From: an uncultured bacterium
GTDB lineage: Bacteria > Fidelibacterota > Marinisomatia > Marinisomatales > UBA1611
Length of the DNA stretch: 64,000 nt
Direction of reading: 5' to 3'
Assembly: GCA_943788175.1 (NCBI GenBank)
Contig: CALSPG010000010.1
Location: forward strand, 13,394-77,393
The translations under genes and the position numbers were made by a program. Shown here in pieces: positions 1 to 64,000 of this stretch (positions are counted from its first letter, which is position 1; each line of letters starts with the position of its first letter). The notes below the pieces were generated by a model. The model ran no database searches. It was not told the origin of the DNA and worked only from the letters and a program-made list of their open reading frames with translations.

Positions 1-152
1 CTAGGTTTACTAGATTTTCCATTTACCAATATGTCGTCTTTTATGATATGGTGTTTAATTATACTCCTCGAGATCTTATTAAGGTTATTAGTTAGATAGA
101 CATCTAACCTAAGATCAAGGGGTTCCTGCACTAGAAAGGATTTTTTATTCAA
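1..152 (-). CDS. rluD: RluA/RluD-family pseudouridine synthase, N-terminal S4 domain (partial, runs off window start)
   Basis: Manual translation from TTG at 152 (overlapping lspA stop): MNKKSFLVQEPLDLRLDVYLTNNLNKISRSIIKHHIIKDDILVNGKSSKP, an S4 RLD..L...SRS...I.VNG..KP pattern. The lspA-rluD order is common. Confidence 0.8.
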   Translation of the reverse strand, partial: MNKKSFLVQEPLDLRLDVYLTNNLNKISRSIIKHHIIKDDILVNGKSSKP

Positions 153-625
153 ATAGAAGCTTTTTTATTTATTTTTTCTTGAAAATAAATTGAATGGATA
201 ATAAAAAAGACCATTCCAATCGATACGGAAGTATCTGCAATGTTAAAAATGTACCATTCCCAATATGATCCTAATTTTATATGCAAAAAATCGACCACTT
301 TACCAGCTAATAACCTATCTATCAAGTTTCCTAATGCACCAGCGATAATTAAAGATAGACCCAATTTTATTGTAATATGACTCATCCTCTCTAACCAGAA
401 AAAATAAACTAACACAAAGGTCATTAATATTGATAAAACAGATAGCGTAACTTGGCCGCCAGGAAGACTTAAGCCAAATGCCATACCATCATTTGTTACA
501 TATGTTAAATAAAAAAAGTTCTCAATTAATGGGATAGACTGGTATAAATCCATATAACTGTGTACTAACCACTTTGTAACCTGATCAGTAATGAAAATGC
601 CAATTATAAGCCCAATATAAAGCAA
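149..625 (-). CDS. lspA: Lipoprotein signal peptidase II
   Basis: Motifs DQVTK, NDGMAFG, GALGNLIDR, VVDF, FNIAD. Confidence 0.97.
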   Translation of the reverse strand: MLYIGLIIGIFITDQVTKWLVHSYMDLYQSIPLIENFFYLTYVTNDGMAFGLSLPGGQVTLSVLSILMTFVLVYFFWLERMSHITIKLGLSLIIAGALGNLIDRLLAGKVVDFLHIKLGSYWEWYIFNIADTSVSIGMVFFIIHSIYFQEKINKKASI

Positions 626-626
626 A

Positions 627-1028
627 TTAACTCTTTGGTAAGTTTAGCTTTTCACCTTCCTTACAAGAAACGCATTTTGTTGCGTTCGGAACTTCCATCA
701 TTCGTTCTTCGGGTATTTTTTCTCCACATACCGCACAAACACCAAAATCACCTGATTCTATCCTCTGAAGTGCAAGATTTAAAAAATTAATATAATCAGT
801 TTCTCTATTCATTAGATGAAAACCTTTTTCGCGCTCATATGAGTCCGTGCCGGCATCTGCCATGTGTACGCTATAAACAGAATCTTGAGCAAGACTAGCA
901 TTCCCTTTAGAATCAATATTTAGGTCATCCCTTATGCCATCCATAGTACCATTTAGCTCATCAATCCTTTTCTGTATCTCTTTCCTAAATCGTTCTAAAT
1001 CTTTTTTATTGTATCTATTTTTTGCCAT
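627..1028 (-). CDS. TraR/DksA family C4 zinc-finger protein
   Basis: Coiled-coil tip HMADAGTD and C-terminal CAVC...CVSC zinc finger; sits between ileS and lspA. Confidence 0.9.
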   Translation of the reverse strand: MAKNRYNKKDLERFRKEIQKRIDELNGTMDGIRDDLNIDSKGNASLAQDSVYSVHMADAGTDSYEREKGFHLMNRETDYINFLNLALQRIESGDFGVCAVCGEKIPEERMMEVPNATKCVSCKEGEKLNLPKS

Positions 1029-1040
1029 CTTTTCAGTTCC

Positions 1041-4000
1041 TTATATATTAGCTATTTTAAGACTAATCTTGATTACCTTTTCTCTTAATTCAAATTCAGC
1101 ATTGTAATCATGGTCTGTAATAGAATTATCTATTAAAGTCGTCAATGTCTCATTACAAAAATAATCCTCAAATTTAACAAATGCTTCTTGAAATTCACTA
1201 TCCAATTTCCAAGAAATAATTATGCGATCTTCTACAGAAAAACCAGCATCTTTTCTGATGTTTTGGACTTGTCTAACTAAGTCTCTAACAATTCCCTCTT
1301 GAATCAATTCATCATTTAATTCGAGTGTTAAACCGACTGTTATACCTTTTCCACTTACTGCAGAAAAACCATCAGCTGCAAGCGTTTCAATAATAATATC
1401 TTCTTTTTCTAATGTATATACATCGTCATCTTTTTTTATAATTATGTAACCAGTTTTTTCATATTCCTTAAAACGCTCATCGTTATCCCCAGCGCTTAAA
1501 ACAGCTCTAATATCTTTGAGTCCACTTTTATATTTTCTACCAAGAACAGGTAGGTTTGGTTTAATATTGTATTTAACCAAAGAACCAGCATTGGTAATTC
1601 TTTCAATAGATTTAACATTCAACTCGTCTAGAATAATATCTTTATAATCATGAATAAAGTTAGAAGTCTCATTGTCCTCTATCGCATATAAGACCTTTAA
1701 CAGAGGTTGTCTAATTTTTACCTTTGACTGATTTCTTGCAGATCTACCTAACTCGACTACACGTTTTAATGAATCAACTTTCTTGATAATATCATCATCA
1801 ATTAAATCTGTTTTAGGCTTTGGATAATCACAAAGATGAACACTCTCAGGAGCCTTAGAATCTAAATTTACCACTAAATTTTTATACATTTTTTCTGTGC
1901 AAAATGGTAATACTGGTGCTATACATTTAATACTATTTACTAGAACATGATACAATGTAGCATATGCAGTAAACTTGTCTTGGTCATCTTCAGATTTCCA
2001 GAACCTTCTTCTATTTCTTCTTATGTACCAATTTGATAAATCTTCCAAGAAAATATCGAAAGAATTAACTAGGCTAGCGACATCATAATTATCAAGATAA
2101 TTTCGACCATCTCTAATCAAGATATGCAATTTTGACAATACCCATTTATCAAGTATTGTTAAGTTTTCAAGTTTTATTTTTCCATGCTTTTTTAAATCAA
2201 ATCCATCTACTGATGCGTAAGTAGAAAAAAATGAATAAACATTCCAAAAAGTTATTAGTTTTTTCCTAATATCATCTGCCGGCCCATAACCGAAAAATAG
2301 ATTGCTTTCTAAGTTTTGTCCTGCATACATCCAACGCATAACATCAACACCCATTTTCTCAGCAGCATCATCAAACCATATTGCATTGCCCCAACTTTTA
2401 TGCATCTCTCTACCATCCTCGTCTTTAACTAAAGCATGTCCAAGGAGTGTTTTGAAAGGAGCACTTCCTTCAAGCCAGCTAGACATAGCTAGCAATGAAT
2501 AAAACCAATTTCTGAACTGACCAGGAAAACATTCTGTAACAAAATCTGCAGGATACCATTTATCCCATTTATCCCTATCTGATATATAATCTAGAGTTGA
2601 GAAAGGAACGATACCAGCGTCAAGCCAAGGATTACCAACATCTAGAATCCTTTTGCCTATTAGACCCGATTCTGGATGCTTAATTTGAATCTCATCAATC
2701 CAAGGCCTATGTGGACTATTACCGTCGAACGATTCAAAGCCTGAAACAGCGAGTTCTTTCAATTCTTTTTCAGAACCAACTACATAAAAAGAATCATCTT
2801 CAAAAACCCAAATAGGCAAAGCTAAACCCCAAAACCTTTTTTTGGATATCATCCAATCGCCCATATTATCAAGCCATTCATGTTCTCGATCTTTGCCCCA
2901 TCCCGGTATCCAATCAACATCATCAACAACACTTTTAATTTTTTCACGCCAGTCCATGTTGATGTACCACTCCTCAACCAACCGAAAAACTAGTTCATCT
3001 CCCGACCTCCAACAATGCGGATATACGTGAGGATACTCTTCAACATATACAAGAAAATGTCTTTTTTTCAAATCTTCGATAATTAGATCAATTGTTTCTG
3101 GTTCTGTAGCTGATTTGTTTTTAAGCCAACCAAAATTATCCATAAACCTTGCTTCTTCATCGAGAGGTGCAATATTAATTAGATTTTTTTCTTTACCCAC
3201 TTTATGATCTATATCACCACAACCTGGCGCCATATGAACAATGCCAGTACCTTCTCCGGAAACAACAATATCATTCCCAATTTTATCTTTACCAGGGTCT
3301 ATCACTTTATGCTGGCTGACAGAAGTAACACCCTCTTTTTCAAGGTGTTCATTAACAAAGGGATATCCTCCAGCCTTATTTTGAGCTTCTAAATCATCAA
3401 ATGGCCCAATATATTCTAATCCAACTAATTCGGCACCGCTTACAGAACCAATAACCTCATATCCGCCGTGCTCTTTAAAAATTTGAGAAATTGTTTTGAG
3501 TTTTGGAACACCCTCAACCCATTGTTTTTTATCAGAAAACTGTTTTTCTAGTCGCTGATGTTCGAGGTTATCTTTTGCAAAATAGTATATTGAACCGTCT
3601 GAGGATTTTAGTTTAACGTACTCAAGATTAACATTTACAGCTACTACAACATTTGATGTTAAGGTCCACGGCGTTGTAGTCCAAACGAGTAAATACTCTT
3701 GCTTTCTATCTTTAATAGGAAACCGCACAAATACAGCTCTATGGGAAACAAGTTTTCTGCCTTCGATAACTTCCATTTGCGAATATGAAGTTCCTGACCT
3801 TCCACTCCAAGGAACAACATCAACGTCTCGATAGATTTTTTGTTCTTCAAAAAGTTTTTTTAAAAATCTCCAAATAGTATAATTATTTTCATTGGACATT
3901 GTAAAATAAGAGTTTTCCCAATCCATCCAATATCCTAACCGAATTGACTGTTCCGTTTGAATTTTTGAATACTTCAATACTCTTTCTTTACATAGATTGA

Positions 4001-4352
4001 CAAACTTTTCGATTCCAAAAGCTTCAACATCTTTTTTGGATTTAAAGCCCAATTCTTTTTCAACTTCTATTTCAACCCATAATCCTTGACAGTCAAAACC
4101 ATTTTGATATCTTAATTCAAAACCGGTCATTGCCTTATATCGATTATATATGTCTTTTAGGGTTCGTCCCCAGGCATGATGTACTCCCATTGGATTATTT
4201 GCTGTAATAGGGCCATCAATAAAGCTCCAAGTTGGCTTGCCATCATTAAGTTGACGGCGTTTATTGAAAATTTTTTCGTTTTCCCAAAATTCGAGGACTT
4301 CATGCTCCTGAGCTATAAAGTCCACATTGGAAGAGATCTTTTTAATGGCCAT
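1041..4352 (-). CDS. ileS: Isoleucine--tRNA ligase, type 2 (IleRS2) with GVHH signature
   Basis: GPITANNPMGVHH, GFDCQGL, WTTTPWTL, GTGIVHMAP, DWMISKKRFWG, EMHKSWGN, LSNWYIRRNRRRFW; long type-2 C-terminus (KIRQPL, VQNIRKDAGFSVEDRI) without the type-1 C-terminal Zn finger. Confidence 0.97.
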   Translation of the reverse strand: MAIKKISSNVDFIAQEHEVLEFWENEKIFNKRRQLNDGKPTWSFIDGPITANNPMGVHHAWGRTLKDIYNRYKAMTGFELRYQNGFDCQGLWVEIEVEKELGFKSKKDVEAFGIEKFVNLCKERVLKYSKIQTEQSIRLGYWMDWENSYFTMSNENNYTIWRFLKKLFEEQKIYRDVDVVPWSGRSGTSYSQMEVIEGRKLVSHRAVFVRFPIKDRKQEYLLVWTTTPWTLTSNVVVAVNVNLEYVKLKSSDGSIYYFAKDNLEHQRLEKQFSDKKQWVEGVPKLKTISQIFKEHGGYEVIGSVSGAELVGLEYIGPFDDLEAQNKAGGYPFVNEHLEKEGVTSVSQHKVIDPGKDKIGNDIVVSGEGTGIVHMAPGCGDIDHKVGKEKNLINIAPLDEEARFMDNFGWLKNKSATEPETIDLIIEDLKKRHFLVYVEEYPHVYPHCWRSGDELVFRLVEEWYINMDWREKIKSVVDDVDWIPGWGKDREHEWLDNMGDWMISKKRFWGLALPIWVFEDDSFYVVGSEKELKELAVSGFESFDGNSPHRPWIDEIQIKHPESGLIGKRILDVGNPWLDAGIVPFSTLDYISDRDKWDKWYPADFVTECFPGQFRNWFYSLLAMSSWLEGSAPFKTLLGHALVKDEDGREMHKSWGNAIWFDDAAEKMGVDVMRWMYAGQNLESNLFFGYGPADDIRKKLITFWNVYSFFSTYASVDGFDLKKHGKIKLENLTILDKWVLSKLHILIRDGRNYLDNYDVASLVNSFDIFLEDLSNWYIRRNRRRFWKSEDDQDKFTAYATLYHVLVNSIKCIAPVLPFCTEKMYKNLVVNLDSKAPESVHLCDYPKPKTDLIDDDIIKKVDSLKRVVELGRSARNQSKVKIRQPLLKVLYAIEDNETSNFIHDYKDIILDELNVKSIERITNAGSLVKYNIKPNLPVLGRKYKSGLKDIRAVLSAGDNDERFKEYEKTGYIIIKKDDDVYTLEKEDIIIETLAADGFSAVSGKGITVGLTLELNDELIQEGIVRDLVRQVQNIRKDAGFSVEDRIIISWKLDSEFQEAFVKFEDYFCNETLTTLIDNSITDHDYNAEFELREKVIKISLKIANI

Positions 4353-4481
4353 GCTTTATCCGATATTAGTCTAAATTATAGACTAATAAATTAGCAGTGA
4401 ATAGTTTTGTTTTACTAGTTAAGAAAAAACAAAATTAATGATGGATATTCATGAATTCTATTATTAATAATTAAAATATAA

Positions 4482-5864
4482 TTAATAGTTAAGCGTAATA
4501 AAAAGAGATGAACCATCATTCTTCTTTACTAATAACAATAAACTTCCTCTAGCTCTTGAAGCTTTTTCTTTTTTCTTAAATTCTTTTAGCGAACGAACTT
4601 GCTGCGTTCCCACGCGCTTGATTACATCGCCCTCAACAAGACCCTTATCAGCGGCCTCACTACCTGGTTCGACCGCTACTACTATAATTTTACCATCACC
4701 TTCTTTTAGATTGTATTTTTGTATTAAGGCACTATTTATTTCTTTCAATTCTAAACCAAGAATAGAAGTATTAGACGAAGTTTTCACAGCAACCTGCTTT
4801 CCATCCTTAAGCTCTTGCAATATCACTTTTAGAATTTTTTTATTACCGTTTCTAAAAATAACGATATCTGACTTCGAACCTGGAGGCATAAGAGAAACAA
4901 TATTTCTAAGGTTTGATGGATCTGATATTTTTTTATTATCAAACTTAACTATTACATCACCCTCTTCAATCCCCGCTAACTCAGCAGGACTATCTTGAAC
5001 AACCTGCGTTATAAGTGCACCGTCTCGCGATTCCATTTCTAACGCCTTAGCTGCATCCGCATCTAATGGCTGTATATATACACCCAACCAAGACCTAGTC
5101 ACATAGCCTTTATCAATAAGATCAGACATTATTCTTTTTGACATATTAGAGGGAATTGCAAAACCAACACCTCTATTCCCTTTTTCATAACCGCCTGTAG
5201 CAATCGCTGTATTTATGCCTATCAACTCGCCCTTCATATTTAACAATGCTCCCCCGCTATTTCCCGGATTTATCGCGGCATCAGTTTGAATGAAGTCTTC
5301 ATAACTTTGACCTCGAATGATATTTGATCTTCCCATAGCGCTCACGATACCAGTAGTAACAGTGTGGCTTAAATTTTCTGAGAAAGGACTACCAACAGCC
5401 ATAACCCATTCACCAACTCTTAGTTTATCAGAATTACCCAGTTTTAATTCTCTTAAATTATCCGCTTCAATCTTTAGAATCGCGAGGTCTGATTTAGGAT
5501 CCGTACCCATAATTTTAGCTTTATATTCACGTTTATCGAAAAGTTTTACTTTAATATTATCCATATCCTCAACAACGTGATTATTAGTTAAAATATAACC
5601 TTTGCGAGCATCAACGATTACACCAGAACCGAGTGCATTGGTTTTATACTCTTTGTCACTGTTGGGATCCATATATGGATTAAAGAAAAAATATAAATCA
5701 TTATTTGGCACCTTCATAATTTTATCTGTGATAATGGTGACAACGGCAGGTTTCGCAGTCTCGGCAACATCTGCAAAAGCATCACTGAACTGTTGCACAA
5801 CAGAGTTTTGAGAAAAAAGATTTGCAATTATGGCGATAGTAAAAATAATAGTTCTAAGCATCAT
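4482..5864 (-). CDS. Do/DegP/DegQ (HtrA) periplasmic serine endoprotease with two PDZ domains
   Basis: Signal peptide; TNNHVV, SDLAILK, QTDAAINPGNSGG catalytic triad motifs; two PDZ-like domains. Confidence 0.95.
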   Translation of the reverse strand: MMLRTIIFTIAIIANLFSQNSVVQQFSDAFADVAETAKPAVVTIITDKIMKVPNNDLYFFFNPYMDPNSDKEYKTNALGSGVIVDARKGYILTNNHVVEDMDNIKVKLFDKREYKAKIMGTDPKSDLAILKIEADNLRELKLGNSDKLRVGEWVMAVGSPFSENLSHTVTTGIVSAMGRSNIIRGQSYEDFIQTDAAINPGNSGGALLNMKGELIGINTAIATGGYEKGNRGVGFAIPSNMSKRIMSDLIDKGYVTRSWLGVYIQPLDADAAKALEMESRDGALITQVVQDSPAELAGIEEGDVIVKFDNKKISDPSNLRNIVSLMPPGSKSDIVIFRNGNKKILKVILQELKDGKQVAVKTSSNTSILGLELKEINSALIQKYNLKEGDGKIIVVAVEPGSEAADKGLVEGDVIKRVGTQQVRSLKEFKKKEKASRARGSLLLLVKKNDGSSLFITLNY

Positions 5865-5915
5865 ATTCCTTGTTTATTCATGTTACAATAATGCACTGAA
5901 TACGCATAATGTTCC

Positions 5916-5943
5916 AAAAAAAAAGCCCTCAACTTGAGGGCTT
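5916..5943 (-). terminator. Intrinsic terminator downstream of the large secreted protein gene
   Basis: Stem AAGCCCTC/GAGGGCTT with a 5-nt loop; on the minus strand it ends in a U run (A9 at 5916-5924 on +). Confidence 0.85.
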
Positions 5944-5966
5944 CTTCTTTGCTTTACAATAAATGT

Positions 5967-8900
5967 TTACTTTAAAAACAACATTTTCTTCATAGCGCTA
6001 TGGTTACCAGTATTAAGCGTATAAAAGTACATACCGGTTGATACTGAAACACCATTATCGTTTGTACCATCCCATTGAACTACATGATAACCAGAGGCAA
6101 CTTGCTTGTTTGCCAGCGTTTTAACTTTTTGACCCATCAAATTAAAGATAGAAACATTAATTTGAGTTGCTTTTGGAATATCAAATTGTATTTCTGTGAT
6201 TGGATTAAAAGGGTTAGGATAGTTTTGATGTAACGCAAATACACCAGGCACAAGCTTCACGTCTGCTGAAACAACATTTGAAGAGACACTTGCAATGTTT
6301 CCTTTTGGACCTGATACAACCACATTACTTATATCAACACTACTTCTATCTAAGACACTGCCTAAGAAGCTATATGACATCTGCAATAAATCTTGGTTTT
6401 TGTCTGAAAGGATGAAACCACCATTCACGTCGAATAAAACTACTTTTATTAAACCTTCTTTAATTTCTCTAAAAGTACTAACTACATTATCTTGCAATAA
6501 AATAAGAGAAGGCTCGCCGATCGAAACGATACTAGGATCATAACTCAAATCAAACTCAAGTCCCTTTAAAGCACCATCATATAAAATATTAAAAATTAAA
6601 TCTGAACTTGCATGATTAGATTTTATTTCTATTGAAGCAAATGAACCTAGGCTTGAAGATCTACCTGACTGAGTACCAGATATTATATCTACAACCATAA
6701 CAACATCTGCAATATTTAATTCATCATCCATATTAATATCCGAATTATTAAATGCTGCATTACTAGGCGTGGTTTCTTCAAGTATGAAATCGACTAACGT
6801 CAAAACGTCTTCAATAGTCGTTTCGCTATCAAAATTAGCATCACCGACTGCAAATGGGACGGCACAGGCAGTATTTGAAGCCTTGGATTCAACTGTCCCA
6901 TAGCCCCCATCTGATGGTTCACCAGTGTCATACTGAGCTTTAATATTGTAACAATAATTATTATAATTTTCCGAAACAACTATTGTATCCATGGTGTCTG
7001 TCGTGCTAGAAACAAGAGTCGTTGTTAAATCATCGGCCACTAAATACACATTATATAATTCAGGATCTTCATCCCGCATATTATTCATTACCAATGTCGG
7101 AATAGGCCTAGGAACATAAATCTGCGGAGACCCATTATTAACGTTTGAACCTGCCTGCATATTAAAATTATGGTTGGAAATACTCCTGTAGCTTAAATCT
7201 GTAAAAGGTTCATTTGAACTAGGTTCAGAAATAACTGCAAACGATGCTGCTTCTGCCGCACCAGGCGCACCAATAAACCCAGCCAGGATACCAAAGTCTC
7301 CAGCTAAACCATAATATTCATTCGCCATTGTTGACCAACCGGCACCAGAATCAACCCAATTTCTATCGAAATATTCAGGAGAAATTGGTTCAAGATCATT
7401 TGCTAATGAAATGAATCCTCCTCCATCATTTACTATAACGTAAACGTCACCACTGGCAATCTCAATATTAGCTTCAGACATATCAATAGGAAATTGAGTA
7501 AGAGCATCCGAGTCAGTACTCAAATCAACACCCTCTAACGTATATACTGGTTCACCAACTGGGCCACCAGCTAGTCCTTGAGGATCTAAATAAACCGTTA
7601 TAATTGCAGCAGCGGAGGTACCGCCACCATATTCTGTACCTTGAATGCTCACAACAATATTTTGAAGAGATGCTGGGTAATTTGCAGGTGTAAATCTTAC
7701 ACCAAAGCTACAACCACCGTAACCACAACCAATTTGCTGTTCTAATACCTCATCATAATATGCAATATCATATTCGGCTACTGAACCTGGTGTCCTCCAA
7801 GACAAATAGATCTTTTCATCCCCTGGAATTGCGGACAACGCTACTGGCGAAGGCATATCTGGTGACAGTACAAAATCTTGAACGGTAGCTTCAGCTTGAG
7901 CAAGAATATTTACAGAGATTGATTCAGAGGAAAAGTTATTTCTTGAAACAGTAACAACGTGAGTGCCGACATCTAGGTTCATTAGCATGTATAGACCATC
8001 AGCGCCAGTAGTATCTGATACCCCACTTGCAGAAACAATAGCACTATCAAGCGGAGCACCATTTGGGTCTTTAATTGAACCACTAACGTCACCAAAAATA
8101 AAATCAGAAGCGTCTTGGACCGTAATCATTTCACTTTCATAATTATCGCCGCCAACTGGCCCATCATAGACTGCAGTGACACCAAATGTATAATCAGTTC
8201 CATTTACAATGTTTGAAACAGTATAGCTAGTAAATTCTACAACATCTTCATTGTTCTTAACATCTCCAACGTAAATATTGTAACCAAGAAAATCATATTC
8301 ATTTCTATTCCTAGTCTCATTTAGCTCTAGGTCTTCAACAACCATTTGGTTCGTTACAACACTAATATCTAAAGTATAGTTACCCGAGCTAGTAGAGTAG
8401 CCATCTATGACGACATAATACAAACCAGCTGGTAAAGTTCCCGAAAATGATGATACATAATTATCAAGTAAAGGAGAAGAACAGCCATCATCATTGCACG
8501 CTGTACCATTATCTTCAGGTATATCTTCAGGTGATAGAAAACTTCCTTCTACAACGTTACCATCAGCATCTAAAACATAAAGCTTTGAATCGTAGCCTGT
8601 ATTGCCACACAGAGAAAAATCATAAGCAGCTCCAGAGCTAGTCATCATGTAAACAACATCTGGAGCAGTAGATCCAGTGAATGGGCAAACAGCATCATAG
8701 TCATTTTCAAAACCAACTGTAGTGCCTTCATCAGAAAAAGGCATAGATGATATAATAAATGGATTGTCCATATTATCACCGAGTGTACCTTGGCCGCCAC
8801 CGCCCCCCCACCAGGCCCTTGCCAAATTAAAAGCATTTCTTCATCACCTGGAAACGACAATAAGTTTGTTGGCGGAACTGCTAACCAAGCTTCTGGAGTA

Positions 8901-9718
8901 CTAGAAACCGTAGCACTAGGAACAGATTCTGTCTCTGTACCATTTACATCATAAACAGCAACTACATAGTAAGTGTATTCAGTACCATTCGTTAAACCGG
9001 TATGTGCATATTCAAGCTCTGTGGTATTCCCTAAAACAATACCAGATGTACTATTATAAACCCGATACGTAACAAAACTACCACAAGCAGCAGGTATTTC
9101 TCTATCAACACTAAAAGAACCTGACTCAATTTTTTGTGGACTATTTGATTCTAATCCCTCAGTAAGAGCAGCATCAACTTGTTGACCTTTATCAAAAGGA
9201 AATGGTTCTGCGTATGTGTAAGACTGAACACCAAACCAACCTTCATCTGTATCAAAAGAGATTTCATATTCTTCAAACTGAGATTCTTCACTTCCTGTTT
9301 CACCAACAAAACTGAAAATTTCGTTGCCATTTAACAACAAAGTAAATTCACCACCAGTGTAAAGCCCATCTCCATAAGAGTCATACATAGTAAACACGTA
9401 ACTTCCAGATTCAATTTCAACATCCCAAGAATAAGAAGTGGAGGATGCCAGAACACCTGCTGAATCTGAACCTTCTTCTGCGACAACAGCATTAGAGGTT
9501 GCATTTACAAGGTCCCAGGAAGTCTCGTATCCATATGTATCAGTTGTTAATTCAACAGTAAATGTTGAAAGAAATGGATCTGCCGGCTCATTCCAAGAAA
9601 TAATATTTTGACTATCTCCGCCAAAAGCACTTACATCCTCGACAGGACAAAGTTCTTGAGCGACTACGCCGTTAAAAATAGAATAAGCTAAAATAAATAA
9701 AGTTGCTTTTAATTTCAC
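5967..9718 (-). CDS. Large (~1250 aa) secreted multidomain surface protein: FN3-like, PPC-like, carboxypeptidase-regulatory-like, dockerin-like, cohesin-like and T9SS/FlgD-type C-terminal domains; split by one frameshift
   Basis: ORFs 8645-9718 and 5967-8825 join at a G7 run (8803-8809) giving ...LLIWQGPGGGGGGQGTLGDN.... GTG start with GGAGGA SD; signal peptide; GDANFD...DVLTLVDFIL / SDINMDDELNIADVV dockerin-like repeat; C-terminal FALHQNYPNPFNP...KKMLFLK. Confidence 0.85.
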
Positions 9719-9852
9719 TTTTTCCTCCGAAAATAAAATTTAAATATTCATAGGTAATGAAAATTTTGTATAAGTAATAACTAAACTAATTTAATATTCT
9801 CAATATTTTATTCAATTCTTTTATTCTTTTATATTAAAAATATAAACACATG

Positions 9853-12800
9853 CTAAATGGATCGATGAAAACTTAAAACTAAGTTCTTTTCATATGACGT
9901 TTCTTTGCCATCTATAAGAATAAAAGGAAAATCTAATCTCAAATAAATTGGTTTGTTATAAAACATACCACTAAAACGAATGCCAATGCCAAAACTTGCG
10001 AGACCCTTCATATCTTCACCTTGTTGAAAAAGTCCTGCGTCTGAAAATAGTGCCATTTCACTATTTATAATTCTGTCTTCAAAAAAACCATTTAAACCTA
10101 CTTTTTTATTTAAAAAATAAATTTCATTTGAAACAGATGATATTGCATTAGTTTTAATCGCATCTTGGCTCGAAAGAGATCTTATATTACCATCGCTAGG
10201 TAGATGGTATCCCGCTCTAAACTCGTTCCATGCAAAAAAACTGTCAAGTCCACGCAAATATGATTTTTCGTACATATCTGGGGAACTATTGCCGGCAGGA
10301 TTGAAAGATATTTGCGTTGGCGCGCCATTTGAAGTTGTCCAAACCTTACCAAGAAAAAATCTTCCCCTGTAGCCGCTATGAGTAAACCCCAATATTGACC
10401 TAAGAATATTTTCTAATTGAATCGTTTTTGATTTTTTTATACTGGAGAGAAAAGATAATTTTGAAAAATTCCAATTTGAACTCGGATTAATAGAACTAAT
10501 AAAATCAATAGCATGACTAGCATTATCAAAGTCAACACTGTTTTTTAGATAAAAAGCAGAAATATCACCTAGTTCATACAAGTTAGTTCGAAATGTATCG
10601 ATGTCAAATTGATGATAAACGCCTACTTTATAAGTTCGTTTAGGTTTTTTATTGTAAGCATTATTATACTTTATTTTCTCTATCTCTACGTTTAGTTCTG
10701 AAAGTCCAGGTAAATTAAAAGCTTTATAGTTTAATTTTAAATTTTTAAATCTATGCACAGATTTAAAGCTTCCAAAATAATACCAATAAAAATTCTTTTT
10801 ATTATCATCAAAGTTTTTTTTAGTCGCATAATTAAACTTAAAAGATTGTTTTTCCCAATTCCCATAGGAACGTTGAAAATGCAATCCGGGGCTGTACCCA
10901 TCTAGTTCATTATAATACAGGGAAGGTAGCCAACTGTAAAGTATTTTGTTTCTGGGCTTATAATTCATACCCGGCCAATCAAATACAATTTCATAATCTG
11001 AATTCGTGGAGTTATTTCTATAATCAACATCTAGTGTTTGGACATCTGGGTCTAGAGTGACTTTTTTTGGCTTTGAAGGGACGGAAAATGAAAAAGTATC
11101 CTTAGTATTCCAGTAATAATTATTCCACCATCTTCTATCAAAAGAACCATCGTATAGCTCTGTTTCAACCAACAAAGGCATGTGCCTATTACCTAAATTT
11201 TTTATATTAATATGAACATCGTAAGAACCATTTTTATTTTTTTTATTGTTCCACCTATTGATCCCATAATCAAGTACTCTTGTGTCATGCAACCAAGGAT
11301 CAAAGAACCAAGCTAAATCTCTGTTGGTAATTTTCTCAACAGATTCTATGAATTTTTGTTCGTTAACATGCTTTTGCTTCCAAGTCTCATAAAAATATTG
11401 AATTGATTTGTAATAAAGTGAATCACCTAAAACATACTTAAGCTCATTTAGCATTAAAGAAGGCTTGGTGTAAGCATTTTGCCTATATGATGAACTATTT
11501 TTAAACAAATAACTTTTACGACTAATCGGTTCATCATATCCGCTCATAATATATTTTATAGCTCTCCATTGATCATTATGCAACTTATTATTAAATGTCC
11601 AAAATTTTCTCTGATAGCTATCTGTCCAATCATCTGATTGCCAATCAAATCCAATTGGGCCGTAGCGATCCATCATATAATCTCTTGTCTGAGCACTGGT
11701 AAACCCTTCATCAATCCATGCTTCATCGACCTCATTATTTCCTAGGATGCCATAAAACCATATATGTCCAATTTCATGAAGAATTAAACTTTCACGATCA
11801 CTACCATCCATAATAAGCATCGGGTATTCCATTCCTCCTGATTTAAGCCTATCAGTATTGGTAATTTGAGGATAAGTATATTTACCAAATTTTTCATTAA
11901 GCCACTTTAAGGCACGGACAGACCTCTCCCTCACAACTTGATTCCAATCATTTGCATTCACTCTATTATAGAGCACATGAACATCGATTCCGTCATATAT
12001 ATCATGCTCATAAAGAAAATTTGGAGAGGCTACCCAAGCAAAATCATGAACATTTTCAGCAACAAACCTAACTTTTCTATTTTTTATTAATTCAGGTTCT
12101 TTATAATCTTCTTCAAACACTGCAAACCAATCATCAAAATCTGCTGACGTATCAACTCGAACCATTTCCCAACCTGGATCGCCACTTTTAACTACACCAG
12201 AAGCGCCAACAATGAATTTTGCAGGCAGTTCAAATTCCACATCAAATCGACCAAATTCACCATAAAATTCTCCTTGAGCATGGAATGGTTCAGCATGCCA
12301 ACCCCTATCATCATAAACTGCTATTTTAGGATACCATTGAGCCATATTATATTGCCCCTCGTAATAACCAGCTCTTTCAACCATGCCACCAACATGATGA
12401 TTCCATTCGATGTCAATACGAACCTCTTCTCCTGGTAAGATAGCACTTTTTAATTTGGCGCGTAATACTGTATCATTTATTTTATAGTCATCGAGTACAA
12501 TATTTCGATCTTTCGCAACAGTAAACTCTCTTACATGAATTCTGCTTTGGTAACCATCAAGCTCATCACGAAAGTAAGAAGCCCTTGAATTGCTACCATA
12601 ACCACTTAAATAGTCTCTTGTCTTTACTGAACCGAGTTGAAAAGCATTTGGATATAGATGAAGATAGATTTCATTTAACTCATCAGGGGAATTATTTTTG
12701 TACGTTATAATAGAATTACACGCTAATTGTCTTACACTATCAATTAACACTACATTCATTTTATAATTAACAGATTGTTGCCAATAATTATCGCTGCTCA

Positions 12801-12858
12801 ATAAAAATGAAAGAGCAAAAAAAAGTACATATACAGTTCTTTTAAACAAGCGAACCAT
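9853..12858 (-). CDS. M1-family (gluzincin) aminopeptidase with long C-terminal extension
   Basis: GGMEY exopeptidase motif, HEIGHIWF...DEG zinc motif, AYTKP; signal peptide. Confidence 0.9.
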   Translation of the reverse strand: MVRLFKRTVYVLFFALSFLLSSDNYWQQSVNYKMNVVLIDSVRQLACNSIITYKNNSPDELNEIYLHLYPNAFQLGSVKTRDYLSGYGSNSRASYFRDELDGYQSRIHVREFTVAKDRNIVLDDYKINDTVLRAKLKSAILPGEEVRIDIEWNHHVGGMVERAGYYEGQYNMAQWYPKIAVYDDRGWHAEPFHAQGEFYGEFGRFDVEFELPAKFIVGASGVVKSGDPGWEMVRVDTSADFDDWFAVFEEDYKEPELIKNRKVRFVAENVHDFAWVASPNFLYEHDIYDGIDVHVLYNRVNANDWNQVVRERSVRALKWLNEKFGKYTYPQITNTDRLKSGGMEYPMLIMDGSDRESLILHEIGHIWFYGILGNNEVDEAWIDEGFTSAQTRDYMMDRYGPIGFDWQSDDWTDSYQRKFWTFNNKLHNDQWRAIKYIMSGYDEPISRKSYLFKNSSSYRQNAYTKPSLMLNELKYVLGDSLYYKSIQYFYETWKQKHVNEQKFIESVEKITNRDLAWFFDPWLHDTRVLDYGINRWNNKKNKNGSYDVHINIKNLGNRHMPLLVETELYDGSFDRRWWNNYYWNTKDTFSFSVPSKPKKVTLDPDVQTLDVDYRNNSTNSDYEIVFDWPGMNYKPRNKILYSWLPSLYYNELDGYSPGLHFQRSYGNWEKQSFKFNYATKKNFDDNKKNFYWYYFGSFKSVHRFKNLKLNYKAFNLPGLSELNVEIEKIKYNNAYNKKPKRTYKVGVYHQFDIDTFRTNLYELGDISAFYLKNSVDFDNASHAIDFISSINPSSNWNFSKLSFLSSIKKSKTIQLENILRSILGFTHSGYRGRFFLGKVWTTSNGAPTQISFNPAGNSSPDMYEKSYLRGLDSFFAWNEFRAGYHLPSDGNIRSLSSQDAIKTNAISSVSNEIYFLNKKVGLNGFFEDRIINSEMALFSDAGLFQQGEDMKGLASFGIGIRFSGMFYNKPIYLRLDFPFILIDGKETSYEKNLVLSFHRSI

Positions 12859-12870
12859 TACTAATAATAA

Positions 12871-13533
12871 TTACAAATAAGGTTTAAGATCTTTAGAAAA
12901 AACGTGTCCAGGCCTGGCTCCTCTATAAGTTTTAACAATATATCCTTCTCGATCAATTAAGAATGTTGTAGGAACAGCTCTTGTACCTACGCCAGAAATA
13001 GTTCCAAAGTCACTAAAGGCCTTATATGATTCATTACCCTCAATATCTGTAAGAACAGGATAGTTTATTTTATAATAGTCCGAGAACTTCTTAATACTTT
13101 CGGAACCACCAGATTGAATTGCTATACCAACAATCTCTAGACCTTCATTATTAAACTCATCGTGTAATTTAATAAAATCAGGTATCTCTTGTCTACACGG
13201 TCCACACCAGGTACCCCAAAATGTGAGCAAAACCACCTGCCCTTCATATGCTGAAAAAGTCATAACATTTCCATCTAGGTCCGCTAACATAAAATCAGGC
13301 GCTTTCATTTTTTGATATTCTTTGCCTGTTGAGCTTTTTACTTTCTTAGCTTTTATTTCTTTGCTTTTCCTAAGAGACGCTTTTGAATTATCATTAACTT
13401 TTCCCAAAATCATTTTTTGATTTGAAACATTCAAATTTTGTTCAATTTCATTAATCTTTTTCTTCTCTCCATTACCGCTGCAGCCTAAAAACAATGTCAA
13501 TGACAAAACCAAAAAAAATTTTAAGTAAAGCAT
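12871..13533 (-). CDS. TlpA/ResA-family thiol:disulfide reductase lipoprotein
   Basis: Lipobox FLGC; APDF; WGTWCGPC; VPTTFLID. Confidence 0.92.
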   Translation of the reverse strand: MLYLKFFLVLSLTLFLGCSGNGEKKKINEIEQNLNVSNQKMILGKVNDNSKASLRKSKEIKAKKVKSSTGKEYQKMKAPDFMLADLDGNVMTFSAYEGQVVLLTFWGTWCGPCRQEIPDFIKLHDEFNNEGLEIVGIAIQSGGSESIKKFSDYYKINYPVLTDIEGNESYKAFSDFGTISGVGTRAVPTTFLIDREGYIVKTYRGARPGHVFSKDLKPYL

Positions 13534-13583
13534 TTATTAATTCATTCCTTTATTTATTATATCGTAAATATTGAAAAATACTA

Positions 13584-15500
13584 CTATTGGTCCTTGGAAT
13601 AATATTTTTTAATACCCTTAGACAAAAATCGATCAAACCCGTTAGGTATGTAACCGCCAGTATCAGCTAAAGCAGACTCGGTATTCGGGTCCAGTATAAC
13701 ATAATATGGCTGAGTAGCTGTTTTGTATCTCTCAAATTGCATTTGAGCATAAATTGCACTCAATGAGTCTTTTTTGTCAACATAGAGCCTAGCTAAAACC
13801 ATATTATCAAGTTGGTTTTTTATTTTTTCTAGTGGGAAAATTCGTCTTTCCATTACTCTGCAATTTGCACAATAGATTCCAGTAAAATCTAGAAATAAAG
13901 GTCTGCCTTCTTTTTTTGCAAGCGCTAAAGCACCATCATAATCATCAACAAACCAACCCTCTTTTACAGCAATTTCATCTTCTGTTGGAGGGGGAGGTAC
14001 CATTGCTTCAATTAATTCATCAGCGAATCTTGGAAGCCCGTTATAATGAAAAGTTGGCCCAGAAAAAAGGGATAACCCGATAGGAAGAAGCACTAAAGAT
14101 GTAATAATTATTCCAACGTAACTAATATCTTTTCTTTTGTTTTGAGGCCCTTTTTGAATTGAAAGAATACCAGCCAAATAGAGAATCAATAATAACCCGA
14201 TTAGAAGGAATAATCCCAGCACCACATTGCGAGGCAATAATCCAAGCTCCCATTCTAAATCAGGAACCCACAAAAATTTCACAGCCGCTGCTAATTCCAC
14301 AAAACCAAAAACAACTTTAGCTTTTTCCATCCATATACCAGATCTTGGTAACTTATCTAATGATGATGGGAATAAAGATAAAATGACAAAAGGGAAAGCA
14401 AAAACAACTCCGTAAACTGTCATACCCAGCAAGCTAGTTAATAAACCAGTTGCTGTTCCACTAGCCGCAACCACAAGAAGCATTCCAACAACGGGGACCG
14501 TACAGCTAAAACTTGTTATAGCAAAGGCAACACCTAATATAAAAGCACCAAGATAAGCATTCTTGGCTGATTGTCCGACTTTATCTGTTTTGCTAAGTAA
14601 CGCTCCAGCAACATTTACATTGATTACACCAAACATCCACAATGCAAAAAAAATAAATAAAAGCCCTAAAACCAAATTAAGCCAAGCATTTGTAGCAATG
14701 AAATTGCCTATATTTGCATAGCCAGTTTGAACAGCTGCATCATTAACCCCCCAGGATAAAAAGCTTACAAGTAATCCAATAAAAACAAAGGTACCTGCAA
14801 TCCCAGAGCCATATAGAGTAGCAACGGAAATCCTTCCAATATTCTTATCTTCACTTACTTTTCCAAAAAATGAAATTATGATTGGTATCATGGGATAAAC
14901 GCAAGGCATTACCCAACTTAAAATTGCCCCGCCTATTGCAATAATAATTAGATTTAAAAATGAATTACCCTTATTTTTTTCGACTTTATCGCTCTTCAGA
15001 ATACTTAAAGTAGTTCTACCGTCCCTTGGCTCCCCAGGAACAACATTGATTAAAATCTTTTTAGATACTTCTTTGGGAGGATAACAAAGTCGCTCGTTAC
15101 AGACTTGATAATAGACTTTTACAATGAGTTCATAAACTCCAGGAATCAAGTTTTTTTTCATGAGTACTTGGGTCGAAAACTGAGTGTCACCCTTATGATA
15201 AAAGGAGGTCATATCGAAACCAGGATCATATTTTTCTATTGGATTAGGCTCAATTATTTTAGCAATTGAACTAATCGATTCTCCAGCAATCTCAATTTCT
15301 GTTGCTAGTGGACCATCTACAATTTTATAAATTGAATAGATTTTCCATTCACTATCCATTTCAGCATCTATAACTATGTTGATTACCTCACCTGCTCGCG
15401 CCGAAGTATCTGACTGCACGTTGATAACAACAGGGTTAGTGACCTGCGACAAACAGATAGTAACGAAAAAGACAATACAACTTATTAAATATTTAATCAT
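13584..15500 (-). CDS. dsbD: DsbD-family thiol:disulfide interchange protein (Ig-like, TM and thioredoxin domains)
   Basis: QVCNERLCYPP N-domain; MPCVYPMIP and FSCTVP TM cysteines; FTGIYCANC thioredoxin domain. Start moved to MIKYL (15500) to avoid overlap. Confidence 0.9.
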   Translation of the reverse strand: MIKYLISCIVFFVTICLSQVTNPVVINVQSDTSARAGEVINIVIDAEMDSEWKIYSIYKIVDGPLATEIEIAGESISSIAKIIEPNPIEKYDPGFDMTSFYHKGDTQFSTQVLMKKNLIPGVYELIVKVYYQVCNERLCYPPKEVSKKILINVVPGEPRDGRTTLSILKSDKVEKNKGNSFLNLIIIAIGGAILSWVMPCVYPMIPIIISFFGKVSEDKNIGRISVATLYGSGIAGTFVFIGLLVSFLSWGVNDAAVQTGYANIGNFIATNAWLNLVLGLLFIFFALWMFGVINVNVAGALLSKTDKVGQSAKNAYLGAFILGVAFAITSFSCTVPVVGMLLVVAASGTATGLLTSLLGMTVYGVVFAFPFVILSLFPSSLDKLPRSGIWMEKAKVVFGFVELAAAVKFLWVPDLEWELGLLPRNVVLGLFLLIGLLLILYLAGILSIQKGPQNKRKDISYVGIIITSLVLLPIGLSLFSGPTFHYNGLPRFADELIEAMVPPPPTEDEIAVKEGWFVDDYDGALALAKKEGRPLFLDFTGIYCANCRVMERRIFPLEKIKNQLDNMVLARLYVDKKDSLSAIYAQMQFERYKTATQPYYVILDPNTESALADTGGYIPNGFDRFLSKGIKKYYSKDQ

Positions 15501-15514
15501 AGTGGAGTTGTATT

Positions 15515-16417
15515 TTACCTCAGGTTTAAACATAATTTATAGTAAATATCATCTTTGCGCGGCTCTAAATTTTTTAGAGTTTCTAAACTCTTTGACATTG
15601 CGTTTTTGCCACACTCTAACAACTTATCAAAGTTATCAAAGTCGGACCAATGAATGCCTGAGACCTCAGGCTTAACTAGAATGTCTGCTTGCCTTGACAA
15701 GTTGTTTTTTAATCTCAAGGATGTAATGATATCTGAACGCCTCATTATCTCTATCATATTCGGTTGGTTTAATGGTTTTAATTCATAATTAGTTATATCT
15801 ACTGCCATTACCATTTCTGCGTACTCTTTTAGTATCTCAACTGGAATTGGTGATGTAACGCCACCATCTACAATTAGCTTACTATCTTTTTTAGTAGCTT
15901 CAAAAAAACCTGGGATAGAAGAGCTCTGAATGAGGGCTTCTCTAATATCACCTCTGCTATAGATAATTTCTTCCCCGTTTTGAATATCTGTAGCTATAAC
16001 CTTTAAAGGAATTTGAAGCTCTTCAAAGTTATTACAAGGTATCATGAACTCTACCGAATTTTCAATTATTGAACGAGGAACAACGTAAGACTCATTCAAA
16101 CCTAGCCTAGCAGCATAGCCTTGTTTTGCTAGTTCAGTATTGTTCTCGAGAAAAGTTTCTTTATTACGTCCAGCCATTAAAGAACCGGAACTAAAGCTCG
16201 CAAATAAATCACTGTTCATCAGTTCACGGAAGCGAGTTTCTATCCAGTTAGGATCTAAGGTTGCGGCATACATTGCACCAATCATTGAACCAGCGCTAAC
16301 TCCAGCGATTAAATCAGGCTTAAGCCCACTGTTATGGAGAACTTGAAGCGCCCCAATATGTGCAACACCTCTTGAACCTCCTCCTCCTAAGGCAAGCCCT
16401 AGATACGACTTTCCCAT
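15515..16417 (-). CDS. Patatin-like phospholipase (RssA-like)
   Basis: LGGGGSRG, GVSAG nucleophile, DGG motif. Confidence 0.92.
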   Translation of the reverse strand: MGKSYLGLALGGGGSRGVAHIGALQVLHNSGLKPDLIAGVSAGSMIGAMYAATLDPNWIETRFRELMNSDLFASFSSGSLMAGRNKETFLENNTELAKQGYAARLGLNESYVVPRSIIENSVEFMIPCNNFEELQIPLKVIATDIQNGEEIIYSRGDIREALIQSSSIPGFFEATKKDSKLIVDGGVTSPIPVEILKEYAEMVMAVDITNYELKPLNQPNMIEIMRRSDIITSLRLKNNLSRQADILVKPEVSGIHWSDFDNFDKLLECGKNAMSKSLETLKNLEPRKDDIYYKLCLNLR

Positions 16418-16420
16418 CGA

Positions 16421-17035
16421 TTACTTTTTATCTTCTAGGACAACCTTCATTTCAATTCTATCATCTGGATTATCTCTAGCATCTCTTGGCGCGCTGACTA
16501 TAGCGTCGACAACTTCCATACCACTAACGACTTTACCAAAAACAGTGTATTGGTTATCTAAAAAGTTTGCATCTGCCACACAAATAAAAAATTGACTTCC
16601 TCCACTATCAGGGTTTTGAGACCTTGCCATAGATAATATGCCTCTAACATGCGTAGTCGTACTGAATTCAGCTGGTAAATCCCAAGTAGATTCAGAGTCT
16701 TCACTTCCAATACCAAAAAATTTTGCAGCATTACCGCCTGTTCCATGCCTACTTTTGTCTTCTGATTTTGTTAGAGGGTCACCACCTTGAATCATAAACC
16801 CTGGAATTACTCTATGAAAAGTTGTTCCATCATAATAACCATTTTGAGCATGCAATTTAAAACTCTCAACATGCTTCGGGGCAATATCATCAAAAAATTC
16901 TAATTTTATATCACCAAATTTTGTTGTAATAACTGCTATATCTTTTTCCATAACTGTATCCTTATTTTTTTGTTTTGTTCCACAACCTACTATAGTCAAA
17001 ATAATAGCAAGTAATATTGTAGTTTGTTTTATCAT
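16421..17035 (-). CDS. Cyclophilin-type peptidyl-prolyl isomerase (probable lipoprotein)
   Basis: FHRVIPGFMIQGGDP, LSMAR, GSQFFI, YTVFGKV; lipobox IVGC. Confidence 0.95.
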   Translation of the reverse strand: MIKQTTILLAIILTIVGCGTKQKNKDTVMEKDIAVITTKFGDIKLEFFDDIAPKHVESFKLHAQNGYYDGTTFHRVIPGFMIQGGDPLTKSEDKSRHGTGGNAAKFFGIGSEDSESTWDLPAEFSTTTHVRGILSMARSQNPDSGGSQFFICVADANFLDNQYTVFGKVVSGMEVVDAIVSAPRDARDNPDDRIEMKVVLEDKK

Positions 17036-17607
17036 AACGTTTTTCTACTCCCTGGTTTTTGTACTGGAATTTCTTTTAAATTATTTGGCATTCTATCTGC
17101 ATCATAACTTACGGCCTCAAGCTTAACGATTGAATATTGATTTTTATGAAGATTAATAGTACCATTACTTCTATCTACAAGAATAGCAACTCCGGAAATT
17201 AAACCACCTAATTTGATAACTTCACTCATGACTTCCTTAACAGAGCCACCGGTTGTTATAACATCCTCAACAATCAGAATGTTTTGATTTTTTTTTATAT
17301 TGAAACCTCTACGGATGCACATAACTCCATTTTTTCTCTCGGCAAAAATAGTTCTAGCATTTAGCAAACGTCCAACCTCAGTACCTAAAACAATACCACC
17401 GATAGCTGGCGATATTACTGCGTCTATTTTTGTCGAAATAAAATTATCAGCGATCATAGAAGCAAATAATGTGAGATATTTAGGGTATTGCAATACTTTT
17501 GCGCACTGAAAGTAAGAGGGGCTATGTTTGCCTGAGGTAAGGACAAAATGCCCAGACAACAGTGCCTCAGTTTCTTTAAAAATATCAACTATTTTTTCTT
17601 TATCCAC
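17032..17607 (-). CDS. pyrE: Orotate phosphoribosyltransferase
   Basis: GHFVLTSGKHS, IVEDVITTGGS PRPP motif; overlaps pyrF. Confidence 0.95.
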   Translation of the reverse strand: MDKEKIVDIFKETEALLSGHFVLTSGKHSPSYFQCAKVLQYPKYLTLFASMIADNFISTKIDAVISPAIGGIVLGTEVGRLLNARTIFAERKNGVMCIRRGFNIKKNQNILIVEDVITTGGSVKEVMSEVIKLGGLISGVAILVDRSNGTINLHKNQYSIVKLEAVSYDADRMPNNLKEIPVQKPGSRKTL

Positions 17608-18397
17608 TTAATGCCTCATTTATTTTTTTAACATAGGAAAGTGCCGATTCACGTATAGATTTTTCAGAACAATCACCAGAAAAAGAGATATCTCTTGATA
17701 CATTTATAATTCCTATCCCAGTTTTATTACCTTCTAAGACACAACTACTTAAATCCCCGCCCTGGGCTCCTACTCCTGGAATTAAGATAGGCAAATCAGG
17801 CGCTAATTTTCGAACTTTCGAAAGCTCCTTAGGTGCCGTTGCTCCGACAACTAACCCTACATTGTCCTTTGAGTTTAAATCATTTGCCCATTTTGCAACT
17901 AATTCATAAATATGGTCACCGCCTATTAAATTTTGACTTTGAAAAGTGTCAGCGGAAGGGTTTGAGGTTCGACACAATATAAAAACACCTTTTTCTTCAA
18001 AATCAATAAAAGGTTTTATACTATCTTCGCCCATGTAGGGGCTTAGCGTAACACAATCAAACCCAAAATGATTAAAGATACTTTCAGCATATTGTTTTGC
18101 GGTATTCCCGATATCACCCCTTTTTGCGTCTGCAATAACTATTGCATCTTCGCCAATGTAATTGACTATATCTTCTAACCATTTAAACCCCCTAGCACCC
18201 CATCTTTCAAAAAAAGCAAAGTTAGGTTTGTAGCACAATGCTATGTCTCTAGTCGCATCAACAATTTTTTTTGAGTGCGATACCAAGTCATCAAATTCAT
18301 TAGATTTAACTAAAACAGGATCAACATCTATACCAACACAAAGGTAAGAATTGATTCTTTTTGCTCTATTTTTTATCTTGTGATTGAAAGAAATCAT
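17600..18397 (-). CDS. pyrF: Orotidine-5'-phosphate decarboxylase
   Basis: LCVGID, KPNFAFF, DAKRGDIGNT, PGVGAQGG, NVSR. Confidence 0.97.
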   Translation of the reverse strand: MISFNHKIKNRAKRINSYLCVGIDVDPVLVKSNEFDDLVSHSKKIVDATRDIALCYKPNFAFFERWGARGFKWLEDIVNYIGEDAIVIADAKRGDIGNTAKQYAESIFNHFGFDCVTLSPYMGEDSIKPFIDFEEKGVFILCRTSNPSADTFQSQNLIGGDHIYELVAKWANDLNSKDNVGLVVGATAPKELSKVRKLAPDLPILIPGVGAQGGDLSSCVLEGNKTGIGIINVSRDISFSGDCSEKSIRESALSYVKKINEALSG

Positions 18398-18503
18398 GGC
18401 TCAAAATATAGCTCGATAACAATACATTTAAAAAACTGAAATTATAAGTTTATGCAATAAAACAAAATTGTGAATGAAAATTTTAAATCAGTAAACTTTA
18501 TTA

Positions 18504-19085
18504 ATGAAAAAAATCAAAAAAAATACGACAACGATTACGAAAATTATTGCTTCCAGCGGATCATTTGATATTGAACTTATAGAAAGTCTTGGTACAGCTG
18601 ACTATGAATCATTGATGGAGATATCGGCATCTCTGGCTGAAGACTATGGCGAAAAATATCTATTAACTAAAAACACCATTAACAAATACTTTAACCGCTC
18701 TGGTGCACTTCCAATTATTGCGCGATTCGATAATAAAATTATAGGATATATAATTGGAATGCCTTTGGAACTATTATCTCAAGAGCCTTGGGTTAGACTA
18801 GATGAAAACTATGGAAAGTTCAATACCTTATATACATACGCTTTCGTAATAAAAAATGATTTTAAAAGAAAAGGTTATGCGAAAATATTAAAAAAAGTTT
18901 ATATCAGTTGGGCAAAAAAAAAAGAGGGAATTCTCTACAATACTGGACATGTCAAATCAGGTATTTCTAAAAAATTTAAAGGTCAAATCAAAATTATCGC
19001 AGAGATTAATAACTGGCAAGGTACAGGAAAAATATTTGAATATTATCGTAGAAATTTAGATCCTGAAAAAATCTATGAAAACTAA
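18504..19085 (+). CDS. Hypothetical GNAT-fold protein
   Basis: KIIGYIIG strand and FKRKGYAKIL resembling acetyl-CoA-binding motif A. Confidence 0.55.
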   Translation: MKKIKKNTTTITKIIASSGSFDIELIESLGTADYESLMEISASLAEDYGEKYLLTKNTINKYFNRSGALPIIARFDNKIIGYIIGMPLELLSQEPWVRLDENYGKFNTLYTYAFVIKNDFKRKGYAKILKKVYISWAKKKEGILYNTGHVKSGISKKFKGQIKIIAEINNWQGTGKIFEYYRRNLDPEKIYEN

Positions 19086-19110
19086 AGTAATAAACCACGT
19101 TAATGCTTTT

Positions 19111-20439
19111 TTAAAAACAAATAGCACTTAGTGATTCGTGAGCGAGGCTCCTTAAAGCTTTTATACTTGCTCGCTCAATAAAATCATAATTTAATGCTTC
19201 TCGTGAAGCAATAATATGATCAAGAATGATATTTTTTGTTTTGGTGTCTATAATTTTTATCGACAAAAAAGCCTCAGATTTAAAAGGCTGTTTTCTGTTA
19301 GCTCTACTAGTATTTCCAATAGATGATACGCCAAAAAACATCGATAAATCAGCATCATCTTCATTATTGACAAAAATCATATCATATTTAGATTCAAAAC
19401 AAGATTTGACAGATTCATTGAAAACAGATTCGCCTAAACTAGAGTTAACACTTTGGATAGTCTCATTTAAAAAAACCTTTTTACTACTGGATATAACTGC
19501 AATTTTAGATTCCTTTTTATCAAATAAAAAAAAATCAAAAAAGGGTGTATTTAGAATTGTTTCATAATCGATTTTAATAGTAAAACTATATGGATTCCCG
19601 TCAGCTGATAATGGGATTTTTATCTTATTTTCTTCAGTTAAATTATCAGTTATATTGATTGAATCGAAGGCACTTCCAAACTCCTGAATCATATTTATAT
19701 TATCTAATTTTTGGTTAGTTTTATTATCATAAATACTCACGTTAATATTTACACCATTATTAGTCATTGGAAGACTATTAATTGTTTCCGGTTCATATGA
19801 AAAAGTAATTCGATTATTGTAATCATTAATAATTCTTTTGGTTTTTTCTAGGATATCTGTCTCAACATTTTTTTTATTATTTTTAATTAACAAATGATCC
19901 ATATGGATTACAAGATGATCAATAATCGATGACAGTGTTATAAAATTTTCAATCTTTAAATCGTCACTTAACAAAGATATCTGCTTTGTAACATCATAAT
20001 TATTAAATCTTTGTGCTATGCTTTTATAGTATTCTTTTTTACTTATGCTTAACAAAGAATATTTAAACCCATTGTAGACAAAAGAGCTATCAAAATTTTT
20101 TAATGAATTAATTAAATCTCTCCGACCACTCATGATGTGTTTGGTAACCTTATCAAGATGTTTTTCTTTTATATCATAATTTTCAATAAATATTTTTTCC
20201 AAATCTTTTCTTAATTTTTCATTCATCAGGCTTAAAGCATTATCTTCTGAAGTAATTGAATCGTTTGTACTAGTTTGTCCAACTTTATACCACTTTTCAA
20301 TATCAATGGGCACACCCTTTATCCAATTAGGAATTCTTTTTTTAGACTTTTGGACTGGAGCTAACTCCGGCTTAGGACTACAGGATTGAGAAGAAAAAAT
20401 AAAAAGAAAAATGAGGATAGTGAAAATTATTTGGCGCAT
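19111..20439 (-). CDS. Hypothetical lipoprotein (paralog of adjacent gene)
   Basis: Signal ending SQSC; P.WI motif after the lipobox; C-terminus similar to 20470-21813. Confidence 0.6.
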   Translation of the reverse strand: MRQIIFTILIFLFIFSSQSCSPKPELAPVQKSKKRIPNWIKGVPIDIEKWYKVGQTSTNDSITSEDNALSLMNEKLRKDLEKIFIENYDIKEKHLDKVTKHIMSGRRDLINSLKNFDSSFVYNGFKYSLLSISKKEYYKSIAQRFNNYDVTKQISLLSDDLKIENFITLSSIIDHLVIHMDHLLIKNNKKNVETDILEKTKRIINDYNNRITFSYEPETINSLPMTNNGVNINVSIYDNKTNQKLDNINMIQEFGSAFDSINITDNLTEENKIKIPLSADGNPYSFTIKIDYETILNTPFFDFFLFDKKESKIAVISSSKKVFLNETIQSVNSSLGESVFNESVKSCFESKYDMIFVNNEDDADLSMFFGVSSIGNTSRANRKQPFKSEAFLSIKIIDTKTKNIILDHIIASREALNYDFIERASIKALRSLAHESLSAICF

Positions 20440-20469
20440 TATTAGAATGAAGTGACTTAGCTTAATTAC

Positions 20470-21813
20470 TTAACCGCAAATTTTCAAACTAACTACTTTT
20501 GCCAAATTCATAAGCGAATTAATTCCTGCTTTTTCTATCGAATTAAAATCTGAACCACTTTCTTCAAAGATCTTTTGGTTGAAAAATTCTTCATTTGAAT
20601 TACTATCCCGAATGGTTAAGTGACCAGATGCATGAACAAAATTTGGATAAATTTTACTTATTTTATCGGCATTTTCTTGTGTTATGACATCAAGTTCTAT
20701 CGCAATACTCGATTCTTTTTTATTTCTCGTAAAACTCGCAGAATATTTCTTTTCAAAACACTTTTTAATTGCATCAACTACAGGTAAATCTTTTAAACTA
20801 TTATCGAAATTATTAAAGCTGTTTTCAAAAAACATATTTGGTGATTTTGGTATTACAGATAATTTGCACTTCTTTGGGCTTAACTTAAAAAGTTTGACTA
20901 AATCATCATTCAGCAAAACATTAAATGCTACGTTGAATTGAAGCTTATAGCCATTTGTAATTTGGTCTAATGATCTAACTTGGTATTCCATTGAACCATT
21001 TTCTTTTGATATCAATAAATCAGATTCATCAAAGCTCTCAGATCTGGCTTCAATCCATAATCCAGATAACATTTTTCCAGATAATAAATCTTTTGATATT
21101 AAAATAACTCTTCTGCTTTCATTTACTAATGGCATTTTTTGTAGATAATCTGATTTGTATGCCAACTGAATTCGGTCATTATAAGTATGAGTTATTTTTT
21201 TTAATTGTAGAATTAATTGAACTACATCTTTATCAATATTATTACTACTAATTAATGATCCGTAACCAATATAATTAATTATAAGACCTAAGGATTTTGA
21301 AATTCTTTTAAAGTTTTTTTCAGAAATATCGTCGCTAATATTATTAATAATTTGTTGAGCAAGGTGCAAGGTATCAGACAAATCATTTTCAAAAGCTTTT
21401 ATAAATGATTTTTTATCGAATTTTAACAAAGCATACAAATGATTTTTATCAATGAACTTCTCTGGTTTGGTAAAATATTTTGAGGCTCTTAAAATTCTTT
21501 TTTCAATAATAACATCCACGTACATACTAAAGTCTAAATTAGTAGAATCAGCAATGTTTTTCAGATGATTTAAAAAGTCATCTTCTATCATTTTTTCCAT
21601 TTGGTTATAGACTAAATCATTCAAGATTGAAGCTTCTTTTTTTTCAACTTTATAGACACTGTAAACATATGCACTATCATGTTGATGGTTTTCTACCCAT
21701 GCAGGCTTTATTACTTTTGGGGGCTTCTGTATTATAGGGGCAGGCTTAGATGAGCAACTGACAATAAATATTAATAGAACAAATGAAAAAATATGAATGA
21801 TAAATCTCATCAT
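20470..21813 (-). CDS. Hypothetical lipoprotein (paralog of adjacent gene)
   Basis: Lipobox IVSC; KPAWV; shares YNDRI/YNNRI, KKCFEKKY/KSCFESKY and IEKAGI/IERASI with neighbour. Confidence 0.6.
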   Translation of the reverse strand: MMRFIIHIFSFVLLIFIVSCSSKPAPIIQKPPKVIKPAWVENHQHDSAYVYSVYKVEKKEASILNDLVYNQMEKMIEDDFLNHLKNIADSTNLDFSMYVDVIIEKRILRASKYFTKPEKFIDKNHLYALLKFDKKSFIKAFENDLSDTLHLAQQIINNISDDISEKNFKRISKSLGLIINYIGYGSLISSNNIDKDVVQLILQLKKITHTYNDRIQLAYKSDYLQKMPLVNESRRVILISKDLLSGKMLSGLWIEARSESFDESDLLISKENGSMEYQVRSLDQITNGYKLQFNVAFNVLLNDDLVKLFKLSPKKCKLSVIPKSPNMFFENSFNNFDNSLKDLPVVDAIKKCFEKKYSASFTRNKKESSIAIELDVITQENADKISKIYPNFVHASGHLTIRDSNSNEEFFNQKIFEESGSDFNSIEKAGINSLMNLAKVVSLKICG

Positions 21814-22322
21814 AATGATTTGATATGATTTATCAAATCAAGAATCCCCATTTCGGAAAAATCTGTTTTGAAACTTATTTTAGCATTCCCTTTATTTAGA
21901 ACAACTATATAAGGCATGCTATTTATATTAAAAATTCTTGCTGCGATTTTATACTCATCAATTAAAATTGGTACCGTCCAAACATACTTCTGAACCATTG
22001 ATAACAAATCTAAATCGTTATCATAATCACTTATTAAAAAGTATTCAATCTTTGAATTTTGAATACTAGCTCTAATATTCTGTATCTCTGAAATTATTTT
22101 TTGAGATTTAAAATTTTCATGTCTGATAAACAGAAGGACTAAGTTTTTTTGAATAATTTTATTTTTAAAATGTACATGTTTAGCTGTTCCAAGTTTTTTT
22201 AACGATATTGTTTTAATACTTTCAGTTAAATATTCGTATTCTGGTAAGGTGATTGCAAAAGAAAAGCTGAAAAAACTAGCAATCAAAGTAATTGCTAGAT
22301 AAAAATATTTATATGTAATCAT
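21810..22322 (-). CDS. Secreted redoxin/thioredoxin-fold-like protein lacking CxxC
   Basis: Signal peptide; PILID...ARIFNINSMPYIVVLNK resembles a redoxin C-terminus; no Cys pair. Confidence 0.45.
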   Translation of the reverse strand: MITYKYFYLAITLIASFFSFSFAITLPEYEYLTESIKTISLKKLGTAKHVHFKNKIIQKNLVLLFIRHENFKSQKIISEIQNIRASIQNSKIEYFLISDYDNDLDLLSMVQKYVWTVPILIDEYKIAARIFNINSMPYIVVLNKGNAKISFKTDFSEMGILDLINHIKSL

Positions 22323-23271
22323 AGTTTGCAAGTATTTCCCTAAAAGCATTGAATTGTTCATAAGTCATGTCAAACTCATATAAATACTTACCTTTAAAAT
22401 ATACTCTTATTCTATTTGCATCAAAAAAACTTAATATTAAATCTGTATCAACCGAATCGTCAGATTTTTCTTGATTAGCAAACCTTGACTCAACTAATTC
22501 TTTATTTGATTTATTTACATCTATAATTATTCTCTTATTATTATCAGCTAATAATTCTATCTTGTTATAATTCATCCATTGCGGCTCGTGATAGTCTGAA
22601 CCACTTTTGTCAATATAAGTTGATTTCATTCTAAACTCACGATCCCCATCTTTATTTACAATCATATATAATTCAATTCCAAAAGATACAGTATGAGCAA
22701 CCTGACATAAAGTTGAACGTAAAGTTCGAAAATATGTTTCTCCAGTCTTTCTATCATAAATAGATTCTACATTAGTCTTTATTGAATCAACCATTTGCGA
22801 CGCTCTTTGCTGTTTGCGCTCATTTATTTTTTTTAATCTTAACTGCTCTTTTTCAATCTTCAATTTTTTCTTATTTGCTAAATTATATTTATTTTCAACT
22901 TTTTGCCGATCCCAATCTGGGTATTCCTCTGATAAAAGGATCAAAAGGTTCATACATTCATCAAATTGGCCAGAATCAAAATAACTATGTGCTTGAGAAT
23001 AAAGTGCGCCAGGCAATTGGGAGATGCTATCCATTTTAGTTCGCATAATTGACAACTCTTTTTCGAGTATTTTAATTTTTTCTAATTTGCTCTTTAGATT
23101 CTTGTTTTCGCTTTTAACATTTATTATTACAGCTTCTAAATCATCCACTTCTTCTTGAAGATAACTTACTTGACTTTTTAAGTCATCTTTTTGGCAGGCA
23201 GCAAAAAAAAACAAAACTATTGTGACTGAAAAGGCCCAAAAAAGATTTATAGTTTTAATGTGTTTTTTCAT
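22309..23271 (-). CDS. Hypothetical lipoprotein with coiled coil and single TPR-like helix pair
   Basis: Lipobox FAAC; heptad-rich N-terminus; LYSQAHSYFDSGQFDE...EEYPD. Confidence 0.6.
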   Translation of the reverse strand: MKKHIKTINLFWAFSVTIVLFFFAACQKDDLKSQVSYLQEEVDDLEAVIINVKSENKNLKSKLEKIKILEKELSIMRTKMDSISQLPGALYSQAHSYFDSGQFDECMNLLILLSEEYPDWDRQKVENKYNLANKKKLKIEKEQLRLKKINERKQQRASQMVDSIKTNVESIYDRKTGETYFRTLRSTLCQVAHTVSFGIELYMIVNKDGDREFRMKSTYIDKSGSDYHEPQWMNYNKIELLADNNKRIIIDVNKSNKELVESRFANQEKSDDSVDTDLILSFFDANRIRVYFKGKYLYEFDMTYEQFNAFREILANYDYI

Positions 23272-23277
23272 AAATAA

Positions 23278-24234
23278 TTATTTAAAGTCAAAACCCATTC
23301 CGACATAAAGAGAACCCCAATATGCATTACCACCATTATTAAAATTTATAGTATTAAATCTGCTCGACATTGAAATAGAGCACGGTAAAGAACCTAAAAA
23401 TAAATTTAAATTATAGCCAGCTACTAACCCTGAGCCATGGTCGTAATTTTGAGACCCTAAAACCAATTCTTTTACAAGATTTTCTCCACCTATTTTAATT
23501 ATTTTTGATATATTTAGATTAACAACCATACCACTTCCAATTCCGAAATAACTATCTAAAGTGTCAACTGAAGACGCAAAGGAATAGTTACTTGTTTCGT
23601 AACCAACATTTGTTAAAAAAGGGCCTATTTTTACACCAAAGGGGAACCGAATATTAAAAGATTTTTCAAAATATGACACTGAATTTGAAAGTGTAGAACC
23701 TCTTATTAATGCCTTACCGAAGTTTCCTCCAATTCTTAATCCGGAGAGGAGGCTTTTCATCGATTTTGAATCTTTAATCTTTTGAATTTTGTTTTCACTA
23801 TTAATTTTATTGAGGTTGTTTTTTTTATTAGAAAGACCATCTGCAGTCTGAATTATTTTAGGCATTTTGACTTGGTTACTAGCTTTAACAGAATCACTTT
23901 GTTTCATTGATGTGTTTTTATCAGTTACGATATCTTCGACTATGACAAATATTGATAATAAAGTATCAATATTGTTATCTATATAAGTTTCAAAACCTGC
24001 TTCTCTCCCACCCCAATCAAAACCATCTTTTAACTGTTCATCTTTGATGCCGAGAGAGTCTAACTTTTTAACTAAAATGTTATAAGCAACATTATCAAAC
24101 TCATCAGTTATTTTTAAACCGATTTTTTGTTTTAGGTTGTCAATTTTTTTGGTTTTGGGTTTTTCAAGACCTTCACAGAAAATAACAGAATAGAAAAATA
24201 AAATAAAAGCGAAATATTTACAGGTCATCGTCAT
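23278..24234 (-). CDS. Hypothetical secreted protein, possible C-terminal outer-membrane beta domain
   Basis: Signal peptide; alternating beta-strand pattern ending LYVGMGFDFK. Confidence 0.5.
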   Translation of the reverse strand: MTMTCKYFAFILFFYSVIFCEGLEKPKTKKIDNLKQKIGLKITDEFDNVAYNILVKKLDSLGIKDEQLKDGFDWGGREAGFETYIDNNIDTLLSIFVIVEDIVTDKNTSMKQSDSVKASNQVKMPKIIQTADGLSNKKNNLNKINSENKIQKIKDSKSMKSLLSGLRIGGNFGKALIRGSTLSNSVSYFEKSFNIRFPFGVKIGPFLTNVGYETSNYSFASSVDTLDSYFGIGSGMVVNLNISKIIKIGGENLVKELVLGSQNYDHGSGLVAGYNLNLFLGSLPCSISMSSRFNTINFNNGGNAYWGSLYVGMGFDFK

Positions 24235-25789
24235 TAAAAAACTGTGATAGTACTTTTTTGGGAGGTGGGTCAGTGAAAAGGCTTACAAATATCAATGCAA
24301 AAACAGACAATCCGGCTGCTGGGTATGTTAGTTCTTGTAAAAAAGGATGAAGGTTTTTAAAACCGCTCCAATTTGGTAACAAATATGTCCATATAATTGT
24401 AATACTAGAACCCGTTAAAATAGAAATGGCAGCACCTTCTTTTGTGGCTCTTTTCCAAAGAAAAGCAGCTAATAATGCAGGGGTGAGAGAAGCACCGTAT
24501 ATATTGTAAGCCGTAAACGCAGCGTTAAGAACTGTTTTAAATTGACTTACTAAAAGAAACGCTATCAGACCTAAAAATAGAACGAGCATACGACTAATGA
24601 AGATAACTTTTTTCTCAGTTGCATTTTTATTAATATATTTTTGATAGACATCTCTTGTCAAGTTTGTAGCTGGAATTAATAAAAACGAATCAGCTGTAGA
24701 AACAATAATTGCCATCATCGTGGAAACTAAGATTAAACCAATTATTAGTGGCAAACCTCCATGTATTGCTATAGCGGGAATGACTGATTCACTTCCAGAC
24801 TGCCTAGCTGAGAGCAATTCATCTTCGGATGGAGATAATCCTAATATTTCAGCATTTCGAACGACTATTCCTTGTTCGTTTTGAACAATATCAGGCATGA
24901 TACCCTGCTCAGCTGCAACACTTCCTGTTAGTCCAAGAAAAGAGATACTCGATTCTAGAATCACAACACCAACAACCCAGAAAAAGACTGCTTTTTTTGC
25001 AGAACCGCCATCCTTTGCACTAAAAATTCTTTGATACATATTTGCATCACCCATTAGAAGAAGCATTGTGGGAACAAAAAAACTAAGGGCAATTATAGGG
25101 CCAGAAATATCTCCAGTGCGTTCGGCTGACCAATTGCCAAACAGGCTCCACTTACCTGCCTGATCAGCAATTTGTATCATTTCCTCAATGCCACCAATAT
25201 TTATCAACATAAACATTAGTGCAGCTAGAACACCGATCGTAATCAAAACTCCATTTACAACATCAGTGTAGACAACTGAAAACATACCTGCCAGGACAGT
25301 GTAAGAAATTGCAAATACCGCTGTAATAATAATCCCAATCTCTAGCGATATCATACCATTTGAAACCATTTCTAAGACCTTACCACCGCCTCTAAATTGA
25401 TACGATACAATAGTCGTATAAGCGATAACCGTAATAATTGTCGCTAATAATGCAGCAAATCGTCCATAGCGAATCTCAAAAATATCAGGAACAGTTATTT
25501 TGCCAAAGTTTCTGATTCTTTTAGCTATGAAGTAAATGAGTGTTATACCTAACCATGCACCAGCACTTGACCAAAGAGCAGCTGGCCCGTTACGGTAACC
25601 TAATCCAGCACCACTAAACAACGATCCACTTCCCATCCACGTTGCAAGTAAAGTGCCTACTAGGATATACCAAGGTAAAACTCTTCCAGCGACCATAAAA
25701 TCTTCGCTATTTTTTACCATTTTGGTTTTATAAATACCAACACCGACTAGAGCAAAAAGATAGATAGCAATAGAGACAGTATATATCAT
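24218..25789 (-). CDS. Sodium:solute symporter (SSS) family transporter
   Basis: DFMVAGR, YTVLAGMFSVVYTD, YQRIFSAK, STADS, WKRATKEGA; multiple TM segments. Confidence 0.93.
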   Translation of the reverse strand: MIYTVSIAIYLFALVGVGIYKTKMVKNSEDFMVAGRVLPWYILVGTLLATWMGSGSLFSGAGLGYRNGPAALWSSAGAWLGITLIYFIAKRIRNFGKITVPDIFEIRYGRFAALLATIITVIAYTTIVSYQFRGGGKVLEMVSNGMISLEIGIIITAVFAISYTVLAGMFSVVYTDVVNGVLITIGVLAALMFMLINIGGIEEMIQIADQAGKWSLFGNWSAERTGDISGPIIALSFFVPTMLLLMGDANMYQRIFSAKDGGSAKKAVFFWVVGVVILESSISFLGLTGSVAAEQGIMPDIVQNEQGIVVRNAEILGLSPSEDELLSARQSGSESVIPAIAIHGGLPLIIGLILVSTMMAIIVSTADSFLLIPATNLTRDVYQKYINKNATEKKVIFISRMLVLFLGLIAFLLVSQFKTVLNAAFTAYNIYGASLTPALLAAFLWKRATKEGAAISILTGSSITIIWTYLLPNWSGFKNLHPFLQELTYPAAGLSVFALIFVSLFTDPPPKKVLSQFFNDDDL

Positions 25790-25898
25790 TATATTAAAAT
25801 ATATCTGCTTCTATTGTCTAAATACAGAACTATTTATTTAAACATTTAATATAAATTAACTTTAATATGCGTATCAGATATAAAAGAACTTATTTATC

Positions 25899-28049
25899 AT
25901 GATTAAAAACCCAAACTACCTATTATTACTTCTATTAGTTATAGTAGGCTGTTCGAAAAAAAATGAAAGAGGCGGTAAAATGAACAGACTCGGAGAATCT
26001 CAAAGTCCTTATTTACTTCAACACAAAAATAACCCCGTTGATTGGTACCCTTGGAGTGAAGATGCTTTCAATAAGGCAAAAAAACAAAACAAACCGATTT
26101 TTCTATCCATTGGATATTCAACTTGTCATTGGTGTCATGTTATGGAACATGAATCTTTTGAAGATAATGAAGTCGCTAAACTGATGAATGATAATTTTAT
26201 TTCAATCAAAGTCGATCGTGAAGAAATGCCAGAAATTGACCATCTTTACATGTCAGTTTGTCAAGCGATGACTGGCAGAGGTGGATGGCCATTGACGATT
26301 GTAATGACACCGGAGAAAGAACCTTTTTTCGCAGGAACTTACTTCCCTAAAAAAGGTAACAACAACCAGCCTGGCATGATGGAACTCATTCCATCTTTAA
26401 TGAATGCCTGGAATAATAAACAAGATGATATAAAAAAAACAATTGAACAAGTAAATAACTACTTAATAAGGTCAAATAATTACGAAGGCAGTAAGCAGAT
26501 AAATGAAGAAACAATTAAAAATGCATTTGTGAACTTTAGCAAAAGATTTGATAATGAGTTTGGCGGTTTCGGGGACTCGCCGAAGTTTCCATCTCCTCAC
26601 AACCTCATTTTTTTACTTCGCTATTATAAAACTTATGGTGATACGATTGCAAAAAACATGGCCATTGAAACACTTCAGCATATGAGGGCTGGAGGAATTT
26701 TTGATCATATCGGATATGGTTTCCATCGTTATGCTACAGACAAACGCTGGTTTCTACCTCACTTTGAAAAAATGCTCTATGACCAAGCCATGATTTCAAT
26801 GGCATACTTAGAAGCTTTTAAAGCGACAAAAGATAAAAGTCTAGCAAAAACCACTGAGGATATTTTTACATATGTAATTCGAGATATGATGAAAAAAAAT
26901 GGAGGTTTTTATTCAGCTGAAGATGCAGATAGTGAAGGTGAGGAAGGCAAATTTTACATTTGGACGGATAAAGAAATAAATCATGTCTTAGGCAAAGAAA
27001 AAGGAGAAATTTTTCAAAAAGTATATGGAATAAGAAGAGAAGGAAATTTTATCGATGAAGCATCAGGTCGTGCAATGCCTGGGAACATACCTTTTTTAAA
27101 GTCAAGTTTACCTGCATTTGCAAAATTAGAGAACCTAGATATAAATGAACTGTCTAAATCAATTGATGAAAGTAGAGAGCTTTTATTTATTGAAAGAGAA
27201 AAAAGAATTCACCCTCTAAAAGATGATAAGATATTAACAGATTGGAATGGGCTAATGATTGCTGCCATGGCAAAAGGCGGAAAAATTTTAAAAAAGCCTG
27301 TTTACATAGATGCTGCCATTAAATCTGCTGATTTCATTATTAAAAATTTGAGAGATAGTGACGGAAAACTCAAAAAAAGGTATAGAAATAATCAGGCTGG
27401 ATTACAACCACATATAGATGACTATGCATTTTTTATTTGGGGTATTCTAGAACTATATGAAGCAACATTCGAAACTCGCTTTCTAATGTCTGCTTTAGAA
27501 TTATCAAAAATCATGGTTGATGATTTTTATGATGAAAAAAAGGGCGGGTTTTTTATTGGCCCAAATGACGGGGAAAAACTAATTATTAGAGCCAAAGATA
27601 GCTATGATGGAGCTATTCCTTCGGGCAATGCAGTTGCAGCAATGAATTGTATAAAATTAAGTAAGTATACTGGTGACTTGAAGTGGGAAAAAATCGCATT
27701 CAAAACAATTAAAGCTTTTTCAAACAAAATTAACCAAGCTCCTTCAGCTCATGCTTCAATGTTAAGTTCATTTATGTTCGGAACAAAAAATCCAAAAGAA
27801 ATAGTCGTTGTGGGCAAAGAGCTGAATGGCGAAGTAATTGATAAAATTAAACAGCTTCAAAGTAATTATAACCCCCATACTATTTATATATTTAAATCAT
27901 CAAATGGTGACTCTGATTTGGACAATATTGCACCCTGGACTAAAACACACCATTCAATAAATAATAAAACAACTTATTATATTTGTGAGAATTTTTCCTG
28001 CAAAATGCCCACAACTGAAATTAAAACAGCTTTGAATTATCTTGATTAA
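25899..28049 (+). CDS. YyaL/SPATA20-like thioredoxin-domain protein
   Basis: MNRL...[52 protein letters not shown]; true start may be the internal MNRL. Confidence 0.93.
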
Positions 28050-28107
28050 TTATCTTGAATATATTTTTTCAAATTTTAATTATTAGTGATACATTGCAAG
28101 GCTGCAT

Positions 28108-29400
28108 ATGAAAAATCTAGCATTACATTGGAAAATCATCATAGGATTAGTTTTAGGGCTAATATATGGAATAATAAGCGCATCTAATGGTTGGGGTACA
28201 TTTACCACCAATTGGATTGCTCCTTTTGGCACAATATTTATTAATTTGCTAAAACTCATAGCAGTTCCATTAGTATTTGCTTCCTTAGTATTAGGTGTAG
28301 CCTCACTATCAGATACTAAAAAACTATCAAGGATAGGTGGAAAAACAATTTTAATATATTTATCTACTACATTGATATCTGTTATAATTGGACTTTTTCT
28401 AGTGAATTCTTTAAAGCCTGGGAACCAGATTCCAGAACAGATGAAAATTGAACTCCAAGATACTTATAAAAAAAACCTGGAGTCAAAAACTGATAATGCT
28501 GAAAAAGTGAAAAAAAGAGGTCCTTTAAAACCGCTTGTTGACATGGTCCCAAATAATATTGTTTTTTCAGCATCAAATAATAGAAATATGCTACAGATTG
28601 TTTTTGTAGCAATTCTAGTAGGCATCGGACTTATTCAAATACCAAAGAATAAATCAAAAGAGTTTTTAGGTTTTTTTGAGGGTCTAAACGAAGTAGTTCT
28701 TAAAGTAATTGATATAATTATGCTTATGGCACCTTTAGGAGTTTTTGCACTTATTTCCCAAACAATTAATAAGGTAGTTGGCGATAACATCAGCCAGGTA
28801 ATAGAACTCATCAGTGCATTAGGATTCTATATGTTCACGTTAACATTAGGTCTCTTTTTACATGTTATTATTACTTATCTATCGCTGTTAAAAATTTATT
28901 CTAGAATGCCCATAGAAAAATTTTTTAAAGGCATAGCACCTGCTCAATTATTAGCATTTTCTACAAGCTCTAGTGGAGCCACATTGCCAATAACCATGGA
29001 AAGATGCGAAGAGGAGCTCGGCGTATCTGAGGAGGTATCATCTTTTGTCTTGCCTCTTGGCGCAACCATAAACATGGATGGAACAGCACAGTATCAAGCT
29101 GTAGCAGCAGTATTTATTTCTCAGGCACTAGGTATGGATTTATCATTAACGGATCAAGTCACGATTGTTTTGACAACAGTTTTAGCCTCAATTGGTACAG
29201 CAGCGGTACCAGCAGCAGGTATTATTATGTTAATTATTATACTAGAATCAGTAGGAGTTCCAAGTGCTGGTGTTGCTCTTATTCTAGGCGTAGATAGAAT
29301 TTTAGACATGATTAGAACTACCGTAAATGTAACTGGAGATGCAGCTGTTGCGGTTTCAGTAGCAAGTAGCGAAAAGCAATTAAAATCATATAGTAAATAA
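28108..29400 (+). CDS. Dicarboxylate/amino acid:cation symporter (DAACS, GltP-like)
   Basis: AFSTSSSGATLP, GATINMDGT, GVDRILDMIRTTVNVTGD. Confidence 0.95.
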   Translation: MKNLALHWKIIIGLVLGLIYGIISASNGWGTFTTNWIAPFGTIFINLLKLIAVPLVFASLVLGVASLSDTKKLSRIGGKTILIYLSTTLISVIIGLFLVNSLKPGNQIPEQMKIELQDTYKKNLESKTDNAEKVKKRGPLKPLVDMVPNNIVFSASNNRNMLQIVFVAILVGIGLIQIPKNKSKEFLGFFEGLNEVVLKVIDIIMLMAPLGVFALISQTINKVVGDNISQVIELISALGFYMFTLTLGLFLHVIITYLSLLKIYSRMPIEKFFKGIAPAQLLAFSTSSSGATLPITMERCEEELGVSEEVSSFVLPLGATINMDGTAQYQAVAAVFISQALGMDLSLTDQVTIVLTTVLASIGTAAVPAAGIIMLIIILESVGVPSAGVALILGVDRILDMIRTTVNVTGDAAVAVSVASSEKQLKSYSK

Positions 29401-29450
29401 TGTTTTTTATAAAGCATAAAGGGAATAATTTCCATGATAATTAAAAAAAT

Positions 29451-29627
29451 AATTTGGGCGGGTTCTGTTAATTCCGGATCGACAATTATATAATTAGGAG
29501 GCTGTACTTCGTTTTCAAAAAACAGGCCTTTCCAAATTTTAATTTGGATCAAGGAAGTTTGCTAAAAGCGGGAGGCCACCACCGTTCTTTAAACTAAGAA
29601 GGGTCCTGAAAACTGCCTGCCCATATT
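29451..29627 (+). ncRNA. ssrS: 6S RNA
   Basis: ~177-nt rod: closing stem TGGGCGGGT/GCCTGCCCA, GGATC/GGTCC helix, AT-rich central bubble (ACAATTATATAATT) opposite a small TTCTT..AAGAA hairpin, GGAGGCT/GGCCACC helix, apical CCAAATT/AATTTGG hairpin. GC-rich island in AT-rich DNA. Folded by eye; no covariance search run. Confidence 0.78.
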
Positions 29628-29636
29628 TCTAAAAAT

Positions 29637-30800
29637 ATGAATAATAATAATAATAATAATAAAAGAAATAGAATTCCGAGAGGCTATCTTCCTGAAGATT
29701 CTGATAGACGTCTAGATTGGCTCAAGAATGAACATGATTTTGAATTAAAAAACCTGCCACCTAATGAAACTGAAGAGTTAAAAGGTATTATAGAAAACCA
29801 TGTCGGTTTTATGCAAATGCCAATGGCAATTGCTGGACCAGCAATCATTGATGGTAAATATGCTAAAGGTGAGTTTGCAATACCTTTATGTACAATTGAA
29901 GGTAGTTTAGCGGCATCAATGAATCGCGGTCTTTATGCATCCTCTTTATGCGGTGGAATGAAGGTAAAACACTTTCGTCAAGAGCTTTCAAGATCACCAA
30001 TTTTTATTTTTGATGATTTAAAAAAGAGTGATAAATTTCAAAACTGGGTAAATGAGCACTTAGATAAAATCAAAAAAGCAGCGCAATCTACCACACAATA
30101 CGGTAAAGTGATTCGAATTGATCAATATGCAATTCAAAATTATGTTTTATTAGATTTTATTCTTGATACTGGGAATGCTGCCGGGCAAAACATGGTAACT
30201 CTAGCCACAAATGTTGCTTGTGAATATATTAGACAAGAAACGGGACATAAATTTTTTCTTGATTCAAATTTAGCCAGCGATAAAAAAGCATCTTCTAGGA
30301 ACATGATACTCGGCAGAGGTCACGGTGTTATTGCAGAAACGCACATAACAAAATCCGTTATGTCTAGGGTCCTTAATGTTGATCCCGATTTTGTTATAGA
30401 AAATTGGACTTACTTTCCTATTGTATCAGCGATGGCGGGAACCCTTGGAAATGCCATCCATGCTTCAAACGCTCTGACAGCAATTTACATTGCAACGGGT
30501 CAAGATACTGCCTGCGTTGCAGAAAACTCTGTTGGACATTTTACAGTGGAAAAAGTTGACGACGGTATTACTTGGAGATTAACCTTACCATCAATGACTG
30601 TTGGCACAGTTGGTGGCGGAACTAGATTAAATCAACAACAACAAAACTTACAACTTTTAGGCTGCGACAGTAGTGAGCATTCATCTAGAAAGCTTGCTGA
30701 AATCATAGCTGCAGCTGCTTTAGGTCTAGAAATTTCATTAGGATCAGCAATCATGTCCCATACATGGACAAGTGCGCATATGAAATACGGTAGAAAATAA
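29637..30800 (+). CDS. Class I HMG-CoA reductase-like acyl-CoA reductase
   Basis: ENHVG, PLCTIEGSLAAS (E88), NAAGQNM, SNLASDKK (K216), GQD (D290), VGTVGGGT, C-terminal AHMK (H381). Confidence 0.9.
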   Translation: MNNNNNNNKRNRIPRGYLPEDSDRRLDWLKNEHDFELKNLPPNETEELKGIIENHVGFMQMPMAIAGPAIIDGKYAKGEFAIPLCTIEGSLAASMNRGLYASSLCGGMKVKHFRQELSRSPIFIFDDLKKSDKFQNWVNEHLDKIKKAAQSTTQYGKVIRIDQYAIQNYVLLDFILDTGNAAGQNMVTLATNVACEYIRQETGHKFFLDSNLASDKKASSRNMILGRGHGVIAETHITKSVMSRVLNVDPDFVIENWTYFPIVSAMAGTLGNAIHASNALTAIYIATGQDTACVAENSVGHFTVEKVDDGITWRLTLPSMTVGTVGGGTRLNQQQQNLQLLGCDSSEHSSRKLAEIIAAAALGLEISLGSAIMSHTWTSAHMKYGRK

Positions 30801-30811
30801 AAAACACTACT

Positions 30812-31537
30812 ATGAATGTACTTGATAACCCCAAGTATTCTCATTTATTAAAACGCCAGCCTTTTTATCATCGTATTGGTAAGACATTGCTATATAACTG
30901 GGCCAAGTTTATTTTTTTTTGGTACACACCACTGAGTGTTTTTGGCAAAGAGAATATTCCCAATGATTCTTTTATTTTTTGCAGCAATCATAATGCTCAT
31001 TTGGATGTCATTGCATTATCTCTTTCAGCAAATAAAAACTTTAATAATGTTGGAATGCTTGCAGCTAAAGACTATTGGTTCGATAACTGGCTTCGAAGAA
31101 ACATAATGAAACCGGTAATGAACCTCATTCCTCTTGGTCGAAAATCACACCTTGGAAAAGATATAACCTTTGAGCAAACTCTAGAATTATCAAATTGTTT
31201 TATGAATGTTGATAAGCGTTGTATTATTATATTTCCTGAGGGAACTAGAGGTCAACCAGATGTATTAAAACGATTTCGAAAAGGTCCAGCACGATTATCA
31301 ATAGGAACAGGAAAACCAATCCTTCCTGCCGTTGTCATGGGTTCAGGAAAATCTTGGCCAAAAGGAAAATTTATTTTTAAACCTGGTAAAATTCATGTTT
31401 ACATTCTAAAGCCTATAGACCCTAATTCATTCACTATAAGAGACAAAAATAATGAAAAAGACCTTTTCAAAACTGCAGAGGCCATGACAAAAGAATTAGA
31501 AGAAAAAATTACGAGTAAATTGGAAGAATTAACATGA
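30812..31537 (+). CDS. PlsC-family glycerolipid acyltransferase (candidate DHAP or lyso-alkyl-G3P acyltransferase)
   Basis: NHNAHLD (HX4D), AAKDYWF, FPEGTRG, PILP motifs. Confidence 0.9.
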   Translation: MNVLDNPKYSHLLKRQPFYHRIGKTLLYNWAKFIFFWYTPLSVFGKENIPNDSFIFCSNHNAHLDVIALSLSANKNFNNVGMLAAKDYWFDNWLRRNIMKPVMNLIPLGRKSHLGKDITFEQTLELSNCFMNVDKRCIIIFPEGTRGQPDVLKRFRKGPARLSIGTGKPILPAVVMGSGKSWPKGKFIFKPGKIHVYILKPIDPNSFTIRDKNNEKDLFKTAEAMTKELEEKITSKLEELT

Positions 31538-33306
31538 GTAGTAGTAAAAAAGAAAAGTTTTATGGAGTAAACGATGAACTCTGGGGCCATAAATGGGGTT
31601 TTAAAGATTCATCTTTTATAATAAATGATGACAATTCTATCACATTTACTGGCGCAAGGTATGATGGAATATCTGGAGAAAAATTGCCTTATCTAATCCC
31701 TTTTGTTACCAAAGTTTTAGATACAGAGATAAATAAGGAACCTTACTTTAAAGAAGTTAAAAAAAAGTTTGTTTCTGAACGGATATTAAACAGAGCGTTT
31801 ATTGATGCAATTGAATCTTCTTTTGCAGAAGATAAACTTTCATTAAGTGATGATGAGAGAATTCTTCACAGCCATGGCCAAAATTCTCCAGATGAAGTTT
31901 TCAAAGTATTGTATGACAAACTTGATAAGTTCACGGATCTTATTATTTATGTTGAAACTGAGGAAGACGTTGTTTTATTAATAGACCTCGCAAAAAAACA
32001 TAATGTGTGTCTTGTCCCATTTGGTGGCGGAACTAATGTCACAAATGCACTCCAGTTACCAAAGAATGAAACTAGAATGATAGTTACTGTTGACACAAGG
32101 AGATTAAATAGAATTATTTCTATAGATCAAAAAAATCTTCTAGTTGAAGTAGAGGCTGGTATTACAGGTAAAGAATTAGAAAAGCAACTTCAAGATAAAG
32201 GGTATACTACTGGCCACCAACCAGATAGTATTGAGCTATCTACTGTAGGTGGCTGGATATCTACTAATGCCGCAGGTATGAAAAAAAACCGATATGGAAA
32301 TATTGAAGATATTGTTCAAAACCTAGTTATGGTCACTCCAAATGGGATAATAAATCAAATTGAGCCACTGGTGAGGTCCTCAATTGGTATAAAAACACAA
32401 AACATTCTTTTCGGTTCTGAAGGCAATCTAGGTATAATAACAAAAGCCACAATGAAAATTCATAGATTACCAGAATGTAGTGACTATGAATCGGTTGTCA
32501 TGAAGGATTGGAATACTGGACTGGATTTTATGTACGAGCTCGCTCACTCAAATACAATACCTGCTAGTGCAAGAATGCTTGATAGTTTACACTATCAATT
32601 TGGAAGCGCATTAAAACCAGAAAAAACAAATTTCGGAAAATTCAAAAGTAAAATTCAAAAGTTAGCATTTAAAATTAAAAATTTCGATGCAGATCATTTT
32701 GTTGCAGCAGTCTTCAAACTAGAAGGAACATTTTCCGAAGTAGAATACCAAAGAAAAAATATAAAAAATCTTGCAAGAAAGTATAATGGATTGCTTGGTG
32801 GTCGCAAGGAAGGAAAAGTTGGTTACAACATAACAATGGTTATAGCATACATACGCGAATTTTTTGTACCACAGGGGATTCTTGGCGAAACTTTAGAAAC
32901 AGCAGTCCCATGGTCAAAAGTAAATCAAGTAAAAGACGAAGCAAATAAACTACTAACAAAATTGCACAAAGAATATAATCTTCCAGGAAAACCATTTTTT
33001 TGTTCAAGAGTTTCAAAAATTTATCACACTGGGGTTTGTATGTATAATACAATGGGAATTAATGTTAGAGGAGTTAAAAACCCTGAAAAAGTTTTTAGTG
33101 ATATTGAGCATAAAATTAGAGCTTGTTTTATTAAAAATGGCGGTTCAATCTCGCATCATCACGGAGTAGGAAAATTGAGGAAAGAGTTTATGCCCGAGAC
33201 CATTTCAATTGGTAGTATTCAGGTGATACAGAATATTAAAAAATCACAAGACCCAGATAACATATTTGGAATTGATAACAATATTGTAAACAAGATTCAG
33301 GATTAA
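31534..33306 (+). CDS. Alkyl-dihydroxyacetonephosphate synthase (AGPS/ADPS)-like flavoenzyme
   Basis: KWGFKDS, VPFGGGTNV, GHQPDSIELSTVGGWISTNAAGMKKNRYGNIEDIV, GSEGNLGIIT, PASARMLD, VIAYIRE, GVCMY, GGSISHHHGVGKLRK, DPDNIFG; all match AGPS-specific blocks as I recall them. Confidence 0.9.
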   Translation: MSSSKKEKFYGVNDELWGHKWGFKDSSFIINDDNSITFTGARYDGISGEKLPYLIPFVTKVLDTEINKEPYFKEVKKKFVSERILNRAFIDAIESSFAEDKLSLSDDERILHSHGQNSPDEVFKVLYDKLDKFTDLIIYVETEEDVVLLIDLAKKHNVCLVPFGGGTNVTNALQLPKNETRMIVTVDTRRLNRIISIDQKNLLVEVEAGITGKELEKQLQDKGYTTGHQPDSIELSTVGGWISTNAAGMKKNRYGNIEDIVQNLVMVTPNGIINQIEPLVRSSIGIKTQNILFGSEGNLGIITKATMKIHRLPECSDYESVVMKDWNTGLDFMYELAHSNTIPASARMLDSLHYQFGSALKPEKTNFGKFKSKIQKLAFKIKNFDADHFVAAVFKLEGTFSEVEYQRKNIKNLARKYNGLLGGRKEGKVGYNITMVIAYIREFFVPQGILGETLETAVPWSKVNQVKDEANKLLTKLHKEYNLPGKPFFCSRVSKIYHTGVCMYNTMGINVRGVKNPEKVFSDIEHKIRACFIKNGGSISHHHGVGKLRKEFMPETISIGSIQVIQNIKKSQDPDNIFGIDNNIVNKIQD

Positions 33307-33309
33307 TCT

Positions 33310-34110
33310 TTGGACCTTGTTAATAAAGTATGCGTAATAACTGGAGCGTCTTCCGGTATTGGAAAATCTTTAGCAACAAAACTTTCCCTAAGAGGTGCTA
33401 AAGTTGTTTTAGCCGCAAGAAGAAACTCTAAACTTGAAGAAATAAGACAAGGCATTGAAAAAGAAGGCGGTAAATGCTTTGGTGTGAAAACAGATATTAC
33501 TAAAAAATTAGAATGTAAGAATCTCATTGATGAGACAATTAATCGATATAAAAAAATAGATATATTAATTCTAGCTGCTGGTGTAAGTATGTGGTCCCCA
33601 TTTGAAGAAATATCTGATATTTCTTTTTTTGATGACCTTATGGCCACTAATTATACTGGTGCAGTCCATTGCGTTCATGCAGCCTTACCTAGCCTTATAT
33701 CAACAAATGGTATGATTGTTTCCTGCTCAACTGCACAAGCGATTGTAGGATTTACAAACCATTCTGGTTATGCTGCCTCAAAACATGCTTTGCACGGTTT
33801 TTTAGATACTTTAGAAATGGAACTTAATGGTAAAGTAAAATTTTTAGAAACTTGTTTGGGTTGGATTAAAGGAACAAATATGCGATCTAATGCATTTGGT
33901 CCTAATGGTAAAAAAATGGGCGAAACAAAAAGAAAACACAGTAGTAATTCTGTTGATCTAGATGTTTGTATTGAAAAAATAATTTCTGCTATAGTAATTG
34001 AAAAAGAGAAAGTTTACATTCCTTGGAAGCTGAAATTGATTCCATTTCTTGATTTATTTTTTGGAAAATTTCTAAGAAACAAAATAAATAGAGCAGTACA
34101 CTCTGAATAA
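33310..34110 (+). CDS. NADPH-type short-chain dehydrogenase/reductase, DHRS7/DHRS7B-like (candidate acyl/alkyl-DHAP reductase)
   Basis: TGASSGIG, ARR (NADP preference), YAASKHALHGFLDTL; TTG start 3 nt after AGPS stop. Confidence 0.8.
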   Translation: MDLVNKVCVITGASSGIGKSLATKLSLRGAKVVLAARRNSKLEEIRQGIEKEGGKCFGVKTDITKKLECKNLIDETINRYKKIDILILAAGVSMWSPFEEISDISFFDDLMATNYTGAVHCVHAALPSLISTNGMIVSCSTAQAIVGFTNHSGYAASKHALHGFLDTLEMELNGKVKFLETCLGWIKGTNMRSNAFGPNGKKMGETKRKHSSNSVDLDVCIEKIISAIVIEKEKVYIPWKLKLIPFLDLFFGKFLRNKINRAVHSE

Positions 34111-34133
34111 TGTACTAAGCTTTGCTTTTTTAA

Positions 34134-35279
34134 TTACTTTACCATTTTTAAATATTTAGATATAATTCTCAACATTATTTCGTCTGTACCACCACCTATT
34201 GAGTGGAGTCGTCCATCTCGGTATAGTTTTGCTGCTTGATTTTCCCAAGTGAATCCCATTCCACCATAGTACTGAATACACGTATCAGCAACCTCTCGAA
34301 TTAATCTACCACTCTTTAATTTTGCCATTGATGCCAATAAAGTAACATCCTCGCCTCTGATGTAATTTTCACACGCCCTATATATCAAAGACCTTAAAGC
34401 TTCTACTTCTGTTTTTAACTCAGATAAGCGAAATTGAATTGCTTGATTATCAATTATATTTTTTCCAAATGCTTTTCTTTCGCTACAATATTCTATTGTG
34501 TAATCTATACAATTATCCATTGAAACAAGTATGCTTGCTGCTAGAAAGAGCCTTTCTTCTTGAAACTGCTCCATTTGCATCTTGAAACCATCCCCTTCAA
34601 TTCCAATTCTATATTTTTGAGGAACACATACATTATCAAAATAGACTGGTGCTGTATCTGAAGATCTAAAACCTAGTTTGTCAATTTTATCACCAATACT
34701 TACTCCTTTTGTATTTGACGGTATTATAATTAAGGACTTATTTATATGAGGTTTATCATCACTTGTATTAACTAGCGTACAAAAATAGTCAGCTTGAGTT
34801 GCATTTGTTATCCACATTTTTTGACCATTAATTATGTAATCCTTTCCTCTTTTAATAGCATTAGTTTTTAGCGATGATACATCTGAACCACCACCAACTT
34901 CACTTATAGCAACAGAAGTAACTTTTTCACCTTTAATTGCAGGAACTAAAAACTCCTTTTTTAATTCTTCAGAACCATACCGCTCAAGGGCTGGTGTTGC
35001 CATATCAGTTTGCACACCTATTGCTGTAACTACACCACAATCGTCAGCGTGTCCTAAGGCCTCAGCAAATATTAGACCATAACTATAATCTAAACCCATG
35101 CCGCCAAAATCTTCACTCTTGGTTATACCAAGCAAATCCAGTTTACCCATTTTTTTAAACAAATCATGAGCAGGAAAAAAACCATTTTGTTCCCATTCAT
35201 CGGCAAAAGGTTTGATCTCTTTTTTTACAAATTCTTTTACCGTATTAAACAATGCTTTTTTTTCTTCATTCAAATACAT
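34134..35279 (-). CDS. atuD: Acyl-CoA dehydrogenase, citronellyl-CoA dehydrogenase (AtuD)-like
   Basis: GVQTDMATPAL, SEVGGGSDV, NGQKMWITNATQAD, QFQEERL, SIGGGTDEIM; atu context. Confidence 0.75.
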   Translation of the reverse strand: MYLNEEKKALFNTVKEFVKKEIKPFADEWEQNGFFPAHDLFKKMGKLDLLGITKSEDFGGMGLDYSYGLIFAEALGHADDCGVVTAIGVQTDMATPALERYGSEELKKEFLVPAIKGEKVTSVAISEVGGGSDVSSLKTNAIKRGKDYIINGQKMWITNATQADYFCTLVNTSDDKPHINKSLIIIPSNTKGVSIGDKIDKLGFRSSDTAPVYFDNVCVPQKYRIGIEGDGFKMQMEQFQEERLFLAASILVSMDNCIDYTIEYCSERKAFGKNIIDNQAIQFRLSELKTEVEALRSLIYRACENYIRGEDVTLLASMAKLKSGRLIREVADTCIQYYGGMGFTWENQAAKLYRDGRLHSIGGGTDEIMLRIISKYLKMVK

Positions 35280-35304
35280 TTATTATCCTTTATTGTGATA
35301 TAAA

Positions 35305-36105
35305 TTATTTTTTAATTGTCCACGATGGTTTACGTTTATTAAAAAAAGAGTCAAATCCTTCTCTTCCATCATTACTAATAATACTATCAGAAAATAAATC
35401 AGCTGCTCTCCGGGAATCAATATTTTGGTTTAAGGACAATATTTTTTTAGTAGTCGCTATTGCAGCAGGCGAGCAGTTGATGACATCAGATTTAAAATCG
35501 TTTATTTTTTTTTCAAGTGCCTCATTATTATTTGCAACAAAATCAACCAATCCAATTTTACTTGCCTCCAACCCATCAATTATAGTTCCCAAAAGCATCA
35601 TTTTTCTCGCTTTTGAATAGCCTAATTTATTTATTACATATTTTGAAATTTGTGATGGCGTTAGACCTATTTTAGTTTCAGTGAGACCAAATTTTGTATT
35701 TTCCAAAGATATAACAAAATCTGAAGCACACGCGATCCCAAAACCGCCAGCAAGTGCAAACCCCTCCGTAACCGAAACGACAATTTGAGGCGCTTGATTT
35801 ATCACTTTAAGTAATTTCCCAATGGTCATACTAAAATCATATGCTTGATTTTTAGCTTCTTTTCCTGATTCAGTTATTTTTTTCATTTTTTTTAAATCTG
35901 CTCCAGCACAAAATACACCACCATCACCCCTTAAAAAAATTGCACGAATATCTTTATTATCCTTTGCAACGTCAAAGACAATTAATAGTTCTTCGACTAA
36001 ACTTTCTTTAAGGGAATTCCTGTTTACCGCATTATTAAACAGTATTTCTAGCCAACCATTTTTATTATTTAATATAAGATCTTGTGTTTTTGGAAATTGA
36101 TTCAT
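35305..36105 (-). CDS. atuE: Enoyl-CoA hydratase, isohexenylglutaconyl-CoA hydratase (AtuE)-like
   Basis: FCAGADLK, AGGFGIACASD, FGLTETKIG, KRKPSW; start placed at MNQFP. Confidence 0.7.
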   Translation of the reverse strand: MNQFPKTQDLILNNKNGWLEILFNNAVNRNSLKESLVEELLIVFDVAKDNKDIRAIFLRGDGGVFCAGADLKKMKKITESGKEAKNQAYDFSMTIGKLLKVINQAPQIVVSVTEGFALAGGFGIACASDFVISLENTKFGLTETKIGLTPSQISKYVINKLGYSKARKMMLLGTIIDGLEASKIGLVDFVANNNEALEKKINDFKSDVINCSPAAIATTKKILSLNQNIDSRRAADLFSDSIISNDGREGFDSFFNKRKPSWTIKK

Positions 36106-36142
36106 TCTGTATCCATAATTTAAAAAAGTCTGCCTTAAGTAA

Positions 36143-37765
36143 TTATAACCTAGCGATACCAAAACTATTAGATTTGGTAGTGCGGTTTAACGTTTCCCAA
36201 AATGTATCTAATAAAAAACCGAGGATTTCTCTTGTTTTGACTGGTTCAATAATACCATAGTCTAATCCTCTACCAGAAGTGGTAAAAGCATCAGATTGAG
36301 CATTATATTTTTCAGCAATTTTAATTATTTGGTTTTTCAATTTTTCATTATCTATCTCTACACCTTTTCTTTTAGCAGAACTAATCATAACCTGCTCCAT
36401 GGTTTTTGCAGCTTGTTCTCCTCCCATTACACCAATCATTGCATTAGGCCACGAAAATATAAAATCAGGCTTATAAGCATACCCACACATAGCATAATTT
36501 CCTGCTCCAAAACTAGCACCTATATTAAAAGTTATTTTAGGAACTCTTACATTTGATACCGCTTGAATTAACTTTGCTCCATGTTTAATCATACCAAGTT
36601 GCTCAGATTGTTTTCCAACCATAAACCCAGTTGTATTACTTAAAAATATTAATGGGATATTTGACTGATCACATAATTGAATGAATTGAGCTGCTTTTGT
36701 AGCACCGTTTGGGTCAATGGGGCCATTATTACCTATTACCCCACAGGGATGACCATAAATTTTTGTTTGGATACAGACAGTGGAAACACCATAGAGAGGC
36801 TTAAAATCAATAAAATCAGAACCGTCAACAAGCCTTGCCACAACCTCTCGAACATCGTAAGGGATTTTGTAATCAGCAGAGACAACCCCAATTAATTCAT
36901 TCACATCATAAATTGGATTATCAAACGAGATGTTTTCACGACTCTTTAAACTAGAATTCCAATCAATTTTATCAATTACTTCTCGTGTGATTTTTATGGC
37001 ATGTTCATCATCTTCAGCAAGATATTCTACTAAACCTGTAATTCTTGCATGCATTTCGCTGCCACCTAACTCATCTTTATCTGCGATCTGTCCAGTCGCT
37101 GCTTTTAGCAATGCTGGTCCAGCTAATGCAGCCATTCCATTTTTTTTTACACCTACTACGTAGTCACTCATACCAGGTTGATATGCACCACCTGCCGTAG
37201 ACAGACCATGCAATATTGCAATTGTAGGAATTCCTGCAGCACTAAGTTTTGCAAGTCCATAAAACATACCTCCAGTATTAGACCAAAATTCAACTGTATA
37301 GTTCATTAAATTAATTCCAGCACTTTCAACAAGGTGAATAAATGGTAATTTTTGTTTTAAGGATATTTCTAAGCAACCTAATGCTTTATCAATCGATTTT
37401 GCGGTCAAGGCGCCCGCATTTATTCCACTATCATCAACAAAGACCATACTTCGGACACCACTTATAAATCCAATGCCAGCAATTACACTAGCTCCGGAGA
37501 TGCTAGTATCTTCATTATTATCATCTACTAAATAACTAATCATATTAAATAATTCTATAAAAGACGTATTAGGATCTAATAATGCTGAAAGTCTTTCTCT
37601 AGGAGTAAGCTGCCCTCTTTCAATAAATTTTTCTCTTCGTCTTTCTGACACCTTTTCAGCTCGTCCTTTTATAGAATTCATTTTTTTAATTAACGAACCA
37701 AACTGATTTTTATTATTTATAAAATTCTCGGATTCAGAATCTATTTTAGTTTTAAATATTGTCAT
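36143..37765 (-). CDS. atuC: Acyl-CoA carboxylase beta subunit, geranyl-CoA carboxylase (AtuC)-like
   Basis: RGQLTPRER, HLVESAG, TAGGAYQPGMSDY, NTTGFMVG, GASFGAGNYAMCG, C-terminal FGIARL. Confidence 0.8.
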   Translation of the reverse strand: MTIFKTKIDSESENFINNKNQFGSLIKKMNSIKGRAEKVSERRREKFIERGQLTPRERLSALLDPNTSFIELFNMISYLVDDNNEDTSISGASVIAGIGFISGVRSMVFVDDSGINAGALTAKSIDKALGCLEISLKQKLPFIHLVESAGINLMNYTVEFWSNTGGMFYGLAKLSAAGIPTIAILHGLSTAGGAYQPGMSDYVVGVKKNGMAALAGPALLKAATGQIADKDELGGSEMHARITGLVEYLAEDDEHAIKITREVIDKIDWNSSLKSRENISFDNPIYDVNELIGVVSADYKIPYDVREVVARLVDGSDFIDFKPLYGVSTVCIQTKIYGHPCGVIGNNGPIDPNGATKAAQFIQLCDQSNIPLIFLSNTTGFMVGKQSEQLGMIKHGAKLIQAVSNVRVPKITFNIGASFGAGNYAMCGYAYKPDFIFSWPNAMIGVMGGEQAAKTMEQVMISSAKRKGVEIDNEKLKNQIIKIAEKYNAQSDAFTTSGRGLDYGIIEPVKTREILGFLLDTFWETLNRTTKSNSFGIARL

Positions 37766-37786
37766 TCACTTTACCTATTTTATCGA

Positions 37787-39577
37787 TCAAAAATTATCTT
37801 TTGTTATTTTTTTATAAATTAATTCTGGAATCGCAATCTTTGCATTTAAAATGTATTGAGCATAAGCCTTTCCCTGGGGGTCAAGAAGTAAGCTCGACAT
37901 TCCACCACCTCCTAGACTATTTTTTACTAAAAAGTTCAATCCATTTATTTTTGGTAGCTCCCAGCAAACAACAGATTTTTCAGTACAATTTTTAAAAAAA
38001 GAAGATATTTTTTCCGTAGTCAAAGTTTTTTTTATATATGAAAAATATTCAGGCTCTCTAGAAATAATACCAACGTTTACATGATTACCTTTATCCCCAC
38101 TTCTAGCATATGCCAAATTTATTAAACGAGTTTCAAAACTATAATCGCTAGTATTACCACCTAACTTCGCAGGCGTTGTATTTGAAGAGATATTTAATTT
38201 ATCAGAATTTTCAATTTCAACGGATTCTACGGTATTATTAAAATCAATCTGGCATTTAACTTTCTTTTTATCTAACATAAAAGAAAATAAATTAATTGAC
38301 GGAGAAATTGATGGCCTTCCACCTAAATAGTTCATTATACCCGGAGCCATCCCAGTAGCCGCTTGAGCTATTTCCCTAGATAATATAATAAGAGCTTCTT
38401 TTTCTTCATGCCTTGCAGCAACTCTTAATACCACTTCATTGCTACCTTTGAAATTACTATGATCATTGATATTTTCAGATCCTATTACAGAAACATTAAT
38501 ATCTTTATATGCAGAAAAATTTTGTTCAATAAAAATATCTTTAGTTCTTTTTAAAATGGAATTACCAACAGAGTATGCTTTTTTTACGGCTTTCGGACCA
38601 CCTATAACTAAAGTTGCAACAGTTTTAAATCCGTCTTGGTATGTTGCAGACACTTTATAGAAGTTTGAAGGCCTGTTGCCTTTCACTCCTTTTACCGAAA
38701 CGACATCATTACCCTTATCTTTAATGGAGACATTTGTGAAATCACATATCACATCGGGAAGGAGGTAACTACTCGGATTTCCAATTTCGTACAAAAACTG
38801 TTCTGCAACTGTTCCAAAATTGACAATTCCTCCAGTATTTTTAGGCTTTGTAACAATAAAGTTACCATTTTTTTCTACTTCTATAATTGGAAACCCAATA
38901 TTATCAAACCTTTCTACAGATTCCCAATCAGTAAAGTTTCCACCAGTGCATTGAGCTCCACACTCAATAATGTGCCCTGCTAGACTACCACTAGCAAGGA
39001 GGTCATAGTCATCAGTCTTCCAATCAAATTCATACATTAAAGGACCAAGTACTAAAGCACTATCAACGCATCTGCCAGTAATTACTATATCAGCATCAAG
39101 CTCTAAGGCTGCCTTTATTCCTGGAGCACCTAGATACGCATTCACGCTTAATAAGTTTTCTGGAAGGGACTCATTTGTATCAATTTCTTTGATATTACTT
39201 GAGCGTAAATCTTTTTCAAGATGTAAAAGATCATCACCTTCAAGTATTATAATTTTTAAATCAACAGCTTCTTTTTTTGCTTCTTCAAGCAATGCTTTTC
39301 TACACGCTTCAAGATTCACTCCACCAGCATTACTTATAATTTTGATGTTCTTTTCTTTAATTTTTTTTATTAAAGGACCAACGTGGTTTATAAAATCTTT
39401 AGCATAACCATGACTATTATTTTTTAATTTTGCACCTGCCAAAATTGACATTGAAACCTCTGCTAAGTAGTCAAAAACTAAATAATTAATGTTGCCCTTA
39501 TTTACTAATTGAGGGGCAGCAATATCGGTGTCACCCCAAAACCCTGATGCACAACCTATTTTAACCTTTTTTTTCAA
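37787..39577 (-). CDS. atuA: Acyclic terpene utilization AtuA (DUF1446) protein
   Basis: IGCASGFWGD, VFDYLAEVSMSIL, NAYLGA, TGRCVDSA, GHIIECGAQCTGGNF, ARSGDKG, DPQGK. Confidence 0.93.
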   Translation of the reverse strand: MKKKVKIGCASGFWGDTDIAAPQLVNKGNINYLVFDYLAEVSMSILAGAKLKNNSHGYAKDFINHVGPLIKKIKEKNIKIISNAGGVNLEACRKALLEEAKKEAVDLKIIILEGDDLLHLEKDLRSSNIKEIDTNESLPENLLSVNAYLGAPGIKAALELDADIVITGRCVDSALVLGPLMYEFDWKTDDYDLLASGSLAGHIIECGAQCTGGNFTDWESVERFDNIGFPIIEVEKNGNFIVTKPKNTGGIVNFGTVAEQFLYEIGNPSSYLLPDVICDFTNVSIKDKGNDVVSVKGVKGNRPSNFYKVSATYQDGFKTVATLVIGGPKAVKKAYSVGNSILKRTKDIFIEQNFSAYKDINVSVIGSENINDHSNFKGSNEVVLRVAARHEEKEALIILSREIAQAATGMAPGIMNYLGGRPSISPSINLFSFMLDKKKVKCQIDFNNTVESVEIENSDKLNISSNTTPAKLGGNTSDYSFETRLINLAYARSGDKGNHVNVGIISREPEYFSYIKKTLTTEKISSFFKNCTEKSVVCWELPKINGLNFLVKNSLGGGGMSSLLLDPQGKAYAQYILNAKIAIPELIYKKITKDNF

Positions 39578-39717
39578 ATACTATAACCTTTCAAACATTG
39601 ATTCATTAATTATACAAAAAAAATAAGCACTCAAACATGATAAAATGGAATTCGTTAAATATCTGTAATTATCTATCATTTAAATATATTTTCAGTATAA
39701 ATAAACTAATAAAATAT

Positions 39718-40996
39718 TTAAGAAAATAGTTCATTGATATCTTTTACTCCATTAAAAAAAGAAGGCACTAAAAAGCGATTACCAAAGGAATCAAATAAGT
39801 CATTAGATTTTATTTTAAATTTATCTATACCATAATTTTCAATATATGAAAAAACACCTGGTTTTGGAAACCCCCAGCCGTATACACTGCCTACATTAGC
39901 TTCAGCTAGAGAATTAAGAACCCCCTGATCATAACAATTAAGAGCTTCAATTACTTGAGAAAATATCAAACGCTCGCACATTCGGTTTTTTGAAATTTCT
40001 TTACGATTTGATGTGATTTTTGTACCAAGGCCAGACCATAATTTTTTAACTCCATTTTCAGGATAGTCGTAAGAACCCTTTTTTGTTGATTCTTCCTAAT
40101 CGACCAAATTCATTAATCATCAAACTAAGTACTTCATCCCATGGCTGTTCTAAAAGTTTTGATTCTCCACTATCAGTATTTTTTCGTTCTTGATTTCGAA
40201 TGTTAAAAGCAACCTTTAAGCTAATCTCATCAAGGACAGCTAATGGCCCAACAGGGAAGCCGACCTCTTTACCTGCTGATTCTATAGCATAAGCATCATT
40301 ACCTTCATGAAGTAAAGCCATCCCTTCCAATGCATATTTCATAAAAACACGGGTAGTAAAGAAACCAGGAGCATCATTTACAACTACAGGTATTTTTTTA
40401 ATTGTTTTAACAAAGTCTAATGTTCTAGCCAACGTATTAGAACTTGTAAAATCACTTTTAATAATTTCAACAAGTTTCATCTTATGGACAGGAGAAAAAA
40501 AATGGATGCCAATAAAATTTTCTGGTCGAACTGATACTTTTGCCAATTTAGATATTGGAATGGTAGATGTGTTTGAGGAAAAAATGCTATTATTTTCTAT
40601 GATCTTTTCAGCAGCGATAGTTACGTCTCTTTTTAGAGCTGTATCTTCATAAACTGCTTCAATCACTAAATCACAGCCTTTTAAATCAGATACCTCAGTT
40701 GATACTTTTATACTTTCTAAACACTTTTCCATTTGACTATTTGAAAAGAAGTTTTGCCTAACATCATTTTTAAAAATTTCTTCAATTTTTGAAAACGCAG
40801 TTAATACATTTTTCTTTGAGTTATCTATTAAAATAACTTTAAACCCGTAATAAGATGAAACATAAGCAATTCCATGCCCCATTAGTCCAGAACCAATAAT
40901 TCCTATCTTTTTAAATTTTGATTTTAAGGATCCTGATGTTCTTAAAGATTTAATTTTAATCTCCTTTAAGAAATTTGAAAAAGTATCTTCTGTCAT
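39718..40996 (-). CDS. 3-hydroxyacyl-CoA dehydrogenase (FadJ/FadB C-terminal part, no hydratase domain); frameshifted
   Basis: GSGLMG, IEAVYED, SNTSTIPI, GIHFFSPV, D.PGF. Continues after about 2 indels (~40070, ~39990) as GFYDYPENGVKKLW...MCERLIF...ANVGSVYGWGFP. Confidence 0.85.
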
Positions 40997-41030
40997 GAAA
41001 TGTTTAAATTATTAAAACCACTAATTAATT

Positions 41031-42038
41031 TCATTTACTTTTCCCATGTTTTAAAACAATCCTACCGATTTGCTCCCCATTGAGCATCTTTTTTATCTCG
41101 GGAAACAGCTCATCAATAAGAACTGTTTTATGCAGTGACTTTAGATTGTTTAACTTCCAATCTGACCCAAATAATTTCCATATTTTAGATTTTTTATTAA
41201 TTGAAGTTTTCGCAGAATCAATACCCACCAATTGATTAGCTCTCAGAATAAAGGGATACACATTTGCATCAAAATTTGGACTACTTACATTGCCACAGCA
41301 TGCAATAATCCCACCATATTTCATGCTAACAATTAAAGCCGATAAAATAGAACCTCCAACAACATCAATTGCAAAACTCCAGGTACTTTTGCTTAGTGGT
41401 TTTTTTGTTGAATCAAGAAGATCACTAACTGAGACAACTTCGTTAGCTCCAATCATCATTAAATATTCTTTCGAATCTATGCTACTTGTTATTGCAGTTA
41501 CATCGGCTCCCATCATATTTAGAAGCTTAATTGCGATAGTGCCGACTCCTCCAGTAGCCCCTGATACAACAACCTTTTTACCTGAAATATCATTTTTTTT
41601 TATAATCATTTCAATGCATAGCCCAGCTGTAAGACCAGCCGTTCCAAGAATCATTGATTCTAGGCTTTGAAGTCCCTTTGGGAGGCGACAAACCCATTCT
41701 TTTGGCACACGAATATATTCTCCAAAGCCACCAGCGGTATTCATTCCAAGGTCATATCCTGAAACAATAACTTTATCTCCAACATTAAATTGCGAGACAG
41801 ATGATTTTTTAACAATACCAACAGCATCAATTCCAGGCGTGTGTGGATAGTTTTTTGAAACACCTCTGTTGCCAGAGAAAGAAAGAGCATCTTTATAATT
41901 TAAAGAGCTATGAGATACCTTAATTAACAAATCATTTATAGGAAGATCAACGATTTTTCTTTGTTTAATACTTTGGCTAAATGATCCTGTTGTATTTTTT
42001 TCAATCACTACAGCTCTAAATGTATTTTTATTTATCAA
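41031..42038 (-). CDS. YhdH/AcuI-family MDR oxidoreductase (acryloyl-CoA reductase-like)
   Basis: SSLNYKDAL, TPGIDAVG, GTAGLTA, GATGGVG, YPFILR...GIDS. Confidence 0.9.
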   Translation of the reverse strand: MINKNTFRAVVIEKNTTGSFSQSIKQRKIVDLPINDLLIKVSHSSLNYKDALSFSGNRGVSKNYPHTPGIDAVGIVKKSSVSQFNVGDKVIVSGYDLGMNTAGGFGEYIRVPKEWVCRLPKGLQSLESMILGTAGLTAGLCIEMIIKKNDISGKKVVVSGATGGVGTIAIKLLNMMGADVTAITSSIDSKEYLMMIGANEVVSVSDLLDSTKKPLSKSTWSFAIDVVGGSILSALIVSMKYGGIIACCGNVSSPNFDANVYPFILRANQLVGIDSAKTSINKKSKIWKLFGSDWKLNNLKSLHKTVLIDELFPEIKKMLNGEQIGRIVLKHGKSK

Positions 42039-42065
42039 ATTTTTATTTAATTCTTAAAGACTTAA

Positions 42066-43297
42066 TTAAGTTAATAACTTATTAATAGATTCCTCGCGAC
42101 CTCTTACTTTTAAATTAATGTACTTATCTCCATAATCAGTATCTATAATTTCTGCCTGATCTTGGATTTGAGATAAGATTTTTCCTTGATCATAAGTGAC
42201 CCTTACATTAAAAGTTTTAAATCACTTTCTATTTTTTTAATTAAATGAGATCTTATATCATCAAGTTTCAGATGATGTAGTGCAGATATAAAAAGCCCTT
42301 CATTGTAATCTGATTTTAGATTTTTTATGGTTGATTCATTATCAACCATATCTATTTTATTTAAAATAAAACTTTTTGAAATTTTAGCAGCACCAAGTTC
42401 TGATAGGACTTCCATAATAGTATCAAGGTGCTCGTTAATGATACTTGAGCTTGCATCCAATACGATTAAAATATGATCCGACTCTAACAATTCTTTAAGT
42501 GTACTTTTAAATGAGGCTACTAAATTGTGAGGCAATTTTCGAACAAAACCAACTGTATCACTTAACAAAACCTGATGTTTTTTATTTAATTTCAATTTCC
42601 GCACTGTTGTATCTAAGGTAGCGAACAATTGATCTTCGACATATACTTTGTTTCCAGTCAATGAATTAAACAACGTAGACTTTCCTGCGTTTGTGTAACC
42701 TACAAGGGCAACTCTATATTCATTATCTCTTTTTTGACTTTGAGTTTTTCTTTCTGATTCAATTTTAATTAAATCTAATTTCAATTTAGCAATTTTATCT
42801 CTTACTAACCTTCTGTCTATTTCAATCTGCGTTTCTCCCATACCAGCACGAGTTCCAACTCCTCCTCGCTGTCTTTCAAGGTGAGTCCATTGCCCTGTTA
42901 ATCGAGGCAATAGATATTGACATAATGCTAGTTCCACTTGAGTTTTGGCTTCTCTCGTTTTTGCACGCATTTTAAATATATCAAGTATTAATGCACTTCT
43001 ATCAATTACACTAATTTTTTTTGCAATCTTATGATAATTTTTAATTTGAGCTGGACTTAGCTCATCATCAAAAATAATTAAATTTGCACCAATAAGTTGA
43101 GCCTGATCTATAACCTGCAATGCTTTTCCTTTACCAATATAAAATGCAGGATTCACTTTTTGAAGTCTTTGAGTAACCAGACCTAATGTCTTAACGCTTG
43201 CAGTCTTAGCTAGCATTTTCAATTCATTTAAATGATTATTTACATCGACATCATTTACGCCGGGCAGAACTATGCCAATCAAGAGAGCCTTATCCAA
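42066..43297 (-). CDS. hflX: GTPase HflX; C-terminal domain frameshifted
   Basis: GETQIEIDRR, GYTNAGKST, LFATLD, DTVGF, NKID. After a 1-nt indel near 42220 the frame reads FKTFNVRVTYDQGKILSQI...KLLT* to 42066. Confidence 0.93.
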
Positions 43298-43306
43298 ATT
43301 TAAAGA

Positions 43307-45353
43307 TCAACTTTTAATATTATTCACATTAGGTCTACCAACCCATGTTTCTAATAAAAATAAAATTATTGCTAGAATTAAAAATAATTTCCAAAGTGCC
43401 TTACCATGCCTTATTTCATTAAAAATATTTATAAAATTATCGCTAGGGTTTATCCATTTATATTCTAGTTCTGGAAATAAAATATCTATCTCATTTTGAG
43501 TAATTTGATTAGAGATAATTTCATTAGAATTAAGTTCAGTTGTGAAAGAAGTGTATAATATTTTATTTTTATAAACATTATAAACGCCCAATTCATTAGT
43601 ATTTTTAATTTTTAGGCCCTCTTTACTAAAATCAGGGACTATTAAATTTTTTTATACCTGAAGGCGACTCCACCTCCCACTCGCTCTTTACTTCATTACC
43701 ATCTAAAGCAACCCATTTTACACTACCTAATTTGACAGCCATAGAATTAACCTCATCTGTGCCACCAAGAACTAATAGTTTATACATTAAAGGGACCAAT
43801 AATCCTCTAAACGGCATATCATTCCAATCTAAGTCTAATATAGATGAAAAATAAAAAACTTTTCCGTTCCCTCGTTTAAAATCAATTAGTAAAGGGTCTC
43901 CATTATTTAGCTCAAGATGCACTTTTTGCTTGGACTTGGTGGTGTGCTTTACATACTTAAAAATCTCAGGAAGCTCGTCACTCAATTTTCTAACATCTAA
44001 ATCATATATAGCATTATCTTTAATATTAGGAATTCGGACATTAAAACTTCCAAAATCAGATTTTATAATATCATGTGCTATTGGAAAATTTAAATTAGAA
44101 AAATATTTATCAAACGCGGGATCTGCTTCCATGCCACTAGAAAACCAAATTAGACCGCCTCCATTTTTTAAAAAAACATCTAATTCATTAAAAGCTGATT
44201 CCGTAAAAGCATCGGGATTATGAATGACTAGAATGTCAACATCTTCAACAAAAAGTCTATTAACCACGGGCTGCTTTCTTAGTTCATAATTTATCAGTTG
44301 TTTTTCAGGGTCAATAGCATTCAATATTAATTTAAAAATTTCTTTTTCGTTATCAGTATTACATACGACTAAACAATTAATTTTATTTAATATCGGAGTA
44401 CTAATATGCCAAATATTATCATTAGCATAATCATCCTTTGGTAGTTGGACACTGCCTTTTAGAATTCCTTTTTTACTTGGATATGCCTGAAAAACAAAAT
44501 CTTTATTTGAATTTTGCTCAAAATTAGAGATTACCTGTCCAACTCTATTTTCATCAAAAACTAAATTTATTGGAATATTCTTCATATTTTTAGAATTATG
44601 ATTGTAAATATTAGTTTTTATTTTTATCAGCTGATCAGGGACTTTAATTCTACTAACGATATCAAGATTATTTATTGACATATTATTATCAACTAATCCT
44701 GCATTGATAAAATAATATTTCCAATCATCTGACAAGGAATCAATAGAGATATCTTTTGTCTGAAAGTCGCTTATAAGAATACACTCTTTAATAGTCTCCT
44801 TAACAGTAAGAGTTTTAGTTAGTGAATCAACCAGAACCCAAATGTTATCAAAATTTTTAGAATTAGAAATTTTAATAATGTTTTTTTTATACTTTATGTC
44901 AATAGCTTTACCAGAAAACAAGATTTGAGGAGGGCAGGTTTGAAAAATATCTATGGTGGTATTTTCATCATAGAGACTTATTAGATCAATAGCAGTCTTT
45001 TTTGCTTTTTCTAAAAGAGAAAACTCACCTTTTTGTGCAGCCATACTTGATGAATTATCTATGACTAATAAAAGCCTAGAATCAATTTCTGCAGATAACC
45101 ATCCAGGCATAAATCCCTTAGTCACGGGCCTTGCCAACATTAGTACTAAGGCAGAAATAATACCTGCCCGAAGTAATAATAAAATTAATTTTTTAAACTT
45201 TACGCTCCTTATTGCATTTTTTTTCATACTTTTTAAATACCGAATAGAACTGAATTCTACTTTTTTGACATTAAGTTTATTTAAGAAGTGAATAAAAATT
45301 GGGATGCTAATTCCCAAAAGAAATAGCATCGCGGTAGGTGCAAGAAAAGTCAT
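43307..45353 (-). CDS. BatA-domain / vWA membrane protein; frameshifted near 43645
   Basis: N-terminal MTFL.P...PIFIHF...FSS...LLLLR...LARP; DNSSSM MIDAS-like motif; C-terminal LWK...LLETW in the downstream ORF. Confidence 0.85.
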
Positions 45354-45940
45354 ATTATCATACTAACTATGTACATTGCACAACCAGAAACAAGTGGTAT
45401 CGAAACATTATCATTAATATTAAATGAAATTAATTCTACAACTGAAGCAACCAATGCACCAAAAATTAAAATTTCAATATCTAATTTTTGATTAAGTATG
45501 AAACCTACTCCTAGACAAGCAATAAAGCAGGCAAATGAGCCAGACAAAGTTTTTTCCCCAATTTTAAAATAGGGATATTTAATACCAATTATTGCAGCAA
45601 AAGTATCCCCAAAGGATAAGAAGAATAGCGCAATTATGCAAAACGGGCTAGGAACTATGATTATTGATAACAAGGACCCAACAAAAACCCATGTTGCACC
45701 GGTTAAACTTCCTTTTTTTTCAAAATTTCTCATCATAAAAAATAAATATTTTTTAAAAACTTTATTAGTTTGAGGGTTATTCCTAGCATTTTCAATAAAA
45801 AAACAAAAAATCAACATCAAGGAAAGAAAAAGAATCATATCAATTTTTTCTTTAAATACATAAATGTGACATAGTGGTATAATCGCACTTAAAACATGGA
45901 TAAATTTTCTAAAAATTTCACTATAACCAATATTTGCCAT
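45350..45940 (-). CDS. SEC59/DGK1/VTE5-family CTP-dependent lipid kinase (phytol/dolichol/DAG kinase-like)
   Basis: EIFRKFIH, GDTFAAIIG, KTLSGS, NDNVSIP. Confidence 0.85.
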   Translation of the reverse strand: MANIGYSEIFRKFIHVLSAIIPLCHIYVFKEKIDMILFLSLMLIFCFFIENARNNPQTNKVFKKYLFFMMRNFEKKGSLTGATWVFVGSLLSIIIVPSPFCIIALFFLSFGDTFAAIIGIKYPYFKIGEKTLSGSFACFIACLGVGFILNQKLDIEILIFGALVASVVELISFNINDNVSIPLVSGCAMYIVSMII

Positions 45941-46695
45941 TAATCTACTATATTATTAAATATGTCTTGCATGTCAAGTACACTAATTGTTAAATCAATT
46001 GCTACGGATTTTTCAAGGACTGTTCCAGGCTTTAATGATTGATCTAAAACTGTATATGGAATTAAATCTTCATTTTGCCTGTAGTAAACTTTACCTAAAG
46101 AAAATCCAGACTTTTCAATTTCAACTATTGCTTTTTTTTTGCTTAATCCAAAAATATTTGGAGCTTGAAAAAAATTTGGAGGGACACCTAAACTAATTGT
46201 TAAATGAATACCCATACCCCTACTCAGCATATCACCACCTTTGGGATATTGCCATGTAACATTTCCGGCTGGAACATCAGAATTATATTCTTTATATACA
46301 GTATCTATTTCAAGTCCAACTTGACTTATATCTAGCTCTGCACTTCGTTCGGACCTGCCTATTAAATCTGGCACCATCACAGAACGCTCAGCATTCGCGA
46401 TTGTTAACCGTACCGTTCTACCTTCTTTTACTTTCATATTGGTAGAGGGATATTGATCTATAACAATACCTGGGTTAAATGCTGATGAAAACAGTGTATC
46501 TGAGACTAATCCTCTGTGACCCTCAGAGGACAATATATCCAACGCATATTCTAACTGTTTACCCTCAACATTTACCATATAACTCCCTTGCCCATGCCTT
46601 ACATATAATGGCATTAAAAGCGAATCAAAGAGCAAAACTGACACGATTATAATCGAACCTAGACAAGCAATATAATATTTAAGATTTATTCTCAA
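45940..46695 (-). CDS. PASTA-domain membrane protein (3 repeats)
   Basis: N-terminal TM; repeats with V.G / VPDLIG / PNIFG ... VIDQYP/TWQYP/VLDQS. Confidence 0.88.
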   Translation of the reverse strand: MRINLKYYIACLGSIIIVSVLLFDSLLMPLYVRHGQGSYMVNVEGKQLEYALDILSSEGHRGLVSDTLFSSAFNPGIVIDQYPSTNMKVKEGRTVRLTIANAERSVMVPDLIGRSERSAELDISQVGLEIDTVYKEYNSDVPAGNVTWQYPKGGDMLSRGMGIHLTISLGVPPNFFQAPNIFGLSKKKAIVEIEKSGFSLGKVYYRQNEDLIPYTVLDQSLKPGTVLEKSVAIDLTISVLDMQDIFNNIVD

Positions 46696-48013
46696 TTTTT
46701 CTTCTGTAAAACGGCAGCAAAAAGACCGTCCGTCTTTGTTTTATACGGCACTGCAAACATGAATCCATTAGAATTTACCCATTGATCAGGCAATAATGAA
46801 TGAGTTACTAATAATTTAAAATCTGATCTCTGTTTTAAAAATTTATTTACAACATCTTCATTTTCTTCTATTTCTAAAGAGCAAGTTGAATATACTATCT
46901 TACCGTTTGGAGATAAAAATTTAGCCATATGGTTAAGAATGTTAATTTGTAATTCTGACATCTTTTTTATATCTTGAGATCTTAATCGCCATTTTATATC
47001 TGGCCTTCTTCCAATTGCGCCCGTTCCAGTGCAGGGAACGTCAATCAGAATTTTGTTATAAGTAGGAAACTTATCTTTTGTTGCATCTAAAACCGACCAT
47101 TGAATGTTTTTATAATTGTGTCTTCCTATATCTAATATACCACTATCTACTCGTTTTTTATTTTTATCGGAAGCATAAATCTTTCCTCCTAATCCCACTC
47201 TTTGAGCCATATATAATGATTTCGTACCAGGAGCTGCACAGGCATCTAAAATAATATCGTTTTTTTAGGATTAATTAAGTCTACAACTGCACCTGATGCT
47301 GGATCTTGAATAGATATCTTACCATCTTTGAAAATTTCAGTTTCAAATATTTTTTCTTTACCCTTAATTACTTTAAAAAAATTTTTAAATTTACTTTGCC
47401 TTGATAGTTCTATGTTAATTTTTGAAAAATTAGAAATCATACTTTCTTCACTGATTTTACTTTCATCTAGTCTTATGTAAATCGGTGCTTTTTTTATAAG
47501 AAACGAACACAATTTTTCTGTATCGTATTTGCCAAATTGTTTTTGCCACTTTTTTATTAACCAATTTGGATATGCTAATTTTATGTTCTTTTCAAATAAA
47601 GAATCTTTCCAACCGCCATGTTTTGCATTGTGCCTTTGTATATTTCGCATAACTGCGTTAACCATAGATCCGGTTTTTTTATTAATAACTTTTTTTGCAA
47701 GATCGACACTTGAATGTATAGCAGCAAAATCAGGTATTAAATCATCGAAAAGAAGTTCATATATACCTAATCTTAAAACATTCATTAGCTTAGGTTGTAT
47801 AAACTCAACCTTTCTTCTAGAGCCTTTTTCAATGACAAAATCTAATATTCCGCGATAACGAATGACCTCATTTACACTAGCCTTTATACGATTTTTTTCA
47901 TTTTTTGATAGTATTATATTTTTAAAAGATTGCTTTATTAGGATGGGGACTTTTTCTTTTTTAGTATCAAAATTGTTAAGGATACCTAAAGCTATTTTAC
48001 GTGTTGATATCAT
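46692..48013 (-). CDS. rsmB: 16S rRNA m5C967 methyltransferase RsmB (NusB-like + MTase); frameshifted at an A7 run ~47260
   Basis: LRLGIYEL, VNAVMR, QD; adding one A restores PKKNDIILDACAAPGTK; DVPCTGTG and YSTCS downstream. Confidence 0.92.
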
Positions 48014-48938
48014 TAGAAAAATAATCACCTACTTTTATATCTGAACCTTTTAAAAATTCTTCAATAGTTAATCTTTTTTTCCCTTCTTGCTGTAATTCAA
48101 GAATCGAAACTAAGCCGTCTCCTGAATTCACTTCTACAGCTGAGCTACTAACACTATGTATGATACCAGCTTTTTCGACATTAGTATTCCTAACTAGTTT
48201 TACTTTAAATATTTTTAATTTCTTTTTGTTATATAAAGTATACATTCCTGGCCAAGGTGACAATCCTCGAATCCAGTTATTTATTTTATTACTTGACCAA
48301 GTCCAATCAATTTGCAACATTTTCTTAGTAATCTTTGGTGCCTTGGTAGATTTTGTATTGTCTTGTCTAAATAATTTTGCACTACCTAGCTCTATTTCGC
48401 TCAGTGCTTTTAATAAAGATTTACTCCCTAAAGTAGATAGTCTATTTGAAAGAGTCTCGAAGTCATCTTCATTCAAGATATCAATTTTATCTTGATAAAT
48501 AATTTTTCCAGTATCTACTTTTTTCTCAATTTGAAAAATACTAATACCTGTATTTTTATCTCCATTCATTAAAGCCCATTGTATCGGAGCGGCTCCTCTA
48601 TAACTTGGCAATATTGAAGCATGAATATTGACTGCTCCAAACTTTGGTATATCGATGTACCTCTGCGGTAATATTCTAAAAGCAACAACAATAAATATAT
48701 CCACTTTCAACGAAACAATTTCTTCATAAGTGTCTTCATCTTTAAAAGAACCTAATTCGATTAATCTTATTTTATTATCAATTGCAAACTGACCAACATC
48801 TGTGTGCTGGCGTGTCTTTTTTCTCCCCATTCGTTTTGGTGGATTTGATATAATAGCACAAATGTCGTGCCTACTCTTTAAAATTTCTTTTAGCGGGTCA
48901 ATAGAAAATCGAGGGTTTCCCATGAACGCAACTTTCAA
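47997..48938 (-). CDS. fmt: Methionyl-tRNA formyltransferase
   Basis: FMGNP.F, NIHASILPSYRGAAPIQ, DTG, IRGLSPWPG. Confidence 0.97.
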   Translation of the reverse strand: MKVAFMGNPRFSIDPLKEILKSRHDICAIISNPPKRMGRKKTRQHTDVGQFAIDNKIRLIELGSFKDEDTYEEIVSLKVDIFIVVAFRILPQRYIDIPKFGAVNIHASILPSYRGAAPIQWALMNGDKNTGISIFQIEKKVDTGKIIYQDKIDILNEDDFETLSNRLSTLGSKSLLKALSEIELGSAKLFRQDNTKSTKAPKITKKMLQIDWTWSSNKINNWIRGLSPWPGMYTLYNKKKLKIFKVKLVRNTNVEKAGIIHSVSSSAVEVNSGDGLVSILELQQEGKKRLTIEEFLKGSDIKVGDYFSNDINT

Positions 48939-48977
48939 TTTAGAGAGCCCTTGTTTTTTATAAATGAATGAAAGTTT

Positions 48978-49526
48978 TTATAAAACGATTTTTTTATCGT
49001 TAGAAATGCGTTTGATTTTGGCAACAGATTCATTTTTTATTTTATTGACATCAGATTGGACTTCCGATCGTTGAATATCACTAACTAAATCTATCATTAA
49101 AACACCATTGAGGTGATCTATTTCATGTTGTACAGCACGTGCTAAAAGTCCATTGAATTTTTCTTGATGCCATTTTTTTTCTAAATCTTGAAATTTTAAA
49201 GTGATTGTTTCTGGTCTAATAACATCTAAGGAGACTTGTGGAATAGATAGACAACCTTCAGAAAAGACACTTTCACCTTCATTAGAAATTATTTCACCAT
49301 TTATAAAAATTCTTGGAAATTCATCCTCATCAGTATGAGTAATGTCTATTATAAAAAGATGCATATCAACACCTACTTGGTTCGCTGCAAGACCTATCCC
49401 CTCTTCTTCATACATTGTATCAAACATATCATCAACGAATTTTGATAAGTTAATAAAATTCTCAACAGGCAAACATTTTTTTCTCAAGATGGGATCACCA
49501 TAGTGAACAACATCAAGTACTGACAT
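48978..49526 (-). CDS. def: Peptide deformylase
   Basis: GIGLAANQVG, EGCLS, QHEIDHLNG. Confidence 0.98.
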   Translation of the reverse strand: MSVLDVVHYGDPILRKKCLPVENFINLSKFVDDMFDTMYEEEGIGLAANQVGVDMHLFIIDITHTDEDEFPRIFINGEIISNEGESVFSEGCLSIPQVSLDVIRPETITLKFQDLEKKWHQEKFNGLLARAVQHEIDHLNGVLMIDLVSDIQRSEVQSDVNKIKNESVAKIKRISNDKKIVL

Positions 49527-49849
49527 TATTTTAAGTCCTCTTCATTAGTCTTACCAAACAGCCCTGCAATGGAGGATTTATTAAATGTTAGTGAAGTGCT
49601 ACTATCAACTTTAACAACGACAAGCTTTCCTTTTTCTTTAAAGCCACTAATCGTCCCGACTATACCACCAATTGTAATAATTTTATCTCCTTTACCAAGA
49701 TTGGTTATCATCAGGTCTTTTTCTTTTTGCTTTTTAGCTTGAGGCCTCAACATAAAAAAATATAGAATTACCATTATTAGTAAAAATGGCAAGAAACTCA
49801 AAATTCCTCCACCCTGAACAGATTGTGATTGTGCGAAAATAAAATCCAT
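49526..49849 (-). CDS. yajC: Preprotein translocase subunit YajC
   Basis: YFFMLRPQ.K, GDKIITIGGIVG. Confidence 0.95.
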   Translation of the reverse strand: MDFIFAQSQSVQGGGILSFLPFLLIMVILYFFMLRPQAKKQKEKDLMITNLGKGDKIITIGGIVGTISGFKEKGKLVVVKVDSSTSLTFNKSSIAGLFGKTNEEDLK

Positions 49850-49921
49850 ATATATCTATCTTTTAATTATATACAATTTAAGATATTATTAACATTATCT
49901 AATAATAGAAATCAAATTAAA

Positions 49922-51097
49922 CTATTTATTTGGAATTGTTAGCTCTATAACCGTGCCATTATTTATTTTTGAGTCCAAAACATATATTTTGCCTTTATGG
50001 ACTTCTTTAATTATTCTTTGACACAATGACAAACCTAAGCCCCACCCTGATTTCTTAGTACTAAATCCCGGTCGAAATATGTTTTTCCAATCTTTATTAG
50101 GAATGCCACAACCATCATCTGAAATTCGTACTTTCACATGAAAAGAGTCTTGGTCTAAATCAATAACAATTTCTCCATTTGATTTATTAATCGAGTCGAT
50201 TGCATTTCTTATTAAATTTTCAATTGCCCAAGAAATGAGGGTGCCATTTGCCCTTATTTGTATACCTCCATCAATATTATTTATCAATTTGACGTTGCCT
50301 CCCAGAGAAGGCATCCTTTTTTTAAGGTAAGCTAGTGTAACCTTGATTCTTTCTGACAAATCGAATATTTCCATCTCTGGATCTGATCCCATTTTACTAA
50401 ACCGCCTACTTACTTGTTGCAACCTATCAATGTCTAATTCAATTTCCGGTAATACTTTTTCTAAATTTAATGGTTTATTTTTAAGGTAATCAAACCACCC
50501 CATTAATGCAGAAACAGGCGTTCCTAACTGGTGAGCAGTCTCCCGAGACAGACCAATCCAAATATGCTGTTTTTCATTATTTCGAATAAAAGAGAATCCA
50601 AAAAACCCGATAAAAACAAAAACAGCAATAGATAGGAGCTCTATATAAGTCCAAATTTTGATTTTTTGAATTAAATGAGAGTCACCATAATGTAAAAAAC
50701 CAAAAATTATTGGTTCTTGATCCTGCCTCTCAAAAAGCAATGGTATTGGTTCGTTTATATCATCCATTGATTTAAGCATATCAGCTATTTGAACTGAGGT
50801 GCTAATATTTTTTGGCAAGTTTGTCCACATATTCGGGATATTGTTTCTATCGCTTTGAATAATTGGAAACTTTACCTTTTTTATTACATTTTCAAAAATA
50901 AAATCTATGTTTGAATCTGATTCATCGTTAACTGCGTTCGCAATTATCTCAGCATAGATTTTTACGACAGCCCTATTATCTTCCCTTAATTCTCGAGATA
51001 AATAATTAGTATAGGTAAATATTCCGATAGTTAAGCAAATGCCAACAAGAAATATACCTCCTTTGATGTTCCCTACCTGTCGGTAACTAGCAATCAT
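49922..51097 (-). CDS. Membrane sensor histidine kinase (no adjacent response regulator)
   Basis: Two TMs; ETAHQLGTP H-box, ENLIRNA, DDGCG, FSTK, GWGLGL. Confidence 0.93.
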   Translation of the reverse strand: MIASYRQVGNIKGGIFLVGICLTIGIFTYTNYLSRELREDNRAVVKIYAEIIANAVNDESDSNIDFIFENVIKKVKFPIIQSDRNNIPNMWTNLPKNISTSVQIADMLKSMDDINEPIPLLFERQDQEPIIFGFLHYGDSHLIQKIKIWTYIELLSIAVFVFIGFFGFSFIRNNEKQHIWIGLSRETAHQLGTPVSALMGWFDYLKNKPLNLEKVLPEIELDIDRLQQVSRRFSKMGSDPEMEIFDLSERIKVTLAYLKKRMPSLGGNVKLINNIDGGIQIRANGTLISWAIENLIRNAIDSINKSNGEIVIDLDQDSFHVKVRISDDGCGIPNKDWKNIFRPGFSTKKSGWGLGLSLCQRIIKEVHKGKIYVLDSKINNGTVIELTIPNK

Positions 51098-53451
51098 AAT
51101 CTAATAATAGATTTTCTATCTCTATAAAATAAAAAACAAAGTATAAGAAGCGCAGAAAAGAATGAAGTCCTTGAAATAATTTTTGCAACAATCCAATTCG
51201 AATCGTCATAGTAGAAGATAACTTCATGCTCCCCATCAGGAACGAAAACAGAGCGCAATATATGATTTGTTTGGTAAATATCAGACGGAATACCATCAAT
51301 CTTACATTTCCAGCCAGGACTATAATAAACCTCAGACAAAACTAGAAGTCCACCACCAATTGTTTTGCAATTAATTATTATTTCATTTGGAGAGTTCTTT
51401 ATAATTTTTGAATTACCACCTTTATAATTGATTAAATCAGGTCCGTCATAATCTAAAACTGTGGCAGTTTCATTCGGTCTAAAAGACATATCCATTATTG
51501 ATAAAAGTGATGATTTTTGACTTTTGACAGATTTTATATCTCCAACAACCCAGGACCTAGGTAGAACATCTAAATTTTCATATAGATTATTATTTCCTTC
51601 AATTTTTTTGAATGCTTTATTTTCTATTTTTTTATTTGTAACAATATATTTCACATTCAACATATTAAGAATTACTGGCCTACGGAAACCACCAATATCC
51701 ATTAAATCTTGATAATGCCTTAATTTAATAGCATGGTACCCTCCAATGCTTTGAATATTCCAATATCCATATTTTGTAGCTGCAATTTCATCTGCGGGGA
51801 AAATTCGGTATAAATTAGTATCAGCTTTCATATATTTTATATCTTGAGTCGGAATGAATTGATTTTTCATACTTTTAGAATCTTTGAGAGATAAGAACTC
51901 ATTATTAACAATCCATAAATCAATAAGGAGAATAGAGATAAAAAGAAATGCAAGCCCCCCCTTTGAAATTTTATTTTTCGAATAAAGAAAAATTATAGTT
52001 AATGCTCCAAAACAAATTAATAATGCCAAAAGGATACCCTTATTAAAAAGCTCGAGCCGAAGATCTTTAACTAAATCAATATAATGAATGAACCTATTAT
52101 CTCCTGGACTGGAAAAGGATAAAAGACTTTCTCCAAATAAAAAGAAAATAATACTAGAAGAAAATAAACACTCCAAATACCTTTAAAGAGTTATTAAATA
52201 TTTCTTTTTTATATTTGTTATTAATTATTTTATCAAGACAAATTGCAGCAATCATGGGCATTGTAAGAGAGAGCATCATATAAATCATTGAAGGCACTCT
52301 AAATTTTGAGAAGAAAGGTGCGAACTCAAAAAGTGGCTTATAAAACAATGGTAAATGACTACCAAATCCAATTACTAAAAGGATAAAAGAAATAGTCCAT
52401 AAAATCACTTCGGTACTATTCTGTTCTTTATACTTTAAATAATACCATAAACTAAAAAAAGATAGAATAACAATTAATAGACCCAAGTAATGAGTCGATT
52501 GAGTAAATGGCATATACCCCCAATAAGAAGCCTGTTTCATGAATTTTCTAGGCTCAGATTTATTTTTTACTGAAAAATTCTGTAAACCATAATAGTAAGG
52601 ATAAATAAATGAAATAGTCTCCAATGGGTGAAAGGACCACTGTGTAGCATAGTCCCAAGTTGTTCCCTTCTTAGTATCATCAGTTTGATCTAAAACAGAA
52701 GTTGAGCCTCTATTTGATTCACCCTGGAATTCATATATGTCGTAATAAGGATCCGATACCATCAGAAATGAAATAATGATAGAACTTGTTAAAAATAAGA
52801 TATCTTGGATGGTGTTTTTATAATTAAGCTTCTTTTTTATTAAACGATATACCGCATCTACAAACCACCATAAACCTATAACCATCCATGTATAATAGTA
52901 TATTTGAGGGTGATTAGTCCATAATTGCAGCGCTGATACAACGCTTAATAACAAAATAGATTTTATTGAACGATTACTAAACATATATAGAGCACAGAGG
53001 ACAAGAAATGGTGTAAATGCGCCTGCCATTATTTTATTATTATGACCAGCATTAATGAGCCCAAAGGCATATGGCGTCAAAGCATAAGCTAGTCCGCCAA
53101 ATAAGCTTGCGTTATATGATACTTTTAAAAACTTAAGTAAGAAAAAAAGTCCTATCCCCCCTAGAGACAAATAAAACCATAACTTAACTCCAATATTTAA
53201 ATAAATTAATCTCAACAAAGGTTCTAACGGATGACCTGGGGTGTAAATATATCCGCCATAGGATGGTAATCCAGAAAATAGGTTTGGGAACCAATGAGGA
53301 AACGCACTTCACTAGTTGTGCTTATCCACTCCTTTATTGGCTCATGCGCTACCATATCACTTGCTAAGGGTATTTTATTATAAAGAATTAAGTCCTTTAA
53401 AAAAATAAATAAAATGAGAGGTATTATTAACCAAATAAATTTTTTGATCAT
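51094..53451 (-). CDS. YfhO-family (GT-C-like) membrane protein; two frameshifts
   Basis: Three ORF pieces join (indels ~53305, ~52160): FPHWFPNLFSGLP, AGHNNK, NHPQIYYY, FSKFRVP, LNMLNVKY, LSEVYYSPGW, GEHEV. Confidence 0.85.
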
Positions 53452-53458
53452 ATTCTAA

Positions 53459-54922
53459 TTACACTTTCTTAAAAACAGAGTACCAAATATACTTTATTCC
53501 ATTGATTTCTTTATCTCCAATTAATTTAGTAACAACACTCAAAAGTGGAAACATTGTTAAGAGCAAACATTTTATTAAAAAGCTGTAACCTAAAATAGAT
53601 CCCTGCATAGCCTTAAATACAATGATTATTGAACATGCAATAATTGCCCCGTGTCCTATTTTTTTCATTGGCCAACTGAATTGGTTAACTGATTTTGTGG
53701 AATTTAACATTAGCATTATCAAAATTAAATTTGATAGGACTGTTGACAAAACAGCCCCCTCAACTCCATAATTTTTTATAAGAAAATAATTTAAAATAAC
53801 ATTTGATATGATTGCTAAAATGCCAGTTTTCACTAGCAAGTCTGTTCTATCGGTTAAAGAAGCACTTGCAAGAAAAAATATTTTAAATCCACCAACAAAA
53901 TAAGCCAAAGAAATCCATGGAATTAACCATGCAGCTGATAAATACTCTTTGTTGGCAACAATAGATATAATTGTTTCTGAAAAAAAACTCAGGCCAACAA
54001 TAATAAACCATCCAACATATGAATAATAGAATGTAAGATCTTGATGTATTTTTCTACTTTCTTCTTTACTTTTACCAACTTGAAACATTTGTGGCCCCCA
54101 AGAACGACTAATTGGGATTACTAAAAACATATTAATCAACATTCCAAATTTGTATGCTATTCCATATCTACCGATTTCTTCAATGGATGTAAAAAATTTT
54201 AAAAAGTATCTATCAGAAACATTTAATACAGGCATTAATAAAATCATAGGAATCATAGGTAATCCAAATGCTAAAATCTTTTTTATAAATTTAAATGATG
54301 GAAGAGCAGGAGCATATTTGATTAAAATAAAAATTATACCTACAAATGACATTAAAAAAACTGCTACTTTAGCATAATAAATACCGATAATACCCAAACC
54401 ACTGTAAACAATTAAGTAAATTGTTATACCTACTAAAGATAAGAATTGAACCAACGATAATATTAAATAAAAAATTGACTGATTCTTATGTTGCAGTAAA
54501 GAGTATATAAAATGTGATACTGATTGTAAGAAGCAACTAATAAAAACAAAAAATAAAAGATTATTATTATTTGGAATACCAAAAAACAAACTTATGTCGT
54601 CTTGAAAAAATAATAGTAAGAAGGTTATTGCCAGTCCGCTAAAAATCATAATTGTAAAAGCAGAAATAATAATTTTGTTTATATTATTACCTTTTTCTTC
54701 TGGTAAAAAACGCCACATCGCATTTATACTTCCTATTGGAATTATTGTAACGACAAATAATTCAAACATCTCAAGAAAAATTATTAGTCCAACTTCAGAT
54801 ATAGTTAAATACGTTGTGTACAACGGCACTAATGTAATTACAACAAGTTTTGTCAACAAATTCGCCGTCCCATAGATGAGCGTAGAATAACCAAATAATT
54901 TTATTTTAGGACGAATTTTCAT
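53459..54922 (-). CDS. Polysaccharide/oligosaccharide flippase (Wzx/MOP family)
   Basis: YG.ANL..., PLYTTYL, FGLP, SDRYFL, GRYGIAYK; many TMs. Confidence 0.88.
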   Translation of the reverse strand: MKIRPKIKLFGYSTLIYGTANLLTKLVVITLVPLYTTYLTISEVGLIIFLEMFELFVVTIIPIGSINAMWRFLPEEKGNNINKIIISAFTIMIFSGLAITFLLLFFQDDISLFFGIPNNNNLLFFVFISCFLQSVSHFIYSLLQHKNQSIFYLILSLVQFLSLVGITIYLIVYSGLGIIGIYYAKVAVFLMSFVGIIFILIKYAPALPSFKFIKKILAFGLPMIPMILLMPVLNVSDRYFLKFFTSIEEIGRYGIAYKFGMLINMFLVIPISRSWGPQMFQVGKSKEESRKIHQDLTFYYSYVGWFIIVGLSFFSETIISIVANKEYLSAAWLIPWISLAYFVGGFKIFFLASASLTDRTDLLVKTGILAIISNVILNYFLIKNYGVEGAVLSTVLSNLILIMLMLNSTKSVNQFSWPMKKIGHGAIIACSIIIVFKAMQGSILGYSFLIKCLLLTMFPLLSVVTKLIGDKEINGIKYIWYSVFKKV

Positions 54923-54954
54923 ACTTTTTTAAACTAAATAGTAGAAGTTGTAAT

Positions 54955-55648
54955 TTATAATTTTATTTTTTTTTTTGCGACGACGGTGTAACCAACTGTT
55001 TCAAGATTTGGGTTTTTATCTAATCTGTCCAAGATGGGAGCTAATAGTTGCCCCAGATACCATATTGGAACCATTACCATTCTAATAAAGACTCTTATAA
55101 AATTGTGGTCCTTTAATTAAATCTAGCACTGAAATAATTTATTTTTAGAACCCACATACTAAAAGAACCCTGATGCTGGAGTTATATTAATATTTTTAAA
55201 TCCTGCTTTTTCAATACTTGTATTGCAGACCATAAATTGTGTATCTATAATAATCGTATGGAGCTTCATGTATCCACCACTGAAAAGGAACAGTCAAAAT
55301 AATTTTACCATTTTTCTTGAGAATTCTATTCGCTTCATTTAACATATTTTGGGGTTCACAAAGATGTTCCATTACTTGAAAAGAGATAACTGTATCAGCA
55401 ATTTCTGAATCAATAGGCAGCGGCTTATTCAAATCTGAAACTATATCGGCTTTTAAATTATGAAATGTTTTGCCCCAATCTACGCCAATGTAAATATCAG
55501 CAAATTTTAGTATGTATTGTTCATAAGGCCTTTCGCCACAGCCTAAGTCATAAACTGTACCTTTAAAATTCTTGAAGTTTTTTTTTAAAGTTTCATTATT
55601 TATTTTTATTGCCAACCAATTATTAGATATGTAATCTATTTTATTCAT
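54955..55648 (-). CDS. Class I SAM-dependent methyltransferase (surface-glycan locus); C-terminus frameshifted
   Basis: DLGCGERPY, QVMEHL.EP, HEAPYDYYRYT; continuation EKAGFKNI...ETVGYTVVAKK in shifted frames. Confidence 0.8.
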
Positions 55649-55734
55649 TTAAGTTTATAAATATAAGTATTAAAAATAATTTCATTTAATAAATTACCAA
55701 CAAGTTCTAGATAAATGATTCCATTATTATTATT

Positions 55735-56852
55735 TTAAAAATTTTGTGCAAGTTTGATAATTCCTTTGGTCTTTTTTTTTATTGCTTCATGCCCTTGCAA
55801 ACTAATTACTAATTTCTTATTTATCTCTTTTTGTTTATTACTTAATTCAATTGCCAACGAGATAAGAATCTTTCTCTAAGTCAAAAACAACAATTCCAAC
55901 ATCATTCAAATATTTAAAAGTTAGTGATCTTTTATTTAGGAATACCCTAATACCAAGGAATAAAGCCATGTAAATATTACCCAATGCTTGTTGCCTTACG
56001 TGATACATAATCATTGTATTACAAGACAAAAGAAGATTATTGTAATCCGGTAATGGTAAAAAGCTCTCAATTGGTTTAAAATTTTCTTTGAATAATTTTT
56101 TTCCTCTGTTGATGACTTTTTTTCTATACTTTTTATAACCAAGGGCTCCATAACTAAGAGGAGTAATAACATTAGTACTATTATTTTTTATAATTTCAAA
56201 TATATCTAAATGGTTATTCGAAAAAGTAGCAGAGTTTCCCGCTAAAATTGATTTACCCAAAGATACGCTCGAAGTATCATCAAATTTATCAACGAAATAA
56301 TTGTATTCAATATATTTTGCAGAAAGATTAAATTCTTTAATAATTATTTTAAATTCGTATGGTAAGACTGTACTAATAAAGTGAATTTTATTTAATGTTT
56401 CCAATTCATCTCTAAAGGTATTCACCTTATACTTCAATAAATGGTATAATTTATAAAGTCTAGAAAATCGTAATTGTTGATAAATATTTTTTTTACGAAT
56501 TTTTTGGGTTAGTGGTTCAAAAAAATCTTGATTATAAAAAAAATCATAAACATCTGAACCCCAGATCGACCAAAGAACTTTTACATTCGGAGGCTTTTTC
56601 TTTAAAATATATATTTTTAAAGGAGTAAGGTAGTGTATTACCATCAATTGACAGTCCTTATATATAATATCTAGATCTAATCCGAAGCTTGATTTAGGTA
56701 ATAAAACAACTTTTTTTGTCAAAGAAACATGTTTTAATTGCTTAGAATTTGAAAATATAATGTACCTATTGAACCCATTAACAGATTCATTATCAAAATT
56801 ATTTATTACATCATCTACAAATTTTTTCGTCCTCAAATAAATGAACAATCAT
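55735..56852 (-). CDS. TDP-N-acetylfucosamine transferase (WecF/GT56-like); frameshifts at both ends
   Basis: WSIWGSDVY, GNSATFSNNHLD, PLSYG, RQQALGN; real start likely MIVHLFEDEK (56852). Confidence 0.8.
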
Positions 56853-56854
56853 TT

Positions 56855-57492
56855 TTATTTTAAAGATTTAATTCGCTTAGCTGGATTGCCAAAAACTAAT
56901 GAATCATCAGGGATGTTTTTTGTAACTACTGAACCTGCACCTACAACTGAGTTTACACCAATTCTAACATTTGGCAAAATTGTAGCATTAGTACCAATGA
57001 ATACATTGTCACCTATTTCACAATTCCCTGAAATACCAACGTTAGGGCAAATTTCTGTAAACGCACCAATTGATGCGTCATGACCGATCGTTGAATTCAA
57101 ATTAATTATACAAGCTTTTCCTATTTTTACATCATTTTGTTATTATAACTCCAGAGGCAATGATACACCCTTCTTCTATTTTACAGTTGTAGTGACCAAT
57201 GTCTGAATTAACACTATAAACTGAACAAATTTTACCTCCTATTTCAGAAAATTGATTGTAGATATATTTTCTTTTTTTTGGGTCACCTATACCAATAGTG
57301 TAATTATTACCTGACTTTTTAAAATAATTGATAACATCATCAAAATTATTTATGACATTGAATTGGCCATACAACTTGCCTGGGTATTTCGTTACTAATA
57401 TTGTCAAAAAAAACTATCCTTTTTTTGTATGAATTTTGATGTAATATTTCTAATACTTCTTTGGCAAAACCTTTTGCTCCAGCTACTAACAT
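56855..57492 (-). CDS. Sugar N-acetyltransferase, NeuD/PglD-like left-handed beta helix; split by indels
   Basis: MLVAGAKGFAKEVLE start at 57492; IGIGDP..R; TIGHD; hexapeptide repeats; GAGSVVTK; GNPAK. Confidence 0.85.
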
Positions 57493-58563
57493 AAATTTTC
57501 AATTATAATTCTACATATTTTCTTAACATTCATAGTTTCTAATTCAGGGTACATTGGCAGGCATAAAATTTTAGATGAAATATCTCTAGATATTTCACAA
57601 TATTGTTTAGGCTTAATATATTTTAATGTATCTAATGAAGGATAAAAATATCTTCTAGGATAAATGTCCTCTTTTTTTTAAGCCATCCTCTACACTTTTT
57701 AATTGTTTAGTATTTTTTAATATTATAGGGAAGTAACTATGATTCTGAATTGAATGATTGTTCATTTTCTGGAAAGTAACGTACTTTTCTAATTCATGCA
57801 TATAAAGAAAATATATTTTTTTTCTTTTTTTATTTAGTTCTTGAATATCATTTAAAACACAAAGACCCATTGCTGCCTCAAATTCGTTCATTTTTGCATT
57901 CGTTCCTAATTCTGGAATCTCCTCGGTATTTTTTATACCAAAATTAATAAGATATCTAACTTTCTCTACTAATTCATCATTATTTACAACTAAAGCACCA
58001 CCTTCAATACAATGGAAAGCCTTTGTCGCATGAAAGCTAATAGCTGATATATCCCCATAAGTCAATATACTTGACCCTTTATATTTTACATTAAATGAAT
58101 GTGCAGCATCATATATCACTTTCAAATTGTTCTGCTTTGCTATTGAATCTATTTTTTCAATTTCGCAAGCATTACTAAAAACATGTACTGGAACAATAGC
58201 AGTAGTATTTTTTGTAATTAAATTGTGAATGTTAGCAGTATCTATATTAAATGTGTCTGGATCTATGTCAGCAAATACGGGATTTAAACCATTTGTAACG
58301 AGAGAACTAGTTGTAGCTACAAAACTAAAAGGTGATGTTATAACATCACCTTTTATATCTAATGCTCTATATGCAATCTCAAGTGCCACAGTTCCATTAG
58401 CTACTAAAACAATATTTTTAACTCCTAAATACTTAGCTAATTTTTTCTCTAATAGATTAACTAAAGGGCCATTATTTGTAATCCATCCATTCTCGTAAAT
58501 TTCATCAATATACTTTTTATACTGCTTTTTATTAGGGAGGTAAGTTTTTGTTACATTTATCAT
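57486..58563 (-). CDS. DegT/DnrJ/EryC1/StrS aminotransferase (VioA-like); frameshift at an A run ~57675
   Basis: TNNGP, NGT.AL, YDAAH, SFHATK, EGGA, NAKMNEF; continuation EDIYPRRYFYPSL...LCLPMY. Confidence 0.92.
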
Positions 58564-58922
58564 TTATATAATTTTTTGCATTTTGATTAAAAAAAAATCA
58601 ACATATTTGGAATTACTCATTGTAAGAATTGGTTTAATATACATTTATATTCCAAAATTTTTAAAATAAAATAATTTGTTTAGAAAAAGACAAGTTCTTT
58701 TGTTAAGATAAGAGTCATTAGAGTTTTTATGGACGGTAATAACCCAGAACGGTTAAGGAAGATCTCTTTTCTAATGACAATTACATAAAGCTACTTTTAT
58801 AATGAATTAATTTTTTGATAATACCATATTTAATATTTGAGATAATTGTTTTGATTGTTCAAAGAGACTGATTTTCTTGAATTTGATTTTCATCTAACTT
58901 TTATTAATTAAGATACTATCCA

Positions 58923-58956
58923 AATCATTTTTATCATAAATATGATAAAAATGATT
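58923..58956. repeat. Perfect 16-bp inverted repeat with 2-nt spacer
   Basis: AATCATTTTTATCATA-AA-TATGATAAAAATGATT. Confidence 0.85.
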
Positions 58957-58967
58957 ATAACAAAATT

Positions 58968-59135
58968 CAAGTAATATTTTTGAAGATATAGATCTGCGAA
59001 CCATAACAGATAAGGAATTAATCCATGCCATAAATCGAATTAGCAATCATCTAAAAAAAAGACTTGGATACAAAACATCCAACCAAGCATTTTTTTAAGA
59101 ATCATAAAATATTGCACTTACGACTTGAATCCAGC
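58968..59135 (+). mobile_element. IS30-family remnant (transposase C-terminus and right end)
   Basis: EDIDLRTITDKELIHAINRISNHLKKRLGYKTSNQAFF* resembles the IS30 C-terminus (D...V.D.EL.....LN.RPRK.LG.KTP...F). Followed by ATTGCACTTACGACTTGAATCCAGC, resembling IS30-family termini. Confidence 0.7.
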
Positions 59136-59350
59136 ATTTATTTCTAATATATTTATATATATTATACTTTTTCCCATTACTATTTGGTTCAACAGTTAGA
59201 AATAAAAATATTAATACAGGTTTTATGTCATTATTTGCTGTATGTATTCAATATTTATAATACGGTATGGATCTTATAAAATCAGTTTTTATCGTTAATA
59301 ATATTGAAGAAAGCCTGAAGATGTTGTTCCGAATTTATTTTTTTAATATC
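59136..59350 (+). pseudogene. C-terminal remnant of a GT2 glycosyltransferase
   Basis: LLFGSTVRNKNINTGFMSLFAVCIQYL*YGMDLIKS.../RKPEDVVPNLFF aligns by eye with the C-terminus of 61065-62093 (..KTFKVVALLLMVMPFQIFGYGLGFIIA..). Confidence 0.5.
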
Positions 59351-59361
59351 TTTATTGTTTA

Positions 59362-60648
59362 ATGAAAAAAGTGTTAATCATAACATATTATTGGCCTCCA
59401 GCTGGTGGCCCAGGAGTGCAACGCTGGTTGAAGTTTGTAAAATATCTTCGAGATTTCAATTCAGAGCCTATTGTTTATGTTCCTGAAAATCCTAATAATC
59501 CCATTATAGATGAAAGTCTAGTTGCTGAAATTCCTTTGGGGATTACCATTTTGAAGCAACCTATAAAAGAACCTTATAAATTAGCCAGGCTTTTATCTAA
59601 AAAGTATTCTAGAAATATGCAAAAAGGGATAATTCAACAATCGTCACATCAAACTTTTATTGAAAAATTACTGTTGTTTATTCGCGGCAACTTGTTTATT
59701 CCCGATGCACGAATAAATTGGGTAAAGCCATCGGTAAAATTTTTAAGAAAATACATCAATGCTAATGATATTAATACCATAATTACCACGGGGCCTCCAC
59801 ATAGCATACATTTGATTGGTCTACAATTACAGCAACAATTAAAATTGACTTGGCTAGCAGATTTTAGAGATCCATGGACAACCATTGGATATCATAGTAA
59901 ACTAAAATTATTGCGTTTTGCTAGGTTAAAACATAAAAGGTTAGAAAAGAAGGTGTTGCAATCTGCAGATCAAATCATAGTGACTAGTCCAACGACTAAA
60001 TTGGAATTTGAGAGTATTACAAAACGACCCATAGCAGTGATAACCAACGGCTATGATGTTGACTCAGATAATGATATCCAATTAGATAAGAAGTTTACTT
60101 TAGCCCATATTGGTACATTAAGTTCAGAAAGGAATCCTGAAGTATTATGGCGGGTAATTAGTGATATTGTTAGATGCGACAAGGTATTTGCGTCCCAGTT
60201 TCAACTGAATTTAGTTGGTACTGTAAGTAAAGAAATATTGAAAAGTCTAGATACCTATGGGTTATCTCAATTTTTAAATTTAGTTGATTATGTTTCACAT
60301 GAAGCCGCCATTCGATATCAAAAACAATCTCAAATTTTACTATTAATAGAGATTGATGCAGAACATACCAAATGTATCATTCCCGGGAAATTGTTTGAAT
60401 ATATGGTTTCAAATAGACCCATTCTTGCGTTTGGACCAAGAGCCGCAGATATAGCTCAAATTATTAGATCCACAAATACAGGTGCGTATTTTGAGTACAC
60501 GGAATACGATAGTTTAAAAATAAAACTCTTGAAGTACTTCGAGGATTATAAACAGCATAAGCTTAAAAGCCATCCAATTGGTTTAAAGCAGTATAACAGA
60601 AAAATGTTGACAGGTCAGTTAGCTTTACTAATTAATAAAAATAAATAA
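59362..60648 (+). CDS. Family 4 glycosyltransferase (inverted relative to locus)
   Basis: MKKVLIITYYWPPAGGPGVQRWLKFVKYL, GNLFIPDAR, TTGPPHS, ADFRDPW, ITNGYD, PGKLFEY. Confidence 0.92.
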   Translation: MKKVLIITYYWPPAGGPGVQRWLKFVKYLRDFNSEPIVYVPENPNNPIIDESLVAEIPLGITILKQPIKEPYKLARLLSKKYSRNMQKGIIQQSSHQTFIEKLLLFIRGNLFIPDARINWVKPSVKFLRKYINANDINTIITTGPPHSIHLIGLQLQQQLKLTWLADFRDPWTTIGYHSKLKLLRFARLKHKRLEKKVLQSADQIIVTSPTTKLEFESITKRPIAVITNGYDVDSDNDIQLDKKFTLAHIGTLSSERNPEVLWRVISDIVRCDKVFASQFQLNLVGTVSKEILKSLDTYGLSQFLNLVDYVSHEAAIRYQKQSQILLLIEIDAEHTKCIIPGKLFEYMVSNRPILAFGPRAADIAQIIRSTNTGAYFEYTEYDSLKIKLLKYFEDYKQHKLKSHPIGLKQYNRKMLTGQLALLINKNK

Positions 60649-60689
60649 GCGAGCAAAAAAGTCTTATCAATACATTGAAAAATAAGAGT

Positions 60690-61062
60690 TTAAAGATTTA
60701 TTGTCCTTGGGTAACAATCTAGTCTTCCATCAAAAATAATTAAGTTCAATCTTATCTCTCTTGTTAGTTTTATAATAAAGATGTCTTCATTTCAAAAACT
60801 TTATTGATTCGACGGAATATATTTATTTTTTGTATTTTTTTTAAATAAGGAATGCATTGAAAAACCCTTTATTTTGATTTCCTTTATACCTTTAGTGTCT
60901 ACGCAATGATCAATCAATAGCCGGATATTAACCGTTTCCCGCTTTCAAGGCTTTTGGGATCCATCAAAGTTGTGGAAGATATTTACAAAATCTCAACATT
61001 CTTTGTAAACCAACTCTGACACTTAATGACCAATAATATAAAATTATTATTACATTTTTCAT
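60690..61062 (-). pseudogene. Decayed 5' part of a GT4 homologous to 59362-60648
   Basis: From ATG at 61062: MKNVIIILYYWSLSVRVGLQRMLRFCKYLPQL*WIPKALKAGNG*YPAID*SL..., later NLIIFDGRLD; three in-frame stops. Confidence 0.8.
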
Positions 61063-61064
61063 GT

Positions 61065-62093
61065 TTAATAAAAATTTCTTTGAAATCCAGAAAATTCTTT
61101 ATGCTTCAAGATATATCTTTTTATATATGCAATAATAAAACCTAAACCATATCCAAAAATTTGAAAGGGCATTACCATTAAAAGGAGGGCCACGACTTTA
61201 AACGTTTTCTCTTTAAAACCACCGATTATAGAAACAAGTATTAAACTACAAATCAAAATAATTAAGTATGGTGCAAATGTAATGGGGTATACTGTAGCTA
61301 ATAATATTATTAAACCTGCAATTATAGTAAGAATTGATGGCATAAAATGAATTGGCTCAATCATACTTGAATCTCTTTTCGCTAAGTTTATTCTAGCTAC
61401 ACCTGAATTATAAACCTGTTTAAAAAATTTAAATAGCGAAGTTCTACGACGGTGATAAACAATAGCCCGTTCCAATAACTTTATATTTGAGCCACTTTTA
61501 TGCACTCGATTACTTAATTCAATATCTTCTCCAAATCTAAGTGAACTAAAACCTCCAATTTTTAAAAATATTTTTTTTTTAATACCCATATTATGAGTTC
61601 TCGGATAAAATTTTGCAATCATTTTACTATTATGACCTCTGATACCTCCAGTAGTAAAGAAGGAGGTCATAGAAAAATTTATAGCTTTTTGAATGGGTAA
61701 AAAATCATCTTTTGCCATATCTGGACCACCAAAAGCATCAAAATTGTCTTTTTTATATGATTCGTAAATATGTTTTAACCAATTTTTATCGGCTTCACAA
61801 TCAGAATCAGTGAATACGATAAGTTCTCCACTTGAACTCTCAACTGCTTTGTTCCTTGCAAAACTAGGACCAAGATTTTTTTGAAAAATATAAATAATAT
61901 CAAACTGAACATCCATTTGCCACTTTTTAATATGCTCCTCTGTTCCATCAGTAGAACCATCATCACAAATTATCATCTCAAAATACTTAGGCTCTAAAGT
62001 TTGGTCATTCAGCGAATTAATCAAATGAGCTAACTCATCTTTGCGGTTGAATGTAGGAGTGACTATACTAATTGCAGGTTTTAAGAGCGACAT
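61065..62093 (-). CDS. Family 2 glycosyltransferase with C-terminal TMs
   Basis: VTPTFNR, DDGSTD, ARN, FTDSDC, GEDIELS, VYHRRR. Confidence 0.92.
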   Translation of the reverse strand: MSLLKPAISIVTPTFNRKDELAHLINSLNDQTLEPKYFEMIICDDGSTDGTEEHIKKWQMDVQFDIIYIFQKNLGPSFARNKAVESSSGELIVFTDSDCEADKNWLKHIYESYKKDNFDAFGGPDMAKDDFLPIQKAINFSMTSFFTTGGIRGHNSKMIAKFYPRTHNMGIKKKIFLKIGGFSSLRFGEDIELSNRVHKSGSNIKLLERAIVYHRRRTSLFKFFKQVYNSGVARINLAKRDSSMIEPIHFMPSILTIIAGLIILLATVYPITFAPYLIILICSLILVSIIGGFKEKTFKVVALLLMVMPFQIFGYGLGFIIAYIKRYILKHKEFSGFQRNFY

Positions 62094-62114
62094 TTAGTAT
62101 CACAATACATTGTT

Positions 62115-63035
62115 TTATTTGATATCCTTGATTCTATCTTCTTTACCTTGACTAAAGCGTGCAATTATTTCACCTAGCAGCCCAATAGAGAAAAACTGGA
62201 TTCCAATTATTATTAATATAACTCCCAGTAATAGAAGTGCAATATGTTTTGAAAAAGGCTCAAGTAAAACGAATTTGTAATAGATGACCATTAATTCAAC
62301 AAAAAAGCCAGCTATAAAAGTTGCCAACCCGATTGAACCAAAGAAATGCAATGGTTGCTGAGTATATTTATTAAGAAATAAAATAGTAAGAAGATCAAAA
62401 AACCCGTGGAATATTCTTGAACCTCCATATTTAGTTTCACCATATATTCTAGGCCGATGATTAACAACGATTTCGGATACTGAAAAATTCATTTGTCCTG
62501 CTAAGGCAGGTATGTAACGATGCCTGCCACCAAAAACCTCTATAGACTTTATTACAGAACTGCGATAAGCCTTCAAACCACAATTAAAATCATGTATCTT
62601 AACACCGGTTAGTACTCTGGTCACAAAATTAAAAATTTTTGATGGGAATGTTTTTGTCCACGGGTCATATCTTTTTTGTTTCCAGCCTGATACGAGATCA
62701 TAACCCTCATCTAACTTGTTTATAAGATTAGGAATTTCGTTTGGGTCGTCTTGCAAATCCGCGTCCATCGTTATAATTATTTCGCCAGATGCGTATTTAA
62801 AACCTTCAGACAACGCAGCTGACTTACCAAAATTTCGATAAAAGCTAATTAGTTTTACTCTCTTATCTTCATTGGATAAATCAATTATAGCTTTTTCCGA
62901 TTTATCTGATGAACCATCATTAATAAAGATAATTTCATATTTTTTTTGATTTTTAAGAGCTGCTGATATTTGCATATACAGTTCTTTAATTGATTCTTGC
63001 TCATTGAAGACTGGTATTACTACAGAAATTTTCAT
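62115..63035 (-). CDS. Family 2 glycosyltransferase, polyprenol-phosphate (ArnC/GtrB/Dpm1-like)
   Basis: VVIPVFNE, NDGS, RNFGKSAAL, MDADLQDDP, DFNCGLKAYR, two C-terminal TMs. Confidence 0.93.
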   Translation of the reverse strand: MKISVVIPVFNEQESIKELYMQISAALKNQKKYEIIFINDGSSDKSEKAIIDLSNEDKRVKLISFYRNFGKSAALSEGFKYASGEIIITMDADLQDDPNEIPNLINKLDEGYDLVSGWKQKRYDPWTKTFPSKIFNFVTRVLTGVKIHDFNCGLKAYRSSVIKSIEVFGGRHRYIPALAGQMNFSVSEIVVNHRPRIYGETKYGGSRIFHGFFDLLTILFLNKYTQQPLHFFGSIGLATFIAGFFVELMVIYYKFVLLEPFSKHIALLLLGVILIIIGIQFFSIGLLGEIIARFSQGKEDRIKDIK

Positions 63036-63037
63036 AA

Positions 63038-63622
63038 TTAGCCTAATATTATATTCCAATATTTTCTTAAATCTATAAAATCAATACTTGGAATTCTTGA
63101 TTTTATTATAATCAATAACTCACTTCTATTTGTACCGTCAGAAAAAATAGCTTTATTCAATAAAGGATCATCAGGATTACTTTTTTCCAATATAATTTTG
63201 GCATTATCAAACCCTAAAGAATCTATATAATCAAAGGAAATATTTTTGCCCCATAAAAAGTGCGTTAAATCAATAGGTTGTAAAAAAGATAAAACAGGAA
63301 GTAAATCATTAATTTGCGAGTGATTATATTTTTTATTTTCTATCAAATTCCAGGCATTAGCAGAATCAGATGTTAACGCAAGCAGAAGAACTTTTCTTCC
63401 TAAAAAATCACTAAACTGAAAAAAAGAGCTATCATTTTGCGCTAAAAAATCAAATGATAATTGACCGCTAAAATTACCAATGCTTGATATAGTTCCTCTA
63501 CCACTACAAGAGACAAATTGAATTATTTCTTTTTCTTGGTTTACTTTTAATATTGATTGGTTTTGCATTCTGATACAGCCAGAGAAAAAAACAAGAAAGA
63601 ATATTATCAGCATAAACTTCAT
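63038..63622 (-). CDS. Hypothetical lipoprotein (LolB/DUF4292-like possible)
   Basis: Lipobox FSGC; follows TPR gene. Confidence 0.5.
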   Translation of the reverse strand: MKFMLIIFFLVFFSGCIRMQNQSILKVNQEKEIIQFVSCSGRGTISSIGNFSGQLSFDFLAQNDSSFFQFSDFLGRKVLLLALTSDSANAWNLIENKKYNHSQINDLLPVLSFLQPIDLTHFLWGKNISFDYIDSLGFDNAKIILEKSNPDDPLLNKAIFSDGTNRSELLIIIKSRIPSIDFIDLRKYWNIILG

Positions 63623-64000
63623 TCTATTTTTATTTTTTGCTGTATGGAAAGGCTATCTCCTCCAATATTGATTGCTTGCATATAAATTAGATTAGCCTTA
63701 GAAATTTGATCTGTTGCCTTTAAAATATCTGCTAAATGCTCAACTATAACAGGATTTTCAGCATCTATACTATATGATTTTTGAACATGTTCTAACGCTT
63801 TTTCATATTGTTCTAAATTATAATAAATCCAGCCTAAAGTATCTAGGTAAGGCGCTGAACCTGGTTCAATTCTCGTTGCAATCAATGACATTTCTAAAGC
63901 AAGCTCTAAATTCGCTTTTCTTTCAACTAAACTATATGCAAAATTGTTGTATGCTTGAGCATCAGTTGAATCAGAGTTAATTAAGTCAAAGTATAAGCTA
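63619..64000 (-). CDS. Tetratricopeptide-repeat protein (partial, runs off window end)
   Basis: Open frame to the window edge: ..AQAYNNFAYSLVE..NLELALEMS...YLDTLGWIYY..VEHLAD. Confidence 0.88.
   Translation of the reverse strand, partial: SLYFDLINSDSTDAQAYNNFAYSLVERKANLELALEMSLIATRIEPGSAPYLDTLGWIYYNLEQYEKALEHVQKSYSIDAENPVIVEHLADILKATDQISKANLIYMQAINIGGDSLSIQQKIKIE

Follow-up and report, generated by a model that had tools for sequence, protein, structure and literature searches.

A compact FcrA-acyltransferase-AGPS-SDR gene cassette in a deep-ocean SAR406 bacterium, a candidate route to 1-O-alkyl glycerolipids

Layout of the four-gene locus

The window analysed here is the whole 64,000-nucleotide (64-kb) stretch of DNA, from a deep-ocean SAR406 (Marinimicrobia/Fidelibacterota) host. 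In its ORF list, four co-oriented genes on the plus strand span positions 29637-34110, preceded by a 236-nt region which is the sole long gap within the plus-strand block:

29401..29636, + strand: intergenic region 5' of fcrA, presumed promoter region (236 nt)
29637..30800, + strand: predicted FcrA-type fatty acyl-CoA reductase with the class-I HMGR fold (387 aa; PF00368)
30812..31537, + strand: PlsC-like HX4D acyltransferase, proposed DHAP acyltransferase (241 aa; PF01553)
31534..33306, + strand: predicted AGPS (alkylglycerone-phosphate synthase) orthologue (590 aa; PF01565 + PF02913)
33310..34110, + strand: classical NADP(H)-type SDR, proposed 1-alkyl-DHAP reductase (266 aa; PF00106)

Read from the sequence, the TAA of gene 1 is followed after 11 nt by the ATG of gene 2, genes 2 and 3 share an ATGA overlap (31534-31537), and 3 nt separate the TAA of gene 3 from the TTG start of gene 4. 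An earlier reading of this DNA from its sequence alone (the sequence-only reading) had described four co-oriented genes with these spacings, which were borne out at all three junctions, and had guessed at a marine FCB lineage; Marinimicrobia/Fidelibacterota are indeed assigned to the FCB group by NCBI. The sequence immediately 5' of the fcrA start is kept among same-genus loci. A sigma-70 promoter scan of positions 29300-34400 yielded 22 promoter-like sites against 20.0 +/- 4.1 in shuffled sequences, and a terminator scan of the same interval yielded one site against 2.7, neither amounting to a signal, while Rfam gave 0 matches over the entire window.

A convergent cluster encoding an acyl-CoA dehydrogenase, an enoyl-CoA hydratase, a carboxyltransferase and AtuA, as identified by Pfam search of the window, adjoins the cassette. 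RNA-library contigs from two studies span the FcrA/acyltransferase and acyltransferase/AGPS junctions at identities of at least 99%. These contigs also cross the convergent SDR/ACAD boundary, and carried-over DNA is thus possible. They place the cassette sequence in marine metatranscriptome libraries, and have no bearing on transcription, strand, ends or the ranking of genes.

Family assignment of the four proteins

The first protein matches PF00368 with 352.8 bits in the Pfam search and scores 285.9 against TIGR00533, an equivalog model with a cut-off of 441.8. Aligned to the human and archaeal residues, it retains the HMGR catalytic residues E88, K216, D290 and H381 (Glu559, Lys691, Asp767 and His866 in human numbering), which are invariant among 34 AGPS-linked orthologues save for one X at the Glu position. 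The matching of human residue numbers to the motifs of gene 1 is in part provisional. All three HMG-pocket positions are altered, with D209 at the S684 position (Glu in 30 and Asp in four of the orthologues), W377 at the L862 position (Trp in 16, Phe in 18) and Y259/F260 at the K735 position, where none of the orthologues has Lys. On both its equivalog score and these positions, the protein falls outside the canonical HMG-CoA reductases. We take the HMG-binding lysine to be Lys735. It is printed as Lys795 by Grossi et al. (ISME J 2025; PMC11948995), who characterised FcrA, a fatty acyl-CoA reductase derived from class I HMGR, and give its pocket signature as replacement of Ser684 (Glu in N. 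pharaonis), of Leu862 by a bulky Trp, and of the HMG-binding Lys by a non-basic residue. In the published assay FcrA performs both reduction steps with an acyl-CoA substrate (PMC11948995).

In a FastTree phylogeny of 144 representatives, the window protein lies within a seven-row clade made up entirely of FcrA-signature proteins (support 100), and the seven canonical S/L-signature rows form one clade apart from it. Close relatives occur as AMP-binding/ACP/HMGR-like fusions, with the HMGR-like part in the terminal-reductase position. Gene 1 is the sole PF00368 gene of a genome in which the MEP pathway is present (Dxr with 476 bits, IspH found). Searched with two profiles, this 92%-complete genome revealed no mevalonate pathway, with no match to diphosphomevalonate decarboxylase (TIGR01240) and a sub-cut-off GHMP kinase match (TIGR00549; 107 bits against a cut-off of 163). 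Gene 1 is predicted from these characters to encode an FcrA-type fatty acyl-CoA reductase and not a mevalonate enzyme.

Residues 19-582 of the third protein align with residues 94-656 of guinea-pig AGPS (4bby; E 3.5e-127, 428.6 bits), so that the match covers the AGPS-specific N-terminal part ahead of the FAD domain, while the next-best family, LctD, reaches 88.9 bits. The printed alignment with 4bby retains R419, R515, Y578, which was located by difference from the 4bca mutant chain, and H615-617; R419, Y578 and H615-H617 are taken here to be key residues of AGPS. On this alignment gene 3 is classed as a full-length AGPS orthologue, and is predicted to catalyse acyl/alkyl exchange.

Gene 2 matches PF01553 with 63.5 bits and incorporates the motifs HNAHLD (HX4D) and FPEGTRG. 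Its closest solved relative is PlsC (5kym; E 1.8e-16), and its similarity to AGPS-linked acyltransferases from other phyla (75-94 bits) exceeds that to the PlsC paralogues of its own genome (about 52 bits), which encodes three more PF01553 genes. Gene 4 matches PF00106 (156.3 bits) and NF004825 (238.3, over the cut-off of 215), and displays the motifs TGASSGIG and YAASK, as well as an 'AARR' after strand 2, a basic pair that we take to indicate an NADPH-type cofactor. Orthologues sharing 41-59% identity are found directly 3' of AGPS in Marinimicrobia, Poribacteria and Acidobacteriota loci. The best 60 of 84 solved relatives of gene 4 are all generic SDRs, with none of the DHRS7B or 11beta-HSD1-like type among them, and the ESM Atlas returned only generic SDR clusters. 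The sequence-only reading had placed genes 2-4 in the HX4D acyltransferase, AGPS and SDR families, and these placings stand, as do the HX4D motifs behind its GNPAT slot for gene 2; the label 'DHRS7B-like' finds no counterpart among those best 60 relatives, and the nearest solved relative of gene 2 is PlsC. Gene 2 is proposed as a DHAP acyltransferase and gene 4 as an alkyl-DHAP reductase; in both cases the fit is one of gene context, kinship with GNPAT and DHRS7B lying at the superfamily level.

Conservation and co-occurrence of the cassette

The same four genes occur in the same order in 12/18 related loci, the remaining six ending at contig edges with the visible part in the same order, and a foreign gene is inserted in none of the 18. 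Conservation of gene order, set beforehand as a test, thus held in each related locus as far as its contig reaches. The FcrA-AT-AGPS-SDR order (AT, acyltransferase) was also observed in 35/80 public loci found with AGPS, a set which shares several records with the 18 related loci. The four-gene arrangement is far beyond chance. Among 41 related genomes, which are kin rather than independent samples, FcrA and the AGPS orthologue occur together in the same 21 and are both absent from the other 20.

The cassette is patchily distributed in the phylum (18/151 sampled genomes), and two genera retain the DUF255-SDF flank without it. The catabolic cluster flanks the cassette within the genus only, while FcrA, AT, AGPS and SDR remain together across families. 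A genome of the same genus (G004; 92% complete) was rejected as an example of a clean cassette deletion, since the SDF gene of the flank is missing there along with FcrA and AGPS. Likewise, AGPS-like matches in two genomes (G027 and G029) share 29-31% identity, are without the first ~100 residues and have the other three genes absent nearby (L053/L054), and were taken as members of another FAD-oxidase family.

The acyltransferase and SDR keep their linkage with AGPS in other phyla. A FAR/AMP-binding/ACP/AT fusion is encoded directly 5' of AGPS in Poribacteria, and in cyanobacteria an AMP/ACP/FAR protein is followed by AT, AGPS, SDR and then CdsA. True FAR domains adjoining AGPS score 228-247 bits with PF07993; the best match in the genome of the window reaches 55 bits, in a family that matches all 14 control genomes and is too promiscuous for absence to be read from it. 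In other phyla a FAR-type reductase fusion occupies the FcrA slot, as would be expected of non-orthologous displacement in an otherwise conserved neighbourhood.

Proposed ether-lipid pathway, its alternatives and known counterparts

Eukaryotic ether-lipid synthesis proceeds from a fatty alcohol made by FAR and acyl-DHAP made by GNPAT, after which AGPS swaps the acyl for the alkyl chain, and DHRS7B/PexRAP (Ayr1 in yeast) reduces the alkyl-DHAP. With the gene families, the AGPS orthology and catalytic residues, the FcrA signature, the operon conservation and the co-occurrence as observed basis, we infer the enzymatic activities, the DHAP specificity of the acyltransferase, the SDR substrate and the final lipid class. 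With a probability of roughly three in four, the four genes form one operon turning acyl-CoA and dihydroxyacetone phosphate (DHAP) into 1-O-alkyl-sn-glycerol-3-phosphate by the AGPS route. FcrA would convert fatty acyl-CoA and 2 NADPH into fatty alcohol, the HX4D acyltransferase would make 1-acyl-DHAP, AGPS would swap the acyl group for the alcohol to give 1-O-alkyl-DHAP, and the SDR would reduce the keto group with NADPH; none of these steps should require oxygen. The product, a precursor of plasmanyl (alkyl-acyl) glycerolipids, would be completed by housekeeping PlsC and head-group enzymes. Alkyl rather than alkenyl lipids are expected, because no vinyl-ether desaturase was found in the genome; PF10520 (CarF/PEDS1) had no match there, with an uninformative control (matches in 0/14 control genomes). 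The logic of this pathway, with an HMGR paralogue in place of FAR, had been put forward in the sequence-only reading, and gains support from the diagnostic residues, the orphan HMGR in an MEP-pathway genome, the co-occurrence with AGPS and the FAR fusion in the same slot of other phyla. Counting against it, deletion of AGPS in M. xanthus reduced ether lipids only slightly (PMC9131029), and for the sole cultured member of the phylum fatty-acid data only are reported (PMC11652737).

The same operon and AGPS chemistry could operate with other roles for genes 2 and 4, the acyltransferase acylating sn-2 of 1-alkyl-G3P or making neutral alkyl-diacylglycerols, acyl-DHAP coming from a housekeeping acyltransferase, and the SDR acting on another carbonyl such as that of a fatty aldehyde. 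The relationship of gene 2 to an sn-2 LPA acyltransferase (PlsC 5kym), the generic character of the best 60 of 84 solved SDR relatives and the three further PF01553 genes agree with such a division of labour. We nonetheless consider it unlikely, in view of the linkage of both genes to AGPS across phyla and of the acyl-DHAP that AGPS needs, which ordinary bacterial G3P acyltransferases are not known to furnish efficiently. The capacity of FcrA to carry out both reductions itself (PMC11948995) also argues against it.

It is hardly credible that gene 1 encodes a genuine HMG-CoA reductase, acting on HMG-CoA supplied by the leucine/terpene-type acyl-CoA catabolic genes next to it and linked to AGPS by accident. 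Although the PF00368 score of 352.8 bits and the adjoining convergent cluster would suit that role, the S684, K735 and L862 positions are all altered, the TIGR00533 cut-off is not reached, mevalonate-consuming enzymes were not found with the two profiles in a 92%-complete genome that has the MEP pathway, HMG-CoA lyase and synthase were not seen among the neighbour genes scanned, and it is the cassette rather than the catabolic flank that persists across families. FcrA was first found in a wax-ester context (PMC11948995), and its alcohol might serve wax esters or be released free, with the flavoenzyme an ordinary FAD-linked 2-hydroxyacid oxidase, as are most PF01565/PF02913 proteins (dehydrogenases of 2-hydroxyacids). 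This is very improbable, given that no WS/DGAT wax synthase was found in the 92%-complete genome and that the similarity of the flavoenzyme to solved AGPS is full-length, N-terminal part included, with 428.6 bits against 88.9 for LctD.

The AGPS-route operon has a known counterpart in Myxococcus, where an AGPS/FAR-AT/NAD-reductase operon has been likened to the mammalian pathway (PMC9131029; PMC13012113), in line with the mention of myxobacterial AGPS homologues in the sequence-only reading. Both operons combine AGPS with a reductase that forms alcohol, an acyltransferase of the HX4D family and a Rossmann-fold reductase. The window, however, has the unrelated HMGR-fold FcrA where Myxococcus has a FAR domain, its acyltransferase is a separate 241-aa protein, its last gene is a classical rather than an extended SDR, its order is reductase-AT-AGPS-SDR, and CarF/PEDS1 was not found in its genome, with the uninformative control given above. 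The characterised FcrA of Ca. Promineifilum breve shares with gene 1 the fold, the catalytic tetrad, the three altered pocket positions and a host in which no mevalonate pathway was found, but works in wax-ester synthesis, and its gene is nine genes away from one for AGPS (PMC11948995). Some FcrA proteins have a Lad or ACP domain at the N-terminus (PMC11948995), whereas that of the window has neither and is encoded in a dedicated four-gene operon. The animal peroxisomal pathway (FAR1/2, GNPAT, AGPS, DHRS7B/PexRAP) comprises the same four proposed chemical steps with an orthologous AGPS, and differs in having an organelle and PEDS1 and in employing FAR instead of FcrA, its GNPAT and DHRS7B sharing only superfamilies with the acyltransferase and SDR of the window. 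ElbD-type multidomain proteins and the FAR/AMP-binding/ACP/AT fusions by AGPS (Poribacteria L088, L091; cyanobacteria L119, L123) have the AT-AGPS-SDR neighbourhood and presumably also supply alcohol and acyl donor, but use a FAR (PF07993) reductase with the acyl chain loaded via AMP-binding/ACP domains. The anaerobic reductive routes (PlsA/PlsR, Ger) arrive at the same end product, a bacterial ether glycerolipid, by the unrelated chemistry of reducing an existing ester, and no HGD-D family protein was found in the genome.

Novelty is smaller than the sequence-only reading had claimed in knowing of no description of an HMGR-coupled arrangement. FcrA was published in 2025, and Grossi et al. already propose that its alcohol feeds AGPS-type ether-lipid synthesis (PMC11948995). 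AGPS homologues in Marinisomatota were likewise reported in 2025. What stands of that claim is the compact FcrA-AT-AGPS-SDR operon, for which no description was found in the literature. A bolder proposal, to which we would give somewhat short of even odds, is that these genes constitute a portable, oxygen-independent four-enzyme module, sufficient by itself for making 1-O-alkyl-G3P from acyl-CoA and DHAP. The acyltransferase and SDR of this module would then define two bacterial families, one of DHAP acyltransferases and one of alkyl-DHAP reductases, whose recruitment was independent of that of GNPAT and DHRS7B. Non-isoprenoid alkyl glycerol ethers serve as environmental biomarkers, most producers of which are unknown, and SAR406/Marinimicrobia are abundant in the deep ocean and in oxygen-minimum zones, though almost no members of the clade are in culture. 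If the AGPS route operates as proposed, FcrA would gain a physiological role beyond wax esters, candidates would be available for a DHAP acyltransferase and an alkyl-DHAP reductase, two enzymes to which no bacterial genes are assigned, and the HMGR-fold reductase in place of FAR would represent a clean case of non-orthologous displacement. The compact, conserved operon is a directly clonable candidate pathway.

Layout and surroundings of the cassette

The four genes are predicted to encode an ether-lipid pathway (probability for the pathway as a whole about 0.75), and the sequence-only reading, which had proposed this, was right in substance. Acyl-CoA would be reduced to fatty alcohol by FcrA, acyl-DHAP would be formed by the acyltransferase (AT), alkyl-DHAP by AGPS, and keto reduction would be left to the SDR.

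Features of the cassette
29637-30800, + strand: gene 1, fcrA, 387 aa (PF00368)
30812-31537, + strand: gene 2, acyltransferase, 241 aa (PF01553)
31534-33306, + strand: gene 3, AGPS, 590 aa (PF01565+PF02913)
33310-34110, + strand: gene 4, SDR, 266 aa, TTG start (PF00106)

The claimed spacing was borne out by the ORF list and by direct reading of the junctions, with an 11-nt gap (fcrA/AT), an ATGA stop/start overlap (AT/AGPS) and a 3-nt gap (AGPS/SDR). An Na+:dicarboxylate symporter gene lies 236 nt upstream of fcrA, while the downstream neighbour of the SDR is convergent and 23 nt off. The stretch is present at at least 99 % identity in marine metatranscriptome library contigs of two studies, with the FcrA/AT junction bridged by X2 record 11 and X4 record 27, and the AT/AGPS junction by X4 record 28. 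Since other contigs also span the convergent SDR/ACAD boundary, these libraries may include carried-over DNA.

Together with genes for a DUF255 thioredoxin-like protein and the SDF symporter, the cassette forms a six-gene + strand island (25899-34110). Genes elsewhere in the window lie almost wholly on the - strand, and the GC skew switches sign at the island. Beside the cassette lies a convergent acyl-CoA catabolic cluster (34134-42038, - strand) encoding acyl-CoA dehydrogenase, enoyl-CoA hydratase, carboxyltransferase, AtuA, 3-hydroxyacyl-CoA dehydrogenase and Zn-ADH, with no biotin-carboxylase subunit seen among the ORFs scanned; this cluster adjoins the cassette only within the genus. The fcrA frame opens with an in-frame (AAT)7 encoding Asn7 (window 29640-29660), which has six units in the closest relatives (loci L036 and L037). 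Contig assemblies break at this N-terminal trinucleotide repeat of variable length.

FcrA and HMG-CoA reductase

Judged by its residues, gene 1 encodes an FcrA rather than an enzyme of the mevalonate pathway. The host genome (2.27 Mb, 12 contigs, 92 % complete) has no other PF00368 gene, and the protein scores 285.9 bits on TIGR00533 against a cut-off of 441.8. The same genome encodes Dxr (476 bits) and IspH of the MEP pathway, while no diphosphomevalonate decarboxylase was found in it and its top 'mevalonate kinase' match is a GHMP kinase below the cut-off. A frameshift close to the 3' end divides ispH (G000:C6:229926-230745 of the host genome, outside the window; loci L002/L003) between two reading frames, so that the gene is broken unless the assembly is in error; this bears on the completeness of the MEP pathway.

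According to Grossi et al. (PMC11948995), FcrA is marked by retention of the catalytic Glu559, Lys691, Asp767 and His866 and replacement of Ser684, Leu862 and the HMG-binding lysine. Alignment of gene 1 to human (1dq8) and archaeal (6hr7) HMGR showed all four catalytic residues to be kept, with Asp and Trp at the Ser684 and Leu862 positions and Tyr/Phe for the lysine. Among 34 AGPS-adjoining orthologues the tetrad is invariant, save one X at the Glu position, with E (30/34) or D (4/34) in place of Ser684, W (16/34) or F (18/34) in place of Leu862, and the lysine in none (0/34). Within the best 150 of 2800 representatives from a library of 1.84 billion proteins, 106 combine an acidic with an aromatic residue at the Ser684/Leu862 positions and only seven carry the canonical Ser/Leu pair, the first at rank 62 with 235 bits (best match 357 bits). 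A FastTree phylogeny of the 144 domains that reach 320 residues (seven shorter ones left out), in which groups were set by residues and characterised sequences are absent, placed the window protein in a seven-row clade of exclusively FcrA-signature sequences (support 100), and the seven canonical-signature rows in one separate clade.

Five of the nine multidomain relatives scanned are AMP-binding (+/- ACP)/HMGR-like fusions, which puts the HMGR-like domain in the position of a terminal thioester reductase; the gene 1 protein lacks any Lad or ACP extension. An APH/EcKL kinase-like domain is attached to many FcrA-like library representatives (P0024, P0038, P0062, P0036, P0055), in some cases together with AMP-binding and ACP domains. 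As 1-O-alkylglycerols were recently reported to be phosphorylated by the APH-type kinase domain of ACAD10 (PMC13596139), such fusions may be a further tie between FcrA and ether lipids.

FcrA is quite probably the alcohol source of the predicted pathway. That it may supply alcohol for AGPS was suggested by Grossi et al., who also observed that Pb-fcrA of Ca. Promineifilum breve and an AGPS gene lie nine genes apart and that fcrA has a PlsC-like neighbour in one gammaproteobacterium (PMC11948995). No WS/DGAT was found in the 92 % complete host genome, and wax esters are thus an unlikely sink. Neither an HGD-D (PlsA/Ger-type) protein nor a PF10520 match (uninformative control) was found there, and FAR, a promiscuous family, gave no strong match.

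AGPS, acyltransferase and SDR

Gene 3 matches guinea-pig AGPS (4bby) over its full length (E 3.5e-127, residues 19-582 against 94-656), with LctD as the runner-up family (E 2.8e-24). R419, R515, Y578 and H615-H617, key residues of AGPS, are conserved as counted in the printed alignment. The earlier AGPS assignment is upheld by these data, and gene 3 very probably provides this step.

The acyltransferase carries HNAHLD (HX4D) and FPEGTRG motifs. Its closest solved relative is PlsC (5kym), and of the four PF01553 genes in the host genome it gives the weakest match. It scores 75-94 bits against AGPS-linked acyltransferases of Poribacteria and cyanobacteria, versus about 52 bits against its own PlsC paralogues, and is a plausible, modestly favoured candidate for DHAP-AT. 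The SDR, with TGASSGIG and YAASK motifs and an Arg-Arg pair after strand 2, has a best host paralogue of 30 % identity, and counterparts directly downstream of AGPS share 51-52 % identity in Poribacteria and 41-46 % in Acidobacteriota. Membership of the superfamily stands, but the proposed likeness to DHRS7B is unsupported beyond this, as the solved relatives listed (60 of 84) are generic SDRs only. It is a reasonably likely candidate for the alkyl-DHAP reductase.

Conservation of the cassette and occupants of the FcrA slot

Conservation of gene order in related genomes, named earlier as a check, was found. Of 20 related regions compared, 18 encode an AGPS orthologue that is 47 % or more identical; the cassette is whole and colinear in 12/18, the remaining six end at contig edges but agree in gene order as far as they extend, and none (0/18) has an inserted gene. 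The flanking genes differ between genera, and an empty site, with the DUF255-SDF flank but no cassette, occurs in two genera. All four genes occur in order in 35 of the best 80 public loci (from more than 563 AGPS relatives; several are the same records as the related regions), all with Marinimicrobia titles or unlabelled, save one titled Lentisphaeria. FcrA and the AGPS orthologue occur together in 21/41 related genomes, and neither was found in the other 20; since these genomes are kin, the count does not amount to a statistical test. Across an even sample of the phylum Fidelibacterota (FCB group in NCBI taxonomy), the AGPS orthologue occurs in 18/151 genomes (4/26 families), and in 5/5 of these that were checked, from two other families, FcrA lies some 750 bp further upstream in the same orientation. 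The cassette is therefore patchy, yet moves as a unit.

The AGPS/FAR-AT/NAD-reductase operon known from Myxococcus is said to mirror the mammalian pathway (PMC9131029; PMC13012113), and Agps homologues were found by blastp, without gene context, in 49/134 Black Sea Marinisomatota MAGs (PMC11868695). No description of the FcrA-AT-AGPS-SDR operon, nor any link of alkyl glycerol ethers to Marinimicrobia/Fidelibacterota, was found by full-text searches, and supplements may hold gene-context figures. The cassette is a variation on a known kind of bacterial AGPS operon; the enzyme family at its base was first published in 2025, and the clade that carries it is uncultured and of ecological importance.

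In several loci of other phyla the slot is taken by FAR-bearing proteins. In Poribacteria, FAR (PF07993+PF03015), AMP-binding, ACP and acyltransferase domains are combined in a single 1407-aa protein encoded directly upstream of AGPS-SDR; in Planktothrix, an AMP-binding/ACAD/ACP/FAR protein is followed by AT, AGPS, SDR and CDP-diglyceride synthase, and in a second cyanobacterial locus a fatty-acid desaturase gene accompanies AMP/ACP/FAR, AT and AGPS. At one further locus, genes for CDP-alcohol phosphatidyltransferase and PS decarboxylase precede AT-AGPS. FcrA therefore fills the position of FAR among genes that otherwise serve glycerophospholipid synthesis. The FAR-bearing loci and the FcrA residues of gene 1 agree with the proposal that an HMGR paralogue stands in place of FAR.

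Locus L059 (5254-7245) holds a 78 %-identical AGPS gene and a frame-broken SDR fragment of 35-41 % GC, alone within a contig of 55-68 % GC, with neither fcrA nor the acyltransferase. The locus is an assembly chimera, or else was recently transferred into an organism of high GC. In G026, a genome of another family of the order (G026:C67:184-1926; L052), the AGPS orthologue has one in-frame TAA and the SDR would fall past the contig end. Extra genes in cyanobacterial and other AGPS clusters (L123 8776-9720; L119 9528-10469; L103 4606-6189) comprise a desaturase between AGPS and SDR, or CdsA, or CDP-alcohol phosphatidyltransferase with PS decarboxylase, the desaturase being a candidate modifier of the ether chain.

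Follow-up and report, generated by a model that had tools for sequence, protein, structure and literature searches.

An HMG-CoA reductase homolog of probable FcrA type heads a putative ether-lipid operon in Marinimicrobia (SAR406)

The locus

The window analysed here, a stretch of 64,000 nucleotides from an uncultured bacterium, contains an open reading frame whose single Pfam domain is HMG-CoA_red (E 2.8e-105). Directly downstream of this predicted reductase are three co-directional genes, assigned to a PlsC-family acyltransferase, an alkylglycerone-phosphate synthase (AGPS) and a short-chain dehydrogenase/reductase (SDR) (Table 1). The genes are tightly packed: the acyltransferase starts 11 bp past the stop of the reductase gene, the AGPS gene follows at a spacing of -4 bp and the SDR starts 3 bp past the AGPS stop. 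The original prediction had focused on the reductase and overlooked these three ether-lipid genes, which are the main point of the locus. An atu-like acyclic terpene utilisation cluster converges on the operon, beside which it is not conserved. Elsewhere in the window, an RsmB/F-like rRNA methyltransferase is present as two ORFs, possibly split or frameshifted.

Table 1. Features of the window (positions are those of the whole stretch)
Feature	Position	Strand	Remarks
Conserved structured RNA, 6S-RNA-like	29450..29630	+	~180 nt; ends a few bases before the ATG of the fcrA-like gene
FcrA-type fatty acyl-CoA reductase (predicted)	29637..30800	+	387 aa; class I HMGR fold, without N-terminal Lad-type extension
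PlsC-family acyltransferase	30812..31537	+	241 aa; HX4D (H59-D64), FPEGTR at 141; putative DHAP acyltransferase
Alkylglycerone-phosphate (alkyl-DHAP) synthase, AGPS	31534..33306	+	590 aa; 4-bp overlap with the acyltransferase stop
Classical SDR	33310..34110	+	266 aa; TGASSGIG at 11, YAASK at 154; NF004825 above cutoff
atu-like acyclic terpene utilisation cluster	34134-39577	-	AtuA, carboxyltransferase, enoyl-CoA hydratase and acyl-CoA dehydrogenase genes
RsmB/F-like rRNA methyltransferase	46692-48028	-	two ORFs (NusB and ferredoxin-like part; methyltransferase part)

A class I HMG-CoA reductase fold with changed residues at substrate-pocket positions

The nearest solved relatives of the reductase are class I HMG-CoA reductases (HMGRs; 6hr7, E 9e-72). 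Its AlphaFold model, computed from a 111-sequence alignment, has a mean pLDDT of 95.2 and superposes on class I HMGR at TM 0.79-0.85, with 28-36% identity in structural alignments. Like the canonical enzymes (human 1DQ9/2q1l and Methanothermococcus 6hr7), the reductase retains the fold, the catalytic residues and most cis-loop residues. The catalytic tetrad is intact, as originally claimed, and is carried by the motifs TIEG at 86-89 (E88), SDKK at 214-217 (K216), GQD at 288-290 (D290) and SAHM at 379-382 (H381), while the equivalents of human R590, D690, K692, H752 and N755 are kept as R119, D215, K217, H275 and N278.

In contrast to canonical class I HMGRs, the reductase reads NAAGQN instead of DAMGMN at 180-185, a change correctly recognised in the original prediction. 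Alignment to class I HMGRs further revealed that S684, K735 and L862 (human numbering) are all replaced, and the NCBIfam model TIGR00533 gives a score of 285.9 bits, under its cutoff of 441.8. The proposed loss of K735 also held: residues 255-268 are ENWTYFPIVSAMAG, which is Lys-free, and K735 corresponds to Y259 when the protein is aligned pairwise with the human chain or to F260 in both the 6hr7 alignment and the multiple alignment, in agreement with the two positions originally named. In 29 of 29 family relatives, E88, K216, D290, H381, NAAGQN and P261 are invariant, and none has a Lys at 259 or 260. Since these features are common to all 29 relatives, sequence comparison excludes both sequencing error and a decaying gene as the origin of the K735 loss and the motif changes.

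Similarity to FcrA

FcrA, a class I HMGR homologue, has been described by Grossi et al. (2025; PMC11948995). According to the main text of that paper, purified Pb-FcrA from Ca. Promineifilum breve oxidises NADPH in the presence of acyl-CoA of at least 14 carbons (C14+), giving the alcohol; HMG-CoA is not reduced and simvastatin does not inhibit the enzyme. Two pocket changes relative to HMGR are reported there, with Glu in place of S684 (Glu360) and a bulky side chain in place of L862 (Trp528 in N. pharaonis), along with a third, stated as a tendency, in which a "generally small" residue (Gly411) replaces the HMG-binding Lys. This Lys is printed as Lys795 in PMC11948995 and is K735 by the human alignment used here. 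The conserved Trp has been proposed to select against branched chains, and the role of FcrA in Natronomonas and Ca. Promineifilum was assigned to wax-ester storage lipids (PMC11948995).

Compared with FcrA as presented in that text, the reductase shares the class I core with its tetrad (E559/K691/D767/H866 equivalents), an acidic residue at S684, a Trp at L862 and the loss of K735. The S684 equivalent is D209, where 24 of the 29 relatives have E and 5 have D, and the L862 equivalent is W377, where 19 have W and 10 have F. The spacing of the catalytic residues is also identical, with 74 positions for both K367-D441 (N. pharaonis numbering) and K216-D290 and 91 for both D441-H532 and D290-H381. 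As reported for an FcrA host, a mevalonate pathway was not found in the genome.

The reductase nevertheless differs from the assayed FcrA by the lack of an N-terminal extension (387 aa, while ~513-aa relatives bear PF25653). The assayed enzyme belongs to the Lad-domain branch and the reductase to a separate one, Lad-type proteins other than the assayed sequence itself being ~40% identical to it. In place of G411 of N. pharaonis FcrA (PMC11948995), the reductase has a bulky F260-P261. Position 260 is F in 16, Y in 7, G in 4, L in 1 and A in 1 of the relatives (F/Y in 23), which contrasts with the published small-residue tendency, the register shifting by one between alignments. Based on sequence, F260 could shorten or reshape the substrate pocket, and the invariant P261 may reorient the side chain at the K735 site. 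In a sister branch, position 260 is Gly and position 377 is Phe, with identical operon order.

In a phylogenetic tree, six HMGRs with the canonical DAMGMN motif form their own clade (support 1.0), with the reductase outside; the tree is rooted on a single class II sequence without support (0.03) and is built without the reference sequences of PMC11948995. At the 50% level, great diversity is seen in the FcrA-like family (P0001-P0150), which includes many multi-domain forms of 750-1500 aa.

Collectively, these comparisons indicate that the reductase is most likely a member of the recently described FcrA family. It would probably catalyze NADPH-dependent reduction of long-chain acyl-CoA; FcrA is characterised by an elongated pocket for a C14+ chain and by the lack of HMG-CoA activity (PMC11948995). 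The originally proposed shift in specificity from HMG-CoA to an alcohol-forming reduction of long-chain acyl-CoA is supported by the FcrA residues, by the presence of MEP and not mevalonate genes, by the coupling to AGPS and by a natural replacement with a fatty acyl-CoA reductase (FAR), both considered below. This part of the prediction is probably right but not new: the idea of a "new type" of reductase had been overtaken by the description and assay of the family as FcrA in 2025 (PMC11948995).

Metabolic background of the genome

The genome that contains the window is 92% complete and has one PF00368 gene. As to whether it uses the MEP or the mevalonate pathway, a question raised by the original prediction, the MEP genes Dxr, IspG and IspE are present, whereas HMG-CoA synthase and diphosphomevalonate decarboxylase were not found in this genome by searches whose positive controls were detected. 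One GHMP kinase of this genome is without assignment; it scores 108 bits against a mevalonate-kinase cutoff of 163, and galactokinase scores similarly. A true mevalonate cluster occurs in another family of the phylum (L122, G060:C1) and comprises an HMGR-GHMP kinase fusion, a second GHMP kinase and diphosphomevalonate decarboxylase.

In the window's genome, a wax synthase (WS/DGAT) was not found with the PF03007 profile, whose control was silent, or by tblastn with the WS/DGAT domain of locus L117 (E<=1). Similarly, a canonical FAR was not found in this genome with profiles including PF03015 (control silent) or in a search with the FAR of genome G243 (E<=1e-20), nor was a CarF/PEDS1 desaturase with the PF10520 profile (control silent).

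A compact set of putative ether-lipid genes

The second gene of the operon has two more distant PlsC paralogs (26% identity) elsewhere in the genome. Its product is 23-33% identical to the acyltransferase parts of 18 FAR-acyltransferase fusions, with no clear separation from the housekeeping paralog (25-31%). The third gene product matches guinea-pig AGPS (4bby) with an E-value of 3.5e-127 over residues 19-582 and the Dictyostelium enzyme with 1e-78, the next non-AGPS family following at 2.8e-24. Its residues R347, R441, Y504 and H541-543 align with guinea-pig R419, R515, Y578 and H615-617, which we take to be active-site residues, and they are kept in 19 of 19 operon AGPS sequences examined. 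Assignment of the SDR as an alkyl-DHAP reductase is the weakest of these predictions.

In the established pathway, AGPS needs acyl-DHAP and a fatty alcohol, and its product is then reduced (FAR, GNPAT and AGPS in the main text of PMC13012113). The cluster would hold one gene for each of these needs, provided that the HMGR-like gene is the alcohol source. The four genes thus likely constitute a compact ether-lipid pathway.

Distribution of the operon

Among 54 genomes of the family, all four genes are present in 33, none in 19 and a partial set in two, at apparent contig ends (reductase in 35; acyltransferase, AGPS and SDR in 34 each). In a phylum sample of 301 genomes, AGPS counted at no less than 45% identity and PF00368 occur together in 46 genomes, close AGPS alone in 2, PF00368 alone in 3 and neither in 250 (totals of 48 and 49, respectively). 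The two genes are adjacent in 43 of the 46 double-positive genomes, with a gap of 724-871 bp, and lie on separate contigs in the other three. Of the three genomes with PF00368 only, two were inspected, one having a true mevalonate cluster and one a long FcrA type; of the two with AGPS only, one (G236) has the acyltransferase at a contig start and the other (G243) carries the FAR swap described below.

Nine genomes with distant AGPS-like genes (27-32% identity) were scored as lacking AGPS; none of these genes co-occurs with PF00368, and the three inspected are fused to or beside glycerol-3-phosphate oxidase genes. This second AGPS-like group of the phylum (L125, L126 and L121; ~30% identity, HQH for HHH in two) has, in two loci, a FadR-type regulator on one side and a GDPD gene on the other, and looks catabolic from its neighbours. 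Agps homologues have been counted in 49 of 134 Marinisomatota MAGs, in a text that describes neither FcrA nor the operon in the parts available to us (PMC11868695); such loose "agps" counts may mix the two groups.

In GTDB, plsC-AGPS is directly downstream of the reductase gene in 22 of the best 80 of 596 confirmed loci, some of which are short downstream of the reductase: in 22 of 25 loci at 46% identity or more and in 0 of 55 below. These 22 comprise 14 close loci and 8 outside, from Spirochaetota, Gemmatimonadales, Bacteroidota, Planctomycetes (3), Ignavibacteria and Caldithrix. The host is likely Marinimicrobia (SAR406), as this is the label of 8 of the 14 closest loci and also the name of a cluster-mate of a 66% identical homologue. 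The SDR is absent from the Spirochaetota locus (L054). A hit was obtained in 3 of 167 genomes of the phylum of the Caldithrix locus, all three FcrA-led, and in 2 of 301 of the class of the Ignavibacteria locus, both FcrA-led. Outside Marinimicrobia the operon is sporadic, and in the Caldithrix and Ignavibacteria groups it is rare. All these counts cover related genomes and are not independent samples; retention of the operon across phyla and the FAR swap do not depend on such independence. A metagenome locus scan with the reductase protein alone returned one short locus, and the sequencing runs that contain the stretch are marine or seawater where labelled.

A natural replacement of the reductase by FAR

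One genome of the same class as the window's genome, G243 (94% complete), has no PF00368 gene and carries an operon of the order FAR-plsC-AGPS-SDR. The first slot is thus filled by a canonical FAR of 563 aa, with PF07993 (E 8e-65) and PF03015. The AGPS, SDR and acyltransferase of this operon are 70, 56 and 55% identical to those of an FcrA-led operon (genome G303), and the AGPS is sister to an FcrA-led one (70% identity, support 0.998), nested among FcrA-led operons. In the order to which G243 belongs, 4 of 5 operons are FcrA-led. The swap was seen in G243 only among the 301 phylum genomes.

A fatty-alcohol role of the first slot is supported by this swap, because an unrelated family known for fatty alcohols occupies the same slot of an orthologous operon; among the evidence for function that is independent of residue homology, it is the strongest. 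Because G243 retains the SDR next to FAR, the swap also speaks against the SDR as the alcohol source.

Proposed pathway and alternatives

A mechanism can be proposed in which the PlsC-like enzyme would acylate dihydroxyacetone phosphate and the FcrA-type enzyme would use 2 NADPH and the HMGR tetrad to release CoA and a fatty alcohol, the charged and branched HMG being kept out by D209 and W377. AGPS would then swap the acyl group for the alcohol, forming the ether bond, and the SDR would reduce the resulting alkyl-DHAP to 1-alkyl-glycerol-3-phosphate, leaving housekeeping enzymes to finish. We consider it quite probable that the reductase catalyzes this NADPH-dependent four-electron conversion of acyl-CoA to an alcohol used by AGPS, with 1-alkyl-glycerol-3-phosphate formed after the SDR, the activities, chain length and product all being predicted ones. 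The observations behind this ether-lipid reading are the residues, the fold, the gene order, the co-occurrence of the genes and the FAR swap. The product is likely an alkyl ether rather than a plasmalogen, because the CarF/PEDS1 desaturase was not found by profile (control silent).

Other readings were weighed against this one. An unlikely alternative is an FcrA-type reductase in an operon whose product, newly made or remodelled, is not a membrane alkyl-ether phospholipid; the alcohol joined by the AGPS-like flavoenzyme may, for example, be short, branched or scavenged, or the substrates of the acyltransferase and SDR may be different ones. The bulky F260-P261 at the pocket-extension site, an acyltransferase about as close to FAR-fusion acyltransferases as the housekeeping paralog is, and the loss of the SDR at L054 would be in line with such a product. 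However, the sister branch with Gly260 retains the identical operon, a canonical long-chain FAR is able to fill the slot in G243, and the AGPS active site is kept in all operon sequences examined. That the gene is a genuine HMGR, biosynthetic or mevalonate-degrading, appears highly improbable. It would account for the fold, the tetrad and the five further conserved residues (R119, D215, K217, H275 and N278), but not for the sub-cutoff TIGR00533 score, the change of S684, K735 and L862 alike or the position outside the DAMGMN clade; in addition, MEP genes are present, HMGS and MVD were not found in the genome, and the real mevalonate cluster of the phylum has a different HMGR-GHMP fusion.

There is likewise very little chance that the enzyme serves the storage of wax esters in the way of Natronomonas and Ca. 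Promineifilum. The main text of PMC11948995 gives this as the role for which FcrA was assayed, but the WS/DGAT searches of the genome found none and the gene is tied to AGPS instead. The citronellyl-CoA and phytanoyl-CoA substrates suggested in the original prediction found little support. An action on acyl-CoA of this branched or terpenoid kind (citronellyl-, geranyl- or phytanoyl-CoA), in conjunction with the neighbouring atu-like cluster, is suggested by the genes of that cluster but seems most doubtful, as the cluster is on the opposite strand and, among the best 80 of 596 GTDB loci, a single one (L040, 98% identical) has atu-like genes next to the operon; moreover, the conserved Trp has been proposed to exclude branched chains (PMC11948995).

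Comparison with known ether-lipid systems

The ether-lipid reading brings the operon close to MXAN_1676-1675-1674 of Myxococcus xanthus and to the animal peroxisomal FAR-GNPAT-AGPS system, in which AGPS is likewise grouped with an acyltransferase, an NAD(P)-dependent enzyme and a source of fatty alcohol, as the main text of PMC13012113 presents them. Compared with these pathways, the alcohol source here has an HMGR fold and is not a male-sterility-type FAR, and the acyltransferase is a stand-alone PlsC-type enzyme, not part of a FAR-GNPAT fusion. With respect to the aerobic plasmalogen pathway (FAR, GNPAT and AGPS together with PEDS1; PMC13012113), only the alkyl-ether part is matched, PEDS1/CarF and canonical FAR not having been found in the window's genome by profiles with silent controls. 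A survey requiring these four enzymes counts 73 GTDB genomes (main text of PMC13012113) and would not list FcrA-led genomes.

The reductase also differs in its setting from the wax-linked FcrA, since it is part of a compact AGPS operon in a genome where wax synthase was not found. Next to Pb-fcrA, AGPS is nine genes away, which was cited in support of the speculation that some FcrA supply ether-lipid synthesis, and in one other bacterium a PlsC-like gene adjoins fcrA; neither was tested in that study, as far as its main text goes (PMC11948995). Marinimicrobia are unmentioned in the main text of the same paper. HMG and Marinimicrobia are likewise unmentioned in the main texts of PMC13012113, PMC13159169 and bioRxiv 10.64898/2026.06.23.733905, and FcrA is absent from those of PMC13012113 and of the bioRxiv paper. 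A description of the operon was not found in the literature covered, which consisted mainly of open main texts, to the exclusion of most subscription papers and supplements (Figs S9-S13 of PMC11948995 may include the branch). The operon is hence most likely an undescribed variant of the AGPS ether-lipid pathway built on an already known enzyme class. For one cultured genus whose MAGs contain elbD homologues, the part of PMC11868695 available to us reports that no ether lipids were detected.

Implications

With chances that we place slightly short of even, a sizeable part of Marinimicrobia (SAR406) makes non-isoprenoid alkyl-ether membrane lipids through a self-contained, four-gene, peroxisome-like pathway, in which an HMGR-fold enzyme replaces FAR and is interchangeable with it. 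To our knowledge, it is not settled where the monoalkyl glycerol ethers of the water column come from, and our literature search found no relevant papers on them. If the proposal is true, Marinimicrobia would be an unrecognised source of ocean-water alkyl glycerol ethers, and this abundant, uncultured marine phylum could be named as a producer of alkyl ether lipids along with a pathway for them (both key genes occur in 46 of 301 genomes). As the AGPS step does not require oxygen, the route could be active in oxygen-minimum zones. Surveys based on canonical FAR would miss such producers and undercount bacterial ether-lipid makers, and annotations as "HMG-CoA reductase", with the mevalonate pathway that they falsely suggest, would be corrected. 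That the FcrA enzyme class is already known caps the surprise; the published speculation that FcrA feeds ether lipids would become a concrete 4.5-kb cassette, testable in E. coli, with the FAR-for-FcrA swap as a built-in natural control.

Upstream RNA and expression signals

The structured RNA upstream of the reductase gene, a long hairpin opened by a bubble at its centre (z -2.6), gives a weak Rfam match to 6S (16.6 bits, E 0.26). It was found by blastn in 15 of 109 loci, and two-sided changes occur at 14 of 35 consensus pairs (13 sequences). In the loci of 11 relatives, no Rfam match was obtained up to E 0.5. This RNA is likely a divergent 6S RNA missed by Rfam, because the window's genome has no 6S above threshold in Rfam searches; it is probably outside the lipid function. 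A promoter and terminator scan was uninformative: promoter-like sites numbered 22 where 20.3 were expected, and a single terminator compared with an expectation of 2.8. Four RNA runs, all of which may contain DNA, were examined as assembled contigs, one of them flat at ~12x over genes and intergenic DNA.

Other gene contexts of FcrA-type genes

Among the longer, more distant FcrA-type genes, the next gene downstream encodes an ABC1/UbiB-type atypical kinase in 15 of the loci scanned (L066, L069, L073, L074, L086, L087, L088, L091, L094, L095, L098, L107, L109, L110 and L113), an LPG_synthase_C protein in four (L067, L070, L076 and L093) and a wax synthase in one (L117). These neighbours suggest further, undescribed uses of FcrA alcohols. 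In a Parachlamydiales-labelled locus (L057:6992-10399), a short FcrA-type gene is followed not by plsC-AGPS but by a PF04116 fatty acid hydroxylase-family gene and a FadL-type transporter.
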